56,082 nt of DNA from Eubacteriales bacterium. Lineage in GTDB: Bacteria; Bacillota; Clostridia; Oscillospirales; CAG-272. Positions within the stretch are counted from its first letter, which is position 1; the number at the start of each line of letters is the position of its first letter. The notes beneath the pieces are model-generated. The model searched no databases and was not told where the DNA came from. It saw only the letters and a program-made list of their open reading frames with translations. This document shows positions 1 to 56,082 of the stretch, one piece after another. A program made the position numbers and the translations under genes. The stretch spans positions 1 to 56,082 of the forward strand of contig JAZTZC010000470.1 in the NCBI GenBank assembly GCA_045637265.1. The letters run 5' to 3'.

Positions 1-139
1 ACTTCTACAACAACGAGCGTATCCAGACAAATACAAAACTGACTCCGCTTGAAAAACGAAGCCAGTTCACTTCTTAAAATTTAATATTTCATACCATAGG
101 GGTTCTTTTTGTGCTGTCCGTACAATTTGGGGCAGGACA
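1..139 (+). mobile_element. Right end of an IS3-family (IS150-group-like) insertion sequence, cut by the window edge
   Basis: The transposase C-terminal tail is at 3-77. Segment 114-139 (ctgtccgtacaatttggggcaggaca) read as reverse complement TGTCCTGCCCCAAATTGTACGGACAG resembles the TG...CA terminal inverted repeat of IS150-type elements as I remember it. Confidence 0.65.
3..77 (+). CDS. IS3-family DDE transposase, C-terminal fragment (5' part outside window)
   Basis: Frame +3 reads FYNNERIQTNTKLTPLEKRSQFTS*. This matches the conserved F/YYNxxR...L..(T/S)P.E.R tail of IS3 OrfB integrase-fold transposases. Confidence 0.7.
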   Translation, partial: FYNNERIQTNTKLTPLEKRSQFTS

Positions 140-165
140 GAGCAGAACTCAGAGACAGAGACCGA

Positions 166-289
166 TTTTCTTTTTCTTTTTTTCTTTTCTTTTTCTTTCT
201 CCTTTTGCTCTTCTTTTCTTTTTTGGTTCTTTTTTCTTTGCTTCTCGTTTTCGTCTTTCTGTTTCTGTTCTTGTTTTCTTTTTCTTTTG
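166..289. repeat. Homopyrimidine (+ strand) / homopurine (- strand) low-complexity tract
   Basis: About 125 nt of almost only T and C on the + strand (ttttctttttctttttttcttttc...gttttctttttcttttgc), starting about 25 nt after the inferred IS end. Confidence 0.9.
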
Positions 290-528
290 CGGCTTTTGCG
301 GCGGCAGCAAAAACCACATCCGAATGAGAAATTATGTTTGATATATTATAGCACACGGAAGAACAAAAGTCCAGCAAAACGTATGAGAAAAGTGTAAAAT
401 TTTTGTAAATAATACAAGTGTTCTGCGAAATTGCGGCCTTCAATGCAAAGAAACGGCAGCAAACAGAACAAAAAGGCGGTAAAAATGACAACGAACGGTG
501 TCTGTTTACATGCTGCGGGAGCCGTTGC

Positions 529-895
529 TGCTGCCATCGTATGCTATCGTATTTATGGCAAAGCTATCGTTTGCTATCGTATTTATGGCAAAGCTATCGT
601 TTGCTATTGTGTTTATGGCAATGCCAACGCTTGTCAACGGATGTTAACGCTTGTTGGCGTTTGTTGAACAAAATCCAACAAAGCCCAACAAAGCCCAACA
701 AAGGTCAACAAGGGTCAACAAGGGTCAACAAAACCGAACGAGGTTCCCATTGGCTGCCATTGTTTGCCATCGCTTTTATAGCAAAGTCATCGTTTGCTAT
801 CGTATTTATGGCAAAGCCATCGTTTGCTATCGTATTTATGGCAAAGCTATCGTTTGCTATTGTGTTTATGGCAATGCCAACGCTTGTCAACAGAG
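529..895. repeat. Composite iteron-like tandem/direct repeat array with 10-bp phasing
   Basis: Blocks 529-640 and 752-895 are near-identical direct repeats built from 30-bp units (tatcgtatttatggcaaagctatcgtttgc), x3 and x4. The octamer GCYATCGT recurs at 543, 563, 573, 593, 603 and 766, 786, 796, 816, 826, 846, 856 with alternating 20/10-bp spacing. Between the blocks, TTGTYRAC-like motifs (631-668) face six CAACA(A) motifs at exactly 10-bp spacing (676, 686, 696, 706, 716, 726). Confidence 0.9.
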
Positions 896-913
896 CTTTA
901 TCCATTCCGCAGG

Positions 914-950
914 CAAAAAAACAGAAGCCGCCGTTTGGGCAGCTTCTGTT
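914..950 (-). terminator. Rho-independent terminator of the oxidoreductase gene
   Basis: The minus strand reads cagaagctgcccaaacggcggcttctg followed by tttttttgcc, immediately after the stop at 967. Confidence 0.8.
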
Positions 951-966
951 GGGATTGCATATTCGA

Positions 967-2040
967 TTAGCGGAGGTCGATTTCCTTGTCCTGCTCGGAG
1001 GAATCGTACATAGCCTGCATCATCTTGGAGGTGATGACAAACTGGTCGATGTGAGAGGGCAGCTTTTCGCCGGAGCGGATGCACTTGAGGAAGGAGTCGA
1101 TTTCGCACTGGAACATCGGGTAGGTGTTGGTGTTGAATGCTTCGGAGGTGAGCTTGCCGTCAGCAGTGCCCCACATGGTGAAGCCGCCGCCGTAGGACAG
1201 ACGGATACCAGCCTTGTCGCCGAGGAAGTCGATGTAGGTATCAGCAACGCCGATGTTCTGTGCCCATGCGCCGTTGAGGGTGATGGTCGGACCTTCGGTA
1301 CGGACGAATGCGGTGACGGAGTCGTCAACGTCGTAGGTGCCGTTTTCGACGTCCTTGGTCATTTCAGACCACATGGATTCGTAAACGTAGTTCTTCATAT
1401 CCTTACCGAGCTTGCAGAATGCCTTACCGGAAACGGTGAGGGGCTGCGGGTCACCGGTACAGTACATGACGATATCGAGGTAGTGAACACCCCAGTCGAT
1501 CAGCGCGCCGCCGCCTGCGATTGCCTTGGTGGTGAATGCGCCGCCCAGACCCGGAATGGATCTGTGTGCACGGAAGGAAACGTAAACGTGGTAAACTTCA
1601 CCGAGAGCGCCTTCAGCGATGAGCTTGCGGATCTGGTTGACGTTTTCGTTGAAACGGTTGACGACACCGATGTTCAGAACCTTACCGGTTTCGTGCTGTG
1701 CCTTCTGCATCTCAAGTGCTTCTGCATAGGTGCGAGCAGCGGGCTTTTCGCAGAGGACGTTCTTGCCTGCGCGCAGGAAGTCGATGGAGATGGTCGGGTG
1801 AGCGAGGTTGGGAGTACAGACGGAAACTGCCTCGATTTCCGGATCGTCCAGAATTTCGTGGTAGTCATAGATTGCCTTACCGCAGCCGTACTTTTCAACA
1901 GCAGCGTCAGCGCGTTCGGGAATGATATCGCAGAAATACTTGATTTCGCAGGTATCATTTGCCATGTAGGAAGGAATGTGAGCGGAGTTCGCAATCGTAC
2001 CGCAGCCGATGACGGCTACCTTGATCTTGTCGTTTGCCAT
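967..2040 (-). CDS. Gfo/Idh/MocA family NAD(P)-dependent oxidoreductase
   Basis: Translation begins MANDKIKVAVIGCGTIANSAHIPSY... (Rossmann GxGxxA), followed by EKP motif and a typical C-terminal alpha/beta domain. I chose the ATG at 2040, which has GGAGAA 8 nt upstream, rather than the ORF-track start at 2109. Confidence 0.9.
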   Translation of the reverse strand: MANDKIKVAVIGCGTIANSAHIPSYMANDTCEIKYFCDIIPERADAAVEKYGCGKAIYDYHEILDDPEIEAVSVCTPNLAHPTISIDFLRAGKNVLCEKPAARTYAEALEMQKAQHETGKVLNIGVVNRFNENVNQIRKLIAEGALGEVYHVYVSFRAHRSIPGLGGAFTTKAIAGGGALIDWGVHYLDIVMYCTGDPQPLTVSGKAFCKLGKDMKNYVYESMWSEMTKDVENGTYDVDDSVTAFVRTEGPTITLNGAWAQNIGVADTYIDFLGDKAGIRLSYGGGFTMWGTADGKLTSEAFNTNTYPMFQCEIDSFLKCIRSGEKLPSHIDQFVITSKMMQAMYDSSEQDKEIDLR

Positions 2041-2215
2041 TTTGGTATTCTCCTGATATAAATTTTTGAATTTGGATTTTTGAAAATCCATATGGTATAA
2101 GTATATCAAATTTTGACGGGTTTTGCAAGGGGTTTGAGAATTTTTGTGGTGTGAAATTTGTGTGAATGAGGGTTCGTATCATGATAATGGTACGCGCAGG
2201 TGTTTTCGATACTTC

Positions 2216-2351
2216 GTAGGGCTGGGCTTGTCTCCCGCCGCCCTAACAAATGCGATGGTGAAAGAAACAGAAAAATATGTTTTCCCACAAATTGTTTTCA
2301 AAATTGTAATGTTGAGCGTCCACAACGGCGGGAGCAAGCCCCAGCCTTACG
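2216..2351. repeat. REPIN/MITE-like element, copy A (family 1 GTAG-REP doublet; core inverted relative to B and C)
   Basis: GTAGGGCTGGGCTTGTCTCCCGCCGCC (2216-2242) and the inverted CGGCGGGAGCAAGCCCCAGCCTTACG (2326-2351) flank an 83-bp AT-rich core. The core aligns with the cores at 4510-4595 and 22367-22452. Confidence 0.85.
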
Positions 2352-2383
2352 AATTCATTGGAATGTGGATGTGTTATCCAATA

Positions 2384-4366
2384 TCAATCCGCCACAAACA
2401 TTCGGAAATCAAACTTCTTCGGCGGGCGGGCGGTATTGCGGTCAAACGGCTTGCCGTCGCGCTTTGCCTTCTTTTCTTCGATGTCAAACCACAGATTGGT
2501 GATGGAGATTTCGCCTTCCTGGATGTCGGGGATTTCCAGACCGCCGTCGGCGTTCAGCAGTTCCTCTGCGACATCGAGCAGATTCAGCTTTTCTGCCGCC
2601 AATGCACGGTAGAAGCGGATACGGGGAAGTGCACGCTGTTCTTCAGACAGACCTTCTGTAAACTGCCAGAGCACTGTCCACATCTCGGAGCGGGCAAGCA
2701 TACGCGCGGTCATCTTACACAGGGAATTGTCGTTCTTTGCCATGTTGGCTGCTGCGAGGATCGTCTGGGATGCGGCCTGCATGTTGCCCTTGATACGGAA
2801 CAGCTCGGCACGGGCGTAGGTGTTCCATGCGTTGGTATGGCAGGCGCACGATGCATCCAGTGCTTCCTCTGCGTCCTCAATTTCACCGTTTGCCATGTAG
2901 GCGCAGGCGAGCATGTAGTGCGTCTTCCAGTAATACTTGTCGGGACCCTTTGCAGCCTTCTTTAAGAGATTCAGCCATTCGGGTCTGCGCTGGTAGGACA
3001 GAGGAGCGACCGTATCGTCGTCGTCACCCAGATTCAGCGAGCCGGTCTGAATGAGGCTCTGCCACATTGCCTGATCTGCTCCCATCGTACCGAAGTCGAG
3101 GTGCGGACAGAGACTCGGCATACCCTTTGCACGACGGCGCAGGTTTTCCAGAGCTGCCCAGCCTTCTCCGTACAGCGTCGCGGGAACGGCGGTCAGTGCC
3201 ATGGATTTGGTGTCGATCAGCTCCTGTTCCATTGCCTCGGAGGTGATGACGGTGTCAAGATAGCGCTCAACCTCTGCCTGTGCGCCGTGCCACTCGCCGT
3301 GAATCAGCGCAGGATCGGTGTGCGCAGGACCGTAGTATTCCATCCATTCCCACGCGGTCTTCGGCGGCATCGGGAGAACCTCATACTGGGAATGTGCCAG
3401 ACCGCACTGGATTTCGCAGTAGCGTCCGTCCATATAGTTTCCGCGTCCGTCGTCGCCGGAGAGGAATTCCTGCCACTTCGCGCCGCCCTGTCCGCGTCCC
3501 CAGACAAAGAGCTTTCTGCCCTTGAGGCGCGAGGTCGAGGTCTGAACAAGGCCGTAGCCGTTCTCGTCGATGTGGGAGGTATAGTAACGGTGGTTCTGAT
3601 AGGTCTTATAGAAGTAGTCGATCGCAATCGGATTGTTGGTCGGGTAGGTGACGTCGATGCCGTTTCTCACGGGAATCGGAACGATACCGACACCGCCCTC
3701 AATGGGTGTGTAAGCGCCGTCGGCAGGAACGACATTGCGCGCTTTTTCGTTGGACGGAACGGCAATGTTCGACCACCAGTACATGCCGGTTTCGCGCTGG
3801 CTGTCGTTGACCACGCGCATACGGCAGTGTAAGAAGGTTGCGTCCTCGGGCAGGAAGAAGTCCATCTGATGCGTGACGGCACGGATGCGCTCAAAGGAGT
3901 AGAAGCGCAGAACGGGAACACCGATGCCGGACTGCTCTGCGGTCAGGGTTGCCGTGAAGATCTGCGAGCAGGTGTAGGGATGGTGACCGATGATCGCGCC
4001 GCAGTTCCATTCGACGCCGCCCGATGCCCATGCGTTGCGCAGAGCCAGGTATGCAGGACGGTAGACGTGGTTGGCAAGGAGCAGCTCACGTCCTGCGTCC
4101 TTGTCGTAAAGCGACCAGAGCTTGCCGCCAGCCTCGGGAACGAATGTCGCGCGGATGTGGTCGTTTTCGAGGACATAGCTGTCCACGCCTTCTCTCGGTA
4201 CGTCGTGGGAATAGTTGTCCTGCGTCTTGTACGGGAACGCCGATGTGACACCGCTGTAGCCCAGCCACAGACCGTCGTCGTCGCCGAGAACTGAGGACGG
4301 TCCTTCGGAATCGGGGTTCGGACGGTTGACGTCATAAAGCAGGGGCAGGGTCGATGTGCCGTTCAT
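2384..4366 (-). CDS. DUF5107 domain protein with C-terminal TPR-like region
   Basis: 660-aa ORF. The N-terminal beta-rich part (LPLLYDV...HIRATFVPEAGGKLWSLYDK...GGVEWNCG) looks like the DUF5107 family. The true start is probably upstream, at ATC 4411 behind AAGGAGG (see findings). Confidence 0.8.
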   Translation of the reverse strand: MNGTSTLPLLYDVNRPNPDSEGPSSVLGDDDGLWLGYSGVTSAFPYKTQDNYSHDVPREGVDSYVLENDHIRATFVPEAGGKLWSLYDKDAGRELLLANHVYRPAYLALRNAWASGGVEWNCGAIIGHHPYTCSQIFTATLTAEQSGIGVPVLRFYSFERIRAVTHQMDFFLPEDATFLHCRMRVVNDSQRETGMYWWSNIAVPSNEKARNVVPADGAYTPIEGGVGIVPIPVRNGIDVTYPTNNPIAIDYFYKTYQNHRYYTSHIDENGYGLVQTSTSRLKGRKLFVWGRGQGGAKWQEFLSGDDGRGNYMDGRYCEIQCGLAHSQYEVLPMPPKTAWEWMEYYGPAHTDPALIHGEWHGAQAEVERYLDTVITSEAMEQELIDTKSMALTAVPATLYGEGWAALENLRRRAKGMPSLCPHLDFGTMGADQAMWQSLIQTGSLNLGDDDDTVAPLSYQRRPEWLNLLKKAAKGPDKYYWKTHYMLACAYMANGEIEDAEEALDASCACHTNAWNTYARAELFRIKGNMQAASQTILAAANMAKNDNSLCKMTARMLARSEMWTVLWQFTEGLSEEQRALPRIRFYRALAAEKLNLLDVAEELLNADGGLEIPDIQEGEISITNLWFDIEEKKAKRDGKPFDRNTARPPKKFDFRMFVAD

Positions 4367-4488
4367 GACCGCCGCGCGGATGTCAAGGGTGGTTTTGGTT
4401 AATGTTGCGATGGTGGGGGCCTCCTTGGATTGATTTATGTTGGGGGTGTTTGATTTTGATGGGTGGAGATGGTGGTATCAAGATGCGC

Positions 4489-4621
4489 GTAGGGCGGGGG
4501 CTCATGCCGTTGTGGGAGAACAATATGACGATTCTGTATATCGTTCGTTGGGAAATATATATTTTCTATAATTTCCGTCATCAAATTTGTTATATCGGCG
4601 GGAGCAAGCCCCCGCACTACG
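4489..4621. repeat. REPIN/MITE-like element, copy B
   Basis: The left arm GTAGGGCGGGGGCTCATGCCG (4489-4509) is degenerate. The right arm is CGGCGGGAGCAAGCCCCCGCACTACG (4596-4621). The 86-bp core is homologous to copy C. Confidence 0.85.
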
Positions 4622-4665
4622 CGGTGTGAGACAGTGCTGCCGTCAGCGGACAGCCCCGTCGAAGA

Positions 4666-5748
4666 TCAAACATACACCTGCTCAACCGCAAACGTCTTTC
4701 TGTCCTCCGACACGGTGATCTTCGTACCGCCGATTCTGCCGCGGGTGTGGTAGTCGTAGGTGCCGGTCTTGACGCCGTGGGTATAGCGGATGCCGTCTTT
4801 GCCAAGAACGGAGATCTGGCACTTATGGCAATGACCCATAAAGACGCCGTCGACATCTGCCGACTGAAACTCTGCCGAGCGGGCTTTCTGGAATCTGCCG
4901 CGCGGCATACGTTCGTTTTTGTAGCCGGAGTCGCCTTCATTGGCAGGAGCAAGTACGCGCGCGGGATTGCCGTCCTCGCAGGTGTTGGGAGAGGGAACAT
5001 CGGCGTCGATCTTTGATGCGGGAGCGGTGCCGGCGATGACATAATTGCCGCCGTCCGCATCGTCTGCGTCCTGATAACCGGCATCGATCATCGCGGTGAT
5101 GTAGTCCTCGGTCGGGATATGGAAGCAGGCAAAGCCGGGGATCGGACGACTGTTCTTTTCGCGCAGATCAGCGGCGGTGGCGGTCATCCACGCAATCTGG
5201 TCGTCTGCCATGCCGTGAAGCCGTGTTGTATCGGGGTCTGTCGCGCCCCAGCAGCAGTTGGAGTCGAGCATATAAAGCACGCGGACGAGTGTATCGTCGT
5301 CGTAGATGCCGACTGCGTAGTTGGAGTTGCCCGTGAGGGTTGTCGAGCGGCGGAAGAGGCAGTTCGGTGCTTTTTCAAGCATACGGCACTGCCGATACAC
5401 GCCGATTTTTGATTCGTTGTCGTGGTTGCCGAAGACCGGTGCCCACGGAATGCCAAACGATTCCATAAACGCAATAAAGCCCGCAAGCGCGCGTCCGGAG
5501 TCGTCAAACTCGCCGTAAACGATATCACCTGTGATGATAATGAGGTCGGGATTCGTTTCCTCAACCACCGCACGGATGGGATGATAGGCGCACATCTCAA
5601 CGTGCTCGGTCTTCCATGCGTCGATTTCGTCCTGACGTAAACGATCGGGCGTTCTCCGCTGGTATGCGTCGATAACCTGCATGTCGGTTAATTGGAGAAT
5701 CGTGAAGGATTTTCCGGGGGTTATGTGTAATTGGCTGTCAAGTTTCAT
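4666..5748 (-). CDS. Calcineurin-like metallophosphoesterase
   Basis: Motifs LQLTDMQ, GDIVYGE, GNHDNE and GHCH are present. RBS AAAGGAA lies 5 nt upstream of the ATG. Confidence 0.88.
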   Translation of the reverse strand: MKLDSQLHITPGKSFTILQLTDMQVIDAYQRRTPDRLRQDEIDAWKTEHVEMCAYHPIRAVVEETNPDLIIITGDIVYGEFDDSGRALAGFIAFMESFGIPWAPVFGNHDNESKIGVYRQCRMLEKAPNCLFRRSTTLTGNSNYAVGIYDDDTLVRVLYMLDSNCCWGATDPDTTRLHGMADDQIAWMTATAADLREKNSRPIPGFACFHIPTEDYITAMIDAGYQDADDADGGNYVIAGTAPASKIDADVPSPNTCEDGNPARVLAPANEGDSGYKNERMPRGRFQKARSAEFQSADVDGVFMGHCHKCQISVLGKDGIRYTHGVKTGTYDYHTRGRIGGTKITVSEDRKTFAVEQVYV

Positions 5749-5824
5749 GGTGGTTCCTTTCGGTGGAATTCTATGAGCGCGTGAGGCATACCTGGCTCCT
5801 CTCTACGCGGGTTTGTACGTTATG

Positions 5825-5850
5825 CGGCGGGAGCAAGCCCCCGCCCTACG
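5825..5850. repeat. Solo family 1 GTAG-REP unit
   Basis: CGGCGGGAGCAAGCCCCCGCCCTACG is almost identical to the right arms at 4596-4621 and 22453-22478. No partner arm is present within 150 bp. Confidence 0.8.
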
Positions 5851-6000
5851 CGGATAATGGAACATTTGCGAAAAATACACAATATCACTACCATTTTACC
5901 GATTTTTCCCGCAAAGTCAATCACTCCGCTCAAAAAAGTACGGCAAAAACCGATTTTCGGTGAAGTGCACAAATAAGTGCGCTTGTATTTGTGCAATCGG

Positions 6001-6034
6001 ACAAAAGAAAAACCGAACCCATGTGGGCTCGGTT
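6001..6034 (-). terminator. Rho-independent terminator of the 6053-6769 gene
   Basis: The minus strand reads aaccgagcccacatgggttcggtt followed by tttttcttttg. A second perfect 10-bp hairpin (tgcacaaata/tatttgtgca) lies at 5966-5995. Confidence 0.75.
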
Positions 6035-6052
6035 TCTCGGATATGTTTTGTT

Positions 6053-6769
6053 TTATGCGTTTTCGGATGCCTTGTTCTTCAGTTCTTCCTGCTTGACGCG
6101 GACGGACTGACGGTAGATGATGTCGATTGCTTCGTCGACGTCAGCGGTATTTCTGACGCAGTATTCGAGGGTCTTGCCGTCCTTGAGGTTGATCTTGTAG
6201 ACGTCAACCTTGAGGGTGCAGTCCTTGCCGTCGACCATCTTGAAGGTAACTTCCTGTTCGTCGAGCTGAGAGGAAACAACATCTTCCCATGCGAAGTGCA
6301 GGTTTTCCTGTTCCATTTCGTCCTTGAGGATGGAGAACTTCTTGGAGAGGATACGAAGACCGTCGTTGGTGAAGTTCATGAGCAGACCACAGTAGTATTC
6401 GGTTCTGTACTTGAGGTCCTTACCGCGCTTGACGGGAACGGAGGATTCACGGGTGAAGTCGTAGCCGCCGAGAATGACAGCCTTGTGGATGACTTCGTAT
6501 CTGCGGGGGAACTTAAAGAGCTCGGAAGCGTCAGCTTCGATGGTGTTCATCTTGGAAGCGACAGCACCGTCGACGTCATCATCCTTCATGCCGCTGGTCA
6601 GGCTTGCGATCATGAAAATGATACCGGCAACAGCGATCAAAATACCAATCATGCGAGTTTGGTAATTCAGAAGGATTGCGAGTACAACACCGATGAGAAT
6701 GATCGGAAGACCGATTAAGAACAGCTTACTGTTCTTCTTGAAATACTTTTGATTCTTTGCGAAATCCAT
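6053..6769 (-). CDS. Hypothetical membrane protein (two N-terminal TM helices plus a soluble domain of about 170 aa)
   Basis: 238-aa ORF with RBS AAAGGAG. A consensus promoter TTGACG-17-TATAAT lies upstream on the minus strand (about 6815-6843). I do not recognise the family. Confidence 0.7.
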   Translation of the reverse strand: MDFAKNQKYFKKNSKLFLIGLPIILIGVVLAILLNYQTRMIGILIAVAGIIFMIASLTSGMKDDDVDGAVASKMNTIEADASELFKFPRRYEVIHKAVILGGYDFTRESSVPVKRGKDLKYRTEYYCGLLMNFTNDGLRILSKKFSILKDEMEQENLHFAWEDVVSSQLDEQEVTFKMVDGKDCTLKVDVYKINLKDGKTLEYCVRNTADVDEAIDIIYRQSVRVKQEELKNKASENA

Positions 6770-6981
6770 GGGAAAAAACTCCTTTCGTTGCGGTTATTTT
6801 TAACCTGTTACTTCTATTATATCATGGACTGGGAAAATCGTCAAGAGATAACAGGAATTTTGGCGGAAAAATTTCGGGGAATGAGGAGGGGGATAGGGGA
6901 AGTTGAGTATCGAATGGTTTCAATGATCGCGTAGGGCGGATGTGATAATGTCATCGTGTGACAGACAACATCGCGTGGAAC

Positions 6982-7449
6982 TCACCCCTGATTATCCTTA
7001 TTCTTCGTCATTTCCTCCAGCGCCTGCATGAACGTATGCAGATCGCGGAACTCGCGGTGGACGGAGGCGAAGCGGATATAGGCGACCTCATCGAGTGCCT
7101 TGAGGCGTTCCATAACCATAACGCCGATGTGGCGGGAGGAAAACTCGGTGTGCAGGGAATTCTGCATTTCTCCTTCAATTTCGGAGACGAGTGCTTCCAT
7201 CTGTTCCTTGGTGACCGAACGCTTGTCGCACGCCTTCATGATGCCGGACAGCAGCTTATTGCGGTCGAACAGCTGCTTTGTGCCGTCCTTTTTGATGACG
7301 GTGATCGGGATGGAATCGACGATCTCGTATGTCGTGAAGCGCTTCTGGCAGGACAGACATTCGCGTCTGCGGCGGATGCTGGTATATTCTTCGACGGGGC
7401 GCGAGTCTGTGACTTTGGATTCGGTATAACCGCAGTTGGGACATTTCAT
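6982..7449 (-). CDS. nrdR: Transcriptional repressor NrdR
   Basis: MKCPNCGYTESKVTDSRPVEE...RRRRECLSCQKRFTTYE gives the zinc ribbon, followed by an ATP-cone. The start is at the MKCP methionine (7449), not the ORF-track 7464. Confidence 0.95.
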   Translation of the reverse strand: MKCPNCGYTESKVTDSRPVEEYTSIRRRRECLSCQKRFTTYEIVDSIPITVIKKDGTKQLFDRNKLLSGIMKACDKRSVTKEQMEALVSEIEGEMQNSLHTEFSSRHIGVMVMERLKALDEVAYIRFASVHREFRDLHTFMQALEEMTKNKDNQG

Positions 7450-7657
7450 AGGTTGATCCTGCACCCGGCGGGGTGTTTTCCTTTCTTGCTCTGTGGGCGG
7501 AATGACTTTCTGATTGTAATATTATACAATAGATTGATGAAAAATGCAAGGGGATGGACGAATGTTTTGGAAAAATCAGAAATTCGTGATCAGAATGGTG
7601 CATTTGTGAACTCCGTATGTCCGTCAAATAGACTTTCCATGAATTTCCAAAAACATA

Positions 7658-7686
7658 TTGACAAACGAACATTCGTGTGTTATAAT
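7658..7686 (+). promoter_or_regulatory. Consensus sigma-A promoter with a palindrome in the spacer
   Basis: TTGACA (7658-7663), a 17-nt spacer aacgaacattcgtgtgt, then TATAAT (7681-7686). The spacer contains ACGAA-ca-TTCGT. Confidence 0.7.
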
Positions 7687-7732
7687 ATGGCCACAACGAA
7701 ACCGAACAATAATTCTACTGTAGAGGGGTGAC

Positions 7733-8032
7733 ATGTCACGGAAAATGGGAACAAAAAAGAACGATCAAGCGAATAACGGAACAGATATTGAAACTATGCC
7801 ACAGGAGAGTGCAGCGGTATGGGAACAACTGCTCCGACTGGCGGAGGGCGGTGACATCCGTGCGATCAAGCTGTACTACGACATGCTCGAGAAAAAACAG
7901 CGTCCTGCGGCGACAGAGCAGCACGTCTCCTGCATCGAACCGATGGCAGCGATCCGACAGGCGGTGTTCGGGGATGCGGCATTCGGAGGCGGGGCGATGG
8001 GGGAGCAGACAGATGAAGAGGAGTTTGAGTGA
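7733..8032 (+). CDS. Possible phage terminase small-subunit fragment / hypothetical phage protein
   Basis: 99-aa ORF directly upstream of the terminase large-subunit ORF. The segment LLRLAEGGDIRAIKLYYDML resembles the C-terminal helices of small terminases. The call is weak. Confidence 0.45.
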   Translation: MSRKMGTKKNDQANNGTDIETMPQESAAVWEQLLRLAEGGDIRAIKLYYDMLEKKQRPAATEQHVSCIEPMAAIRQAVFGDAAFGGGAMGEQTDEEEFE

Positions 8033-8187
8033 AAGAATAAAAAAAGAATAAATGATTGACAATGGGAGTCCTCCAAGACAACCGGATTTATTATTTCATC
8101 TTTATTCTTTCTTATTTTTCTACTATATGCGGGTCGTGTTTTCTTGAAAAGAACAAAATTTGTTCGGCATGAAAGGAGTGATATTCG

Positions 8188-9342
8188 ATGATCCCCTATC
8201 AATTCGGGGACAAGCACAAGGCGTATATGCGGCGGGCGCTTGCCTGCACGATGAATGTTGCGGAGGGAGCGGTACGTTCGGGGAAGACGGTTGACAACAT
8301 CTTCGTTTTTGCGCATCTGCTGGAAACCACGCCCGACCGCCTGCATCTGGCAACGGGTGCGACGGGAGGGACCGCAAAAGTGACGCTCGGTGACTGCGGA
8401 GGCTTCGGACTGGAAGCAATCTTCCGCGGGAGAAGTCGATGGCACAGCTACAAGGGGTGTGATGCGATGACGGTACAGACCCCGACAGGTGAGAAGACGG
8501 TATTGTTTATCGGCGGTAAGAATGCCGATGCCTACAAGCACATCCGCGGGTTATCGATCGGCATGTGGCTGGCGACGGAGATCAATCTGCATCATCCCAC
8601 GTTCATCCGCGAGGCGTTTTCAAGACAGCTGGCGGCATCCGAGCGGCGTATCTTCTGGGATCTCAACCCCGATACGCCATCGGCTCCGATCTACCGCGAT
8701 TATCTTGACCGCTATGCGTCGATGACAACGGCAGGTCAGCTGTCGCCGCACTTCTTCAACCATGAGCGGTTCACAATCTTTGACAACGCGGCGATATCGC
8801 CCGAGCGTCTGTCGGAGATTATCGCCCAGTATGAGCCGGGCTCGCTGTGGTACCGCCGCGACATCGAGGGTCAGCGCTGTGCCGCCGAGGGCATGATCTA
8901 CACGCGCTACGCCGACAATCCCGATGCATTTGCGGTATCGCGTGAGGAGATCGGTCGTCAGATCGGTGCGGGAATTGCCATGGGGATGCTTGACAGCCAT
9001 GATGCGATTGCGTCGGCATCCGCATCTCTTGCGGAGGAGGCGGTGGCTGGTGTCGGGACAGCATCGATGCAGCGTGGGCGTGTCCGCACACAAAGCATCG
9101 GCGCGGACAGCATCCGCGATATGGGGAATCTGCTCCGCAGGACATCTGCCGCGCCAACCGCGAATGTAACTGCCGTATCGGTCCTCACGGGAATCGGTGC
9201 GGCAGGCAGTCAGCACGCGGAAAAAGAGCCCGCACCGCATATCGGCGGCAACACGTTCATTTTTCAAAAGCCTGTGGAAACACCGTACCGCCATGCGCAG
9301 GCAATTCGAGAGGTGATGGAGGAGATGCTTTATGGAACATAA
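8188..9342 (+). CDS. Chimeric ORF: terminase large subunit ATPase domain fused in frame to a tape-measure-like C-terminus
   Basis: Residues 1 to about 255 carry Walker A (AVRSGKT), FWDLNP and a PBSX/Terminase_3-like ATPase core. The sequence then departs where the nuclease domain should begin. It ends ...GGNTFIFQKPVETPYRHAQAIREVMEEMLYGT, typical of TMP C-termini, and overlaps the start of the Dit gene. RBS AAAGGAG. Confidence 0.7.
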   Translation: MIPYQFGDKHKAYMRRALACTMNVAEGAVRSGKTVDNIFVFAHLLETTPDRLHLATGATGGTAKVTLGDCGGFGLEAIFRGRSRWHSYKGCDAMTVQTPTGEKTVLFIGGKNADAYKHIRGLSIGMWLATEINLHHPTFIREAFSRQLAASERRIFWDLNPDTPSAPIYRDYLDRYASMTTAGQLSPHFFNHERFTIFDNAAISPERLSEIIAQYEPGSLWYRRDIEGQRCAAEGMIYTRYADNPDAFAVSREEIGRQIGAGIAMGMLDSHDAIASASASLAEEAVAGVGTASMQRGRVRTQSIGADSIRDMGNLLRRTSAAPTANVTAVSVLTGIGAAGSQHAEKEPAPHIGGNTFIFQKPVETPYRHAQAIREVMEEMLYGT

Positions 9343-10234
9343 GCGCGATCTGATTCTGCGTTTGCAGCTCGGTGATCGGATCATCACCATCGGGGGCGTT
9401 ACCTCACCCTATCGGTTGCTCGCATCCGGCTTTTCGGGCGGGGAAGGTGCGGAAGCGGTTGTTGAGACGATGGAGCAGGTACTGTCGGACGGCGACCTTG
9501 TACTGTCGCGCAGACTCGGCGGCAGAGACTTGGTTCTGCAGTTTGAAATTGCCGACTACGACAACCGCGACCGTTACCGCCGTGAGCTGCTGTCGTTCTT
9601 TGACCCGCATGCGGACGGGACTCTGACGGTGATACGTCGAGACGGAGATGGAAATACGGTGACGCGCAGCTGTGCCTGTATGCTGTCCGGGCGCATGACG
9701 ATGACGCAGGAGCATCTCGGTGCGTATGTCCGTGTCCGCGTACCGCTGTACTGTCCCGATCCGTATTTCCACGCGGATGTCTGCCGTGTCGGTGCGGCAC
9801 AGGATATCACACCGCTTCTGACCTTTCCCATGACCGTGACCGAGGAGACCGGTGCTGTGGGCGGTCTTGTACGCAATGACGATCTTCTGACGATTGTCAA
9901 TGAGGGCGATGCACCGACGGGATTTGTCCTGTCTCTGCGTGCTGTCGATCACGGCGGTACGGCGGGCATGGTCAATCCGACCATCACGCGTGTCGAGGAC
10001 GGTGCGTATATCAAAATTCTGACCGTGCTTGCCGATGGCGATACGCTGACGGTATCGACGGTACCGGGTGCAAAATACGTGCTGAAAAACGGCGAAAACG
10101 AGCTACGCTTCGACCGCGGCAGTACCTTCTTCCCGCTTCTGTGCGGAACGAATACACTGCGGATTTCCTCTGACGCGATGCTCGAGCCGCCCGATGCGGT
10201 GATTGCGTATCGGTGCAGATATTTTGGTGTGTGA
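9332..10234 (+). CDS. Phage distal tail protein (Dit-like tail component)
   Basis: 300 aa. It overlaps the upstream ORF by 11 nt and sits between the TMP end and the Tal-like gene. The sequence is typical of the siphovirus 'phage tail family protein'. Confidence 0.75.
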   Translation: MEHKRDLILRLQLGDRIITIGGVTSPYRLLASGFSGGEGAEAVVETMEQVLSDGDLVLSRRLGGRDLVLQFEIADYDNRDRYRRELLSFFDPHADGTLTVIRRDGDGNTVTRSCACMLSGRMTMTQEHLGAYVRVRVPLYCPDPYFHADVCRVGAAQDITPLLTFPMTVTEETGAVGGLVRNDDLLTIVNEGDAPTGFVLSLRAVDHGGTAGMVNPTITRVEDGAYIKILTVLADGDTLTVSTVPGAKYVLKNGENELRFDRGSTFFPLLCGTNTLRISSDAMLEPPDAVIAYRCRYFGV

Positions 10235-10249
10235 GAGGGGCGGTTTGAT

Positions 10250-11452
10250 ATGACAGAACTCTATTTTCTCGACCGAACTCTGGCGGTTCTGTGCGGACCG
10301 ATCGACCGCTTTGTATCGCTTACGTGGCAGGAGGCATACGGCGCATGCGGCAGCTTTACGCTCGTGCTCCCGATGGACGGTGACCTGTTTTCGGCGATCC
10401 TGGCCTCGGCCTATCTGGAGGTACGCGGCAGGCGGGGGCTTGGGCGCGTGGAAAAGGTGACCTATTCCGGCGGGGACAGCGGCGGTACGTTGACGGTATC
10501 CGGACGCATGGCGGAATCTCTGCTGTCCGACCGCATCATTCCGCGCCGCACGGTTGTATCGGGACCACTGTGCCGTGCTGTGGAAGCGGTGGTAGCGGCA
10601 AATGCGGGTTCTGATGCCGGTGCGCGTGCAATTCCCGGACTGACTGTCCGTGCGGCAGAGGAAATGACCGACGCGGACGGCAGTCCTCTGATGCTTGACG
10701 ATCATGTGAACGGGCGGGCGCTGGACGAGTGGCTCTATGAGGTGCTCGGTGCGATTGGTGCATCGTACAGAATTGTGCCGGATTTTGACGCGGGAACGCT
10801 GGTATTTGAAATTTATCGCGGACTTGACCGTACGCAGAATCAGACGGAAAACGCTTTTGCTGTGTTTTCGGCATCGTTTTCCTCGGCAGGAGAGTTTCGG
10901 TTTGTGTCCGACAGCACCGACAGCCGCAATGTCGCTTACATCGCCGGTGAGGGTGAGGGAGATGACCGTGTGGAAGTGACGCTTGATCTGCGCACAAACC
11001 CCGATGAGCCGATGCGTGAGCTGTATGTCGATGCGCGTGATCTGCGCTCCGACGATGGAGAAACTGTTTTGAACGATGCGGAATATCGGGATCTGCTGTT
11101 ATCGCGCGGCAGACAGAGGCTGTCCTCTCACGCGCATGTACTGACCCTCGGCGGCGCGGCGTCCTCGTATGTCGAGGGAGACAGCGGTGCGGCGGCAGAA
11201 CTGTCACCCGCATGGGGAGAATCCCCTGTTCCTGTCGGCGGACAGTATACCTCATCGATGATCTGCGGGGTACATTATGCGCTCGGTGATCTGTGCGACA
11301 TTGCAAGTGAGGCACTCGGTGCTGTCTGGTCGGAGCGTGTGACGGCGGTGACGTATATCTACGAGGGCAGTCATGTCCGCGTCGAGCCGCAGTTCGGAAC
11401 CGCCTATCCCGATCTGCGCAGCTTTATCCGCAGAAATTACAGGAATGTGTAA
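10250..11452 (+). CDS. Siphovirus Gp37-like (ReqiPepy6 Gp37 family) tail-tip protein
   Basis: 400 aa, starting MTELYFLDRTL..L..IDRFVSLTWQE.YG.CGSFTLVLP, the N-terminal signature of this family. Confidence 0.7.
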   Translation: MTELYFLDRTLAVLCGPIDRFVSLTWQEAYGACGSFTLVLPMDGDLFSAILASAYLEVRGRRGLGRVEKVTYSGGDSGGTLTVSGRMAESLLSDRIIPRRTVVSGPLCRAVEAVVAANAGSDAGARAIPGLTVRAAEEMTDADGSPLMLDDHVNGRALDEWLYEVLGAIGASYRIVPDFDAGTLVFEIYRGLDRTQNQTENAFAVFSASFSSAGEFRFVSDSTDSRNVAYIAGEGEGDDRVEVTLDLRTNPDEPMRELYVDARDLRSDDGETVLNDAEYRDLLLSRGRQRLSSHAHVLTLGGAASSYVEGDSGAAAELSPAWGESPVPVGGQYTSSMICGVHYALGDLCDIASEALGAVWSERVTAVTYIYEGSHVRVEPQFGTAYPDLRSFIRRNYRNV

Positions 11453-11589
11453 CGATAAACGAGTAAGTGAAACGATATACATATCGCACGGTATATGTAA
11501 ATGTAAAACGATACACAAATCAAATAGAAAGGAACCCCGACAGGCAATGCCTCAGCTGACAGTGTTGCTCTCGGGGACAGGTAAAAACG

Positions 11590-12126
11590 ATGAGTCTGAA
11601 AAGCGGTATTTTTAACTCCACGACCGTGGAAACAACGGAATCGGGACTTCTCCGCGGCAACAAGGCGGTCGATGCGGCTTTTTTTGCAGAGATGATGTCC
11701 GCGCTGTTTCAAACGGGCATTATCCGAAACGAAACCGATGACAGTTTTGCATCCACGGTGACCGACGGCACAATGAAGGTCATCACATCCCCCGGCAAGT
11801 GCTTCATCGAGGGCTATTTTGCCTACGATACGGCAAAGGAAACACGTACATTTTCCGTCGCACAGACCGACCGATGCACCGCACGTGTGATGCGTCTGGA
11901 TACGGTTGACGGCAGCATCAAGGTGCTCTGGCGCGACTGTATCCGTCATGGCAATCTTCTGTTCTCCAAAGAGGACGGTACAGAGCTTCCGATCCGTTCG
12001 GGCGGTATTTACGACCTTGTCACCTGCGTCGTCGACATTCCCGCGGGAACAACGGCGCTGACCGACGGCATGGTCACCGATACGCGCGGCGATACTGCGC
12101 TGTGCGGGTTTGCAAAAACAATATAA
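11590..12126 (+). CDS. Phage tail fibre / receptor-binding protein, N-terminal module only
   Basis: MSLKSGIFNSTTVE...KAVDAAFFAEMMSALFQTGII matches the SGFFNS...DR.Y.A..F opening of a widespread prophage structural protein. That protein is normally much longer. Here the ORF stops after 178 aa at the remnant edge. Confidence 0.6.
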   Translation: MSLKSGIFNSTTVETTESGLLRGNKAVDAAFFAEMMSALFQTGIIRNETDDSFASTVTDGTMKVITSPGKCFIEGYFAYDTAKETRTFSVAQTDRCTARVMRLDTVDGSIKVLWRDCIRHGNLLFSKEDGTELPIRSGGIYDLVTCVVDIPAGTTALTDGMVTDTRGDTALCGFAKTI

Positions 12127-12138
12127 AGCCATATAAAA

Positions 12139-12173
12139 ACCACGCGAAAACGGGTTTTCCGTCCTCGCGTGGT
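12139..12173. terminator. Hairpin between convergent genes (bidirectional terminator candidate)
   Basis: accacgcga...tcgcgtggt forms a 9-bp stem between the stops at 12126 (+) and 12193 (-). Confidence 0.6.
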
Positions 12174-12192
12174 AAACTGTTTTGATAGAAAA

Positions 12193-13071
12193 TCAGAGTT
12201 CGTACTTTGCGGTCTTTTCCTTGAGGAAGTTGACAGCCAGTCCGATATCCGCTGCCGGGTCAGCACCGACTTCGCGTTCGATGGTCAGGTATCCCTTGTA
12301 GCCGATGTCAGCAAGTGCAGCCAGATATGCGTCGAAGTCGACGGAGCCCTGTCCGAGCGGAACTTCCTTGAAGTATTCCCAGATGGGCATGTCGCGCAGG
12401 TCGCCGCCGTCACCGCCCGTTGCGAAGAAGCCGTAGATCTTGTGGCGGTCGCAAGCCTTCAGATTGACGCCGTCCTTTGCGTGGGTGTGAACGATGTAGT
12501 CACGGAGCGTGTAAACTGCCTTGACCGGGTCATCTGCCGTGACCATAGCGAGGTTTGCAGGGTCGAGGTTGACGCGGACGCCCTTTGCGGACAGACCGTC
12601 GAGGAATTCCTTGAGCATATCAGCCTTTTCGGGACCGGTTTCGACAGCGAAGTATGCGCCGACGGAATCAGCGTATTCTGCGAGTGCATTGCATGCTTCC
12701 TGCATGATCTTGTAGGTGTCGTCCTTTTCATCCGGAACAACACCGATGTGCGTCGTGACAACCTTGGTGCCCATTTCGAGTGCCAGGTCAACGATGCGCT
12801 TGGACTTTTCGATCTTGATCTTGTTTTCCTCTGCCAGCTGGAAGCCGTGACCGCCGAGGTCGCCGCACAGTGCGGAAACTTCCAGACCGTTTGCCGCCAG
12901 AATCGACTTCTTTTCTGCAATCAGCGCAGGGGTGAGGTTCCACGGCGCCATCTCACCGTCAACGGCGTAAATCTGAACGCCCTGACCGCCGAGTGCGCGT
13001 GCCTTTTCAATGTTTTCGCGGAAGGTACCGAGCAGGGAGTCTGCCATGATACCGATGGAAAATCTGTTCAT
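12193..13071 (-). CDS. Sugar phosphate isomerase/epimerase (xylose isomerase-like TIM barrel)
   Basis: MNRFSIGIMADSL...VETGPE...NLDPANL...HAKDG...LTIERE are typical family motifs. I chose the start at 13071, which has GAAAGGA upstream. Confidence 0.88.
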   Translation of the reverse strand: MNRFSIGIMADSLLGTFRENIEKARALGGQGVQIYAVDGEMAPWNLTPALIAEKKSILAANGLEVSALCGDLGGHGFQLAEENKIKIEKSKRIVDLALEMGTKVVTTHIGVVPDEKDDTYKIMQEACNALAEYADSVGAYFAVETGPEKADMLKEFLDGLSAKGVRVNLDPANLAMVTADDPVKAVYTLRDYIVHTHAKDGVNLKACDRHKIYGFFATGGDGGDLRDMPIWEYFKEVPLGQGSVDFDAYLAALADIGYKGYLTIEREVGADPAADIGLAVNFLKEKTAKYEL

Positions 13072-13220
13072 AAGTAGTATTCCTTTCATTTTGGATGTAT
13101 TTTGGATGTATTCATTATAACATTTTCGGGCGAAAATGTCAATGGGCGGGAGGGCAGTTTTGTAAAGAACGCGGCGAAAAAGACGGATTGTAAAAATCAA
13201 ACAAAAAACAAACGTGGTGC

Positions 13221-13249
13221 TTGACAGATATATGGAAATGTGTTATAAT
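13221..13249 (+). promoter_or_regulatory. Consensus sigma-A promoter of the 796-aa lipoprotein gene
   Basis: TTGACA, a 17-nt spacer, then TATAAT (13244-13249). Confidence 0.7.
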
Positions 13250-13284
13250 CGAGACAGAAACCTGATATAGAAAGGAAACTGTTT

Positions 13285-15675
13285 ATGAAAAAGATCCTTT
13301 GTATCCTGCTGTCCTGTCTGTTTCTGCTCTGTGCCTGTGACGCGCCGCCGGATTCCCCGGTGTCTGACAACGACAGTATCGCCGCCGATGTGACCGACCC
13401 GTTTGCACCGTCGGAAACTGTGGAAGCTGTGGAAATTGATATGTCCGGTGCATATCAGCTTGTATCATTTGAGGTACCGGACAATTGTACGGCGACAGTA
13501 CGCGCCGATAAAAATTATTTATTTCATGTCGGTGATACGATATATATATCGGCGACCTGCGAAGTGGACGATAAAACGAAAAAAAGCGTATATCTGCGTT
13601 ATGATCTGAACGGAAACTATCTTGATATGCTGGATGTTTCGTTTATTTCTGATAACGAAACCATATTCCTGCCAAAGGAACAGAGAACCAGCGAAAAAGC
13701 AATTCTGCAGCAGACATTGTATCCGCTGGCAGACGGGAATTATTTTCTTGCTGTATACGACAGGGGGAAAAAAGAAGCGCGCCTGTATCTTTTAGACGGG
13801 ATGGGGGCGATTCTGAAGGAATCTGCTCCGATTCTGCCGGATGGCAATCAGTTTTTTTCCTGTGCATCGTTTTATCTCGGCGAGGCGTATTTTCTGCTTT
13901 ATAACCACATGGATTTGAACGGCTTCCGGTTATATGACCGTGATCTGAATCTCCTCGGTTATTTCGATACCAAAGAACCAATCTGGGATGCGTTTTTGTA
14001 CGACGGGCTGCCTGTGGTTACGTTCCAGAACGGGCAGTGCATCATTTACAACGAAAAAACAAACACCTTTGATTCCGTGACTTTCCGCGAACAGACCGAA
14101 GCCTACAAACGCTCGGATGATATGCTGCACTTTGATGATGCCGTATATCTTGTCTGCGATGAGGCAGTTTATGTCCAGCGCGGCGGCGAGGAAAAGGTGC
14201 TGCTCGATTGGACAAACTCGTTTCTGAACAGTTCCTCTGTCGGTTTTCTGACAGCCTTTCCCGATGACCGTTTTGTTGTTGAATATGACAGTCTTCCCGA
14301 AAAAAACGATAACGCATGGGACATCTGCCTGCTTGTTCCCGTCGAAACAACGACAGTCACGCAACAAATTGTGACGTTGGCTGTCGTCGGTATTGAGCAG
14401 ACGATGGGCGGCTCATACAACCTGATCTCGGATACGATCAACGACTTCAACCGCGAGAATACAACCTACCGGGTGGAATTGACCAATTATGATAAGATGT
14501 TTGCAAAAGAAAGCTTCGGCGGTGGTTTTGTGCCGAACTATCAAAAAGGTGCGGCGCAGTTTGAAGAAGACCTGCTTGCGGGCGTGAAGTACGATATGAT
14601 TCTGTTCGGAACGAAATACGACGGTTTTTCCGATCTGCAGGACAAGGATATGTTTATGGACATCAGCGTCGCCGCAGAGGATGCCGATCTTCTGCCGTGC
14701 CTGCGCGGAACAGCGAGCAATACAGCACTGCCGTTATCCATGTCTGTCTCCACACTCGTTGCCGCCGATACCACCGTTTCCTCTGCCGCAGAGTTTACGT
14801 GGGAAACACTGTTTGCGCTGTATGAAGGACTTGGTGACGGGGAGACGCTGTTCTCCACCGATGTATCGGAGCAGCTGACGGTGACGATGCTGTCGGACTA
14901 CATCGACATGGATGCCGCGGCCTGTACGCTTGATTCGCCCGACTTTGCCCGTGCGGCGGAGTTTATCACCGAGGTGCAAAAGGCAAAGAACAGCAAAGCG
15001 GCAAACCCGCTGTGCGATGGGAATCTTGGCAGTCTTGCCATGGGTGCCACAAGCTGTTTCGGTGATCCTGTGGGCAGTTTGCAATCGGGGGCACTGAAAT
15101 TTCTGACTGTGAATCTCGATATGCTCGATTCGCTGATCTCGGTTCCGTATCTTTTTGCGGAAGCCGGTCTGAACCCTGTGTTCTGCGGTTATCCGACCAA
15201 ACAAGGCGGTACGCTGTATGCAACCCCTCATGTGAACATGACCATTCCGAAAACTGCCCAAAACAAGGCGGGCGCGTATGCGTTTTTGCAGTATGCACTG
15301 TCAGATGCGGTGCAGTGCTCCGATCGGATGGCGGCAAGAGCAATGCCTGTCACCCGCGCCGCTTATGAGGAACAGATTCAGTCGGGCTATTTCTACATCC
15401 GGGTGTTTGCAGATGAGCTGACCAACTGGACACTGGAGGATTTCACCGAGGAGCCGCGCCAGCAGCATATGGGTCTTGCCGAGATTCATGTGACCGAGGA
15501 AGAGTGTGCGGCAATGATATCGTACTTTGCCGATACCACGGCGCACGGCATCTATGACAAAACCATCCGCGCCATTGTCGACGAGGAGCTGTCCGCCGCC
15601 GCCGCAGGTGTCCGCACAACAGAGGAAGCCGGAGCGATCATGAAGAACCGTATCTGGATTTATCTGAATGAATAA
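13285..15675 (+). CDS. Large lipoprotein; the C-terminal half resembles an extracellular solute-binding domain
   Basis: Signal peptide with lipobox (LFLLCAC). The roughly 430 C-terminal residues (VTLAVVGIEQTMGGSYNLISDTINDFNRENTTYRVEL...) look like a family 1 SBP. I do not recognise the N-terminal 350 aa. Confidence 0.75.
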   Translation: MKKILCILLSCLFLLCACDAPPDSPVSDNDSIAADVTDPFAPSETVEAVEIDMSGAYQLVSFEVPDNCTATVRADKNYLFHVGDTIYISATCEVDDKTKKSVYLRYDLNGNYLDMLDVSFISDNETIFLPKEQRTSEKAILQQTLYPLADGNYFLAVYDRGKKEARLYLLDGMGAILKESAPILPDGNQFFSCASFYLGEAYFLLYNHMDLNGFRLYDRDLNLLGYFDTKEPIWDAFLYDGLPVVTFQNGQCIIYNEKTNTFDSVTFREQTEAYKRSDDMLHFDDAVYLVCDEAVYVQRGGEEKVLLDWTNSFLNSSSVGFLTAFPDDRFVVEYDSLPEKNDNAWDICLLVPVETTTVTQQIVTLAVVGIEQTMGGSYNLISDTINDFNRENTTYRVELTNYDKMFAKESFGGGFVPNYQKGAAQFEEDLLAGVKYDMILFGTKYDGFSDLQDKDMFMDISVAAEDADLLPCLRGTASNTALPLSMSVSTLVAADTTVSSAAEFTWETLFALYEGLGDGETLFSTDVSEQLTVTMLSDYIDMDAAACTLDSPDFARAAEFITEVQKAKNSKAANPLCDGNLGSLAMGATSCFGDPVGSLQSGALKFLTVNLDMLDSLISVPYLFAEAGLNPVFCGYPTKQGGTLYATPHVNMTIPKTAQNKAGAYAFLQYALSDAVQCSDRMAARAMPVTRAAYEEQIQSGYFYIRVFADELTNWTLEDFTEEPRQQHMGLAEIHVTEEECAAMISYFADTTAHGIYDKTIRAIVDEELSAAAAGVRTTEEAGAIMKNRIWIYLNE

Positions 15676-15689
15676 ACGTATCAATAGAA

Positions 15690-15724
15690 AGAGGACATCC
15701 GCGTGGGTGTCCTCTGTTTTTGTT
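15690..15724 (+). terminator. Rho-independent terminator
   Basis: The stem agaggaca/tgtcctct is followed by gtttttgtt. Confidence 0.8.
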
Positions 15725-15726
15725 CT

Positions 15727-17208
15727 TTACTGCTCCAGCGCCAGAATTGCGTCAACCGTCTTGGTCATTGCTTTTTCCAATGCCGACATCTTCTTTTCGA
15801 TGGTCGATGCGATTGCGCCGCCCTTGTAGATGGCATCGGCGATGGTCGTTTCGATGGAAGCCCAGGAGAAGATATTTGCGTTATCCATAACAACGGAATT
15901 CAGAATCAGGTCGAGCATACGCACAGACTGTGCATCGCGCGCATACTTATCGGTCAGGACGACATCAAAGTAAGCGGGCGTGAGGTTGTTCTTGGAATCG
16001 GCTGCCATGGCTTCTAAAATGAACGCGGTGTCGTTCGGGTTTGCATTGGTCGTCGGGATGGACAGGACATTGACGCACCAGCCGTCAGCGTAGCAGTGGT
16101 ACGATTCCTGTGCCTCGTCGTACTTCGGCGGCGGCAGAATACCGATATCGACCTGACAGTCGCGCATCGTTTCGATGTGAACGAGAACCTCGGGTGCGAA
16201 GAGGACACGACCGTCCATGAAGTATTCGAGGTTGTCGGGGTGGTGACCGTTTGACAGACCCGTATCGCCGGAGGTGGAGATCGACGGCAGTCCCGCGATC
16301 TTCTCGGAAATGCCTGTCATGACAGAGATTGCCTTTTCCGTGCCGCACAGCGCGTAGGGAATGTCGTCGGCATTCTTGCCCGTCATCGTATTACCGGAAG
16401 CAAAGTAGAGTACGGCACCCAGCTGGGTCTGTGCCATGGTACCGTAACGGTCGGCGTCACGGGAATAGGTGTTGTCGCCGTTGAGGTCGTACAGTGCGCC
16501 CTCGGACAGCTCGATATACTTATCGAGCGTCCACTTGTTTGCTTCAACGAGGTCATAGGGGTTTTCCATATCCAGATCGCGGATGATGTCCTTGTTGAAG
16601 AAGAAGATACGCGTTGCCTTGTTGTCGATGATGAAGATGTCACCGGTTGCATAATACTGCTTGTTTGCAATGGAGAGGGACGCGTTGGTCGACTGTGCCC
16701 ACCATTCGCGGGACAGATCGATGTGTTCAAGTTCATTTAAGTCGTACAGCATACCGTCAACCGACAAAGCACCTGAGTCGTAAACGTCGCAGACGATTGC
16801 TTCAAAGGAATTGTCGCCGGCGGTAATCAGCTTTTTCAGTTCGGTGGTGACCGTTTCAGTCTTGCTTTCGATGGCGTTGAGCGTGATGTTGTAGGTGTCC
16901 TCGATGAACATCGTACGCTCATAGATTGCATCGTTGATCTGTTCACCGTCTTCCTCGTGGGAATAGAGGTCAGACGCCGACCAGACATTGTCGTAAATGC
17001 GTCCGTAGAACATGAACTCGCGTCCGCCGAAGTCCTTTTCCGGCAGATCAGCCTTGACGCGGGGTGCTTCCGTGACCGCTTCCACGACCGGGGCGGTATC
17101 GGCTTTCGTTTCGGTGGATGCTGCGGGTGTATCGCCGCCGCAGGAAACCAGAGATGCTGCAAGCAAAGAAGTCAGTAAAAGTGCTGATGTCAGATGGTGG
17201 TGTTTCAT
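15727..17208 (-). CDS. Extracellular solute-binding lipoprotein (ABC-type sugar SBP), paralog 1
   Basis: MKHHHLTSALLLTSLLAASLVSCGG carries the lipobox. About 490 aa, SBP family 1-like. AAGGAG lies 7 nt before the ATG at 17208. Confidence 0.85.
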   Translation of the reverse strand: MKHHHLTSALLLTSLLAASLVSCGGDTPAASTETKADTAPVVEAVTEAPRVKADLPEKDFGGREFMFYGRIYDNVWSASDLYSHEEDGEQINDAIYERTMFIEDTYNITLNAIESKTETVTTELKKLITAGDNSFEAIVCDVYDSGALSVDGMLYDLNELEHIDLSREWWAQSTNASLSIANKQYYATGDIFIIDNKATRIFFFNKDIIRDLDMENPYDLVEANKWTLDKYIELSEGALYDLNGDNTYSRDADRYGTMAQTQLGAVLYFASGNTMTGKNADDIPYALCGTEKAISVMTGISEKIAGLPSISTSGDTGLSNGHHPDNLEYFMDGRVLFAPEVLVHIETMRDCQVDIGILPPPKYDEAQESYHCYADGWCVNVLSIPTTNANPNDTAFILEAMAADSKNNLTPAYFDVVLTDKYARDAQSVRMLDLILNSVVMDNANIFSWASIETTIADAIYKGGAIASTIEKKMSALEKAMTKTVDAILALEQ

Positions 17209-17232
17209 GACAGTTCTCCTTTTTTTCAATGG

Positions 17233-18720
17233 TTAATTGGTTTCGTATTCTTCAAAGAATGTAAAGACCTTTTCCATCTTCTTGTCGAAGGCCTTATGAT
17301 TCTTTTCATACATGGAAGCGATATCGGCGGACTTCTGCTGCATCAGCATCTGCATCCAGAATGCGGCACCGTCGGTATTGCCGAAGACGTAGCCGAAGTC
17401 AAAGATACGTCCCGCAAGGATCAAATCCAGAATGGCAATGGAGGTTTCGTCACGGGTACCCTTGTTCTTCAGTACGATATCATAATAGGTGGGAATGGTC
17501 TGTTTATAGCTTTCGGCGTTGAGTGCTTCCGTGATGATGCCGACAAAATCGGGATCGGAAACGGTGATCGGTACCGCCATACCCTCATGACCGCCGTCAA
17601 CCATCGTATAATATCCCTCCTGTGCCTCATCCCACTTGGGATACGGGATAATGCCGTAGTCGGTTTCAAAGTCGCGCAGGGAGGTAGCGGCGGAGTCGAA
17701 GACTGACGGATGGAACAGGGTCTGATTGGAGATGAACATCGTGCCGGGAATTGCCCATTCATCAATGGTGGTGGTGACAAAGGAGCCCTGCGTGTTCCAG
17801 CACAGCTCATACATCTGCTCATAAATTTCCACGACATGGCTGTTGTAGTAGTCAAGCAGAATGGTGCCGTCCGCCTGCTTCTTGCCGAGCTTTTCGCCGA
17901 ATGCCCAGAGGAAGGCGTTGACGTTGGAGAATGCGGGCATGGTAAAGCCGTACAGATCCTGCTGGTCCGCCTCGCCGTTGCCGTTGAGGTCACGGTATAC
18001 ACTCTTGGTCAGCTCCGTCATCTTGTCAATGGTCCATGCGCCGTTGTCCACAAGTGCATACAGATCCTCGATGTCGTAGTCCGATGCGATCTGCTTGTTG
18101 AAATAGACGCAGTAGGTAGATGCAACCGTCGTCAGGGCAAAGTCACCCATTGCAAGGAAGCATTTGCCGTCATAGGTCAGGTCTTCCACGGTGGAGGAAG
18201 AGTACCATGGCTTGTCAAAGTTGATGTGCGGCAGATCGTACCAGTTGTAATACAGAGAATCGCAGACGGCATTACCGGCGAATACGATATGTCCCGAAAA
18301 CAGCTGATAGGCATCGTCACCCGCCATAACAGTGTTCCTGAGCTGCGGAATCAACTGATCCTCAGAGAAAACATCCGCCTCCAGTACGATGTTGAAGCGT
18401 TCTGTGACAGCGGCATTGCGGTTGAAGATGGCATCGTCCATGACATCCCCCGTCTGCTCCTCCATCAGATAATAGTCCACACAGGCGTCATCGCCCATGA
18501 TGCGGAACGTGCGTCCGCCATAGTCAACGGTTTCCAGATCGTCGGACACAAGCTTACGTGCTTCCAGCGAGTCGAGCTCTTCGGTAACGGCTGCTGTGTC
18601 GGCGGTGGTGTCAGCGTCGGTTCCGGTCGGTGTTGTGCCGGTATCACCGCCGCAGGAAATCAGAGATGCTGCAAGCATAGATGTCAGTAAAAGTGCTGCT
18701 GTCAGATTGATATGTTTCAT
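17233..18720 (-). CDS. Extracellular solute-binding lipoprotein, paralog 2
   Basis: MKHINLTAALLLTSMLAASLISCGG. By eye about 60-65 percent identical to paralog 3. AAGGAG RBS. The start at 18720 replaces the ORF-track 18954. Confidence 0.85.
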   Translation of the reverse strand: MKHINLTAALLLTSMLAASLISCGGDTGTTPTGTDADTTADTAAVTEELDSLEARKLVSDDLETVDYGGRTFRIMGDDACVDYYLMEEQTGDVMDDAIFNRNAAVTERFNIVLEADVFSEDQLIPQLRNTVMAGDDAYQLFSGHIVFAGNAVCDSLYYNWYDLPHINFDKPWYSSSTVEDLTYDGKCFLAMGDFALTTVASTYCVYFNKQIASDYDIEDLYALVDNGAWTIDKMTELTKSVYRDLNGNGEADQQDLYGFTMPAFSNVNAFLWAFGEKLGKKQADGTILLDYYNSHVVEIYEQMYELCWNTQGSFVTTTIDEWAIPGTMFISNQTLFHPSVFDSAATSLRDFETDYGIIPYPKWDEAQEGYYTMVDGGHEGMAVPITVSDPDFVGIITEALNAESYKQTIPTYYDIVLKNKGTRDETSIAILDLILAGRIFDFGYVFGNTDGAAFWMQMLMQQKSADIASMYEKNHKAFDKKMEKVFTFFEEYETN

Positions 18721-18772
18721 TGATAAGGCTCCTTTGTTTATATTGGGGATGTATGCGTCAGAACCCGGAAAC

Positions 18773-20284
18773 TTATCCGAGCTCGTATTCTTCAAAGAAT
18801 TGAATGGCTTTTTCGATGCGCTTGTCGTACGGCAGGTGCTTCTTTTCATAGTAGGATGCAATGTCTGCGGACTTCTGTTCAACGAGATACTGCGGCCAGA
18901 ACGCGGCGCCGAATTCGCCGAAGACGTAGCCGAAGTCGAAGACACGTCCCTCAAAGATCATGTCAAGCATTGCAACGGACTGCTCATCGCGCGAGCCTTT
19001 TGCCTTGAGGACAACGTCATAGAACGTCGGGACGGTGCGTTTGTAGCTCTCTGCATTGAGTGCTTCGACGATCATGCCGACAAAATCGGTGTCCCCGACG
19101 GACAGCGGAATCGCAAGTCCTTCGTGACCGCCGTCGACCATCGTGTAGTAGCCCTTTTGCGCTTCATCCCACTTCGGATAGGGAAGAATGCCGTAGTCCG
19201 TCTCAAAGTCACGCAGCGCGGTTGCGGCGACCTTGAACGTGTTGGGCTGGAACAGAACCTGATTGTTGAGGAACATGTCAAACGCGATGTTCTGCGTGTT
19301 GGTGCCGGTGGGGCTGTCGAGATCCATATACGTACCCTCGGTGTTCCAGCAGAAGTCGATCAGCTTCTGATAGACTTCGATGACGTGATCGTTGAAGTAG
19401 TCCATGACAATGGTGCCGTCCGCCTGCTTCTTGCCGAGCTTCTCGCCGAACGCCCAGAGGAACGTGTTGACGGGAGAACGCGGCCACATGACAAAGCCGT
19501 AGAGGTCCTGCTCGTCCTCCTTGCCGTCACCGTTGAGATCGCGGTATACCTGCTTTGTGTATTCGGAGAGGGTGTCAATCGTCCACTTGCCTTCGTTGAC
19601 AAGCTCGTACATATCGGGCAGGTCGTAATCGGCGGCAATCTGCTTGTTGTAGTAGATACAGTAGGTCGAGTCGACGGTGGACAGCGCAAAGTCACCCATG
19701 GCGAGGAATGCCTTGCCGTCGTAGGTCAGGTCCTCCACGGTCGACTGCGACCACCACGGCTTGGAAAAGTCGATGTGCGGCATGTCGTACCAGTTGTAAT
19801 AAATACCCTGTCCGACAGCGTTGCCGGCGTAGATGATGTGTCCTGCAAACAGCTGGTATTCGTCATCCCCTGCCATGACGGAATTTTTGAGCGTACCCGT
19901 CAGACGACCTTCTTCAATGACATTTGCTTCGATGACCACATTGAAGCGTTCCGAAACGACGGCATTGCGGAGAAAAACGGAATCGTCGAGGACATCACCG
20001 GTTTCCTCCGGGATGATGTAATAATCCTCATACTCTTCGTCACCGAGAATGCGGAATGTTCTGCCGCCGAAGTCCGTGTCTTCCAGACCGTCATCAACGA
20101 GCATACGCTGCTCCAGCGCGTCAAGCTCTTCCGTTACGGCGGATGTTTCGATGACCGCACCGGAATCGGCGGGAATATCTTTCATATCGGTGGGGGTGTT
20201 GTCGGCGGTATCGCCGCAAGAAATCATGGCTGCCGACAGGGTGGATGCCAGCAGAAGAAGGGTAATGGCTCTTGTGTGTTTCAT
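18773..20284 (-). CDS. Extracellular solute-binding lipoprotein, paralog 3
   Basis: MKHTRAITLLLLASTLSAAMISCGD. AAGGAGAG RBS. The start at 20284 replaces the ORF-track 20362. Confidence 0.85.
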   Translation of the reverse strand: MKHTRAITLLLLASTLSAAMISCGDTADNTPTDMKDIPADSGAVIETSAVTEELDALEQRMLVDDGLEDTDFGGRTFRILGDEEYEDYYIIPEETGDVLDDSVFLRNAVVSERFNVVIEANVIEEGRLTGTLKNSVMAGDDEYQLFAGHIIYAGNAVGQGIYYNWYDMPHIDFSKPWWSQSTVEDLTYDGKAFLAMGDFALSTVDSTYCIYYNKQIAADYDLPDMYELVNEGKWTIDTLSEYTKQVYRDLNGDGKEDEQDLYGFVMWPRSPVNTFLWAFGEKLGKKQADGTIVMDYFNDHVIEVYQKLIDFCWNTEGTYMDLDSPTGTNTQNIAFDMFLNNQVLFQPNTFKVAATALRDFETDYGILPYPKWDEAQKGYYTMVDGGHEGLAIPLSVGDTDFVGMIVEALNAESYKRTVPTFYDVVLKAKGSRDEQSVAMLDMIFEGRVFDFGYVFGEFGAAFWPQYLVEQKSADIASYYEKKHLPYDKRIEKAIQFFEEYELG

Positions 20285-20324
20285 GACAGAAGTCTCTCCT
20301 TGAATTGATGTTTTGTTACCTCTA

Positions 20325-20353
20325 ATTATAGTATACTTTCCTCCGGTTGTCAA
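20325..20353 (-). promoter_or_regulatory. Consensus sigma-A promoter of the three-SBP operon
   Basis: The minus strand reads TTGACA (20353-20348), a 17-nt spacer, then TATAAT (20330-20325). Confidence 0.7.
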
Positions 20354-20382
20354 GTGCGGCACGGGAAAATGTGAGAGAAATG

Positions 20383-20416
20383 ATAAAAGCCAACCGCTTT
20401 GTTTTGGCGGTTGGCA
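20383..20416 (-). terminator. Rho-independent terminator of the 20422-21228 gene
   Basis: The minus strand reads gccaaccgc-caaaacaaa-gcggttggc followed by ttttatcattt. Confidence 0.8.
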
Positions 20417-20421
20417 AGGGG

Positions 20422-21228
20422 TTATTGGGCGGGGGTATCGTCTGTTTGCTGTGCGGCATATTCGTCGGCAAACTGCTTTTGCTGCTGCTCTTCCAATTCA
20501 AGCATATAAGCGTCGACACCGATTTCATCAGCACGTCCGGTGCGGTTCTCGATCAGTTCACGGATGTCATGAAGCAGATCGTCTTCCGTGCGGTCATCCT
20601 GTATGCGGTCGCGGGTGTACCAGACTGTGCCGTCTGTCAGTTCATACAGATAGGAACGGCCGGAATTTGCGTAAACCGCTTCATTTTCAAGATATTCGTC
20701 CGTCAGAAACATCAGATAGGTTTTGCCGACCTCCATCGGAATGGCATTGAGCTGTGAGGACAGAATGTATTCGTTTTCAGCATAGGAATCGCGGTCAAGA
20801 TCACGCAGCTTGTTGTACCGCTTCCGCGCCTGTTCCTTTGCATAGGATGCGGGTATGATGCCATTGCCCGATGTGACGCTGACCGTATCTCCGACCGCAA
20901 GCCGTTCATTGACGTCCATCAGGATATCGAGGATATAAACCTCAAACGTAATGGAAGGGTCGCCGAACAGCGTCACCTTCATATCCTCCGTCGACAGGAT
21001 CTTTGCGATCACGACCTGCGTGGACATTTCCGCAACGGTTTCGGGTGCGTCAATGTTGACTGCGCTGTAGCCGATCTGTTCTCTGGAACCGTATTCCGCG
21101 ACAATGATGCGCTCCGGGACGGTGGTTTCCGTTGTCGGAGGGGGATCCGATTGTTCGGTCTGCGCGGTGCAGGCGCATGTCATACAGAGCAGAAGCAATG
21201 CCAGCAGAAAAGATGAGAATGATTTCAT
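20422..21228 (-). CDS. Hypothetical lipoprotein
   Basis: MKSFSSFLLALLLLCMTCACTAQ carries the lipobox. GGAGGA RBS. I do not recognise the family. Confidence 0.7.
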   Translation of the reverse strand: MKSFSSFLLALLLLCMTCACTAQTEQSDPPPTTETTVPERIIVAEYGSREQIGYSAVNIDAPETVAEMSTQVVIAKILSTEDMKVTLFGDPSITFEVYILDILMDVNERLAVGDTVSVTSGNGIIPASYAKEQARKRYNKLRDLDRDSYAENEYILSSQLNAIPMEVGKTYLMFLTDEYLENEAVYANSGRSYLYELTDGTVWYTRDRIQDDRTEDDLLHDIRELIENRTGRADEIGVDAYMLELEEQQQKQFADEYAAQQTDDTPAQ

Positions 21229-21328
21229 GTCGGTGTCCTCCGTTTCCTGTTATGTACGGTATCTACAATTATTGTATCACAGCAAACTATACTTGTCAAG
21301 CCGAAAACGGAATTGTCGGCGAAAATTC

Positions 21329-21357
21329 TTGACATTTCTCTCAAAATCCGCTATAAT
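21329..21357 (+). promoter_or_regulatory. Consensus sigma-A promoter
   Basis: TTGACA, a 17-nt spacer, then TATAAT (21352-21357), upstream of the activase gene. Confidence 0.7.
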
Positions 21358-21392
21358 AAAACCATCCAATACCTGAAAGGACGAATACTGTC

Positions 21393-22304
21393 ATGACCGA
21401 AACCACCGCCATGATTTTCAATATCCAGCGCTTCTCCGTGGACGACGGACCCGGTATCCGCACCACCGTCTTCTTCAAGGGCTGTCCGCTCTCCTGTATC
21501 TGGTGCCATAATCCCGAATCGCATCGCCGCGAGCCGGAGCTGATGTACAACGCGCAGAAGTGTATCTCCTGCGGCGCATGTTCCACTGTCTGTGACCACG
21601 GCGGACATACCTTCGACCAAGCCCATGCGCATACCCTTGACCGCACAGACTGCATTTCCTGCGGCGCATGTGCCGGCATCTGCCCGACAAAGGCCGTCGA
21701 GATGGCAGGGCGCGAGGAAACCGTGGAGAATATCCTAAAGGAAGTTCTCGCCGATAAGATTTTCTATGAGCAGTCCGGCGGCGGTATGACTGTCTCCGGC
21801 GGGGAACCGCTCTATCAGCCGACCGCAGTCACAGCACTCTGCCGGGCAGCCAAGGAAGCCGGTCTGCATGTCGCCATGGAAACCTGCGGCTTTGCATCGT
21901 CATCTGTTGTACGCGAGGTCGCTCCATGGGTCGATCTGTTCCTCTTTGACTATAAAGCGCCCGCCGATAGCCATGAAAAGCTGACAGGTGTGCCGCAGAA
22001 GCCGATTTTAGATACGCTGGCGCTTCTGGCAGAGCTTGGAAAAGACGTTATCCTGCGCTGCCCGATCATCCCGGACTGCAACGATACCGACGGTCACTTT
22101 GCCGATATCACAGCCCTTGCAAAGCGCTATGACAACATCAGAGAGGTTCACCTTGAGCCTTATCACCCGCTCGGTATCTCCAAGCTCGAACAGCTCGGAC
22201 GTGCAGTCACCTACGATAACCGTACCTTCCTCGATTCCCATACGCTGCAATCCCGCTGTGAGCAGATGACAGGGCAGTGCGGCAAGACGGTACGGATTTC
22301 CTGA
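21393..22304 (+). CDS. Glycyl-radical enzyme activating protein (radical SAM with two extra ferredoxin-like clusters)
   Basis: FSVDDGPGIRTTVFFKGCPLSCIWCHNPE gives CX3CX2C. It is followed by CISCGACSTVC and CISCGACAGICP, then GGMTVSGGEPL. Confidence 0.9.
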   Translation: MTETTAMIFNIQRFSVDDGPGIRTTVFFKGCPLSCIWCHNPESHRREPELMYNAQKCISCGACSTVCDHGGHTFDQAHAHTLDRTDCISCGACAGICPTKAVEMAGREETVENILKEVLADKIFYEQSGGGMTVSGGEPLYQPTAVTALCRAAKEAGLHVAMETCGFASSSVVREVAPWVDLFLFDYKAPADSHEKLTGVPQKPILDTLALLAELGKDVILRCPIIPDCNDTDGHFADITALAKRYDNIREVHLEPYHPLGISKLEQLGRAVTYDNRTFLDSHTLQSRCEQMTGQCGKTVRIS

Positions 22305-22338
22305 AAATGAGAAATGAGCAGGCAGCTGCAATGAACCT

Positions 22339-22478
22339 GTAGGGCGGGGGCTTGTCTCCCGCCGCCAAGGGAGAACAACATCACAATTCCGTATAACAAA
22401 TGGTGGAAAAACCTTTTTTTCTGTATTTTCCGTTATCAAAATTGCTGCGTTACGGCGGGAGACAAGCCCCCGCCCTAC
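22339..22478. repeat. REPIN/MITE-like element, copy C
   Basis: GTAGGGCGGGGGCTTGTCTCCCGCCGCC (22339-22366) and CGGCGGGAGACAAGCCCCCGCCCTAC (22453-22478) are near-perfect inverted repeats. They flank an 86-bp AT-rich core. Confidence 0.9.
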
Positions 22479-22685
22479 AGATACAGGGACACGTCTGCGT
22501 TAGCGATTACGGTCATCAAAACCTCGCGTTGACAGTATTGCCATCATCGGGGACGGTTGGGACGTGCGACCCCGTACAGACACAGTGTAACGCATGTAAA
22601 TCGTTACACTGTACCATTTCCGTGAAAACGCCCAAAAAATGCAGAAAAAATCGAAAAATTTCTTTTGGAAATTTGAAATACCCCA

Positions 22686-22714
22686 TTGACAAAATGCGCA
22701 ATTTCGGGTATAAT
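22686..22714 (+). promoter_or_regulatory. Consensus sigma-A promoter of the yceD-like/rpmF operon
   Basis: TTGACA, a 17-nt spacer, then TATAAT (22709-22714). Confidence 0.75.
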
Positions 22715-22755
22715 TTAGAAATGAATGATTGCTTGTGGGAAAGGAGCGATTTACC

Positions 22756-23376
22756 ATGCTGCTCGATATGACACAACTTCTCGGCGGTGCGGTGGATCGG
22801 CTTGATTTTTCCTATACGCTGACAGCAGATCGTGTTCCGTATGAGGGTGCGCCCTGTACGGAGGACGGAGATATTGCCGATGTGCAGGTGACAAAGGACA
22901 ACGGTGAGGACGAGGGTATTTACCCCATCGTGTTCGATGACGTTGTTGTTTTGGCTCCTGTTGCGGTGACAGGTTCGGTTGTCAACCGTGCCGGATACAT
23001 CACGCTGACGGCGGAGGCGAGCATGTCATACAGAACCCACTGCGCAAGATGTCTTGCGGAGGTGGAGGATACCGTTCGCTTCCTGTGCGAAAAGACGGTA
23101 GCCGACGAAAAAGGTCTGCTGCGTCTGGAAAACACGGAAAACGACGACTATGTACAGATCAAGGGTGGAAAGCTTGACCTCGACGCACCGATCTGCGACG
23201 AGATTCTCCTTGGCTTTCCGATGCGTATTCTCTGCTCGGACGACTGCAAAGGCCTGTGTGCCGGATGTGGTGCCGATCTGAACCGGGAGGCGTGCCGCTG
23301 TACAAAGAAAGAAGTTGACCCGCGTCTGGCAAAGCTGGCAGCACTGCTTGCGGAAATGCCCGACGATGAGGAATGA
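22756..23376 (+). CDS. YceD/DUF177 family protein (large-subunit rRNA accumulation protein)
   Basis: It sits upstream of rpmF and has the C-terminal CSDDCKGLCAGCGADLN..CRC motif. AAAGGAG lies 9 nt before the ATG at 22756. Confidence 0.88.
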   Translation: MLLDMTQLLGGAVDRLDFSYTLTADRVPYEGAPCTEDGDIADVQVTKDNGEDEGIYPIVFDDVVVLAPVAVTGSVVNRAGYITLTAEASMSYRTHCARCLAEVEDTVRFLCEKTVADEKGLLRLENTENDDYVQIKGGKLDLDAPICDEILLGFPMRILCSDDCKGLCAGCGADLNREACRCTKKEVDPRLAKLAALLAEMPDDEE

Positions 23377-23466
23377 CGGAAACGGAAGGAAGCTTGAATT
23401 CCGACCGACGGCATCCGTACCAATCAATAAAAAAAACTACCGGGATATAAAGGGAGGACAAACGAA

Positions 23467-23643
23467 ATGGCAGTACCGAAGAAAAAAGTATCCAAAGCAA
23501 GAAGAGACAAGAGACGTTCCAATGTTTGGAAGCTCGACCTGCCGGGCATGGTAAAGTGCCCCAAGTGCGGCGAATATAACCTCGCACACCGCGTTTGCAA
23601 GAACTGCGGCACCTACGACGGCAAGGTTGTCATCGAAAAGTAA
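23467..23643 (+). CDS. rpmF: 50S ribosomal protein L32
   Basis: Not in the ORF track because it is under 60 aa. My own translation is [68 protein letters not shown] is upstream. Confidence 0.95.
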
Positions 23644-23738
23644 TTTTCAAACGACAGAAAACACGGGACTGAACACGGACAGGCAATGCCTGTTTGCCGT
23701 ACAGTCCCGCTTTTCATGAACAGGAAAGGAGAACTCCC

Positions 23739-25049
23739 ATGGTAACGATCACCGCAGTCACACCCGGAACACTCGCCGCAAAGAAAGGGATTCTGCCGGG
23801 CGATATTCTGATCTCCGTCAATGAACACGAGATCAACGATGTACTGGATTACCGGTTTTATCTGACAGAGAAACAGCTGACCCTGCTGCTCCACCGCGGA
23901 CCGGATCTGGTTACGGTCAAGCTGCGCAAACAGGAATATGAGGACATCGGACTGGAATTTGAGACGTTTCTGATGGACAAGCAGCACGCCTGCAAAAACA
24001 AATGTGTGTTCTGCTTCATCGACCAGAATCCGCACGGCATGCGTGACGCGGTCTACTTCAAGGACGATGACTCGCGCATGTCGTTTCTGATGGGCAGCTA
24101 CGTCACGCTGACCAATCTGACAGACACCGATGTCGACCGCATCATCGAAATGCATATGTCGCCCATCCATGTCTCCGTGCATACAACCGATCCCGAGCTG
24201 CGTGTACAGATGATGAAAAATCCGCGATCCGGCGAGGTTCTTTCGTATCTGCGCCGCTTTGCCGATGCCGGGATTGCGCTCGAGTGTCAGATTGTCCTGT
24301 GCAAGGATATCAACGACGGGGAACACCTGACCCGTTCCATGCGCGATCCCTGCACCTATCTTCCCGCACTTTCCACCTGCTCTATCGTCCCCTGCGGTCT
24401 GACCGACCATCGCGCGGGACTGTGTCATATCGAGCCGTTTACCGCAGAGGACTGTGCCGCGGTACTTGACCGTGTCGCGGAAATTCAGAACGAATGTGTT
24501 GAAAAATACGGCAGACCGGTGTTCTACTGTTCGGACGAGTTCTATCTCAAATCCGGCAGAGAATTTCCCGATGGCGCATTTTACGAGGACTACGCGCAGA
24601 TTGAGAACGGTGTCGGCATGATTCCGTCGATGCGCGATGAATTTGACTTCCGCATGGAAGACCTGACCGATGAGGAGCGCGCGGTGTGCCGTGAAGTCTC
24701 CGTTGCAACAGGCCGTGCCGCGTATCCGTTTTTGTCCTCGCTGTGTGATTGTCTGATGCGCGAGATCCCCGCCTTGAAGATTCATATTTATCCGATTGAA
24801 AACCGGTTTTTCGGTAAAAATATTACCGTTGCAGGTCTTGTCACGGGCGGCGATCTGATCGCGCAGATCAAAGGAAAGCCGCTTGGTGAGACGCTGTGCA
24901 TCCCATCCGTCATGCTCCGTCATGAGGGCGATTTGTTCCTTGATGATGTTTCCGTTGCGGATGCGGAAAACGCACTCGGTGTACCGCTGACGGTGGTCGA
25001 CTGCGCTTACGGCGCCGATGCGTTCGTCGATGCGCTTCTTGGAATTTGA
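23739..25049 (+). CDS. DUF512 protein (PDZ plus radical-SAM-like domain)
   Basis: MVTITAVTPGTLAAKKGILPGDILISVN is the PDZ region. CKNKCVFCFIDQ gives the Cys motif. AAAGGAG lies 8 nt before the ATG at 23739. Confidence 0.85.
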   Translation: MVTITAVTPGTLAAKKGILPGDILISVNEHEINDVLDYRFYLTEKQLTLLLHRGPDLVTVKLRKQEYEDIGLEFETFLMDKQHACKNKCVFCFIDQNPHGMRDAVYFKDDDSRMSFLMGSYVTLTNLTDTDVDRIIEMHMSPIHVSVHTTDPELRVQMMKNPRSGEVLSYLRRFADAGIALECQIVLCKDINDGEHLTRSMRDPCTYLPALSTCSIVPCGLTDHRAGLCHIEPFTAEDCAAVLDRVAEIQNECVEKYGRPVFYCSDEFYLKSGREFPDGAFYEDYAQIENGVGMIPSMRDEFDFRMEDLTDEERAVCREVSVATGRAAYPFLSSLCDCLMREIPALKIHIYPIENRFFGKNITVAGLVTGGDLIAQIKGKPLGETLCIPSVMLRHEGDLFLDDVSVADAENALGVPLTVVDCAYGADAFVDALLGI

Positions 25050-25255
25050 TTTTTTACAGCGGCGGTTTGCTCCCGTCCGTTGTCACATCCCACAAATATC
25101 GCGTTATCGTGTTGTATAACTTTACCAAAATCATTGGCAAAACCGACCAATCCCTTTCTTTGGGTTCATAAATATTTCATATTTCGTTCAATTCTGTTTC
25201 AAATCGGTTTGCTATAATATATAAGATAAATTCTGAAAATAGGAGATGAAACACC

Positions 25256-26581
25256 ATGTCCAAACCCGTGGCAGCGATTGTCGGTCGTCCGAACGTCGGC
25301 AAGAGCACCCTGTTCAATAAACTGGCGGGCACGCGCGTATCCATCGTCGAGGATATCCCCGGCGTTACCCGTGACCGCATCATATACGAAATCGAGTGGA
25401 ATGGCCGTGCGCTGACCATCATCGATACCGGCGGTATTGAGCCGAAATCCGATGATATCCTGCTCTCCCAGATGAAGACGCAGGCACAGATCGCCATCGA
25501 TATGGCAGACGTCATTCTGTTCATGGTCGACGGCAAGCGCGGTCTTGCTCCCGAGGACGTTGACATCGCGATGATGCTCAAGCGTTCGGGCAAGCCGATC
25601 ATTCCGCTGGTCAATAAAATCGATACGATCGGTGATCTGCCGATGGAATTCTATGAGTTCTACGAGCTCGGCTTTGAAGAAGACCTGATTCCGCTGTCGT
25701 CTCTGCACGGTACAGGCTCGGGCGACCTTCTGGATCGCGTACTGGAGCTGTCCCCGTCTGATGAGGATGTCGAGGGCGATGAGGACTATATCAAAGTCGC
25801 CGTCATCGGTAAGCCCAACGTCGGCAAATCGTCCATCGTCAACCGCCTGACCGGTGAGGAACGCTGTATCGTCGCCGATATGGCAGGCACGACGCGCGAT
25901 GCCATCGATACCAAGTTCGAAAACGAGCACGGCAAGTTCATCTTCATCGACACGGCAGGTATCCGCCGTCAGTCGAAGGTTGAGGACCGCCTTGAAAAGT
26001 TCTCCGTGCTCCGTGCCAAAATGGCTGTTGAGCGTGCAGACGTCTGTCTCATTATGATCGACGCCGAGGAAGGCATCACCGAGCAGGACGAAAAGATCGC
26101 AGGTCTGGCACACGATGCGGGCAAGGCATCCATCATCGTCGTCAACAAGTGGGATGCCATCGAAAAGGACAATTCCACGACCAAGCAGTTTACCGAGAAA
26201 ATTTACCAGTCGCTGGCGTATATGCAGTATGCGCCGCTGTCGTTTGTTTCTGCAAAGACCGGTCAGCGCACGGATAAGCTCTTTGAGCAGATTGTATCGG
26301 TCTACGGTCAGTCTGTCATGCGTATCTCCACCGGTATGCTCAATGACGTGCTTGCCGACGCAACCGCACGTGTTCAGCCGCCGTCCGACAAGGGCAAGCA
26401 TCTGAAGATTTACTACTGGACCCAGCAGTCCATCAAGCCGCCTACATTCGTTATTTTCTGCAACGATGCGGAGCTGTTCCATTTCTCCTATCAGCGGTAT
26501 CTGGAAAACCAGCTGCGCGGTGTCTTCGGCTTCCACGGTACACCCATTAAGTTCATCATCAGACAAAAGGGTGATGATTGA
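25256..26581 (+). CDS. der: Ribosome biogenesis GTPase Der (EngA)
   Basis: Two G domains (GRPNVGKSTLFN and GKPNVGKSSIVN) plus a KH-like C-terminus. Confidence 0.95.
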   Translation: MSKPVAAIVGRPNVGKSTLFNKLAGTRVSIVEDIPGVTRDRIIYEIEWNGRALTIIDTGGIEPKSDDILLSQMKTQAQIAIDMADVILFMVDGKRGLAPEDVDIAMMLKRSGKPIIPLVNKIDTIGDLPMEFYEFYELGFEEDLIPLSSLHGTGSGDLLDRVLELSPSDEDVEGDEDYIKVAVIGKPNVGKSSIVNRLTGEERCIVADMAGTTRDAIDTKFENEHGKFIFIDTAGIRRQSKVEDRLEKFSVLRAKMAVERADVCLIMIDAEEGITEQDEKIAGLAHDAGKASIIVVNKWDAIEKDNSTTKQFTEKIYQSLAYMQYAPLSFVSAKTGQRTDKLFEQIVSVYGQSVMRISTGMLNDVLADATARVQPPSDKGKHLKIYYWTQQSIKPPTFVIFCNDAELFHFSYQRYLENQLRGVFGFHGTPIKFIIRQKGDD

Positions 26582-26691
26582 TGCATACAGCGGAATCGAT
26601 GGGATTGTTTTACAATGAAGTTGCATCTGCGTATCCCGTTTCCGCTATTCCCCCTCGCTTCCCCGAATAAACAGAAAAGGAAAAAACTACC

Positions 26692-27453
26692 GTGTCTGAA
26701 ATTTTAACCAAAGGACTCTTCGGTGTCCTGTTTCTTGATAACGCAGAAGCATCTTCCACGGGCGTTCTTGCGCTGTATGTCGCGCTGGCGTGTCTTCTGC
26801 CTGCCGTCATCGGCTATCTGCTCGGCTCAATCAACACCGCTGTGCTGATTTCCAAGACCTTTTACCGCGAGGATATCCGTACCAAGGGCTCCGGTAATGC
26901 CGGTTCGACCAATATGATGCGCAACTACGGACGAGGTGCTTCTGTCGCCACGCTGATCGGTGATATGCTCAAAACCGTAATTTCCGTCGGTATCGGTGCG
27001 CTGCTTGCGGCAGAAGCCGGCATGTATATCGCGGGTCTGTTCTCCGTCATCGGTCATGTTTTCCCCGTATTCTTCGGATTCCGCGGCGGAAAAGGTGTCG
27101 CAAGTGCTGCGGCTTTGATTCTGTGTACCGAACCGATTGCGTTCCTCATTCTGATTTTCATGTTCATCTGTATCGTTGCGGCAACCAAATTCCTGTCGCT
27201 TGGTTCGATCATGTGTCTGATGATGTATCCGCTCGTGTTCAACCGCGTGTATATGCTCATCCGTGATCCTGCCGGCGTGCCGTTCATTCCGACGCTCGTG
27301 TCGTTCCTTCTGATGGTACTGATCGTTGCCAAGCACAAGGACAACATCCAGCGCCTGCTCAAAGGCACGGAAAGCAAGTTTGCCATCAAAAAGAGCGTCA
27401 AGGCGCCGACCGCGAAGGAAGGTACTGCTTCCGCTGACGAGGAAAGCAAATAA
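26692..27453 (+). CDS. plsY: Glycerol-3-phosphate acyltransferase PlsY
   Basis: GSINTAVLISK...GSGNAGSTN...GHVFPVFFGFRGGKGVA. GTG start. It has an N-terminal extension of about 35 aa and a C-terminal tail. Confidence 0.9.
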   Translation: MSEILTKGLFGVLFLDNAEASSTGVLALYVALACLLPAVIGYLLGSINTAVLISKTFYREDIRTKGSGNAGSTNMMRNYGRGASVATLIGDMLKTVISVGIGALLAAEAGMYIAGLFSVIGHVFPVFFGFRGGKGVASAAALILCTEPIAFLILIFMFICIVAATKFLSLGSIMCLMMYPLVFNRVYMLIRDPAGVPFIPTLVSFLLMVLIVAKHKDNIQRLLKGTESKFAIKKSVKAPTAKEGTASADEESK

Positions 27454-27465
27454 ATAGATCTGACC

Positions 27466-27981
27466 ATGAAAAAGATTCTTGTTTTTGTTCTCGCCTGCGC
27501 CATTGCCGTTGTCGGACTGCTGTTCTCGGAACTCAAGCAAGGGGCACTGGAAGACGCGGACTTTGTCGATACACAGATCAAGCTGATCCCGGAAAGCATC
27601 GATGAGAATTCCGATGCGGTCATTCTGACAGAAGAGGAAATTACATACGGCGAGGAATACTACACCGTTGATGTGGTCGCGTATTACCTTGCCGAATACG
27701 ATGAGCTTCCGCCCAATTACATGACGAAGAAAGAAGCGGAGCAGCTTGGCTGGATTGCCGCAGAAGGCAACCTCTGGGACGTTGCACCCGGAGCCTGCAT
27801 CGGCGGTGACCGTTTCGGCAATTATGAAGGACTGCTTCCGAGAGACGGCGATTACACCGAATGTGACGTCAACTATTTTGGCGGCTATCGCGGCGGCGAG
27901 CGTCTTGTCTACGACACAGAAGGCAATATCTGGTATACCGCAGACCACTACGAAACCTTTGAACAGTTATATCCGCAATAA
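27466..27981 (+). CDS. Secreted barnase-family ribonuclease
   Basis: N-terminal signal/TM segment. The C-terminal domain YLAEYDELPPNYMTKKEAEQLGW...GNLWDVAPGACIGGDRFGNYEGLLP...ECDVNY...RLVY...YTADHYETF aligns with barnase as I remember it (YHKLPDNYITKSEAQALGW...GGDIFSNREGKLP...DHYQTF). Confidence 0.88.
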   Translation: MKKILVFVLACAIAVVGLLFSELKQGALEDADFVDTQIKLIPESIDENSDAVILTEEEITYGEEYYTVDVVAYYLAEYDELPPNYMTKKEAEQLGWIAAEGNLWDVAPGACIGGDRFGNYEGLLPRDGDYTECDVNYFGGYRGGERLVYDTEGNIWYTADHYETFEQLYPQ

Positions 27982-28033
27982 TCCATCCATTTTCAGCAAA
28001 CACCCACGAAAGGTATCCAAAAAGCAAACACCC

Positions 28034-28309
28034 ATGAAAGACATCCTTATCAACTGCGAAAAACTGCGCTCCCGCAAGGTACTGCACGACTACCTCGAAC
28101 GTGAGCTTCTCCTGCCCGACTATTACGGACGCAACCTCGATGCTCTGCACGACATTTTAAGCGGCTTCAATAAAACGGGTGCCGTAACCTTCCATATCAT
28201 CAACCGCGAAAAACAGTCCTCCCGCATGGTGACATTGTATCAGGCGATGCTCGATATGCTCACCGATCTCGGACGCGAAAATCCCAATATCGGTGTTGTG
28301 GAGGAGTAA
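28034..28309 (+). CDS. Barstar-family ribonuclease inhibitor
   Basis: MKDILINCEKLRSRKVLHDYLERELLLPDYYGRNLDALHDILSG matches the barstar LPEYYGENLDALWD core. 91 aa, internal to ORF-track entry 27746..28309. Confidence 0.85.
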   Translation: MKDILINCEKLRSRKVLHDYLERELLLPDYYGRNLDALHDILSGFNKTGAVTFHIINREKQSSRMVTLYQAMLDMLTDLGRENPNIGVVEE

Positions 28310-28357
28310 GGCGGTGAATGACGGTTACCCATCGGATATGCGCGATCGTCAAAATTT

Positions 28358-28445
28358 GTAGGGACAGGTGTTCCCGACTGTAGGGACAGGCGTTCCCGAC
28401 TGTCCCGATAATTACATAGGGACAGTCGAGGACGCCTGTCCCTAC
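28358..28445. repeat. Family 2 GTAG-REP cluster (two direct units and one inverted unit)
   Basis: GTAGGGACAGGTGTTCCCGAC (28358-28378), GTAGGGACAGGCGTTCCCGACTGTCCC (28380-28406), a 12-nt spacer, then GGGACAGTCGAGGACGCCTGTCCCTAC (28419-28445). Confidence 0.9.
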
Positions 28446-28555
28446 ATCATACCGAAAACGCCCGTCAGTTCCTCCAAAAATCTACAAAACCTATTGAAAA
28501 ACCAACCCATCTGTGTTAAAATATAAGAAGAAATCAAAAAGGAAGTAATCACTGC

Positions 28556-29737
28556 ATGGCAGAACTTTATACTTATGTGGCAACATGCCTGTTCGGTCTG
28601 GAAAAGTTCGTCGGCGAGGAAATCGATGCGCTCGGTTATGAACGCATTTCCACCATCGACGGACGCGTAACCTTCCGCGGCGACATTTCGGCGATTGCGC
28701 GATGCAATCTGTGGCTGTCGTGTGCGGAACGTGTCTATCTGCAGATGGGACAGTTCAACGCCTTCACCTTTACAGAGCTGTTTGACGGCACAAAGAACCT
28801 GCCGTGGGAGATGTGGATCGGCGAAAACGATGCATTCCCCGTCAAGGGTCACTCGATCAAAAGTCAGCTTTTCTCGATTCCCGACTGCCAGTCTATTGTC
28901 AAAAAGGCGATTGTCGAGCGTCTGTCCGCGCAGTACGGCGTTTCGTGGTTTTCCGAGGACTGCACCAAATATCAGGTCGAGTTCTTCATTTTGGACAACC
29001 GCGCAACCCTGATGATCGACACCTCGGGAGCACCGCTTCATAAACGCGGATACCGTCCTGCCGCAGGTGCCGCACCGCTGCGGGAAACGCTTGCCGCCGC
29101 AATGGTTCGTATTGCCAGACCGCGTGAGGACGTGCTGTTCTGGGATCCGTTCTGCGGCTCGGGCACGATTGCGCTCGAGGCGGCACTGTATATGACCAAG
29201 ACAGCACCGGGTCTGAACCGTTCCTTTGTCTCCGAGGACTTTATGGATATTCCCGTCGATGTCTGGACAAAGGCACGCGAGGAAGCACGCGACCTTCAGA
29301 ACATGAACACGACATTTGAAGCGTGGGCATCCGATATCGACCGCGATATGGTACGCACGGCACAGGACAATGTTGTCCGCGCAGGGATGCAGAAGATCGT
29401 GCGCACATTCCAGCATGATGCACTCCGCATTACCACGGGCGGCAGACGCGGTACGATTGTCTGCAATCCGCCGTACGGTGAACGGCTCATGGACGAGCAG
29501 TCCGCTTTTGCGCTTTACCGCGCGATGGGACGCCATTTTGCAACGCTGGACCGCTGGCAGATCTACATTCTGACCTCGGATGAACAGTTTGAGTTCCATT
29601 ACGGCCGCCGCGCCGATAAGATCCGCCGCCTTTATAACGGCATGATCAAATGCGGCTATTATCAGTTCTTCAAAAATCCGCAGTTTTCCAACGACAAACG
29701 CCAAAGTTTCCCGAGAAAGGATGGATCAAAGAAATGA
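28556..29737 (+). CDS. THUMP domain class I SAM-dependent RNA methyltransferase (RlmL/UPF0020-like)
   Basis: An N-terminal THUMP-like region, then DPFCGSGTI and NPPYG motifs. Confidence 0.88.
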   Translation: MAELYTYVATCLFGLEKFVGEEIDALGYERISTIDGRVTFRGDISAIARCNLWLSCAERVYLQMGQFNAFTFTELFDGTKNLPWEMWIGENDAFPVKGHSIKSQLFSIPDCQSIVKKAIVERLSAQYGVSWFSEDCTKYQVEFFILDNRATLMIDTSGAPLHKRGYRPAAGAAPLRETLAAAMVRIARPREDVLFWDPFCGSGTIALEAALYMTKTAPGLNRSFVSEDFMDIPVDVWTKAREEARDLQNMNTTFEAWASDIDRDMVRTAQDNVVRAGMQKIVRTFQHDALRITTGGRRGTIVCNPPYGERLMDEQSAFALYRAMGRHFATLDRWQIYILTSDEQFEFHYGRRADKIRRLYNGMIKCGYYQFFKNPQFSNDKRQSFPRKDGSKK

Positions 29738-30936
29738 AAGCACGTACCGCTTGTGTACTCCCCCTGATCTTTGTTCTGATTTTGACGCTGACAGTGACCG
29801 CTCTGCCGGTTTCGGCGGCGATTGATCTGCGCGGTGTTATGGATGCGCATGCGTATCAGAATACCGCAATTTCCGAAACGGCGATTCTGCCGTACCGTGT
29901 CTATCTGCCCGATGCGATTGCCGCCGCGTTCCCGAAGAGCGCCGACAATGTAGTCCCGGTCGAGGATGAAGCACCTGTGGATCCCGATGCGCCCGTCGAT
30001 GAGGACGCGCCGACGGAAAATGCGCCTGCCGACGATGCTCCCGTCATTGAAATTCCGCAGGATCGCAAATATGGTCTTTTGATCTGGCTGCATGATGAAG
30101 ATCTGTGCGGCGATGACAACGTCTCCCATATCGCAAACGATGCAAAGAACGGTCTGATGAACGCCTTCCTCACAGGAGCTAACGCATCCGAGTATATCAT
30201 CCTCGCGCCGCAGTGTCCCAAGGGAAATACGTGGACCGCGAACAACAATCTCTATCTGAATCTCCTGCTTGATCTTGTCAAAAATCATGTCATGCAGCTG
30301 CCCATCGATGAAAGCCGGATTCTGATCGGCGGCATTTCCATGGGTGCAACGGCAGGCTATGAACTGATCGAAATGCAGAAGGATGCGGGTATGATCCCGA
30401 TCTCCGCGGCATATCTCGTTGCCGGAACGACCGATTTTACGATCAGCAATGATCTGGAAGCCAAGGTCTTTGAGACAACCAAGGTCTATGCGTTCCTCTC
30501 CGAAAACGATACAGTCACACCGCCCGATTCCGTCCGTAATCTTGCGGATCTCGTCAACACCGGATATGAGGACGTCCAGGATTTCACGTATGCCGTATAT
30601 CCTGAGCTCGGTCATGAAATCTGGCACCAGGCATTTGCCGAACAGGCGCTGATGGAAGCATTCCTTTCGACCAATGCGCCTGTCGCAGAACCAGAACCTA
30701 CACCCGTGGAATCCGAAACCGAAGCGGTCGATACCGATATTCCCGTTGTTGAACATCCCATTGAGGTTGTTCCTCAAGAAACCGCACCTGTGACCGATGA
30801 TGTTCAGACCCCGCCCACGATTGCAGGTGTGGAAATCACCTCCGAGATGATCGCTTATACCATCATGGCGGCGGCAGGCATCATCGCAGTCGTCCTGCTG
30901 ATTACAGGTCTTGTCAAGAATAATAAGGTTAGATAA
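29734..30936 (+). CDS. Secreted alpha/beta-hydrolase (esterase/peptidase-like) with C-terminal membrane anchor
   Basis: Signal peptide MKARTACVLPLIFVLILTLTVTALPVSA, nucleophile elbow GGISMGA, and C-terminal TM segment MIAYTIMAAAGIIAVVLLITGLV. ATGA start/stop overlap with the upstream gene. Confidence 0.75.
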   Translation: MKARTACVLPLIFVLILTLTVTALPVSAAIDLRGVMDAHAYQNTAISETAILPYRVYLPDAIAAAFPKSADNVVPVEDEAPVDPDAPVDEDAPTENAPADDAPVIEIPQDRKYGLLIWLHDEDLCGDDNVSHIANDAKNGLMNAFLTGANASEYIILAPQCPKGNTWTANNNLYLNLLLDLVKNHVMQLPIDESRILIGGISMGATAGYELIEMQKDAGMIPISAAYLVAGTTDFTISNDLEAKVFETTKVYAFLSENDTVTPPDSVRNLADLVNTGYEDVQDFTYAVYPELGHEIWHQAFAEQALMEAFLSTNAPVAEPEPTPVESETEAVDTDIPVVEHPIEVVPQETAPVTDDVQTPPTIAGVEITSEMIAYTIMAAAGIIAVVLLITGLVKNNKVR

Positions 30937-30938
30937 CT

Positions 30939-31643
30939 ATGGTATTAAAAAATACAGAATCCACGATTGCCTACCGCTGTCCGCACTGCGGTTCGGGCAT
31001 TCTCGCCATGGTCGGTGTGTTCGCGCTGTCCGGCGATATGATTAAGCTCAAATGCGACTGCGGACACTCGGAGCTGCTCATTCAGAAGTGCGGCGACGGA
31101 AAAATCCGTCTGACCGTCCCCTGCATGTTCTGCCCGAAGCCCCACCAGTATGTCCTCTCCCACGCGGCGTTCTTCGATCAGAGCATCTACTCCATCCCCT
31201 GCGGCATGACCGGTGTTGATATCTGTTTCATCGGTCACAAGGACGATGTGCTGTCTGCCCTTTCCGACAACGAAAAGCAGCTGCTCGATATGCTCAAAGA
31301 AGCAGGATACGGGGACGACGCATCGATTGCCGATCTGCTCCGCGACGAATCGGAGGACGATGACGAAACGTATTACGACGACGTCAACTTCACCGACAAC
31401 CACATCTACGATATGGTGCTGTTCGTCGTGCGTGAGCTGGAAGCCGATGATAAAATCGTCTGCCGCTGTACCGAGCGCGGAGAAACGGGCGAATACGATA
31501 TCGTCTGTGACCGCGACGAAATCTATGTTTCGTGTTCCCGCTGCGGTGCCAGACGCGAAATCCGCTGCAACGGCTCCATGTCCACACAGGCATTCCTCGA
31601 TATCGATTCTCTGATTCTGGAAGGCATGTTTGCAGACGAGTAA
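30939..31643 (+). CDS. Hypothetical Cys-rich (zinc-ribbon-like) protein
   Basis: CPHCGSG, CDCGHS, CMFCPKPH and CSRCGAR motifs plus an acidic linker. I do not recognise the family. Confidence 0.65.
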   Translation: MVLKNTESTIAYRCPHCGSGILAMVGVFALSGDMIKLKCDCGHSELLIQKCGDGKIRLTVPCMFCPKPHQYVLSHAAFFDQSIYSIPCGMTGVDICFIGHKDDVLSALSDNEKQLLDMLKEAGYGDDASIADLLRDESEDDDETYYDDVNFTDNHIYDMVLFVVRELEADDKIVCRCTERGETGEYDIVCDRDEIYVSCSRCGARREIRCNGSMSTQAFLDIDSLILEGMFADE

Positions 31644-31677
31644 TCTTTAAGGTTTACCCACTTTGATATTCAATAAT

Positions 31678-31747
31678 GTAGGGACAGGCGTCCCCGACTG
31701 TCCCGATAGATGTCAGATCAAGGACAGGTGTCTCCGCCTGTCCCTAC
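31678..31747. repeat. Family 2 GTAG-REP inverted doublet
   Basis: GTAGGGACAGGCGTCCCCGACTGTCCC (31678-31704), a 16-nt spacer, then AGGACAGGTGTCTCCGCCTGTCCCTAC (31721-31747). Confidence 0.9.
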
Positions 31748-31769
31748 AATGAAAATAAGGATGAACGAT

Positions 31770-33176
31770 ATGGACAACAATGTGATTTCCATCAGCGGCA
31801 GACGCGAGGTCTTCTGGGATGATTATCTCGTGGATACCGAGCGTACCACCGCGCGGCACAGACTGATTCCGCCCGTCAAAGGCGAATCTGTTTTTGTGTT
31901 CGACCGCGCGGATGAAAGACATTCCATCAGTTATCCGAATGTTGTCAGAGACAACGACGGCTATAAGCTGTATTATATCACCTTCGACCCAAGTATGGCA
32001 CAACGTCGGTATAAGCTTCATGTGATCGAAAGCAAGGACGGCAGCAGCTGGACACGCCCCATGCTCGATTTGTTCCCGGATGAAGATGGGAACTGCACCA
32101 ATGTCGTGATTGACGGGCTGGACGACAGCTCCCTGTGCGTCTTCTACGATACCAATCCTGCCTGTCCCGGGGACGAACGCTATAAGGTTCTCTCCATGGT
32201 GTTCCGTGACCGCAAGCTGGATATCCGCACGCTGTGGTGCTATGCATCGGGTGACGGCTATCATTTTGGAAAGCCGTATTACGTCACGGACAAGGGGCGC
32301 TTTGACTCGCTGAACCCGTTCTTCTGGAAGGACGGCAGATATTACGGCTATGTCCGCGACCTGCATTGGGTGAACGGTGACTGCGTCCGCGATGTCCGCA
32401 TGATTACCTCCGAGGATTTTGTCAATTGGACGGAGCAGGTACCGCTGCAGTATGACGACGGATTTGACTATCAGATGTATACCAATAACGTCATGATCGA
32501 TCCGCGCGCACCACACATGACCATCGGATTCCCGACACGGTATGTCGAGCGCAAAACATGGACGTACAACGACGATCAATTTGCCAGCCGCGATACGAAG
32601 CTGCGTGCCAGCAATTCCATCGAAGACCGATTTGCACGGGCGACCACCGATGCGATGTTCATGTGCAGCCGCGACGGTGTGCATTTCCACCGGTACACGG
32701 AAGCCTATATGACGCCGGGGTTGGAGGACGCATACAACTGGATCTACGGCGATTGCTATCTCTCCTATCCGCTTGCGGATACCGGCGAGCATACCTACTC
32801 CCTGTATAACGTCGAAACGGGCATCGGCTCAGAAAAGCCAGCGGTTCTGCGGCAGTATGCCGTGCGAAAAGACGGTTATGCCTGTCTGGAAGCGGACAGG
32901 GAAGAGCGGTACGTCGTGACCAAGCCCTTTGTCTTTGTCGGAAGTGCTTTGCATCTGAATTTCTCCACCTCAGCCGCAGGTTACATTTATGTGGATGTGC
33001 TCGATGAGAACGGCGGCAAGCTGTCGGACGGCGAGAGCTTTGAGGCGTTCGGCGACACCACCGACCGCGAAATCCGTTTTGCCGACGGCAGTGATTTTGC
33101 CGCGTATGCAGGAGGGGTCATCCGTCTGCGGTTCCGCATGTTCGATGCGAAGCTTTTTTCGCTGTATTTTTCCTGA
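31770..33176 (+). CDS. Hypothetical protein, possibly a beta-propeller glycosidase-like fold
   Basis: Long ORF with coding-like composition. I moved the start to ATG 31770, which has AAGGA 8 nt upstream, because the ORF-track start at 31710 lies inside the REP doublet. The functional call is weak. Confidence 0.6.
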   Translation: MDNNVISISGRREVFWDDYLVDTERTTARHRLIPPVKGESVFVFDRADERHSISYPNVVRDNDGYKLYYITFDPSMAQRRYKLHVIESKDGSSWTRPMLDLFPDEDGNCTNVVIDGLDDSSLCVFYDTNPACPGDERYKVLSMVFRDRKLDIRTLWCYASGDGYHFGKPYYVTDKGRFDSLNPFFWKDGRYYGYVRDLHWVNGDCVRDVRMITSEDFVNWTEQVPLQYDDGFDYQMYTNNVMIDPRAPHMTIGFPTRYVERKTWTYNDDQFASRDTKLRASNSIEDRFARATTDAMFMCSRDGVHFHRYTEAYMTPGLEDAYNWIYGDCYLSYPLADTGEHTYSLYNVETGIGSEKPAVLRQYAVRKDGYACLEADREERYVVTKPFVFVGSALHLNFSTSAAGYIYVDVLDENGGKLSDGESFEAFGDTTDREIRFADGSDFAAYAGGVIRLRFRMFDAKLFSLYFS

Positions 33177-33212
33177 TGCAGCTTTCAAATACACCACAGA
33201 AAGGAAATTCCC

Positions 33213-33938
33213 ATGCCAGAAAAGATTTATACCATACCTGTCAACGAAGCGTTTGAAGCCTCCCGCGACGATGCCTCCTGCGGCTGTTCGTTCTGTACTT
33301 TATATAATACCCTGGAAGAAAACGAGCTCGACCGTATTCTCGGTGCGGCAATGATGGAACCCGATGTGCGCATTGAAACGAACGCACAGGGCTTCTGCGA
33401 TACGCACTTCAAGATGATGTTCGTCCGCAAGAATCGTCTCGGTCTGGGTCTGATTCTCGAATCGCACCTTGCTGAAATCGCAAAGGGTCAGAAGGGAAAA
33501 GCGCTGTCCCTCAAAGCACCCGGTACCGATCAGGAAGCAAAGCTGGAAAAGTTAGAGGGCTCCTGCTATGTCTGCGGACGCATTGCGTTTGCGTTCGGCA
33601 AGATGATGGATACCGCCGCGTACCTTTGGGAAAACGAAAAGGAATTCCGCGATAAGTGCGCCGCACAGCCGTATTTCTGCCTGCCGCATTACCGTGCGTT
33701 CATTGCACAGGCGCGCCGTTCGATGAATAAGAAGACCTTCGCATCGTTCTGGGAACAAGTCTCCGGCATTGAAAACGCATATCTGGAAAAGATCGGCGGC
33801 GATGTGTCGTGGTTCTGCAAGAAGTTCGACTACCGCTACAACGACGAGCCGTGGTACGATTCCAAGGATGCTGTGGAACGCGCAATGAAGTTCCTCTCCG
33901 GTGACCTGCATAAAGACCCGAAAAAGGTACAGTCCTGA
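33213..33938 (+). CDS. Conserved hypothetical Cys-rich protein (DUF6062-like)
   Basis: YTIPVNEAFE...CGCSFCTLY...CDTHF...CYVCGR...CLPHY. RBS AAAGGAA. The family name is from memory and uncertain. Confidence 0.65.
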   Translation: MPEKIYTIPVNEAFEASRDDASCGCSFCTLYNTLEENELDRILGAAMMEPDVRIETNAQGFCDTHFKMMFVRKNRLGLGLILESHLAEIAKGQKGKALSLKAPGTDQEAKLEKLEGSCYVCGRIAFAFGKMMDTAAYLWENEKEFRDKCAAQPYFCLPHYRAFIAQARRSMNKKTFASFWEQVSGIENAYLEKIGGDVSWFCKKFDYRYNDEPWYDSKDAVERAMKFLSGDLHKDPKKVQS

Positions 33939-33946
33939 TATGAGAA

Positions 33947-33975
33947 AAATCCGTCCGATGTGGGCGGATTTTTTA
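33947..33975 (+). terminator. Rho-independent terminator
   Basis: aatccgtcc-gatgt-gggcggatt followed by tttttat. Confidence 0.8.
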
Positions 33976-34212
33976 TGCTTGTAACTTTGATGGTTGTGAT
34001 TGTGATGTTGATAATGGTCGGAGATCAAGGTGATGGTTCGCACCACCAAAACCTTCCCCTGGGGGAAGGTGGCACACGAAGTGTGACGGATGAGGGTAAA
34101 GCATTGGAGCATACACGTTTTGATAAAAACTCTACAACTTATCGATGTAAATCCACACATCCGTATCGGTTCTGTGTTATAATGAAACAAAAACAGAATC
34201 GGAGGATATTAA

Positions 34213-34580
34213 ATGACAGACAGACCAAATGACCCCGGTCGCACGGAAAGTGAAATATTTCTGAAAATCTCGCCGCGCTCCGTAAACAACACCACCTCAC
34301 CCAAAAGCAAATGGCAAAAATCCTCGGCATCGGCATCACCACATGGCGCAAAATTGAGCAGGGAATCATGCCGCCAAGGTTATCAACAGCGGTTGTGTAC
34401 AATGCAGCCGATGCGTTTGGGGTTCCAACCTCCCATTTATTTTCAGATATACAGGAACAAAAAACGGAGTCGGCAATACAAATCCTGCTCTGTGAACTGT
34501 CCCGTGGTGAGGAATCCATGCAAGACGGTGCGGCGGTGTCATGGAACGATGCAAACAAGTTGTTCTCCAAAACCCCATAA
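34213..34580 (+). pseudogene. XRE-family HTH regulator interrupted by a 1-nt frameshift
   Basis: GGAGGA plus ATG 34213 opens frame 1 (MTDRPNDPGRTESEIF). The helix-turn-helix (ENLAALRKQHHLTQKQMAKILGIGITTWRKIEQG) is in the adjacent frame, open from 34254 to the stop at 34580. The two frames join if the T-run at 34258-34260 gains one T. Confidence 0.65.
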
Positions 34581-34590
34581 CCCCGCAAAA

Positions 34591-34624
34591 AAGTGACGCC
34601 CGGAGCACTCCGTCAGCGTCACTT
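34591..34624. terminator. Hairpin between convergent XRE and mfd genes
   Basis: aagtgacgc...gcgtcactt forms a 9-bp stem followed by tatcattt. Confidence 0.6.
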
Positions 34625-34630
34625 TATCAT

Positions 34631-37600
34631 TTATCCGTTTTTCTGCGTCTTTCGATACGCTTCCATAACCTTCTCCATGCCCTCAAGCAGTCCCATACCG
34701 CGCGGGAGCTTTGCATTGATGCACGGCTTCTCCCCGGCAGACAGGGTCAGCTTGATCGGCGGGACATAGGCTTCCTCGGCGGCTTTCTGTGCGGCGGTTT
34801 TGGGTGCGGTACCGGCAGCAGCTTCTTTGGCGGCACGGGTATTTCCGGCTGCGGCAATCGCGGCGGCACGGGCAAGCGGTGTTGCATAGCGCGGCGCGGG
34901 TGCTTTGGGCTTGGGTGCGGATTTGGCAGCTTCTGCGGCTGCGCGTTCCTCACCGGTCGGCAGGGCATCTGCCATTAAGAGCTTCGCTGTCGTCGACCAT
35001 GCCGAACCGTCAAAGTAGGCAGGGTAGAACGAAACTGTTGTCATCTTTGCCTCAATCCGCGCAAAGTGCAGAGCCGATGCCTGCGCGCGCAGATAGGCAA
35101 CCTCGACGAGGTTCTGCGCGGCTTTCGGCGGTGCACCGAAGCGGTCGGCAAGCTCGTCGAGAATGTCGGCTTTGTCCTCGGGCGTTTCAATCGCGGCGAT
35201 TTTTTTGTAAAGGTCAATACGCTGTGCACCCGATCGGACGTAGCGCTCCGGCAGATAGGCATCGAGCGAGATGTCGATGACAGACTCGGTTTTTGCCTTG
35301 ACCGTACCGCCCTGCTCCTCCAAAATCGCTTCGTTCAAAAGCTTGATATACAGATCGTAACCGACCGATTCCATATGACCGTGCTGTTCCGCACCGAGAA
35401 TGTTGCCCGCTCCTCGGATCTCAAGGTCGCGCATCGCAATCTTGAAGCCGGAGCCGAATTCCGTATATTCGCGGATCGCCTGCAGACGCTTGGTCGCAAT
35501 CTCCGTCAGCACTTTACCCTTGGGATAAGTGAAATACGCATAGGCACGGCGCGAGGAACGACCGATACGTCCGCGGATCTGGTGCAGCTGGGACAGACCC
35601 ATGCGGTCGGCGTTTTCAATGACGAGCGTGTTTGCGTTGGGAATGTCGATACCCGTTTCGATGATTGTCGTGGAGATCAGAATGTCGACCTCACCGACCA
35701 GCAGCTTCTGCCAGATATCGGAAATTTCTTCTTTGTCCATCTTGCCGTGCGCAATCGCAATCGATGCGTCAGGAGCCAGCTGGGAAACCCGCGCGGCACA
35801 GGAATCGATGTCCTCCACGCGGTTGTGCAGCCAGAAGATCTGACCGCCGCGGCGCAGTTCCTTTTTGAGTGCTTCACCGAGAATCAGCTCGTCGTATTCC
35901 AGCACGTACGACTGCACGGGAACACGGTCACCCGGTGCTTCGTCCAGAACACTCATATCGCGGATGCCGGACATCGCCATGTTGAGTGTTCGCGGAATCG
36001 GTGTCGCCGACAGCATCAGACAGTCGACATTTTCGGACATCTGCTTGAGCTTTTCCTTGTGCGCCACACCGAAACGCTGTTCCTCGTCGATGATGACAAG
36101 TCCCAGATCGCGGAACGCGACATCCTTGGAGACAAGACGGTGCGTACCGACGATGATGTCGATTTCCCCGCGTCTGACACGGCGCAGAATTTCCTCCTGC
36201 TGGGTCGGTGTGCGGAATCGCGACAGAATTTCGACATGCACGGGCAGTCCGCGGAAACGTGATAGAATCGTTTGGTAATGCTGGAGCGCCAAAATTGTCG
36301 TCGGAACGAGAATCGCAACCTGCTTGCCGTTTTCGACCGCTTTCATTGCGGCACGGAGCGCAACTTCGGTTTTGCCGTAGCCGACGTCACCGCAGAGCAG
36401 ACGGTCCATCGGCGTGGATTTCTGCATATCCGCCTTGATTTCGTCAATCGCGGTGACCTGCGAATCGGTTTCTTCATACGGGAACACCGACTCAAATGCG
36501 CGCTGCATATCGTCGTCCGGTGCAAACGCATATCCGGGACGGCGTAACCGAGCGGCGTACAGGGTAATCAGCTCCTTTGCCATGCTCTTGGCGGCGGCTT
36601 TGACACGGGCTTTCGTCTTGCCCCATTCCGTTCCGCCCATTTTGGAGAGCTTGACCGTACCGTCATCGGCATGCGCACCGATGTATTTGGAAATCATGTC
36701 AAGTTGTTCGCACGGCAGAAACAGCGCGTCAGCCCCTGCGTATTTGATCTTGACATAGTCGCGGCAGGTACCGTCCACCGCCGTGATCGTCTGGATGCCC
36801 ATGTACTGACCGATACCGTGGTTGACATGGACAACGTAATCCCCGACGGTCAGATCGGCATAGGACAGAATCCTCTCTGCCGCGGATTTCTTCTTTTTGT
36901 TCTTCTTTGCGCGTCCCGAAACGGCTTTCGCATAGGCAGAGTGAGTCGGATAGGTCGACAGCACCGCAAATCGCGATTCGGGCAGTTCAAATCCGAGCGC
37001 ATCGATGCCAAAGAGAATCATCGGAACACCCGGTGTCAGATCGGTCAGCGGAATGTCATGCGCACGGGAAAGATTCGTCGTAATGCCGTCATCAAACAGC
37101 GTATCGCGTAGATTTTTTGCGGAAAATTCGTTTTCAGCAAGCAGAAGCAGTCGATAGCCGCCGGAGAGATACCCGCGGACATCCTCGCACAGCGTTTCGT
37201 AGCTATCGGCGTAGGAAATCAGCTGCTTGGAGCGGAACGTGAAAATGCCCGAGAGCTTTTCCTTTGCGCCTGCCGTGAATGTATCGCAGAGCAGAGCCGG
37301 CGTGCGGTTGATCGCGTACGAAAAGTCCGCCTGCCAGCGCGTGTATTCGGCGTATTTGGATTGGATGGTGCCGTCCTCGAGCAGTGCGGTGATCGCCTGT
37401 CGGACGTGCCACTCGGACGAGGTCAGCCGCTCGGTGATCTTGGCTGTGTCAAAAACCAGTACGGGTGCGGTGATGCGCCCTCCCTCATTGTCGGCAAAGT
37501 AATCCAAAAGACATTCTTTTTCGGGATACAGACAGGTGATATATTTATCGAGGAATCCGGGTTCTGTGTTGCCGTCGAGTGCTTCCAGCTCAATGCGGAG

Positions 37601-38410
37601 TGCTTCGCGGCCGGCATCTGTCTTGCACGATTTTGTCTGCTTGGCAATCATCGCGCGCAGAGCCGTTTTCTGCTCAGCGGTCATCAAAACCTCTCTTGCG
37701 GGCGGCAAAAAGCACTCGGTGATCTGCTCGATTTTGCGCTGGGTCAAGGGATCAAAAATGCCCATCTGGTCGATCATGTCGCCGAAGAACTCCATACGGA
37801 CGGGGTTTGTGCCGTGGGCAGGGTAAATATCAAGAATACCGCCGCGCAGAGCAAATTCGCCGACGCCGTCAACAAGGTCACACCGCACGTATCCTGCATC
37901 GGAAAGCGCGGTCACGATGCCGTTCAAGTCGTAGTCGAGATCCATGTCAATGGTGAATGACCGCTCCTCCAGCACCCGGCGGGGAATCGTGTACTGCAGT
38001 GCCGCATCGGGAACGGCAAGTACCGCGTCACAGGTGTTTTTCTGAATGGCGCACAACGCCGCAAGCCTCTCGTGCTCATACTCACGGGAGGCGGTGACAT
38101 TATGAAAGATAAAGTCGCGCAGAGGATAGACCATGACGCGCAGTCCGGCTTCCGCAAGATCCGTCTGGATTTTCAGAAGCTCCTTTTCGTCAGACGGGAT
38201 GCACAGAACCGGTTTGTCGGGGGACAGCCGCCGCAGCTCTGTGACCATTGCCGCATAGAACATGTCGCGCGCACCCTCGGCAAGTCCTGTGATGAGCATC
38301 GGATGGGGATTGCGCTCCAACCTCTGCATACGGTACGTGTCGAGAATCGCGGTAAATTCTTTTTCCGCGCGGAGAATGTCATATAATAAGGTAAAATTGG
38401 TTTCGGACAT
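34631..38410 (-). CDS. mfd: Transcription-repair coupling factor Mfd
   Basis: 1259 aa with a UvrB-homology N-terminus, a CarD-like domain, superfamily-2 helicase motifs (GDVGYGKTEVA, DEEQRFG, QLHQIRGRIGR) and a TRCF C-terminus. Confidence 0.95.
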   Translation of the reverse strand: MSETNFTLLYDILRAEKEFTAILDTYRMQRLERNPHPMLITGLAEGARDMFYAAMVTELRRLSPDKPVLCIPSDEKELLKIQTDLAEAGLRVMVYPLRDFIFHNVTASREYEHERLAALCAIQKNTCDAVLAVPDAALQYTIPRRVLEERSFTIDMDLDYDLNGIVTALSDAGYVRCDLVDGVGEFALRGGILDIYPAHGTNPVRMEFFGDMIDQMGIFDPLTQRKIEQITECFLPPAREVLMTAEQKTALRAMIAKQTKSCKTDAGREALRIELEALDGNTEPGFLDKYITCLYPEKECLLDYFADNEGGRITAPVLVFDTAKITERLTSSEWHVRQAITALLEDGTIQSKYAEYTRWQADFSYAINRTPALLCDTFTAGAKEKLSGIFTFRSKQLISYADSYETLCEDVRGYLSGGYRLLLLAENEFSAKNLRDTLFDDGITTNLSRAHDIPLTDLTPGVPMILFGIDALGFELPESRFAVLSTYPTHSAYAKAVSGRAKKNKKKKSAAERILSYADLTVGDYVVHVNHGIGQYMGIQTITAVDGTCRDYVKIKYAGADALFLPCEQLDMISKYIGAHADDGTVKLSKMGGTEWGKTKARVKAAAKSMAKELITLYAARLRRPGYAFAPDDDMQRAFESVFPYEETDSQVTAIDEIKADMQKSTPMDRLLCGDVGYGKTEVALRAAMKAVENGKQVAILVPTTILALQHYQTILSRFRGLPVHVEILSRFRTPTQQEEILRRVRRGEIDIIVGTHRLVSKDVAFRDLGLVIIDEEQRFGVAHKEKLKQMSENVDCLMLSATPIPRTLNMAMSGIRDMSVLDEAPGDRVPVQSYVLEYDELILGEALKKELRRGGQIFWLHNRVEDIDSCAARVSQLAPDASIAIAHGKMDKEEISDIWQKLLVGEVDILISTTIIETGIDIPNANTLVIENADRMGLSQLHQIRGRIGRSSRRAYAYFTYPKGKVLTEIATKRLQAIREYTEFGSGFKIAMRDLEIRGAGNILGAEQHGHMESVGYDLYIKLLNEAILEEQGGTVKAKTESVIDISLDAYLPERYVRSGAQRIDLYKKIAAIETPEDKADILDELADRFGAPPKAAQNLVEVAYLRAQASALHFARIEAKMTTVSFYPAYFDGSAWSTTAKLLMADALPTGEERAAAEAAKSAPKPKAPAPRYATPLARAAAIAAAGNTRAAKEAAAGTAPKTAAQKAAEEAYVPPIKLTLSAGEKPCINAKLPRGMGLLEGMEKVMEAYRKTQKNG

Positions 38411-38554
38411 GATGGTTCCTTTCGGAATAGTAGAATAAGAGGCTCCCGCGCAGCGGAAACTGCCATTCTTTTGGAGTTAGGACTGGTTTTTCAACGCAAA
38501 ATCGTTGTTGTAAAACAAAGAAATCCACATAACGACGTGCATTTGCATACAGAA

Positions 38555-38730
38555 TAGAGTGATATGCTGACGTTGTCAGCGTGATATTTTTGCTTTGCAA
38601 AAGTGATATTGCTCACTTCGTTCGCAGTGGTATTATATTCGCCTGTTTCGCTCGCGCAGCGAATACCACTTCTGCGCAGCGGAAATATCACTGCGAAGCA
38701 ATATCACTCGCCAAAGGCGAATATAACTGA
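38555..38730. repeat. Dyad-symmetric array of GTGATAT/ATATCAC repeats in the pth-mfd intergenic region
   Basis: GTG(A/G)TAT at 38559, 38581, 38603, 38627. The inverse ATA(T/C)(C/A)AC at 38663, 38685, 38701, 38721. The flanking units (agtgatattgct..tcg..cagtgrtatt) are also inverted copies. The symmetry centre is near 38646. Confidence 0.85.
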
Positions 38731-38731
38731 T

Positions 38732-39367
38732 TTACTTCCCGCCGTTGCAGATTCTTGCGGCGAGATCGTAATCCTCTTTCAGTACCGCTTTTGTGCCCGC
38801 AATCAGATCGGGATGACGTGCGTCAACGGCATCCCCGTCAGCCATCGGCAGCTTTCCGAGTACCCAGTCTGCAAGATCGTATTCCGGCGTGGGCTTCTGT
38901 CCGACACCGATCTTGATGCGCGGAAACTCCTGCGAACCGATACATTCAATGATGCTCTTGAGTCCGTTGTGACCGCCGGCGGAGCCGTTCTTGCGGACAC
39001 GCAGACGACCGGGAGCGAGGGAAATATCGTCGGAGTAAACGAGAATATGATCGGGATTCAGCTTATAGAAGTTTGCCGCCTCCGCAACGGCTTTTCCCGA
39101 GGCATTCATATAGGTCTGCGGCTTCATCAGAATGACACGCTGACCGTCGATCACACCCTCGCCGATGAGCGCGTGATACTTTGCGCGATCGATTTTGCAT
39201 CCGATGGACAGTGCCAGCGCATCAATCGCCGCAAAGCCGACATTGTGGCGCGTGCGAACGTATTCCGTACCGTGGTTGCCGAGTCCGACGATCAGCCATG
39301 CGACCTGACCGTTCTTGGATGCGGGCGCGGATTCAATTTTCTTAAAGAGATCAAAAATATCTGCCAT
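38732..39367 (-). CDS. pth: Peptidyl-tRNA hydrolase
   Basis: LIVGLGNHGTEYVRTRHNVGF...GGHNGLKSI. I chose the start at 39367, which has AAAGGAAAC upstream. Confidence 0.93.
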   Translation of the reverse strand: MADIFDLFKKIESAPASKNGQVAWLIVGLGNHGTEYVRTRHNVGFAAIDALALSIGCKIDRAKYHALIGEGVIDGQRVILMKPQTYMNASGKAVAEAANFYKLNPDHILVYSDDISLAPGRLRVRKNGSAGGHNGLKSIIECIGSQEFPRIKIGVGQKPTPEYDLADWVLGKLPMADGDAVDARHPDLIAGTKAVLKEDYDLAARICNGGK

Positions 39368-39711
39368 GTGTTTGTTTCCTTTATCTGTTTCTTTGTTTGC
39401 AGACGACAAAAGGCGGAATGTGGGCAGGATACCCGCTTCCGCTGACGTGTCTGTTTGGTGTGTGACAATATTATACCGCAGATGCGGGAAAAATGCAAGG
39501 GGGTTGGCTTTGTATAGATATGAATAAACTGTTAATTATCCGTGAAAATACTTGTATTTCCCATGAAATATGTTATAATATTACAGTCGCATTTTGGTTT
39601 AAAAAAGGAGCCTTTGAAAAGAAGATTCCAAAAACACAGATGCGTTTTACTTATACAAAAACGCCGTCACCTGACTGCGTGAGACATTGAAAAGAAAGGA
39701 ATATTTCACCC

Positions 39712-40833
39712 ATGGAAATCCTGTATGAAAACCTTCTGCAGATGGACTGGCGCTATCTTGTCATGTGGGCAATCGGCGGCATCCTGATCTATCTTGCGAT
39801 CAAGAAAGATATGGAACCGACCCTGCTTCTCCCCATCGGTTTCGGTACCATTCTCGTCAACCTGCCCAACTCCGGCGCAATCACGCAGATTCACAACGGT
39901 GTCGCCGAACCCGGTGCGCTGTCCGTTCTGTTTGATGCCGGTATTGCAAACGAACTCTTCCCGCTGATTCTGTTCATCGGTATCGGCGCGATGATCGACT
40001 TCGGTCCGCTGCTCTCCAATCCGAAGCTGATGATCTTCGGTGCTGCGGCACAGTTCGGTATTTTCTTCACGCTGTGTCTGGCATCCATCTTCTTCGATAT
40101 CAACGACGCGGCATCCATCGCTATCATCGGTGCTGCCGACGGTCCTACCGCGATTGTCGTCGCAAACAAGCTCAACTCGCAGTTCCTCGCGCCCATCATG
40201 GTTGCGGCGTACTCTTATATGGCACTCGTGCCGATCATTCAGCCGCCGGTCATCAAGCTTCTGACCACCAAGAAGGAGCGTATGATCCGTATGCCTTACG
40301 AGGCAAAGGAAGTTTCCAAGATGACCCGTATCCTGTTCCCGATCATCATCACCGTCATCGCAGGTATTGTCGCGCCCGCATCCGTTGCGCTTGTCGGCTT
40401 CCTCATGTTCGGTAACCTGATCCGTGAATGCGGCGTCCTCAACTCCCTGTCCGAAACCGCACAGAAGGTGCTTGCAAACCTCATCACGATCTTCCTCGGT
40501 ATCACCATCGCATCCCAGATGTCCGCAGAAAAGTTCCTCAACGTCAACACGCTGCTCATCCTGGGCTTAGGTCTGTTCGCATTCATCTTTGACACGGCAG
40601 GCGGTGTCCTGTTCGCAAAGTTCCTCAACCTGTTCATGAAGAAGAAGATCAACCCGATGATCGGTGCGGCAGGTATCTCCGCATTCCCGATGTCCGGTCG
40701 TATCGTTCACAAGATGGGTCTGGAAGAAGATCCGCAGAACTTCCTGCTCATGCACTCCATCGGTGTCAACGTCTCCGGTCAGATTGCATCTGTCATTGCA
40801 GGCGGTCTGATTCTGAACTTCTTTATGGCGTAA
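39712..40833 (+). CDS. Sodium ion-translocating decarboxylase beta subunit (OadB/GcdB/MmdB family)
   Basis: 373-aa polytopic membrane protein. MEILYENLLQMDWRYLVMWAIGGILIYLAIKKDMEPTLLLPIGFGTILVNLP is the typical N-terminus of this family. Confidence 0.88.
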   Translation: MEILYENLLQMDWRYLVMWAIGGILIYLAIKKDMEPTLLLPIGFGTILVNLPNSGAITQIHNGVAEPGALSVLFDAGIANELFPLILFIGIGAMIDFGPLLSNPKLMIFGAAAQFGIFFTLCLASIFFDINDAASIAIIGAADGPTAIVVANKLNSQFLAPIMVAAYSYMALVPIIQPPVIKLLTTKKERMIRMPYEAKEVSKMTRILFPIIITVIAGIVAPASVALVGFLMFGNLIRECGVLNSLSETAQKVLANLITIFLGITIASQMSAEKFLNVNTLLILGLGLFAFIFDTAGGVLFAKFLNLFMKKKINPMIGAAGISAFPMSGRIVHKMGLEEDPQNFLLMHSIGVNVSGQIASVIAGGLILNFFMA

Positions 40834-40836
40834 GGA

Positions 40837-40869
40837 GCGTGAAAAATAAATTTTTCACGCGGGTTTTGT
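40837..40869 (+). terminator. Rho-independent terminator
   Basis: gcgtgaaaaat-aa-atttttcacgc followed by gggttttgtgg. Confidence 0.75.
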
Positions 40870-40964
40870 GGCTTTCATGCCTCACCGAGTCATGATTTTG
40901 CTCCGCAAAACCAGCCCCAATTCCCCAAGAAAGGAAGCTTTCGTAAACGAAAGCCAGAATAGTA

Positions 40965-41231
40965 ATGATGTTTTTTAAGAGATTTTTTCTGACGGCAACC
41001 GATGCTGTCACGGAAGCTGTCGAAACCGTCGCGGAAACTGTGGCTGAAACCGCAGAGGTTCTCGCTGAATCCGCGTTCACCTTCACCCCCGCAAACTTTG
41101 TTTCCAACCTGTATTACATGGGTGTCGGCATGCTGGCAATCTTCGTTGTCATCGGTGCCATCATCGGTATGGTTTACGCGCTCGACGTTCTCGTCCGTGC
41201 GTTCTCCATCAAGCTGCCGAAGAAGCAGTAA
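40965..41231 (+). CDS. Small membrane protein, OadG-like (decarboxylase gamma subunit-like) with an acidic repeat N-terminus
   Basis: NLYYMGVGMLAIFVVIGAIIGMVYALDVLVRAF resembles the OadG TM helix (GMG.VF..L). It is preceded by AVTEAVETVAETVAETAEVLAES. The RBS is weak and the start is uncertain. Confidence 0.5.
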   Translation: MMFFKRFFLTATDAVTEAVETVAETVAETAEVLAESAFTFTPANFVSNLYYMGVGMLAIFVVIGAIIGMVYALDVLVRAFSIKLPKKQ

Positions 41232-41246
41232 TTTGTTCTTTTCAAA

Positions 41247-41285
41247 ATCCCTTTCTGTCCTTATGGCGGAGAGGGATTTTTTTTG
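41247..41285 (+). terminator. Rho-independent terminator
   Basis: atccctttc...ggagagggat followed by a T8 run. Confidence 0.8.
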
Positions 41286-41376
41286 CGGTGAAATTGATGC
41301 TATCCCTTGACAATCCCCCGTTTTTCTGATACACTTTCCTCAAAGAAATTCTATATTGAGAAAGGAATGGATCACC

Positions 41377-43257
41377 ATGAACATCACCGAAAACAAATAC
41401 AACTTTCTGAAAACCGCCAAGCTTCAGCCCACCGGCTGGCTTTACAACCAGCTGAAAACCGAAGCTGACGGTTTGTCCGGCAACCTTGACAAAATCTGGC
41501 CCGATGTCCGCGATTCCCGCTGGATCGGCGGCAGCTGTGAGGGCTGGGAGCGTGTCCCATATTGGCTCGACGGCTTTGTGCCGCTTGCCTATCTTCTGCG
41601 GGATGACGACCGCATTGCACGCGCAAAACGCTATATTGATGCCATTCTTGCCGGACAGTGCGACGACGGCTGGATCTGCCCGTGTTCGGATGAGGAGCGC
41701 GCAGGTTACGATATGTGGGCGCTGCTGCTGCTCACCAAGGTGCTCGTCGTTTATGCCGACTGCGAACCCTCTTATGCCGACCGCATTGAAGATGCTGTTT
41801 CCCGTGCGATCAGACAGGCGATCGGTCATCTTTCCGAACATCCTCTGTTCAACTGGGGCAAATACCGCTGGTATGAGGGTCTGATCGCGGCGTATTGGCT
41901 GTATGAGCGCACGCACGAGGACTGGATTTTAGACTACTGCGATCTGCTCCACGATCAGGGCAAGGACTACAAAAAGCTCATCGACGAGGAATTTGAGCAG
42001 TACAAGACACCTGAGCGCAAGTGGCAGTGGGATACGCACGTCGTCAATCTGTCGATGGCAATCAAGGCGGAAACCCTGTGGCAGAAGCGGCTGGGCGGTG
42101 ATATTTCCGACTGCGATTCCCGTCACATGTACGAAACGCTGATGCAGTACCACGGCATGGCAAACGGTCACTTCACGGGGGATGAATGTCTGGCAGGACG
42201 CGCACCGATTCAGGGCACGGAGCTATGCGGTGTCTGCGAGGCGATGTATTCCGATGAATGGCTGATGGCGATCACGGGCAATCCTTATTGGGGCGATATC
42301 CTTGAGCGTCTTGCGTTCAATGCACTGCCCGCAACGATTTCTGCCGATATGTGGACGCACCAGTATGACCAGCAGATCAACCAGATCGGCTGTGCACCCG
42401 ACATTACCGCGTGCGTCTTCGGCACCAACGGACAGGAAGCAAACCTCTTTGGTCTGGAACCGAACTACGGCTGCTGTACCGCGAACATGCCGCAGGGCTG
42501 GCCGAAGTTTGCGCTGTCCTCTGTCATGAAAAATGACGATGCGCTTTTCATTGCATCCCCTGTCCCGATGACCGTGAACACAACCCTGCACGGTACACCC
42601 GTCAAGCTGGAAATTTCCGGCGGATATCCGTTCCGTGATACGGTCAAGATCACTGTCACCGCCGACGCACCGACCGAATTTGCGCTGGACATCCGCGTTC
42701 CCGGCTTTGCAAAGACCGCTGTTCTGGACGGGGAAGCACTGACCCCCGGTACGGTTGCTTCTGTCCGCCGTGTCTGGCAGGGAACAACGGAGATGACGCT
42801 GAGCTTCGGTTATGAAATCAAGCTCGAATCTGCGTTGTATGAAGACCTTCTGTGCATCAACCGCGGCGCGCTGCTGTATTCCGTCCCCGTTTCTTATGAA
42901 AAGATCATGCGCGAATATACCCGCGGCGGTGTGGAGCGCAAGTTCCCGTACTGTGACTATATGCTGATTCCGACCTCCGACTGGGGATATGCATTTACCG
43001 ATGAAGACTTTACCTACATCGAATGTGCGCCGATTCCCGATGACAGCGCCGCCTTCGATCAGACAAAGCCGTGCGTGAAGATCACCGCAAACCTCGCACC
43101 CATCGACTGGGGCAAAGAAGACGGCTTTGCGTTCGTCTGCGCACGGATGCCCAAGTCCCGTGAAATGATCGGTGAGGCGGTCAAGGTTGATCTGATTCCT
43201 TACGGATGTACGGATCTGCGCATGACAGCAATGCCCAAGGTCATGCCGAAGGTATGA
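41377..43257 (+). CDS. GH127/DUF1680-like beta-L-arabinofuranosidase family protein
   Basis: LQPTGWLYNQL...CEGWERVPYWLDGFVPLAYLL.D is characteristic of the DUF1680 family. I chose the start at ATG 41377. Confidence 0.75.
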   Translation: MNITENKYNFLKTAKLQPTGWLYNQLKTEADGLSGNLDKIWPDVRDSRWIGGSCEGWERVPYWLDGFVPLAYLLRDDDRIARAKRYIDAILAGQCDDGWICPCSDEERAGYDMWALLLLTKVLVVYADCEPSYADRIEDAVSRAIRQAIGHLSEHPLFNWGKYRWYEGLIAAYWLYERTHEDWILDYCDLLHDQGKDYKKLIDEEFEQYKTPERKWQWDTHVVNLSMAIKAETLWQKRLGGDISDCDSRHMYETLMQYHGMANGHFTGDECLAGRAPIQGTELCGVCEAMYSDEWLMAITGNPYWGDILERLAFNALPATISADMWTHQYDQQINQIGCAPDITACVFGTNGQEANLFGLEPNYGCCTANMPQGWPKFALSSVMKNDDALFIASPVPMTVNTTLHGTPVKLEISGGYPFRDTVKITVTADAPTEFALDIRVPGFAKTAVLDGEALTPGTVASVRRVWQGTTEMTLSFGYEIKLESALYEDLLCINRGALLYSVPVSYEKIMREYTRGGVERKFPYCDYMLIPTSDWGYAFTDEDFTYIECAPIPDDSAAFDQTKPCVKITANLAPIDWGKEDGFAFVCARMPKSREMIGEAVKVDLIPYGCTDLRMTAMPKVMPKV

Positions 43258-44192
43258 TTGTCAGCGCAAGCCGCCGCACCGATATTCCCGCGTTCTATTC
43301 CGAATGGTTTTGGAATCGGCTACGAGAGGGGTATGTCCTTGTTCGCAATCCGATGAATCCGCACCGTGTCAGCCGAATTTCGCTGCATCCTGATGTTGTC
43401 GATGGATTCGTGTTCTGGACGAAAAATCCGATGCCGATGATGGATAGGCTCGAGCTTCTGCGCGATTACCCGTACTATATTCAGTTTACGCTGACACCGT
43501 ACGGAGACGATATCGAGCAAAATCTGCCGTCGAAAAGAGAAGTGCTGATTCCCGCCTTTCGCCGTCTGTCCGAGCGGATCGGCAGGGAACGTGTCGTTTG
43601 GCGGTATGACCCGATTCTCATCAACGACAGATATTCGTCAGAGTATCATATCAGGGCATTTCGTGCCATGTGTGACAGTCTCGCCGGGCATACCGATACC
43701 TGCGTCATCAGCTTTCTTGATCTCTATCGGAACATCCGGGGCAGAATCGACCCGCTTGGCATCCGACCGCAGACCGCATCGGAAGCAGAAGAAATTGCCT
43801 GCCGCTTTGCGGAAATCGCACGGGAATATGACCTGTCAATCAACACCTGTGCCGAGGACGGGGACTACAGCCGATGGGGAATCGGACACGGTGCCTGCAT
43901 CGATGCCGCACGTCTGTCCCGCATCGGAGGGATTCCGCTTGTTGTCGGTCATGACAAAAACCAGCGCGGCATGTGCGGATGTGCCGAGAGTATTGACATC
44001 GGTGCATACCATAGCTGTGGGGGCGGCTGTGTCTATTGCTATGCCAATCACAGTCCATCCCTGACTGCACGCAGTATCGCGGCATACGATCCGTCATCGC
44101 CGCTTCTATGCGGGAATATCACGGCGGAAGATGTGATCTCCGAGCGGGAAATGAAGTCGTGCAGGGTGGAGCAGATTTCGTTGTTTGAATGA
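43254..44192 (+). CDS. DUF1848 domain protein
   Basis: MIVSASRRTDIPAFYSEWFWNRLREGYVLVRNPMNP...VFWTKNP plus a C-terminal Cys cluster CGCAESIDIGAYHSCGGGCVYCYAN. ATGA overlap with the upstream stop. Confidence 0.8.
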   Translation: MIVSASRRTDIPAFYSEWFWNRLREGYVLVRNPMNPHRVSRISLHPDVVDGFVFWTKNPMPMMDRLELLRDYPYYIQFTLTPYGDDIEQNLPSKREVLIPAFRRLSERIGRERVVWRYDPILINDRYSSEYHIRAFRAMCDSLAGHTDTCVISFLDLYRNIRGRIDPLGIRPQTASEAEEIACRFAEIAREYDLSINTCAEDGDYSRWGIGHGACIDAARLSRIGGIPLVVGHDKNQRGMCGCAESIDIGAYHSCGGGCVYCYANHSPSLTARSIAAYDPSSPLLCGNITAEDVISEREMKSCRVEQISLFE

Positions 44193-44325
44193 CGCTGTAG
44201 AAAATCAATACACAAGGGAGGACGGTACAAAAAATTACCGTTCTCCCTTATTTTACATGACTTGTTCACATCTTTGTGGTAAAATAATATCAACGATCAA
44301 ACAATATCCAAAGGAGACTTTTACA

Positions 44326-46086
44326 ATGGACTATACATGGGACTTATCCGTACTTTACGAGGGTTTTGATGCGCCCGCTTTTGCAGAGGATCTTGCAGCA
44401 CTTGACGCTGTGATCGCGTCTGTCAACGCATTTTCCGCTGAGGAAATGCCTGCCTGCGCAAACGCATTCCTGCACCGCTATATCGATCTTTACGAGCAGG
44501 TCAACACCCTTGCGACCAAGCTGATCTGCTATACCCAGCTGCGCTCTGCCGCAAATACGGCTGACATGGAAGCGGCAAGCATGATGGGCAATCTGATGAT
44601 GAAGCTCAGCGCAACTGCCGCAGCCGACACGGTGCTGCAGCAGAAGGTTGCTTCTATCGAAAACCTTCAAGTCATCATCGATGAAGACGAAGGTTTGCAC
44701 GAATACCGTTTCCTGCTGGAATCGATCAAGCGCGAAAACCGCTATCTGCTCTCCGACCGTGAGGAAGCGCTGTTTGCTCGCCTGAACATCTCCGGCGCAT
44801 CCGCATGGTCTGATATGCGTGACTATCTGACCTCATCGGTCAAGACCGATTACCGCGGTGAGCAGATCACGCTGACCGAGGTACGCAACCTCGCGTATGA
44901 TGCTGATCCCACGGTAAGAAAAGACGCTTACGACGCAGAGCTTGCATGCTATGACAAGGTCCGGGATGCCGTTGCATTCTCGCTCAACTCCATCAAGCAG
45001 CAGGTTCTGACCGACTGTGACGTGCGCGGCTACGAATCCCCGCTTGACAAGGCGCTCAAGGCATCCCGTATGAAGCGCGAAACGCTCGATGCCCTCCTTG
45101 GCGCAATGGTCGATTATATGCCTGTATTCCGCAAGTACCTCCGTGCCAAGGCAAAGGCGCTCGGTCATGAGGGCGGACTTCCCTGGTGGGATCTGTTCGC
45201 ACCGATGGGCGGACTGGACAAGAAGTATACCGTTGAGGAAGCAAAGAACTATCTGCTGGAAATCTTTGCCGGCTTTGACGCTGAAATGCACGAGTTGGTC
45301 AAGGCTTCTTTTGAGGAACGCCGCATTGACTTTTATCCGCGTGAGGGCAAGGTCGGCGGTGCGTTTGACATGGGTATCGCACCGATCGGACAGAGCCGCG
45401 TGCTGACCAACTTTGACGGCGCGTTCGGCGATATCGTCACGCTGGCCCATGAGCTCGGTCACTCCTTCCACGATCTGATGGTCTTCTCGCACTCTCCGCT
45501 GACGCAGGACTACACGATGCCTGTTGCGGAAACCGCATCGACCTTCAACGAAACGCTCGTCACGGGAACTGCCATTGCACGCGCAACCGACAAGAACGAA
45601 AAGCTGGCGCTGCTTGAATCCCGTCTGCAGGATGCAACGCAGATCATCTGTGATATCTACTCCCGTTACCTGTTTGAAGCATCCGTATTTGAGCACAGAA
45701 AGGGCGAATTCCTCGATGCAGACCGTCTCTGCGCGCTGATGCTCGATGCACAGAAGACAGCTTACGGAGAGGGTCTGGACGAATCTACCCTCCATCCCTA
45801 CATGTGGGTCTGCAAGAGCCATTATTACTCCGGCGGACTTTCCTTCTATAACTTCCCCTATGCGTTCGGCGGTCTGTTCGCGCGCGGTCTTTACGCAAAG
45901 TATGAAGAAATGGGCGCGGACTTTGTCCCGATGTACAAAAAGCTGCTCAATGCCACCTCCGTCTGCACGGTTGAGGATGCCGCCGCGATTGCAGGCATTG
46001 ATCTGACGGACAAGGCATTCTGGGCAGCCGGTCTTGCCGCTTTTGCCGAGGACGTCGAGCAGTTCTGCGCGCTGGTGGAAGCGTAA
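44326..46086 (+). CDS. pepF: M3B family oligoendopeptidase F
   Basis: Zinc motif HELGHSFH and M3-family overall length. AAAGGAG lies 9 nt before the ATG at 44326. Confidence 0.88.
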   Translation: MDYTWDLSVLYEGFDAPAFAEDLAALDAVIASVNAFSAEEMPACANAFLHRYIDLYEQVNTLATKLICYTQLRSAANTADMEAASMMGNLMMKLSATAAADTVLQQKVASIENLQVIIDEDEGLHEYRFLLESIKRENRYLLSDREEALFARLNISGASAWSDMRDYLTSSVKTDYRGEQITLTEVRNLAYDADPTVRKDAYDAELACYDKVRDAVAFSLNSIKQQVLTDCDVRGYESPLDKALKASRMKRETLDALLGAMVDYMPVFRKYLRAKAKALGHEGGLPWWDLFAPMGGLDKKYTVEEAKNYLLEIFAGFDAEMHELVKASFEERRIDFYPREGKVGGAFDMGIAPIGQSRVLTNFDGAFGDIVTLAHELGHSFHDLMVFSHSPLTQDYTMPVAETASTFNETLVTGTAIARATDKNEKLALLESRLQDATQIICDIYSRYLFEASVFEHRKGEFLDADRLCALMLDAQKTAYGEGLDESTLHPYMWVCKSHYYSGGLSFYNFPYAFGGLFARGLYAKYEEMGADFVPMYKKLLNATSVCTVEDAAAIAGIDLTDKAFWAAGLAAFAEDVEQFCALVEA

Positions 46087-46095
46087 CTGCTATAT

Positions 46096-46143
46096 ATGCA
46101 TTGAATATGCATAATATATAGAGAAACTGACATAAATATGCAT
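46096..46143. promoter_or_regulatory. Cluster of ATGCAT palindromes (possible ArgR/AhrC-type operator)
   Basis: ATGCAT at 46096, 46107 and 46138. TGCATTGAATATGCA resembles an ARG box (TGAAT-N-ATTCA) with G/C swaps. Confidence 0.35.
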
Positions 46144-46264
46144 TTTGACGAATATCGGGAAAAGCTCTGCTGTTTTCTGTATTCTTGACATGAGAATTTT
46201 GCGTAATTGTTCTATCTGCATAGTGTGGTGCAAAGAACATATCTGTTTTTCGTCATTCTGCATC

Positions 46265-46293
46265 TTGCATTTTTCTCTGAAATATTGTATAAT
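46265..46293 (+). promoter_or_regulatory. Probable argG promoter
   Basis: TTGCAT, a 17-nt spacer, then TATAAT (46288-46293), 52 nt upstream of the argG ATG. Confidence 0.6.
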
Positions 46294-46344
46294 TATACCA
46301 TCATTTTGATAAATAATGACTTTATATAAAGAAAGGCAAACATC

Positions 46345-47571
46345 ATGAAAAAGGAAAACATCAAAAAAGTCGTTCTCGCCTACTCCGGCGGTCTGGATAC
46401 TTCCATCATCATTCCGTGGCTGAAGGAAAACTACAACAACTGTGAAGTTATCGCAGTTTCCGGCAACGTCGGTCAGGGTACCGAGCTTGACGGTCTGGAA
46501 GAAAAGGCAATCAAGACCGGCGCTTCCAAGCTGTACATTGAGGACCTGCGCGAAGAATACATCACCGAATTCATCTGGCCGTGTCTGAAGGCTGACGCAA
46601 AGTATGAAGACTACCTGCTGGGTACCTCCGATGCACGTCCCTGCATCGCAAAGCGTCTTGTTGAAATCGCGCTCGCAGAAGGCGCTGACGCGATCTGCCA
46701 CGGCTGTACCGGTAAGGGTAACGACCAGGTTCGTTTCGAGCTGACCATCAAGGCATTCGCACCCGATATGGCAATCATCGCTCCGTGGCGTGAATGGGAT
46801 ATCAAGTCCCGTGACGAAGAAATCGACTACGCGGAAGCACACAACATTCCCTTAAAGATCAACCGCGAAACCAACTACTCCAAGGATAAGAACATCTGGC
46901 ACCTGTCCCACGAGGGTATGGACCTCGAAAGCCCGGCAAACGAGCCGCAGTACAACAAGGAAGGCTTCCTTGAACTGAGCGTCTCCCCCGAACAGGCACC
47001 CGATGAACCTACCTATGTCACCATCCACTTTGAAAAGGGTATTCCGACTGCTGTCAACGGCGTCGAAATGAAGCCGATCGAGCTCGTTGAAACGCTGAAC
47101 GAGATCGGCGGCAAGAACGGCATCGGTCTGCTCGATATCGTTGAAAACCGTCTCGTCGGTATGAAGAGCCGCGGTGTTTACGAAACGCCCGCAGGTACCA
47201 TCCTTTATAAGGCACACAATGTCCTCGAGACCATCTGCCTTGATAAGGAAACCTTCCACTTCCAGCAGGCTATGATCGCGCCGAAGATGGCTGATCTCGT
47301 TTACAACGGTCAGTGGTTCACACCTCTGCGTGAATCCCTCTGCGCATTTGTTGACAAGACCCAGGAAACCGTCACCGGTGACGTCAAGCTCAAGCTCTAC
47401 AAGGGCAACCTCATCAACGCAGGTGTCACCTCTCCCTATACGCTGTACGATGAACAGACCGCGTCCTTCGGTGAGGATGAAGACTACAATCAGGCAGATT
47501 CCGCAGGCTTTATCAACCTCTTCGGTCTCCCGATCAAGGTCAAGGCAAAGCTCGACGCGAACCGCAAGTAA
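46345..47571 (+). CDS. argG: Argininosuccinate synthase
   Basis: [12 protein letters not shown]...[13 protein letters not shown]...[16 protein letters not shown]. Confidence 0.96.
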
Positions 47572-47584
47572 GAATAAAATAGTC

Positions 47585-47630
47585 AAAGGGCTGTTGCGGC
47601 AGAATGTGACAGCCCTTTTGGTCATTTTTT
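47585..47630 (+). terminator. Hairpin / weak terminator between argG and argH
   Basis: The stem aaagggctgt...acagcccttt is followed by tggtcatttttt. Confidence 0.6.
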
Positions 47631-47650
47631 GAAGCAAGGAGACAACCACC

Positions 47651-49018
47651 ATGAAAATGTGGGCAGGAAGATTTTCCAAAGATGTTGACACCCGCGTCAA
47701 CGATTTCAACTCATCCATTTCCTTTGACTGCCGGATGTACCGACAGGACATCACGGGCAGCATCGCACATGCGACGATGCTCGGTGAATGCGGCATCATC
47801 GCAAAGGAAGAATCCGAAAAAATTATCGCAGGACTGCAGGGCATCCTCTCCGACCTTGACTCCGGCGCGCTGGAGATCAATCCGGAGGCCGAGGATATCC
47901 ACATGTTTGTGGAAGAAGTGCTGACATCCCGCATCGGCGATACGGGCAAGCGCCTTCATACCGCGCGTTCCCGCAATGACCAGGTCGCACTCGATATCCG
48001 CATGTACTGCAAGTACGAAATCGGCGAGATCATCGCCCTTGTCAAAAACCTGCTTTCCGCAATTGTTGACAAGGCAGAGGAACACATCGATACCGTTATG
48101 TCGGGCTACACGCATCTGCAGAGAGCACAGCCCGTGACGTTTGCACACTATGTGCTTGCGTATGCGCAGATGTTCATGCGTGACATCGACCGCCTTTCCG
48201 ATACCTATCGCCGCACCGATGTGATGCCGCTCGGCTCGGGTGCGCTGGCATCGACCACGTATCCGATCAACCGTGAGCGTGTGGCAGAACTGCTCGGCTT
48301 CCCGGCGGTCACCCTCAACTCCATCGACGGCGTTTCCGACCGCGATTTCGTTTTAGAATTTGCATCTGACCTGTCCATTCTGATGATGCACATGAGCCGT
48401 TTTGCAGAGGAAATCATCCTCTGGTGCTCCTCCGAATTTGCGTTCCTCGAACTGGATGATGCGTATTCCACCGGCTCCTCGATCATGCCGCAGAAGAAGA
48501 ACCCTGATGTCGCAGAGCTTGTCGGCGGTAAGACGGGCAGAGTTTACGGCGATCTGCAGACGCCGCTTGTCATGATGAAGGGACTTCCGCTTGCGTACAA
48601 CAAGGACATGCAGGAAGATAAAGAGGCGATTTTCGATGCGATTGACAACACCAAGATCGCCGTTGAGGTCTTCACCTCGATGTTCGCAACGATGACGGTC
48701 AAGCGTGACAATTTGAGAAAAGCGGCTTCCGGCGGCTTCATCAATGCGACCGACTGTGCTGACTATCTCGTCAAGCAGGGTATGCCGTTCCGTGCGGCGT
48801 ATAAGATCGTCGGCGGTATCGTCGCGTACTGCATTGCAAACGAAAAGACGCTGGAAACGATGACACTCGACGAATACCGCACGTTCTCCGATGTGTTCGG
48901 CGAGGATATCTTCGAGGCGATCAGCCTTGAAACCTGTGTGAACGGCAGATGTGTCACGGGCGGTCCTGCAAGAGAGTCTGTCCTGCGTCAGATCGCGGCG
49001 GTAAAGGCGGTGCTCTGA
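47651..49018 (+). CDS. argH: Argininosuccinate lyase
   Basis: MWAGRFSK...TARSRNDQV...GSSIMPQKKNPD (fumarate lyase signature). Confidence 0.96.
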   Translation: MKMWAGRFSKDVDTRVNDFNSSISFDCRMYRQDITGSIAHATMLGECGIIAKEESEKIIAGLQGILSDLDSGALEINPEAEDIHMFVEEVLTSRIGDTGKRLHTARSRNDQVALDIRMYCKYEIGEIIALVKNLLSAIVDKAEEHIDTVMSGYTHLQRAQPVTFAHYVLAYAQMFMRDIDRLSDTYRRTDVMPLGSGALASTTYPINRERVAELLGFPAVTLNSIDGVSDRDFVLEFASDLSILMMHMSRFAEEIILWCSSEFAFLELDDAYSTGSSIMPQKKNPDVAELVGGKTGRVYGDLQTPLVMMKGLPLAYNKDMQEDKEAIFDAIDNTKIAVEVFTSMFATMTVKRDNLRKAASGGFINATDCADYLVKQGMPFRAAYKIVGGIVAYCIANEKTLETMTLDEYRTFSDVFGEDIFEAISLETCVNGRCVTGGPARESVLRQIAAVKAVL

Positions 49019-49019
49019 T

Positions 49020-49511
49020 ATGGCAAAGTCCAGATTTGACTCCCGTACAAAGCTTTTGCTCGGTGTCATCGCTGTTCTGCTTGCGGCTGTTGTGATTTGT
49101 CTGGTCATGACCGTGGAATCAAAATCGGAACTCAAAAACACGATGACAAATCTGAGCCGTTCCAGTGCACATTACGCGGCAGAATCCTTCAACTCATTCA
49201 ATAACGGCGGCGAGGACTATCTCTATACGGCAGCAGTTGCCGACTTCAATAATTTCCTGTGTACCTTCTATCAGGTGCACGGAGACGATATGAACGAGGA
49301 ATTCCTCGTCATCAATGAGGTCTACGGACAGTTGGTTATGAATTCCGACGTTGCAAAAACATGGATTCCGCTGCTCTGCCATGTACTGGACAATTTGGCT
49401 GACGATCTGACCAATGCACATGCACATGAGGAGCTTGCAAACATCCGCAATGCACTCATCGAAAACCGTGCGGCAGCCGAGGAAGATCTGACCCATTCCC
49501 ACGAACATTGA
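49020..49511 (+). CDS. Hypothetical membrane-anchored protein
   Basis: 163 aa with one N-terminal TM helix ([19 protein letters not shown]). Tightly packed between argH and the hydratase gene. Confidence 0.6.
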
Positions 49512-49549
49512 TCGATTTTCATAAACTCCAAACAGAGAGGTATATTCCC

Positions 49550-51838
49550 ATGATTGAGAAACTCAACGGCGGCGCATATCTTGTCGACGGCGAAACGCTG
49601 GTTACCGACGTATCTGCGCTGGATGCGATGGGCATCCGTACAACGAAAGAAGAAGCAAAGAACAATACCATGGCGTGGTCGATTCTGTCTGCGCACAATA
49701 TATCGGGAGACGACAGCCAGCTCAAAATCAAGTTTGACGCGATGGCATCCCACGATATCACCTATGTCGGCATCATCCAGACAGCACGTGCCAGCGGTCT
49801 GACGGAATTTCCGCTGCCGTATGTGCTGACCAACTGCCACAACAGTCTGTGCGCGGTCGGCGGTACGATCAACGAAGATGACCATGTTTTCGGTCTTTCT
49901 GCCGCAAAGAAGTACGGCGGCAATTTCGTCCCCGCACACCTTGCCGTCATTCACTCCTATATGCGTGAAATGATGTCCGGCTGCGGCAAAATGATCCTCG
50001 GCTCCGACAGCCATACCCGTTACGGTGCGCTCGGTACAATGGCAATCGGCGAAGGCGGTCCGGAACTCGTCAAACAGCTTTGCCGCCGTACCTATGACAT
50101 TGCACGTCCCGAGGTCGTCGGTGTCTATCTGACGGGCAAGCCGTCTCACGGTGTCGGTCCGCAGGACGTGGCTCTCGCGCTGATCGGTGCGACGTTTGCC
50201 GACGGATTTGTCAAGAACCGCGTGCTCGAATTTGTCGGTGACGGTATTGCAGGTCTCCCGATCGAATTCCGCAACGGCATCGACGTTATGACCACCGAAA
50301 CCACCTGCCTGTCTTCCATCTGGGTCACCGACGAGGAAACCCACCGCTACTTCGCTGTCCACGGCAGAGAAAACGAATACAAGAAGCTCACACCCGGTAA
50401 GGTTGCCTACTATGACCGCGTTGTCAAGATCGATCTTTCCGCACTTGAGCCGATGATCGCCCTGCCGTTCCATCCCTCCAATGTTTATACCATCCGTGAG
50501 CTGAACGAAAATGCACGCGACATTCTCCGCAAGGTTGAACTTTCCGCCGCAGAACAGCTCGAAACGCCGAATCTGACCTTTACGCTGACCGATAAAATCG
50601 CGCCCGACGGACGTGTGCTCGTCGATCAGGGTGTCATTGCAGGCTGTGCCGGCGGTACCTATTATAACCTCGCCATTGCCGCAAACATTCTCGACGGCGC
50701 ATCTACCGGCTGCGGCGCGTTCCAGTTGTCCGCATATCCGGCAAGCCAGCCCGTCAATCTCGCACTTGTACGTTCCGGCGCGGCTGAAACGCTGCTCTCT
50801 GCAGGTGTTACCCTGCGTACCGCGTTCTGCGGACCGTGCTTCGGTGCAGGTGACGTTCCGTCCAACGGCGGTCTGTCGATTCGCCATTCTACGAGAAACT
50901 TCCCGAACCGCGAAGGCTCCAAGCCCTCCGGCGGTCAGATCGCATCCGTTGCGCTGATGGATGCTCGTTCCATTGCGGCAACCGCTGCAAACGGCGGTGT
51001 GCTGACCTCTGCCGCAGAGATTGACTACTGTGAATCCATTCCCGAATACAAGTTTGACGGTTCCATCTACAACAAGCGCTGCTACTTCGGCTGGGGCAAG
51101 CCCGAAACCGATGCCGCGCTGAAGTTCGGTCCGAACATTGCGGACTGGCCGAAGATGGAAGCGCTGACCGACGATCTGCTGCTGCGTGTTGCATCGGTCA
51201 TCACCGACCCTGTTACCACAACGGATGAGTTGATTCCGTCGGGCGAAACATCGTCCTACCGTTCCAATCCGCTGAAGCTCGCCGAATTTGCACTTTCCCG
51301 CAAGGATCCTGCCTATGTCGGACGCGCAAAGGAGGTCAAGATGCTCGAAAATATGCGTCTGGACGGTGTCGAACCTGCTCCCATCAAGGAAATTTACGAT
51401 GTTATCCGTACCTTTGACGGAAAGGAAGCCCTCGATGCATCCCGCGTCGGTATCGGTACGCTCGTATACGCAAACAAGCCCGGTGACGGCTCTGCCAGAG
51501 AACAGGCTGCTTCCTGCCAGAAGGTACTCGGCGGCTGGGCAAATATTGCGGTAGAATACGCAACCAAGCGGTACCGTTCCAACCTTATCAACTGGGGTAT
51601 GTTGCCCTTCGTCTTTGCGGATGCAAAGCAGGCAGAAGCCCTGCCGTTTGGTATCGGCGACTGGATTTTTGTCCCCGATGTCCGCCGCGCCGTTGCCGAA
51701 AAGGCAGAGACGATCACGGCATATACCGTCAAAGCAGACGGCACGAAGACAGAATTTGTCCTCACACTGGGTGCATTGACCGACGATGAACGCAAGATCA
51801 TCCTCGATGGCTGTTTGATCAACTATTATAACAATTAA
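49550..51838 (+). CDS. Aconitase-family hydratase (fused large and swivel domains)
   Basis: GSDSHT, CGPCFG and [10 protein letters not shown] motifs are typical of aconitase/IPM isomerase superfamily enzymes. I chose the start at ATG 49550, after GAGAGG. Confidence 0.8.
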
Positions 51839-51844
51839 CGAAAC

Positions 51845-51881
51845 ATCCCCGCACGGTCATTGCCTGACGCTGTGCGGGGAT
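51845..51881. terminator. 10-bp stem hairpin after the hydratase gene
   Basis: atccccgcac...gtgcggggat. It is followed by tgttc on + and gtttcgtt on -. It may also stop the convergent toxin transcript. Confidence 0.6.
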
Positions 51882-51895
51882 TGTTCAAAAATCCA

Positions 51896-51924
51896 TTGAC
51901 AAAGCTTTTTATCTGTGGTATAAT
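51896..51924 (+). promoter_or_regulatory. Perfect consensus sigma-A promoter of a non-coding transcript
   Basis: TTGACA (51896-51901), a 17-nt spacer aagctttttatctgtgg, then TATAAT (51919-51924). Confidence 0.75.
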
Positions 51925-51930
51925 AAAGAT

Positions 51931-52016
51931 ACAGAAAGCACCGGTGACGGTACTTCCCGATTTTGGTTAAGAATTAACCGCCTCGTTTGGAAGCTGAGGG
52001 CGGTTAATTCTTTTTA
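51931..52016 (+). ncRNA. Candidate antitoxin sRNA (about 86 nt) antisense to the 3' end of the small toxin ORF
   Basis: It starts about 7 nt after the -10 box and contains no ORF. It ends in a 12-bp stem (gaattaaccgcc 51971-51982 / ggcggttaattc 51999-52010) plus TTTTT (52011-52015). The terminator overlaps the stop and last codons of the minus-strand peptide gene. Confidence 0.6.
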
Positions 52017-52093
52017 TTATGATTATCAATGTAAGTCATCAGTGCAAGGATAAATCCGGCAAAAAGGAATAACACATCCCAAGTAACAAACAC
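52004..52093 (-). CDS. Candidate type I toxin: 29-aa hydrophobic peptide (holin-like-toxin style)
   Basis: GTG at 52093 lies 7 nt after GAGGGGAGG. Translation: MFVTWDVLFLFAGFILALMTYIDNHNKKN*. One predicted TM helix plus a polar/basic tail. The 63-aa ORF-track version (to 52195) lacks an RBS. Confidence 0.55.
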   Translation of the reverse strand: MFVTWDVLFLFAGFILALMTYIDNHNKKN

Positions 52094-52100
52094 GATCACA

Positions 52101-52161
52101 CCTCCCCTCATCGAGGAGGCAAAACAAAAAGATTTGCATCCCCGTTTCTGGTTCGGGGATG
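52101..52161 (-). promoter_or_regulatory. Structured 5' leader: terminator-like hairpin plus SD-sequestering hairpin
   Basis: The minus-strand RNA reads CAUCCCCG-aaccagaaa-CGGGGAUG followed by CAAAUCUUUUUGUUUU (52161-52121). GCCUCCUC-gau-GAGGGGAGG (52120-52101) then pairs an anti-SD with the SD. Confidence 0.55.
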
Positions 52162-52213
52162 TACCGCCACCGTACTGGTGCTTTCCGAGTGCCATGATTG
52201 CGACACCATGGAT

Positions 52214-52242
52214 ATTATATCATAGAACTGATGATTTGTCAA
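52214..52242 (-). promoter_or_regulatory. Perfect consensus sigma-A promoter of the toxin mRNA
   Basis: The minus strand reads TTGACA (52242-52237), a 17-nt spacer aatcatcagttctatga, then TATAAT (52219-52214). Confidence 0.75.
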
Positions 52243-52406
52243 TCTGAACAGAAGGATGAATGAAAGAAAAGGTGCCGTACCCAATGGGTGATATTCTTAT
52301 CGGAGGAATCACCATATCGAAAAGTTTCCACCGACCAACTAATGGTTTTGTGGGAACTTTATTTATATATGCAGAAGAAACGGCTATGAAAAGGCTTGTC
52401 AGATTG

Positions 52407-52826
52407 TCAAGCTAAGTGCAACATTTTTAAAAAATCATTCGCTTCTCTTAACATTTGTTTTGTGTTTTCAAAAGTTAATTCTTGAAGAGCGAGGTCAAAA
52501 GGAAACAGTAAGTATTCAAAATCCTCGAAGTCATTATTCCGTTTCGGCGTTTGATTTTTAAAATTCGCCAAGAAATATATGACCGTTTTTGTATTGCCAT
52601 TATCCATTTGATAAGATATTTCATAACGAAAATCTCTGTTGATCTGTACGTTAACGGAAGTTTCTTCCAATGTTTCCCGAAGTGCGGTTTCTTCCTTGCT
52701 CTCATTTGCTTCAACATGACCTTTTGGAAAACCGCAATACTCATCATCTTTTGCTTTTACAAGCAAGTAATGAATCGTTCCGTTATTGATCGTGTACGGT
52801 ATTGTTCCACAAGATTTTTCAAGCAT
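52407..52826 (-). CDS. Nudix hydrolase, NUDT2-like bis(5'-nucleosyl)-tetraphosphatase (Ap4A hydrolase)
   Basis: SCGTIPY...YLLVK...GFPKGHVEANESKEETALRETLEETSV is a Nudix box very close to the animal/bacterial Ap4A hydrolase pattern (PKGHVEPGE..ALRET.EE.G). The gene is conspicuously AT-rich. Confidence 0.85.
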   Translation of the reverse strand: MLEKSCGTIPYTINNGTIHYLLVKAKDDEYCGFPKGHVEANESKEETALRETLEETSVNVQINRDFRYEISYQMDNGNTKTVIYFLANFKNQTPKRNNDFEDFEYLLFPFDLALQELTFENTKQMLREANDFLKMLHLA

Positions 52827-53091
52827 TGGTGTTCCCCTTTTATCGCCAGTTTCGCATTTGTTTTACAAATGCATTGGGCAATGCCCACGCCCCTATTATA
52901 CCACATAAACAGTAGAAAATCAATATGCGGTTTTTATATTTTAGCGTTCTCCGTTAAGAACAACAGAGAAACCCGTACAGCACCTTGTTTCTATTCCTGA
53001 TAAAATAATGAGAAAATTTCCAAAATCTACTTGCGCGGAACGTCATTTTGTGGTATAGTTAATAGAACGAAAATCGCGGAGGTACTTCCAC

Positions 53092-54240
53092 ATGAAACTG
53101 GACCTTGATCTCGAACAATTCTGGCGTGACGAAGATGACGCGCATAAAGATAACTGCTTTTCCCCCGACGCAAAGCAGGTCGCACTCGGCATCCGTATGA
53201 GCGATGAATGTGTCTTTGCGGAGCTTGGTGAGGAAGGACAGCCGTGGGGCTATACCGATCCCGTCAGACGATACGATCTCAACTGCCGCTACAATGAAAA
53301 GGCGCGCAAGATCGTCGGTCGGACATTGCTTGCAGAAAACAAGCCGACCGAAGTACCCAAAGTGACGATTCCCGGCTACCGTCAGATCGGTGAGGTCTTC
53401 GGCGGTAAATATGAGTTTGATGGCAATACAACATGGCTGCGCGGTACCATGGCGGATGAAGACGACCTTTCAAAGCAGCTGGATTGGGTTGAAGGGCTGA
53501 TCGCCGATGCGGATGCGTTCCGCGCGTTCGTTCTGCCGGGCGACTGGGATGAGCGCTGCCGTCAGGTCTATGAAACCTACGGACGCCGCCCGGGACAGTT
53601 CATGGGCATCCGCGGTCCCGTGACACTTGCAACTTCGGTTTATGGTACAGAAAATTTACTGTATCTCTATTATGACAACGAAGGACTGTTCCGCCGCTTT
53701 GCCGACGCGATCACAGGCGTTCTGCATGCGTATATTTCGTTGTTTATTGCAGAATCGGGTCGCAATGAGTCGAATTTCATTCACGGATTTTCGTTCTCCG
53801 ACGACGACTCCAATCTGATGACACCCGAGATGTACCATGCCTTCGGTTATCAGATTCTGAAAAGCGTATTTGAACGTGTTGCACCGAATCCCGGCGATAA
53901 CCGCTATCAGCATTCCGACTCGGCAATGGGGCATCTGATTCCCCAGCTTGCCGATTTCAATCTGACGGGATGCAACTTCGGTCCGACCGTGACGGTTGAT
54001 GAAATCCGCCGCCAGATGCCGAACACACGCATCGACGGACAGCTTGCTCCCTTTACCTTCATGCGCAACAACGAGGACGATATCATCGCCGAGGTCAAGC
54101 GCGACTGCGAGCAGATCAAAGCGCTCGGAGCACGCGGATTGAATCTTGCGACGGCAGGCTCGATCAACAACGGTTCGCTTCTGACCAGTATGCGCGTGGT
54201 TATGGCGGCAATCCAGAACTTCGGACGATATGACACATAA
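53092..54240 (+). CDS. Uroporphyrinogen decarboxylase (URO-D) family protein
   Basis: 382 aa. Overall resemblance to URO-D/MtaA-like TIM-barrel proteins common in gut Clostridia. RBS GGAGG. The functional call is moderate. Confidence 0.65.
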   Translation: MKLDLDLEQFWRDEDDAHKDNCFSPDAKQVALGIRMSDECVFAELGEEGQPWGYTDPVRRYDLNCRYNEKARKIVGRTLLAENKPTEVPKVTIPGYRQIGEVFGGKYEFDGNTTWLRGTMADEDDLSKQLDWVEGLIADADAFRAFVLPGDWDERCRQVYETYGRRPGQFMGIRGPVTLATSVYGTENLLYLYYDNEGLFRRFADAITGVLHAYISLFIAESGRNESNFIHGFSFSDDDSNLMTPEMYHAFGYQILKSVFERVAPNPGDNRYQHSDSAMGHLIPQLADFNLTGCNFGPTVTVDEIRRQMPNTRIDGQLAPFTFMRNNEDDIIAEVKRDCEQIKALGARGLNLATAGSINNGSLLTSMRVVMAAIQNFGRYDT

Positions 54241-54259
54241 TGTGGAGGATATAATCAAT

Positions 54260-55063
54260 ATGAAGAAAATCATTGCAACCGATTATGACGGTACCCTGAC
54301 CATTGACGGTATTCCGCCGCGCGTAATCGAAGCCATCGAAAAATTCCGCGCGGAGGGCAACCTGTTCGGTGTTGTCACGGGACGCGATAAGATCGGCAGC
54401 TACAAGGCATTCGCAAAGGATAAGCGTTTCGGTTTTGACTTTATTCTGGCACTGAACGGCGCGCTTGCCATGGATGCCGACGGCAATACGCTGTATGAAT
54501 TTCCCATTCGCGGCGATCAGCCGTATGGGGATACCACCCTTGCGCGTGCGTTGGTCTACCGTATCTGTGAGCTGACCGGACAGTTCTGCGGTATCGCCTT
54601 CGGTGACACGCGCATGGATATTCACCCCGATTATCCGAACGGCGGCAAAAAGCTATGGGTCGATCTGACACCGTTTGAAGATATTGAGCGAGACGTATTT
54701 GCCAAAATGAATACCTTCTCCATGCTCAATACGGCATGTGAGAACGAAGCGGAATGTACGCGCGTGACCGCAAAGCTGCTCGAGGAGTTCGGCGATTATG
54801 TTTTCCCGCAGCAGAACGGAACCTGTATCGACATTCCTGTGCGCGGTATGGACAAAGGTGAGGGCATTGCCAAATTTGCCGCTCTGATGGGCGTTGATGA
54901 GGACAATATCTTCACCGCCGGCGACAATTATAACGATCTGCCGATGCTCCGCCGTTACCACGGATGCGCGATGGCGTCGGGTGTGCAGGCGGCAAAGGAT
55001 GTCTCCGAATTCATCTGCCGCGATATCGCCGAGGTCGTTGAAATCGCGATGAAGAAACAGTAA
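54260..55063 (+). CDS. Cof-type HAD-IIB family hydrolase
   Basis: Motif I is ATDYDGTL. Motif IV is GDNYNDLPML. I chose the start at MKKIIATD (54260). Confidence 0.88.
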   Translation: MKKIIATDYDGTLTIDGIPPRVIEAIEKFRAEGNLFGVVTGRDKIGSYKAFAKDKRFGFDFILALNGALAMDADGNTLYEFPIRGDQPYGDTTLARALVYRICELTGQFCGIAFGDTRMDIHPDYPNGGKKLWVDLTPFEDIERDVFAKMNTFSMLNTACENEAECTRVTAKLLEEFGDYVFPQQNGTCIDIPVRGMDKGEGIAKFAALMGVDEDNIFTAGDNYNDLPMLRRYHGCAMASGVQAAKDVSEFICRDIAEVVEIAMKKQ

Positions 55064-55096
55064 TGTCATTATCCATTCCAAGAAAGGACAATATAT

Positions 55097-55993
55097 ATGA
55101 AACCCATTCTTTTTCTGATGCTCGCCATTCTGATGAGCGGCATCTATTCCATCGGTCTGAAGCCCGCAAACAGCCGCTGTAAATCGCTTGCCGAGCTGCA
55201 GCTGTTCAATGCTTGTTTTTCCGCATCCGCTATGGTCGGCGCACTTGTTTCCGCGCTGATCACAACGGGCAATCTGTATATTCCGCTCTCGGGTCTTCTG
55301 ACGGCGGCTCTGTTCGGCTGCTTTTTCTCCATCTGCGTCTTTACCAATCTGAAAGCGCTGGAGGACGGTCCGCTGTCTCTGACGACGCTGATTGTCAATT
55401 TCAGTCTGATTTTCCCACTGATCTATTCGTTCTGCTTCCTCGGTGAGCCGATCACCCCCGTGCGTATTGCCGGTATCCTGCTCCTTGTTGTCTGTATGTT
55501 CCTGTTTACCAACCCGAAGGTCACCGGCGAGAAGAAGATTTCGCTGAAATGGATCGCACTTTCCGTCGCATCGTGTCTGTGCAACGGTCTCCTGTCGGTC
55601 GTGTCCAAGATTTATGCGATGGCATCGGAAAATGCGTATGCGTCGCAGTACCTCGTTTACTGTTATCTGTTTGCAACGCTTACCTCATTGATTCTGTTTA
55701 CAGTTCTGCGCTCAAAACAGAAGAAGGAAGACCGCATTGCAATGCGTGATTTCTTTGCACCGATCATGATCGTTCTCTTTGTGCTGATCGGTTTTGCAAA
55801 CTTCGGTCTGAATCTGATGGTCGTCCTGCTGGCAACACTGATGGATGGCGCGATTGTCTATCCCGCAGTCCAGGGCGGCGGTCCCATGATCGCGATCATC
55901 GGCTCCCGTCTCATCTTCGGTGAGCAGATTTCGTGGAAGAAGTGGATTGCCATTCTGCTCGGCGTTGCGGCGATTGTGATGCTGAATTTGTAA
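55097..55993 (+). CDS. EamA/DMT superfamily transporter
   Basis: 298 aa with about 10 TM helices. Two-fold internal repeat typical of DMT permeases. RBS GAAAGGA. Confidence 0.8.
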   Translation: MKPILFLMLAILMSGIYSIGLKPANSRCKSLAELQLFNACFSASAMVGALVSALITTGNLYIPLSGLLTAALFGCFFSICVFTNLKALEDGPLSLTTLIVNFSLIFPLIYSFCFLGEPITPVRIAGILLLVVCMFLFTNPKVTGEKKISLKWIALSVASCLCNGLLSVVSKIYAMASENAYASQYLVYCYLFATLTSLILFTVLRSKQKKEDRIAMRDFFAPIMIVLFVLIGFANFGLNLMVVLLATLMDGAIVYPAVQGGGPMIAIIGSRLIFGEQISWKKWIAILLGVAAIVMLNL

Positions 55994-56011
55994 TGAAACA
56001 ATAGAATGACA

Positions 56012-56050
56012 AGGAGCACTCCTATGCCAATCAGCAAAAGGAGTGCTCCT
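56012..56050 (+). terminator. 12-bp perfect hairpin after the transporter gene (no U-tract)
   Basis: aggagcactcct-15 nt-aggagtgctcct. Confidence 0.45.
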
Positions 56051-56082
56051 GGGGTGCGGTCCAATAAAACAGTATAATAATG

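Follow-up and report, generated by a model that had tools for sequence, protein, structure and literature searches.

The txpA/RatA system of Bacillus subtilis belongs to a wider family, including EF3263/RatA of Enterococcus faecalis and rli28/RatA loci of Listeria plasmids, in which the toxin is a single-helix peptide of the Hol_Tox type with a lysine-rich tail. The Shine-Dalgarno (SD) sequence of the toxin mRNA is buried in the leader, and the antitoxin RatA is 222 nt long. The par locus of pAD1 (fst RNA I / RNA II) has convergent transcripts, a common bidirectional terminator and repeats near both 5' ends; these are direct repeats in the DNA, so that the 5' ends of the two RNAs are complementary. 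In hok/sok (fbi-tac pairing) and in aapA1/IsoA1 of Helicobacter pylori, 5'-3' pairing gives the full-length mRNA a distinct fold, and co-transcriptional hairpins block early translation. The closed form of these mRNAs is inert until trimming of the 3' end activates it, and their antisense RNAs act at the 5' region.

The txpA mRNA extends beyond the RatA terminator to a terminator of its own, and the duplex of the two RNAs is cut by RNase III (PMC3531473). EF3263, a toxic peptide with an sRNA of about 110 nt at the 3' side of its gene, is placed in the TxpA family (PMC2887945). Overproduction of the txpA, bsrG and EF3263 products is toxic, and in each case the sRNA neutralises the toxin with RNase III-dependent decay (PMC3531473, PMC3834814, PMC2887945). 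Overproduction of YhzE-2, and of TxpA in E. coli, is not toxic (PMC2887945). In the bsrG/SR4 system of the B. subtilis prophage SPbeta, nucleotides 1–35 of the bsrG mRNA pair with nucleotides 232–262; SR4 frees them and the helix that holds the SD grows from 4 to 8 bp (Jahn & Brantl 2013, PMC3834814). Long-distance 5'-3' pairing and co-transcriptional hairpins are regarded as hallmarks of type I toxin mRNAs (T1TAdb, PMC8594479). 'Holin-like toxins' have already been put in the TxpA family, and TxpA-like genes have been found in Clostridiales (Fozo 2010, PMC2887945); a 2019 review of Clostridia noted TxpA-like sequences only in Clostridium bolteae (PMC6563280).

Here we analyse one locus in a 56,082-nt stretch of DNA (the window) from an uncultured gut Clostridia bacterium. 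From its sequence, we read the locus as a chromosomal type I toxin-antitoxin-like module of the TxpA/RatA (Pfam Hol_Tox) family, with a probability of about 0.72. A first-pass annotation had already proposed a type I-like module, and comparison with more than 60 related loci supports this; every sequence feature that it listed was found at or near the position given. It had also called the module undescribed, which holds for the Clostridia sub-clade and its RNAs but not for the family: TxpA/RatA / Hol_Tox is known, the Rfam models RatA and rli28 match homologous Lactobacillales loci, and the module is not a new kind of system. Sequence comparison documents that all parts are conserved, and it establishes the coding frame, the assignment to the family and covariation in the helix P1 described below.

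Locus layout and the peptide gene

The ORF of a 29-aa membrane peptide lies on the minus strand (52093..52004) between two facing promoters of sigma-70 type, both perfect, as first annotated (Table 1). In 37 related loci the toxin promoter scores 11–12/12 and stands 105–125 nt 5' of the start codon. The sRNA promoter has a perfect score (12/12) in 40 of 44 related loci, constantly 74–84 nt past the toxin stop codon; in the relative L002 its hexamers are unchanged and its spacer is different. With a terminator over the toxin stop codon, this 12/12 promoter gives a convergent layout at the sequence level that is kept in 40/44 loci. The window holds eight perfect consensus promoters, against a chance expectation of about 0.01 per window. 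Perfect promoters are thus not rare in this genome, and the facing pair is less exceptional than it looks.

Table 1. Features of the locus with their positions in the window, strand and basis
Feature	Position	Strand	Basis or remark
Hairpin 3' of the aconitase-family gene	51840..51886		Inverted-repeat search; identical in L002
Antitoxin (sRNA) promoter, TTGACA-N17-TATAAT	51896..51924	+	12/12
Last toxin-mRNA hairpin, candidate own terminator	51922..51959	-	Terminator-like, 12 pairs
Putative antitoxin sRNA, ~86 nt, no ORF	51931..52017	+	Promoter, 5' stem-loop 51934-51958, spacer, terminator T1
Toxin 3'-UTR segment X', 3' strand of P1	51933..51958	-	Exact complement of the sRNA 5' stem-loop
Shared hairpin T1, perfect 14-bp stem (51969-51982 / 51999-52012)	51969..52012		Inverted repeat; RNAalifold
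29-aa peptide gene, GTG start, MFVTWDVLFLFAGFILALMTYIDNHNKKN then stop	52004..52093	-	Hol_Tox / TxpA-family
Hairpin P3, anti-SD GCCUCCUC (52120-52113) with SD GAGGGGAGGU	52100..52120	-	Folding; comparative pairing
Alternative hairpin 2:3, GGGGAUGCAAA / UUUGCCUCCUC	52113..52143	-	Comparative pairing and MFE folds
Leader hairpin P2, 8 bp, CAUCCCCG / CGGGGAUG	52137..52161	-	Folding; kept in relatives with compensatory changes
Leader segment X, 5' strand of P1, same sense as the sRNA 5' end	52156..52186	-	MFE folds, RNAalifold, covariation
5'-terminal hairpin P0 (GGUGUC...GGCACU)	52188..52207	-	Folding; begins at the presumed transcription start
Toxin promoter, TTGACA-N17-TATAAT	52214..52242	-	12/12, TG ahead of the -10 box

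The hairpin at 51840..51886 is the terminator of the aconitase-family gene and a possible backstop against read-through from the toxin gene. Neighbours in the window are argininosuccinate lyase, aconitase-family, NUDIX and HAD genes. In a synteny comparison the aconitase-family and URO-D-like neighbours are shared by the near-identical contigs L001 and L002 only, so the flanking genes are uninformative on function.

As the first-pass annotation had it, the GTG at 52093, 7 nt past the SD, opens the peptide MFVTWDVLFLFAGFILALMTYIDNHNKKN. This is a single hydrophobic helix (Kyte-Doolittle 15-residue means of about 2.0–2.4 over residues 1–22) with a basic, lysine-rich tail. Its guessed resemblance to small holin-like toxins is real: the peptide scores 24.2 bits against Pfam Hol_Tox PF16935 (cut-off 23.3), a model that matches 36 of the 39 family peptides (best E 2.3e-15). 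A search of PDB sequences with the peptide profile gave no match. Variability at the three codon positions in related loci is 147/19/304 within the 29–30-aa frame, which is a protein-coding substitution pattern, and 257/257/254 upstream of the conserved methionine. Homologous loci keep this frame along with the RNA structures.

A longer ORF of 63 aa (52195..52004) had been dismissed as an artefact. It is the longest ATG-initiated frame, and gene callers made similar extended calls in two metagenomes (P0001, P0002). Yet those calls have no sequence similarity in their upstream parts; among relatives the open frame ahead of the conserved methionine varies from 5 to 64 codons before an in-frame stop and has no codon periodicity; and the ATG sits inside the 5' hairpin with no SD, whereas a conserved SD lies 7 nt ahead of the 29-aa GTG/ATG. 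The chance that the 63-aa protein is the true product is negligible. Searching protein databases with it returned only two matches among 5.8 billion clusters, because such small ORFs are rarely called; a DNA-level search returned 64 loci. Genes of 29 aa of this kind are almost never annotated.

The peptide could instead be a non-toxic, small membrane regulator, comparable to ComI in its inhibition of competence; a cis-antisense RNA would hold its amount down, and the module would have a physiological role without addiction or defence. The module does stand among housekeeping genes, the peptide weakly matches NCBIfam ComI (NF052249; 19 bits) and some members of the family are non-toxic when overproduced (PMC2887945). 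We consider this reading unlikely. The ComI score is far under the equivalog cut-off of 55, and the closest characterised relatives TxpA, BsrG and EF3263 are toxic. The module is present in 2–3 copies per genome and in changing contexts, including beside serine recombinase, Bro-N, FtsK and SNF2/HEPN genes, and in Lactobacillales it is carried by mobilisable and conjugative plasmids; such a distribution is typical of toxin-antitoxin modules.

Putative antisense RNA, leader and the long-range helix P1

The putative antitoxin sRNA, which had been said to lack an ORF and does, folds with −29.5 kcal/mol (z = −3.2); 43 homologues were aligned. Over the last codons and the 3' UTR, the toxin mRNA is its perfect complement. 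Hairpin T1 is its predicted terminator on the plus strand, followed by TTTTTATTAT, and on the minus strand is an A-tract/stem/U-rich hairpin directly past the toxin stop codon. The first-pass annotation had placed an sRNA terminator over the 3' end of the peptide gene; T1 and its T-run do cover the stop codon and last codons, but the stem has 14 bp and not 12. RNAalifold recovers T1 (pairs 227–237 / 259–269), with changes between AU and UA. The window RNAs differ from txpA/RatA in going undetected by the Rfam models: a search of region 51700–52500 at E ≤ 10 gave no RatA (RF01776) or rli28 (RF01492), only unrelated sub-threshold matches, and the whole window gave no match at gathering score. 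Membership in the family at the RNA level is therefore suggested by the peptide and by the synteny of the parts.

Assuming a transcription start about 7 nt past the -10 box, the toxin leader would be about 114 nt long, in agreement with the earlier estimate. Hairpin P0 at its 5' end has two compensating transitions in L002 (GGUGCC...GGCACC), and all relatives have a hairpin of different sequence in this position. The pairing of an anti-SD with the SD, previously noticed by eye in the window, is recovered by folding as P3 (SD side GAGGGGAGG(U), 52109-52100) and involves 99% of cells across 35 loci. P2, P3 and the mutually exclusive hairpin 2:3 are all at least 96% paired. Hairpin 2:3 has 97.1% of its cells paired and four pairs changed on both sides in the 35 loci, and it is present in the full-length MFE structure of most relatives; it would occupy the anti-SD and release the SD. 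A hairpin plus U-tract had been described in the leader. The 8-bp hairpin is there (P2), but the U-run begins 6 nt past its stem (4–6 nt overall) and fits the conserved hairpin 2:3 better than the tail of a terminator. This element probably serves as one arm of an SD switch, not as an attenuator.

Leader segment X, whose 3' end overlaps the 5' arm of P2, is complementary to segment X' in the toxin 3' UTR. Together X and X' make a 25-bp 5'-3' helix, P1. All 35 of 35 full-length mRNAs have it in their MFE structure, and the RNAalifold consensus includes it; 96.3% of its cells are paired (35 loci). Thirteen of its 25 pairs are changed on both sides, a level reached in 0/500 shuffles; slid controls have 2–7 such pairs. 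The first-pass annotation had noted, and left unexplained, a homologous 5' module in both RNAs, visible as an inverted repeat, and we find it at 51934-51958 versus 52156-52185. Judging by the covariation, this shared module is most likely the footprint of a 5'-3' helix within the toxin mRNA. Two independent local hairpins were considered as its cause, one in the leader (X1:X2) and one in the 3' UTR (X2':X1'). Neither of them covaries above shuffles, and P1 is favoured.

The cells of P1 that are not Watson-Crick pairs are strongly biased, with 113 G·U (toxin strand) against 10 A·C, or 51 against 10 when two fixed columns are left out. This bears on whether the inverted repeat works as DNA, either as two operators for a dimeric regulator, one 3' of each promoter, or as a recombination or cruciform site, the RNA complementarity being incidental. 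The two arms do lie at similar distances 3' of two similar promoters. Their mismatches, however, are nearly all transitions that give G·U in the toxin sense, where the opposite strand would have A·C; the arms differ by a leader insertion of 4–6 nt, their sequence drifts between species with compensation, and no regulator gene accompanies the module across loci. A function as DNA is highly improbable.

The leader might also be a riboswitch or transcription attenuator, and the plus-strand RNA an orphan copy of the aptamer with a terminator. Such a reading would account for a leader core, GGUGGCGGUUGCUUCCC, that is invariant in 35 loci, for a hairpin followed by a U-rich run and for the same module heading both RNAs. 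It is nevertheless very unlikely: in P1 it is the invariant Gs that form the G·U pairs, the U-run is offset from the stem and paired inside hairpin 2:3, no Rfam family matches, and the variable part of the module differs between loci while being matched within each, which is the signature of pairing and not of a ligand pocket. We rejected the riboswitch or attenuator, DNA-operator and 63-aa-protein readings.

A comparable pairing is found in Lactobacillales. With a 30-nt leader window, the leader pairs with the 3' UTR at −25 to −39 kcal/mol, compared with about −19 for shuffled 3' UTRs, and in 8/12 loci 0/300 shuffles were as strong. Duplex folding of the whole leader with the whole 3' UTR gave z between −2.7 and +1.5, which is uninformative as long inputs inflate global duplexes.

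The mRNA probably ends differently in the two groups. In the Clostridia clade X' itself forms the last mRNA hairpin, whereas Lactobacillales have a separate, strong terminator. The local hairpin at 51922..51959 shows no covariation above shuffles, so we infer the toxin end point there from its terminator-like form. T1 could end most toxin transcripts before X', and P1 would then form only in read-through RNA.

A proposed switch at the Shine-Dalgarno sequence

We propose the following mechanism, in which we infer the transcripts and their ends, that the peptide is toxic, which way the switch works and what RNase III does. The minus strand would give a toxin mRNA of about 240–285 nt, with a 5' hairpin, a structured leader and the peptide gene, and the plus strand, constitutively, an antisense RNA of about 86 nt. 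The nascent leader would fold into P2 and P3, burying the SD. After synthesis of the 3' UTR, X would pair with X' to form P1. In most family members P1 would remove the 5' arm of P2, whose 3' arm would capture the anti-SD (hairpin 2:3) and partly free the SD. The sRNA, having the sequence of X, would pair A-U with X' where the leader has G·U, and thus displace the leader, which on release would bury the SD again. The long sRNA:mRNA duplex would be a likely substrate of RNase III. The antitoxin would thereby act at the 3' end of the mRNA and yet govern translation initiation 200 nt upstream.

By thermodynamic modelling only, the mean predicted unpaired probability of the SD over 35 loci is 0.05 in the nascent leader, 0.05 in the mRNA to T1, 0.25 in the full-length mRNA and 0.05 in the sRNA-bound form. 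The related loci are phylogenetically linked, so Wilcoxon P values for these differences overstate significance. The window's own SD has 0.14/0.14/0.15/0.14 in the same four states and is buried throughout, as it is in every modelled state of four relatives (L024, L025, L034 and L035). This may mean that the window lacks the opening step or that the models get it wrong.

This scheme follows bsrG/SR4, where likewise a long 5'-3' helix closes the toxin mRNA, the antitoxin binds its 3' strand, the freed 5' nucleotides refold and the SD is held more tightly. The 3' strand of P1 lies inside the region complementary to the antitoxin, as a mechanism of this type requires, and a dual effect of the antitoxin on decay and translation, as in bsrG/SR4, is proposed for the window too. 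The bsrG mechanism comes from structure probing and genetics, and that of the window from covariation and folding only. SR4 has 183 nt and four stem-loops, and the predicted change at the SD in the window is nil.

Like hok/sok and aapA1/IsoA1, the window mRNA is predicted to have hairpins that form during transcription and a distinct, closed full-length fold. In contrast to both, its antisense RNA would act on the 3' strand of the helix that closes the mRNA, and translation is predicted to be easier from the closed form. The sRNA is placed at the 3' end, and the peptide belongs to Hol_Tox, not Hok. The window shares with par the convergent arrangement, the common terminator and repeats near both 5' ends. 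Its repeats are inverted in the DNA and make the RNAs alike, so that the leader would compete with the sRNA and not pair with it; its toxin is not Fst-like.

Relatives and wider reading

The same layout, with both promoters, the anti-SD/SD hairpin, the 29–30-aa frame and the shared terminator, is found in about 45 Clostridia/Oscillospiraceae genomes of different species. It extends a classic type I family of Bacilli into uncultured ruminant-gut Clostridia. The roughly 45 natural variants also lend covariation support to a mechanism of the bsrG/SR4 type, in which an antitoxin bound at the 3' end controls the ribosome-binding site through a long-range helix.

The window resembles txpA/RatA in its Hol_Tox toxin, in the SD buried in the leader and in a toxin mRNA expected to run past the sRNA terminator. 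Its sRNA is much shorter than RatA, and the toxin mRNA would overlap it completely. The peptide N-terminus here is MFVTWE/D, compared with the motif MSVYE in Bacilli. A tblastn search of phage genomes with the peptide gave no match and IMG/VR only two weak, Lactobacillus-like ones, so there is no sign of a phage-borne clade.

More tentatively, and at somewhat less than even odds, we suggest that throughout the TxpA/RatA/Hol_Tox family, in Oscillospiraceae as far as Lactobacillales, evolution has kept the leader as a mimic of the antitoxin that G·U pairs make weaker. The antitoxin would work by strand displacement of the closing helix and so flip an SD switch of four segments. On this view the Clostridia clade would form an RNA family of its own, missed by the current Rfam models, whose minimal antitoxin of 86 nt lies wholly within the toxin 3' UTR. 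In a bolder variant, short leader transcripts ending past P2 would work in trans on X', giving the antitoxin a second competitor that is self-encoded.

The link to Lactobacillales is clearest in the peptide. Relatives with the same LLTYIDNHNKK tail occur in Lactobacillus, Weissella and Lentilactobacillus, in loci that score with RatA or rli28. In the homologous locus L067 of Lentilactobacillus, Rfam RatA matches the sRNA (51.2 bits, GA 49), and rli28, an Rfam entry that corresponds to the 5' part of the toxin mRNA, matches the homologous loci L050, L055 and L067. On 117 Lactobacillales plasmids the homologue is annotated as 'putative holin-like toxin'.

Parts of the locus and reading frame

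The first-pass annotation had described two perfect promoters facing each other, inverted repeats, and a plus transcript lacking an ORF with its terminator across the 3' end of a peptide gene. All were found, and its observation as a whole was confirmed in sequence. The two module promoters are the only 12/12 consensus matches in a 3-kb scan, and the inverted repeats were recovered as I4 and I11. The putative sRNA folds at -29.5 kcal/mol (z = -3.2), and the 3' arm and U-tail of its terminator T1 overlap the stop codon and final codons of the peptide.

Features of the module and further consensus promoters in the window
Feature	Position	Strand	Remark
sRNA promoter, TTGACA-N17-TATAAT	51896-51924	+	12/12 consensus
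Toxin promoter, TTGACA-N17-TATAAT	52242-52214	-	12/12 consensus
Predicted toxin mRNA start	near 52207	-	
5' hairpin of toxin mRNA	52207-52188	-	
Conserved leader stretch X	52186-52156	-	
Leader hairpin P2	52161-52137	-	8 bp
U-rich linker	between P2 and P3	-	
Anti-SD/SD hairpin P3	52120-52100	-	
Peptide frame	52093 to 52004	-	29 codons; GTG start 7 nt downstream of SD
3'-UTR segment X'	51958-51933	-	
Putative sRNA	about 51931-52017	+	no ORF; 5' stem-loop, then terminator hairpin
Terminator hairpin of sRNA (T1)	51969-52012	+	14 bp
Six further perfect promoters	7658, 13221, 21329, 22686		+	
	20353, 13142		-	

A protein search returned two relatives, both over-extended metagenome gene calls. Upstream, neither is related to the 63-aa ORF (52195..52004, minus strand) that the ORF track gives for this frame, and over the final 29–30 residues they match it almost perfectly. 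A back-translated pattern search over one genome per GTDB species found 64 loci. About 45 are Clostridia/Oscillospiraceae/'Ruminococcus' MAGs, mainly from ruminant gut, and the remainder are Lactobacillus, Weissella and Lentilactobacillus. All parts are conserved in the sRNA and leader alignments of the Clostridia loci. In the near-identical strain L002, both sRNA promoter hexamers are kept while the spacer has diverged, and the 5' hairpin carries two compensating transitions.

The 63-aa ORF was considered as the true product and rejected, as the first-pass annotation had anticipated in calling the extension artefactual. Counted by codon position, minority bases total 147/19/304 in the 29-aa ORF versus 257/257/254 in the 60 nt upstream, with no codon periodicity there, and the open frame 5' of the conserved Met varies from 5 to 64 codons among loci. 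The 29-aa frame is thus coding and the longer ORF an artefact.

A covarying closing helix and a proposed SD switch

At all loci, leader stretch X and the initial ~30 nt of the sRNA are similar in sequence. The variable portion of X differs among loci but stays matched between the two RNAs of one locus: both contain CGTAAGAGTTACC in L022, CGAGGA.AGCC and CGGTGCTTCC in L024 and L025, and GAAAGC.CC and CGGTAC in the window and L034. Since the sRNA is complementary to the 3' UTR of the toxin mRNA, X is complementary to the toxin's own X'; we call this helix P1. It most likely explains the 'homologous 5' module' of the first-pass annotation.

We folded full-length mRNAs, from the start site through the complement of the sRNA promoter. 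P1 is in the minimum free energy structure of 35/35, with 16–35 pairs, and within the RNAalifold consensus. Across the 35-locus alignment its 25 pairs form in 96.3% of cells, and 13 of them carry changes on both sides (49 cells). None of 500 shuffles reached any of five measures, and slid controls gave 2–7 double-changed pairs and 31–61% pairing. Local hairpins in the leader (X1:X2) and 3' UTR (X2':X1') were rejected as the source of the signal, being 88% and 83% paired, no better than shuffles. The non-Watson–Crick cells of P1 are 113 G·U versus 10 A·C, or 51 versus 10 minus two fixed G·U columns. This excess indicates that the target of selection is the toxin-sense RNA rather than the DNA or the opposite strand. 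In Lactobacillales, leader and 3' UTR pair at -25 to -39 kcal/mol versus about -19 for shuffled 3' UTRs; no shuffle of 300 was as good in 8 of 12 loci, and compensatory changes are visible between genera.

The 3' end of X is also the 5' arm of P2, so the leader has four interacting segments: 1 (CUUCCC-like), 2 (GGGAAC-like), 3 (anti-SD) and 4 (SD). P2 and P3 together (1:2 + 3:4) are 96.7% paired; the mutually exclusive hairpin 2:3 is 97.1% paired, with double changes at four pairs. Both arrangements are conserved. The modelled mean probability over 35 loci that the SD is unpaired is 0.05 in the nascent leader, 0.05 in an mRNA ending at T1, 0.25 at full length with P1 formed and 0.05 with the sRNA-complementary region blocked. 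P values computed across the loci are inflated by their mutual relatedness. The window's own values are flat across these states (0.14/0.14/0.15/0.14); here the GC-rich, 8-bp P2 hairpin is predicted to outcompete P1 extension.

In the proposed switch, the SD would become buried during leader synthesis. The finished 3' UTR would permit P1, shifting the leader toward 2:3 and loosening the SD. The sRNA, forming A-U pairs with X' at positions where the leader has G·U, would then displace the leader, with the SD re-buried and a long sRNA:mRNA duplex formed. This overall order of events is likely. T1 looks bidirectional, and most toxin transcripts may stop before X'. No covariation was seen in a hairpin (51959-51932) proposed to be the toxin's own terminator.

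The proposed switch matches bsrG/SR4, where the mechanism rests on probing and genetics; here it rests on covariation and folding. In bsrG, nt 1–35 pair with nt 232–262 in a helix also named P1 (PMC3834814), and SR4 frees nt 1–33 while the SD helix lengthens from 4 to 8 bp (Jahn & Brantl, PMC3834814). The txpA mRNA passes the RatA terminator and reaches its own, and the duplex is cut by RNase III (PMC3531473). According to T1TAdb (PMC8594479), type I toxin mRNAs in general carry anti-SD elements, 5' hairpins and 5'-3' interactions as hallmarks. The covariation-backed closing helix is the most useful new point of this analysis; it generalises the bsrG/SR4 mechanism.

Family membership

The window peptide passes the Pfam Hol_Tox cut-off (24.2 versus 23.3 bits), agreeing with the resemblance seen at first pass, and 36 of 39 distinct family peptides match the model. 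ComI matches the window peptide weakly, far under its cut-off. Lactobacillales relatives share the tail LLTYIDNHNKK and an N-terminus MSVYE..., which we take to be the motif of TxpA and BsrG. A homologue is annotated 'putative holin-like toxin' on 117 Lactobacillales plasmids.

At Rfam gathering score, RatA (RF01776) matches the convergent sRNA of L067, and rli28 (RF01492) covers the leader and the 5' portion of the ORF in L050 (3873-4051), L055 (3858-4050) and L067 (3364-3548 and 4349-4533). Neither matches the window sRNA or leader, even at E <= 10. RF01492 is catalogued as a Listeria sRNA; since its match spans the leader and first codons of a Hol_Tox toxin gene, rli28 corresponds to the 5' portion of the mRNA for a type I toxin, not to a free-standing sRNA. 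L067 has at least three rli28-type copies inside 1.2 kb. An azaaromatic (yjdF) riboswitch (L042 6635-6736, minus strand; 93.8 bits) lies 2.5 kb from a Lactobacillus toxin locus and is unrelated.

Fozo et al. (2010) assigned proteins annotated 'holin-like toxins' to the TxpA family, recorded TxpA-like genes from both Lactobacillales and Clostridiales, and validated EF3263 as toxic, with a roughly 110-nt 3' sRNA (PMC2887945). On Listeria plasmids, a BsrH-like ORF is overlapped by rli28, which faces RatA (PMC9484302). Together, the peptide family, the Rfam matches in relatives and this literature, with the window RNAs unmatched, indicate a divergent Clostridia sub-clade member of the known TxpA/RatA-Hol_Tox family. 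The type I toxin–antitoxin reading is supported as far as sequence can support it; 'undescribed' applies to the Clostridia sub-clade and its RNAs alone, and the locus is a new member, not a new kind of system.

Promoters, genomic context and variant copies

The window holds eight perfect promoters versus about 0.01 expected by chance, including divergent pairs at 13142/13221 and 20353/21329. The genome seems to employ exact consensus promoters routinely, so perfection of the module pair is by itself unremarkable. We compared the window with 44 Clostridia loci (L002-L065). The sRNA promoter is 12/12 in 40 of the 44, its -10 box always ending 74–84 nt past the toxin stop codon. The toxin promoter, 105–125 nt 5' of the start codon, is 12/12 in 10 loci and 11/12 in 27, mostly one step below consensus (TTGACT or TATACT), whereas the sRNA promoter is mostly exact. 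This asymmetry would fit the needed antitoxin excess.

In the window the module is flanked by chromosomal housekeeping genes (argininosuccinate lyase, aconitase-family, NUDIX, URO-D-like, HAD, EamA), a synteny common to L001 and L002 only. Elsewhere, among them upstream in L013 and L012/L015, the module adjoins large serine recombinase, Bro-N, FtsK/SpoIIIE, XRE-type HTH or SNF2/HEPN_Swt1 genes, and such copies seem to lie within mobile or defence islands. Others adjoin core genes (ilvC, rplA, tRNA synthetases). Several MAGs carry 2–3 copies; this scattered, multi-copy distribution is consistent with a toxin–antitoxin module.

Positions ~52260-53060 have 35–39% GC (window mean 52.6%) and include the NUDIX hydrolase gene (52407-52826, minus strand) immediately 5' of the toxin promoter. 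This segment looks like a strain-specific insertion: it is missing from the otherwise near-identical metagenome contigs L001 and L002, where the toxin promoter lies ~170 bp from the URO-D-like gene. In these contigs (L002 400-520, L001 1060-1190) the P2 region is swapped for ~85 nt of unrelated hairpins containing a terminator-like GCUCCUCU..AGAGGAGC plus U5; both contigs retain X, the anti-SD/SD hairpin, the sRNA and the ORF, which here starts with ATG. L019 and L065 also have large leader insertions. Two copies are apparently decaying: L044 (4001-4138) has lost its stop codon, extending the ORF by 16 codons and leaving the sRNA promoter only 35 nt past the new stop, and L060 (3821-4054) is frameshifted, with only the C-terminal 17 residues in frame. 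The upstream 776-aa 'aconitase' of the window (49508-51838, plus strand; TTG start) matches Aconitase_C only weakly (26.6 bits), and proteins about 30% identical to it are encoded near the toxin loci of L038 and L039; the window protein may be a paralogue within the aconitase family and not AcnA.
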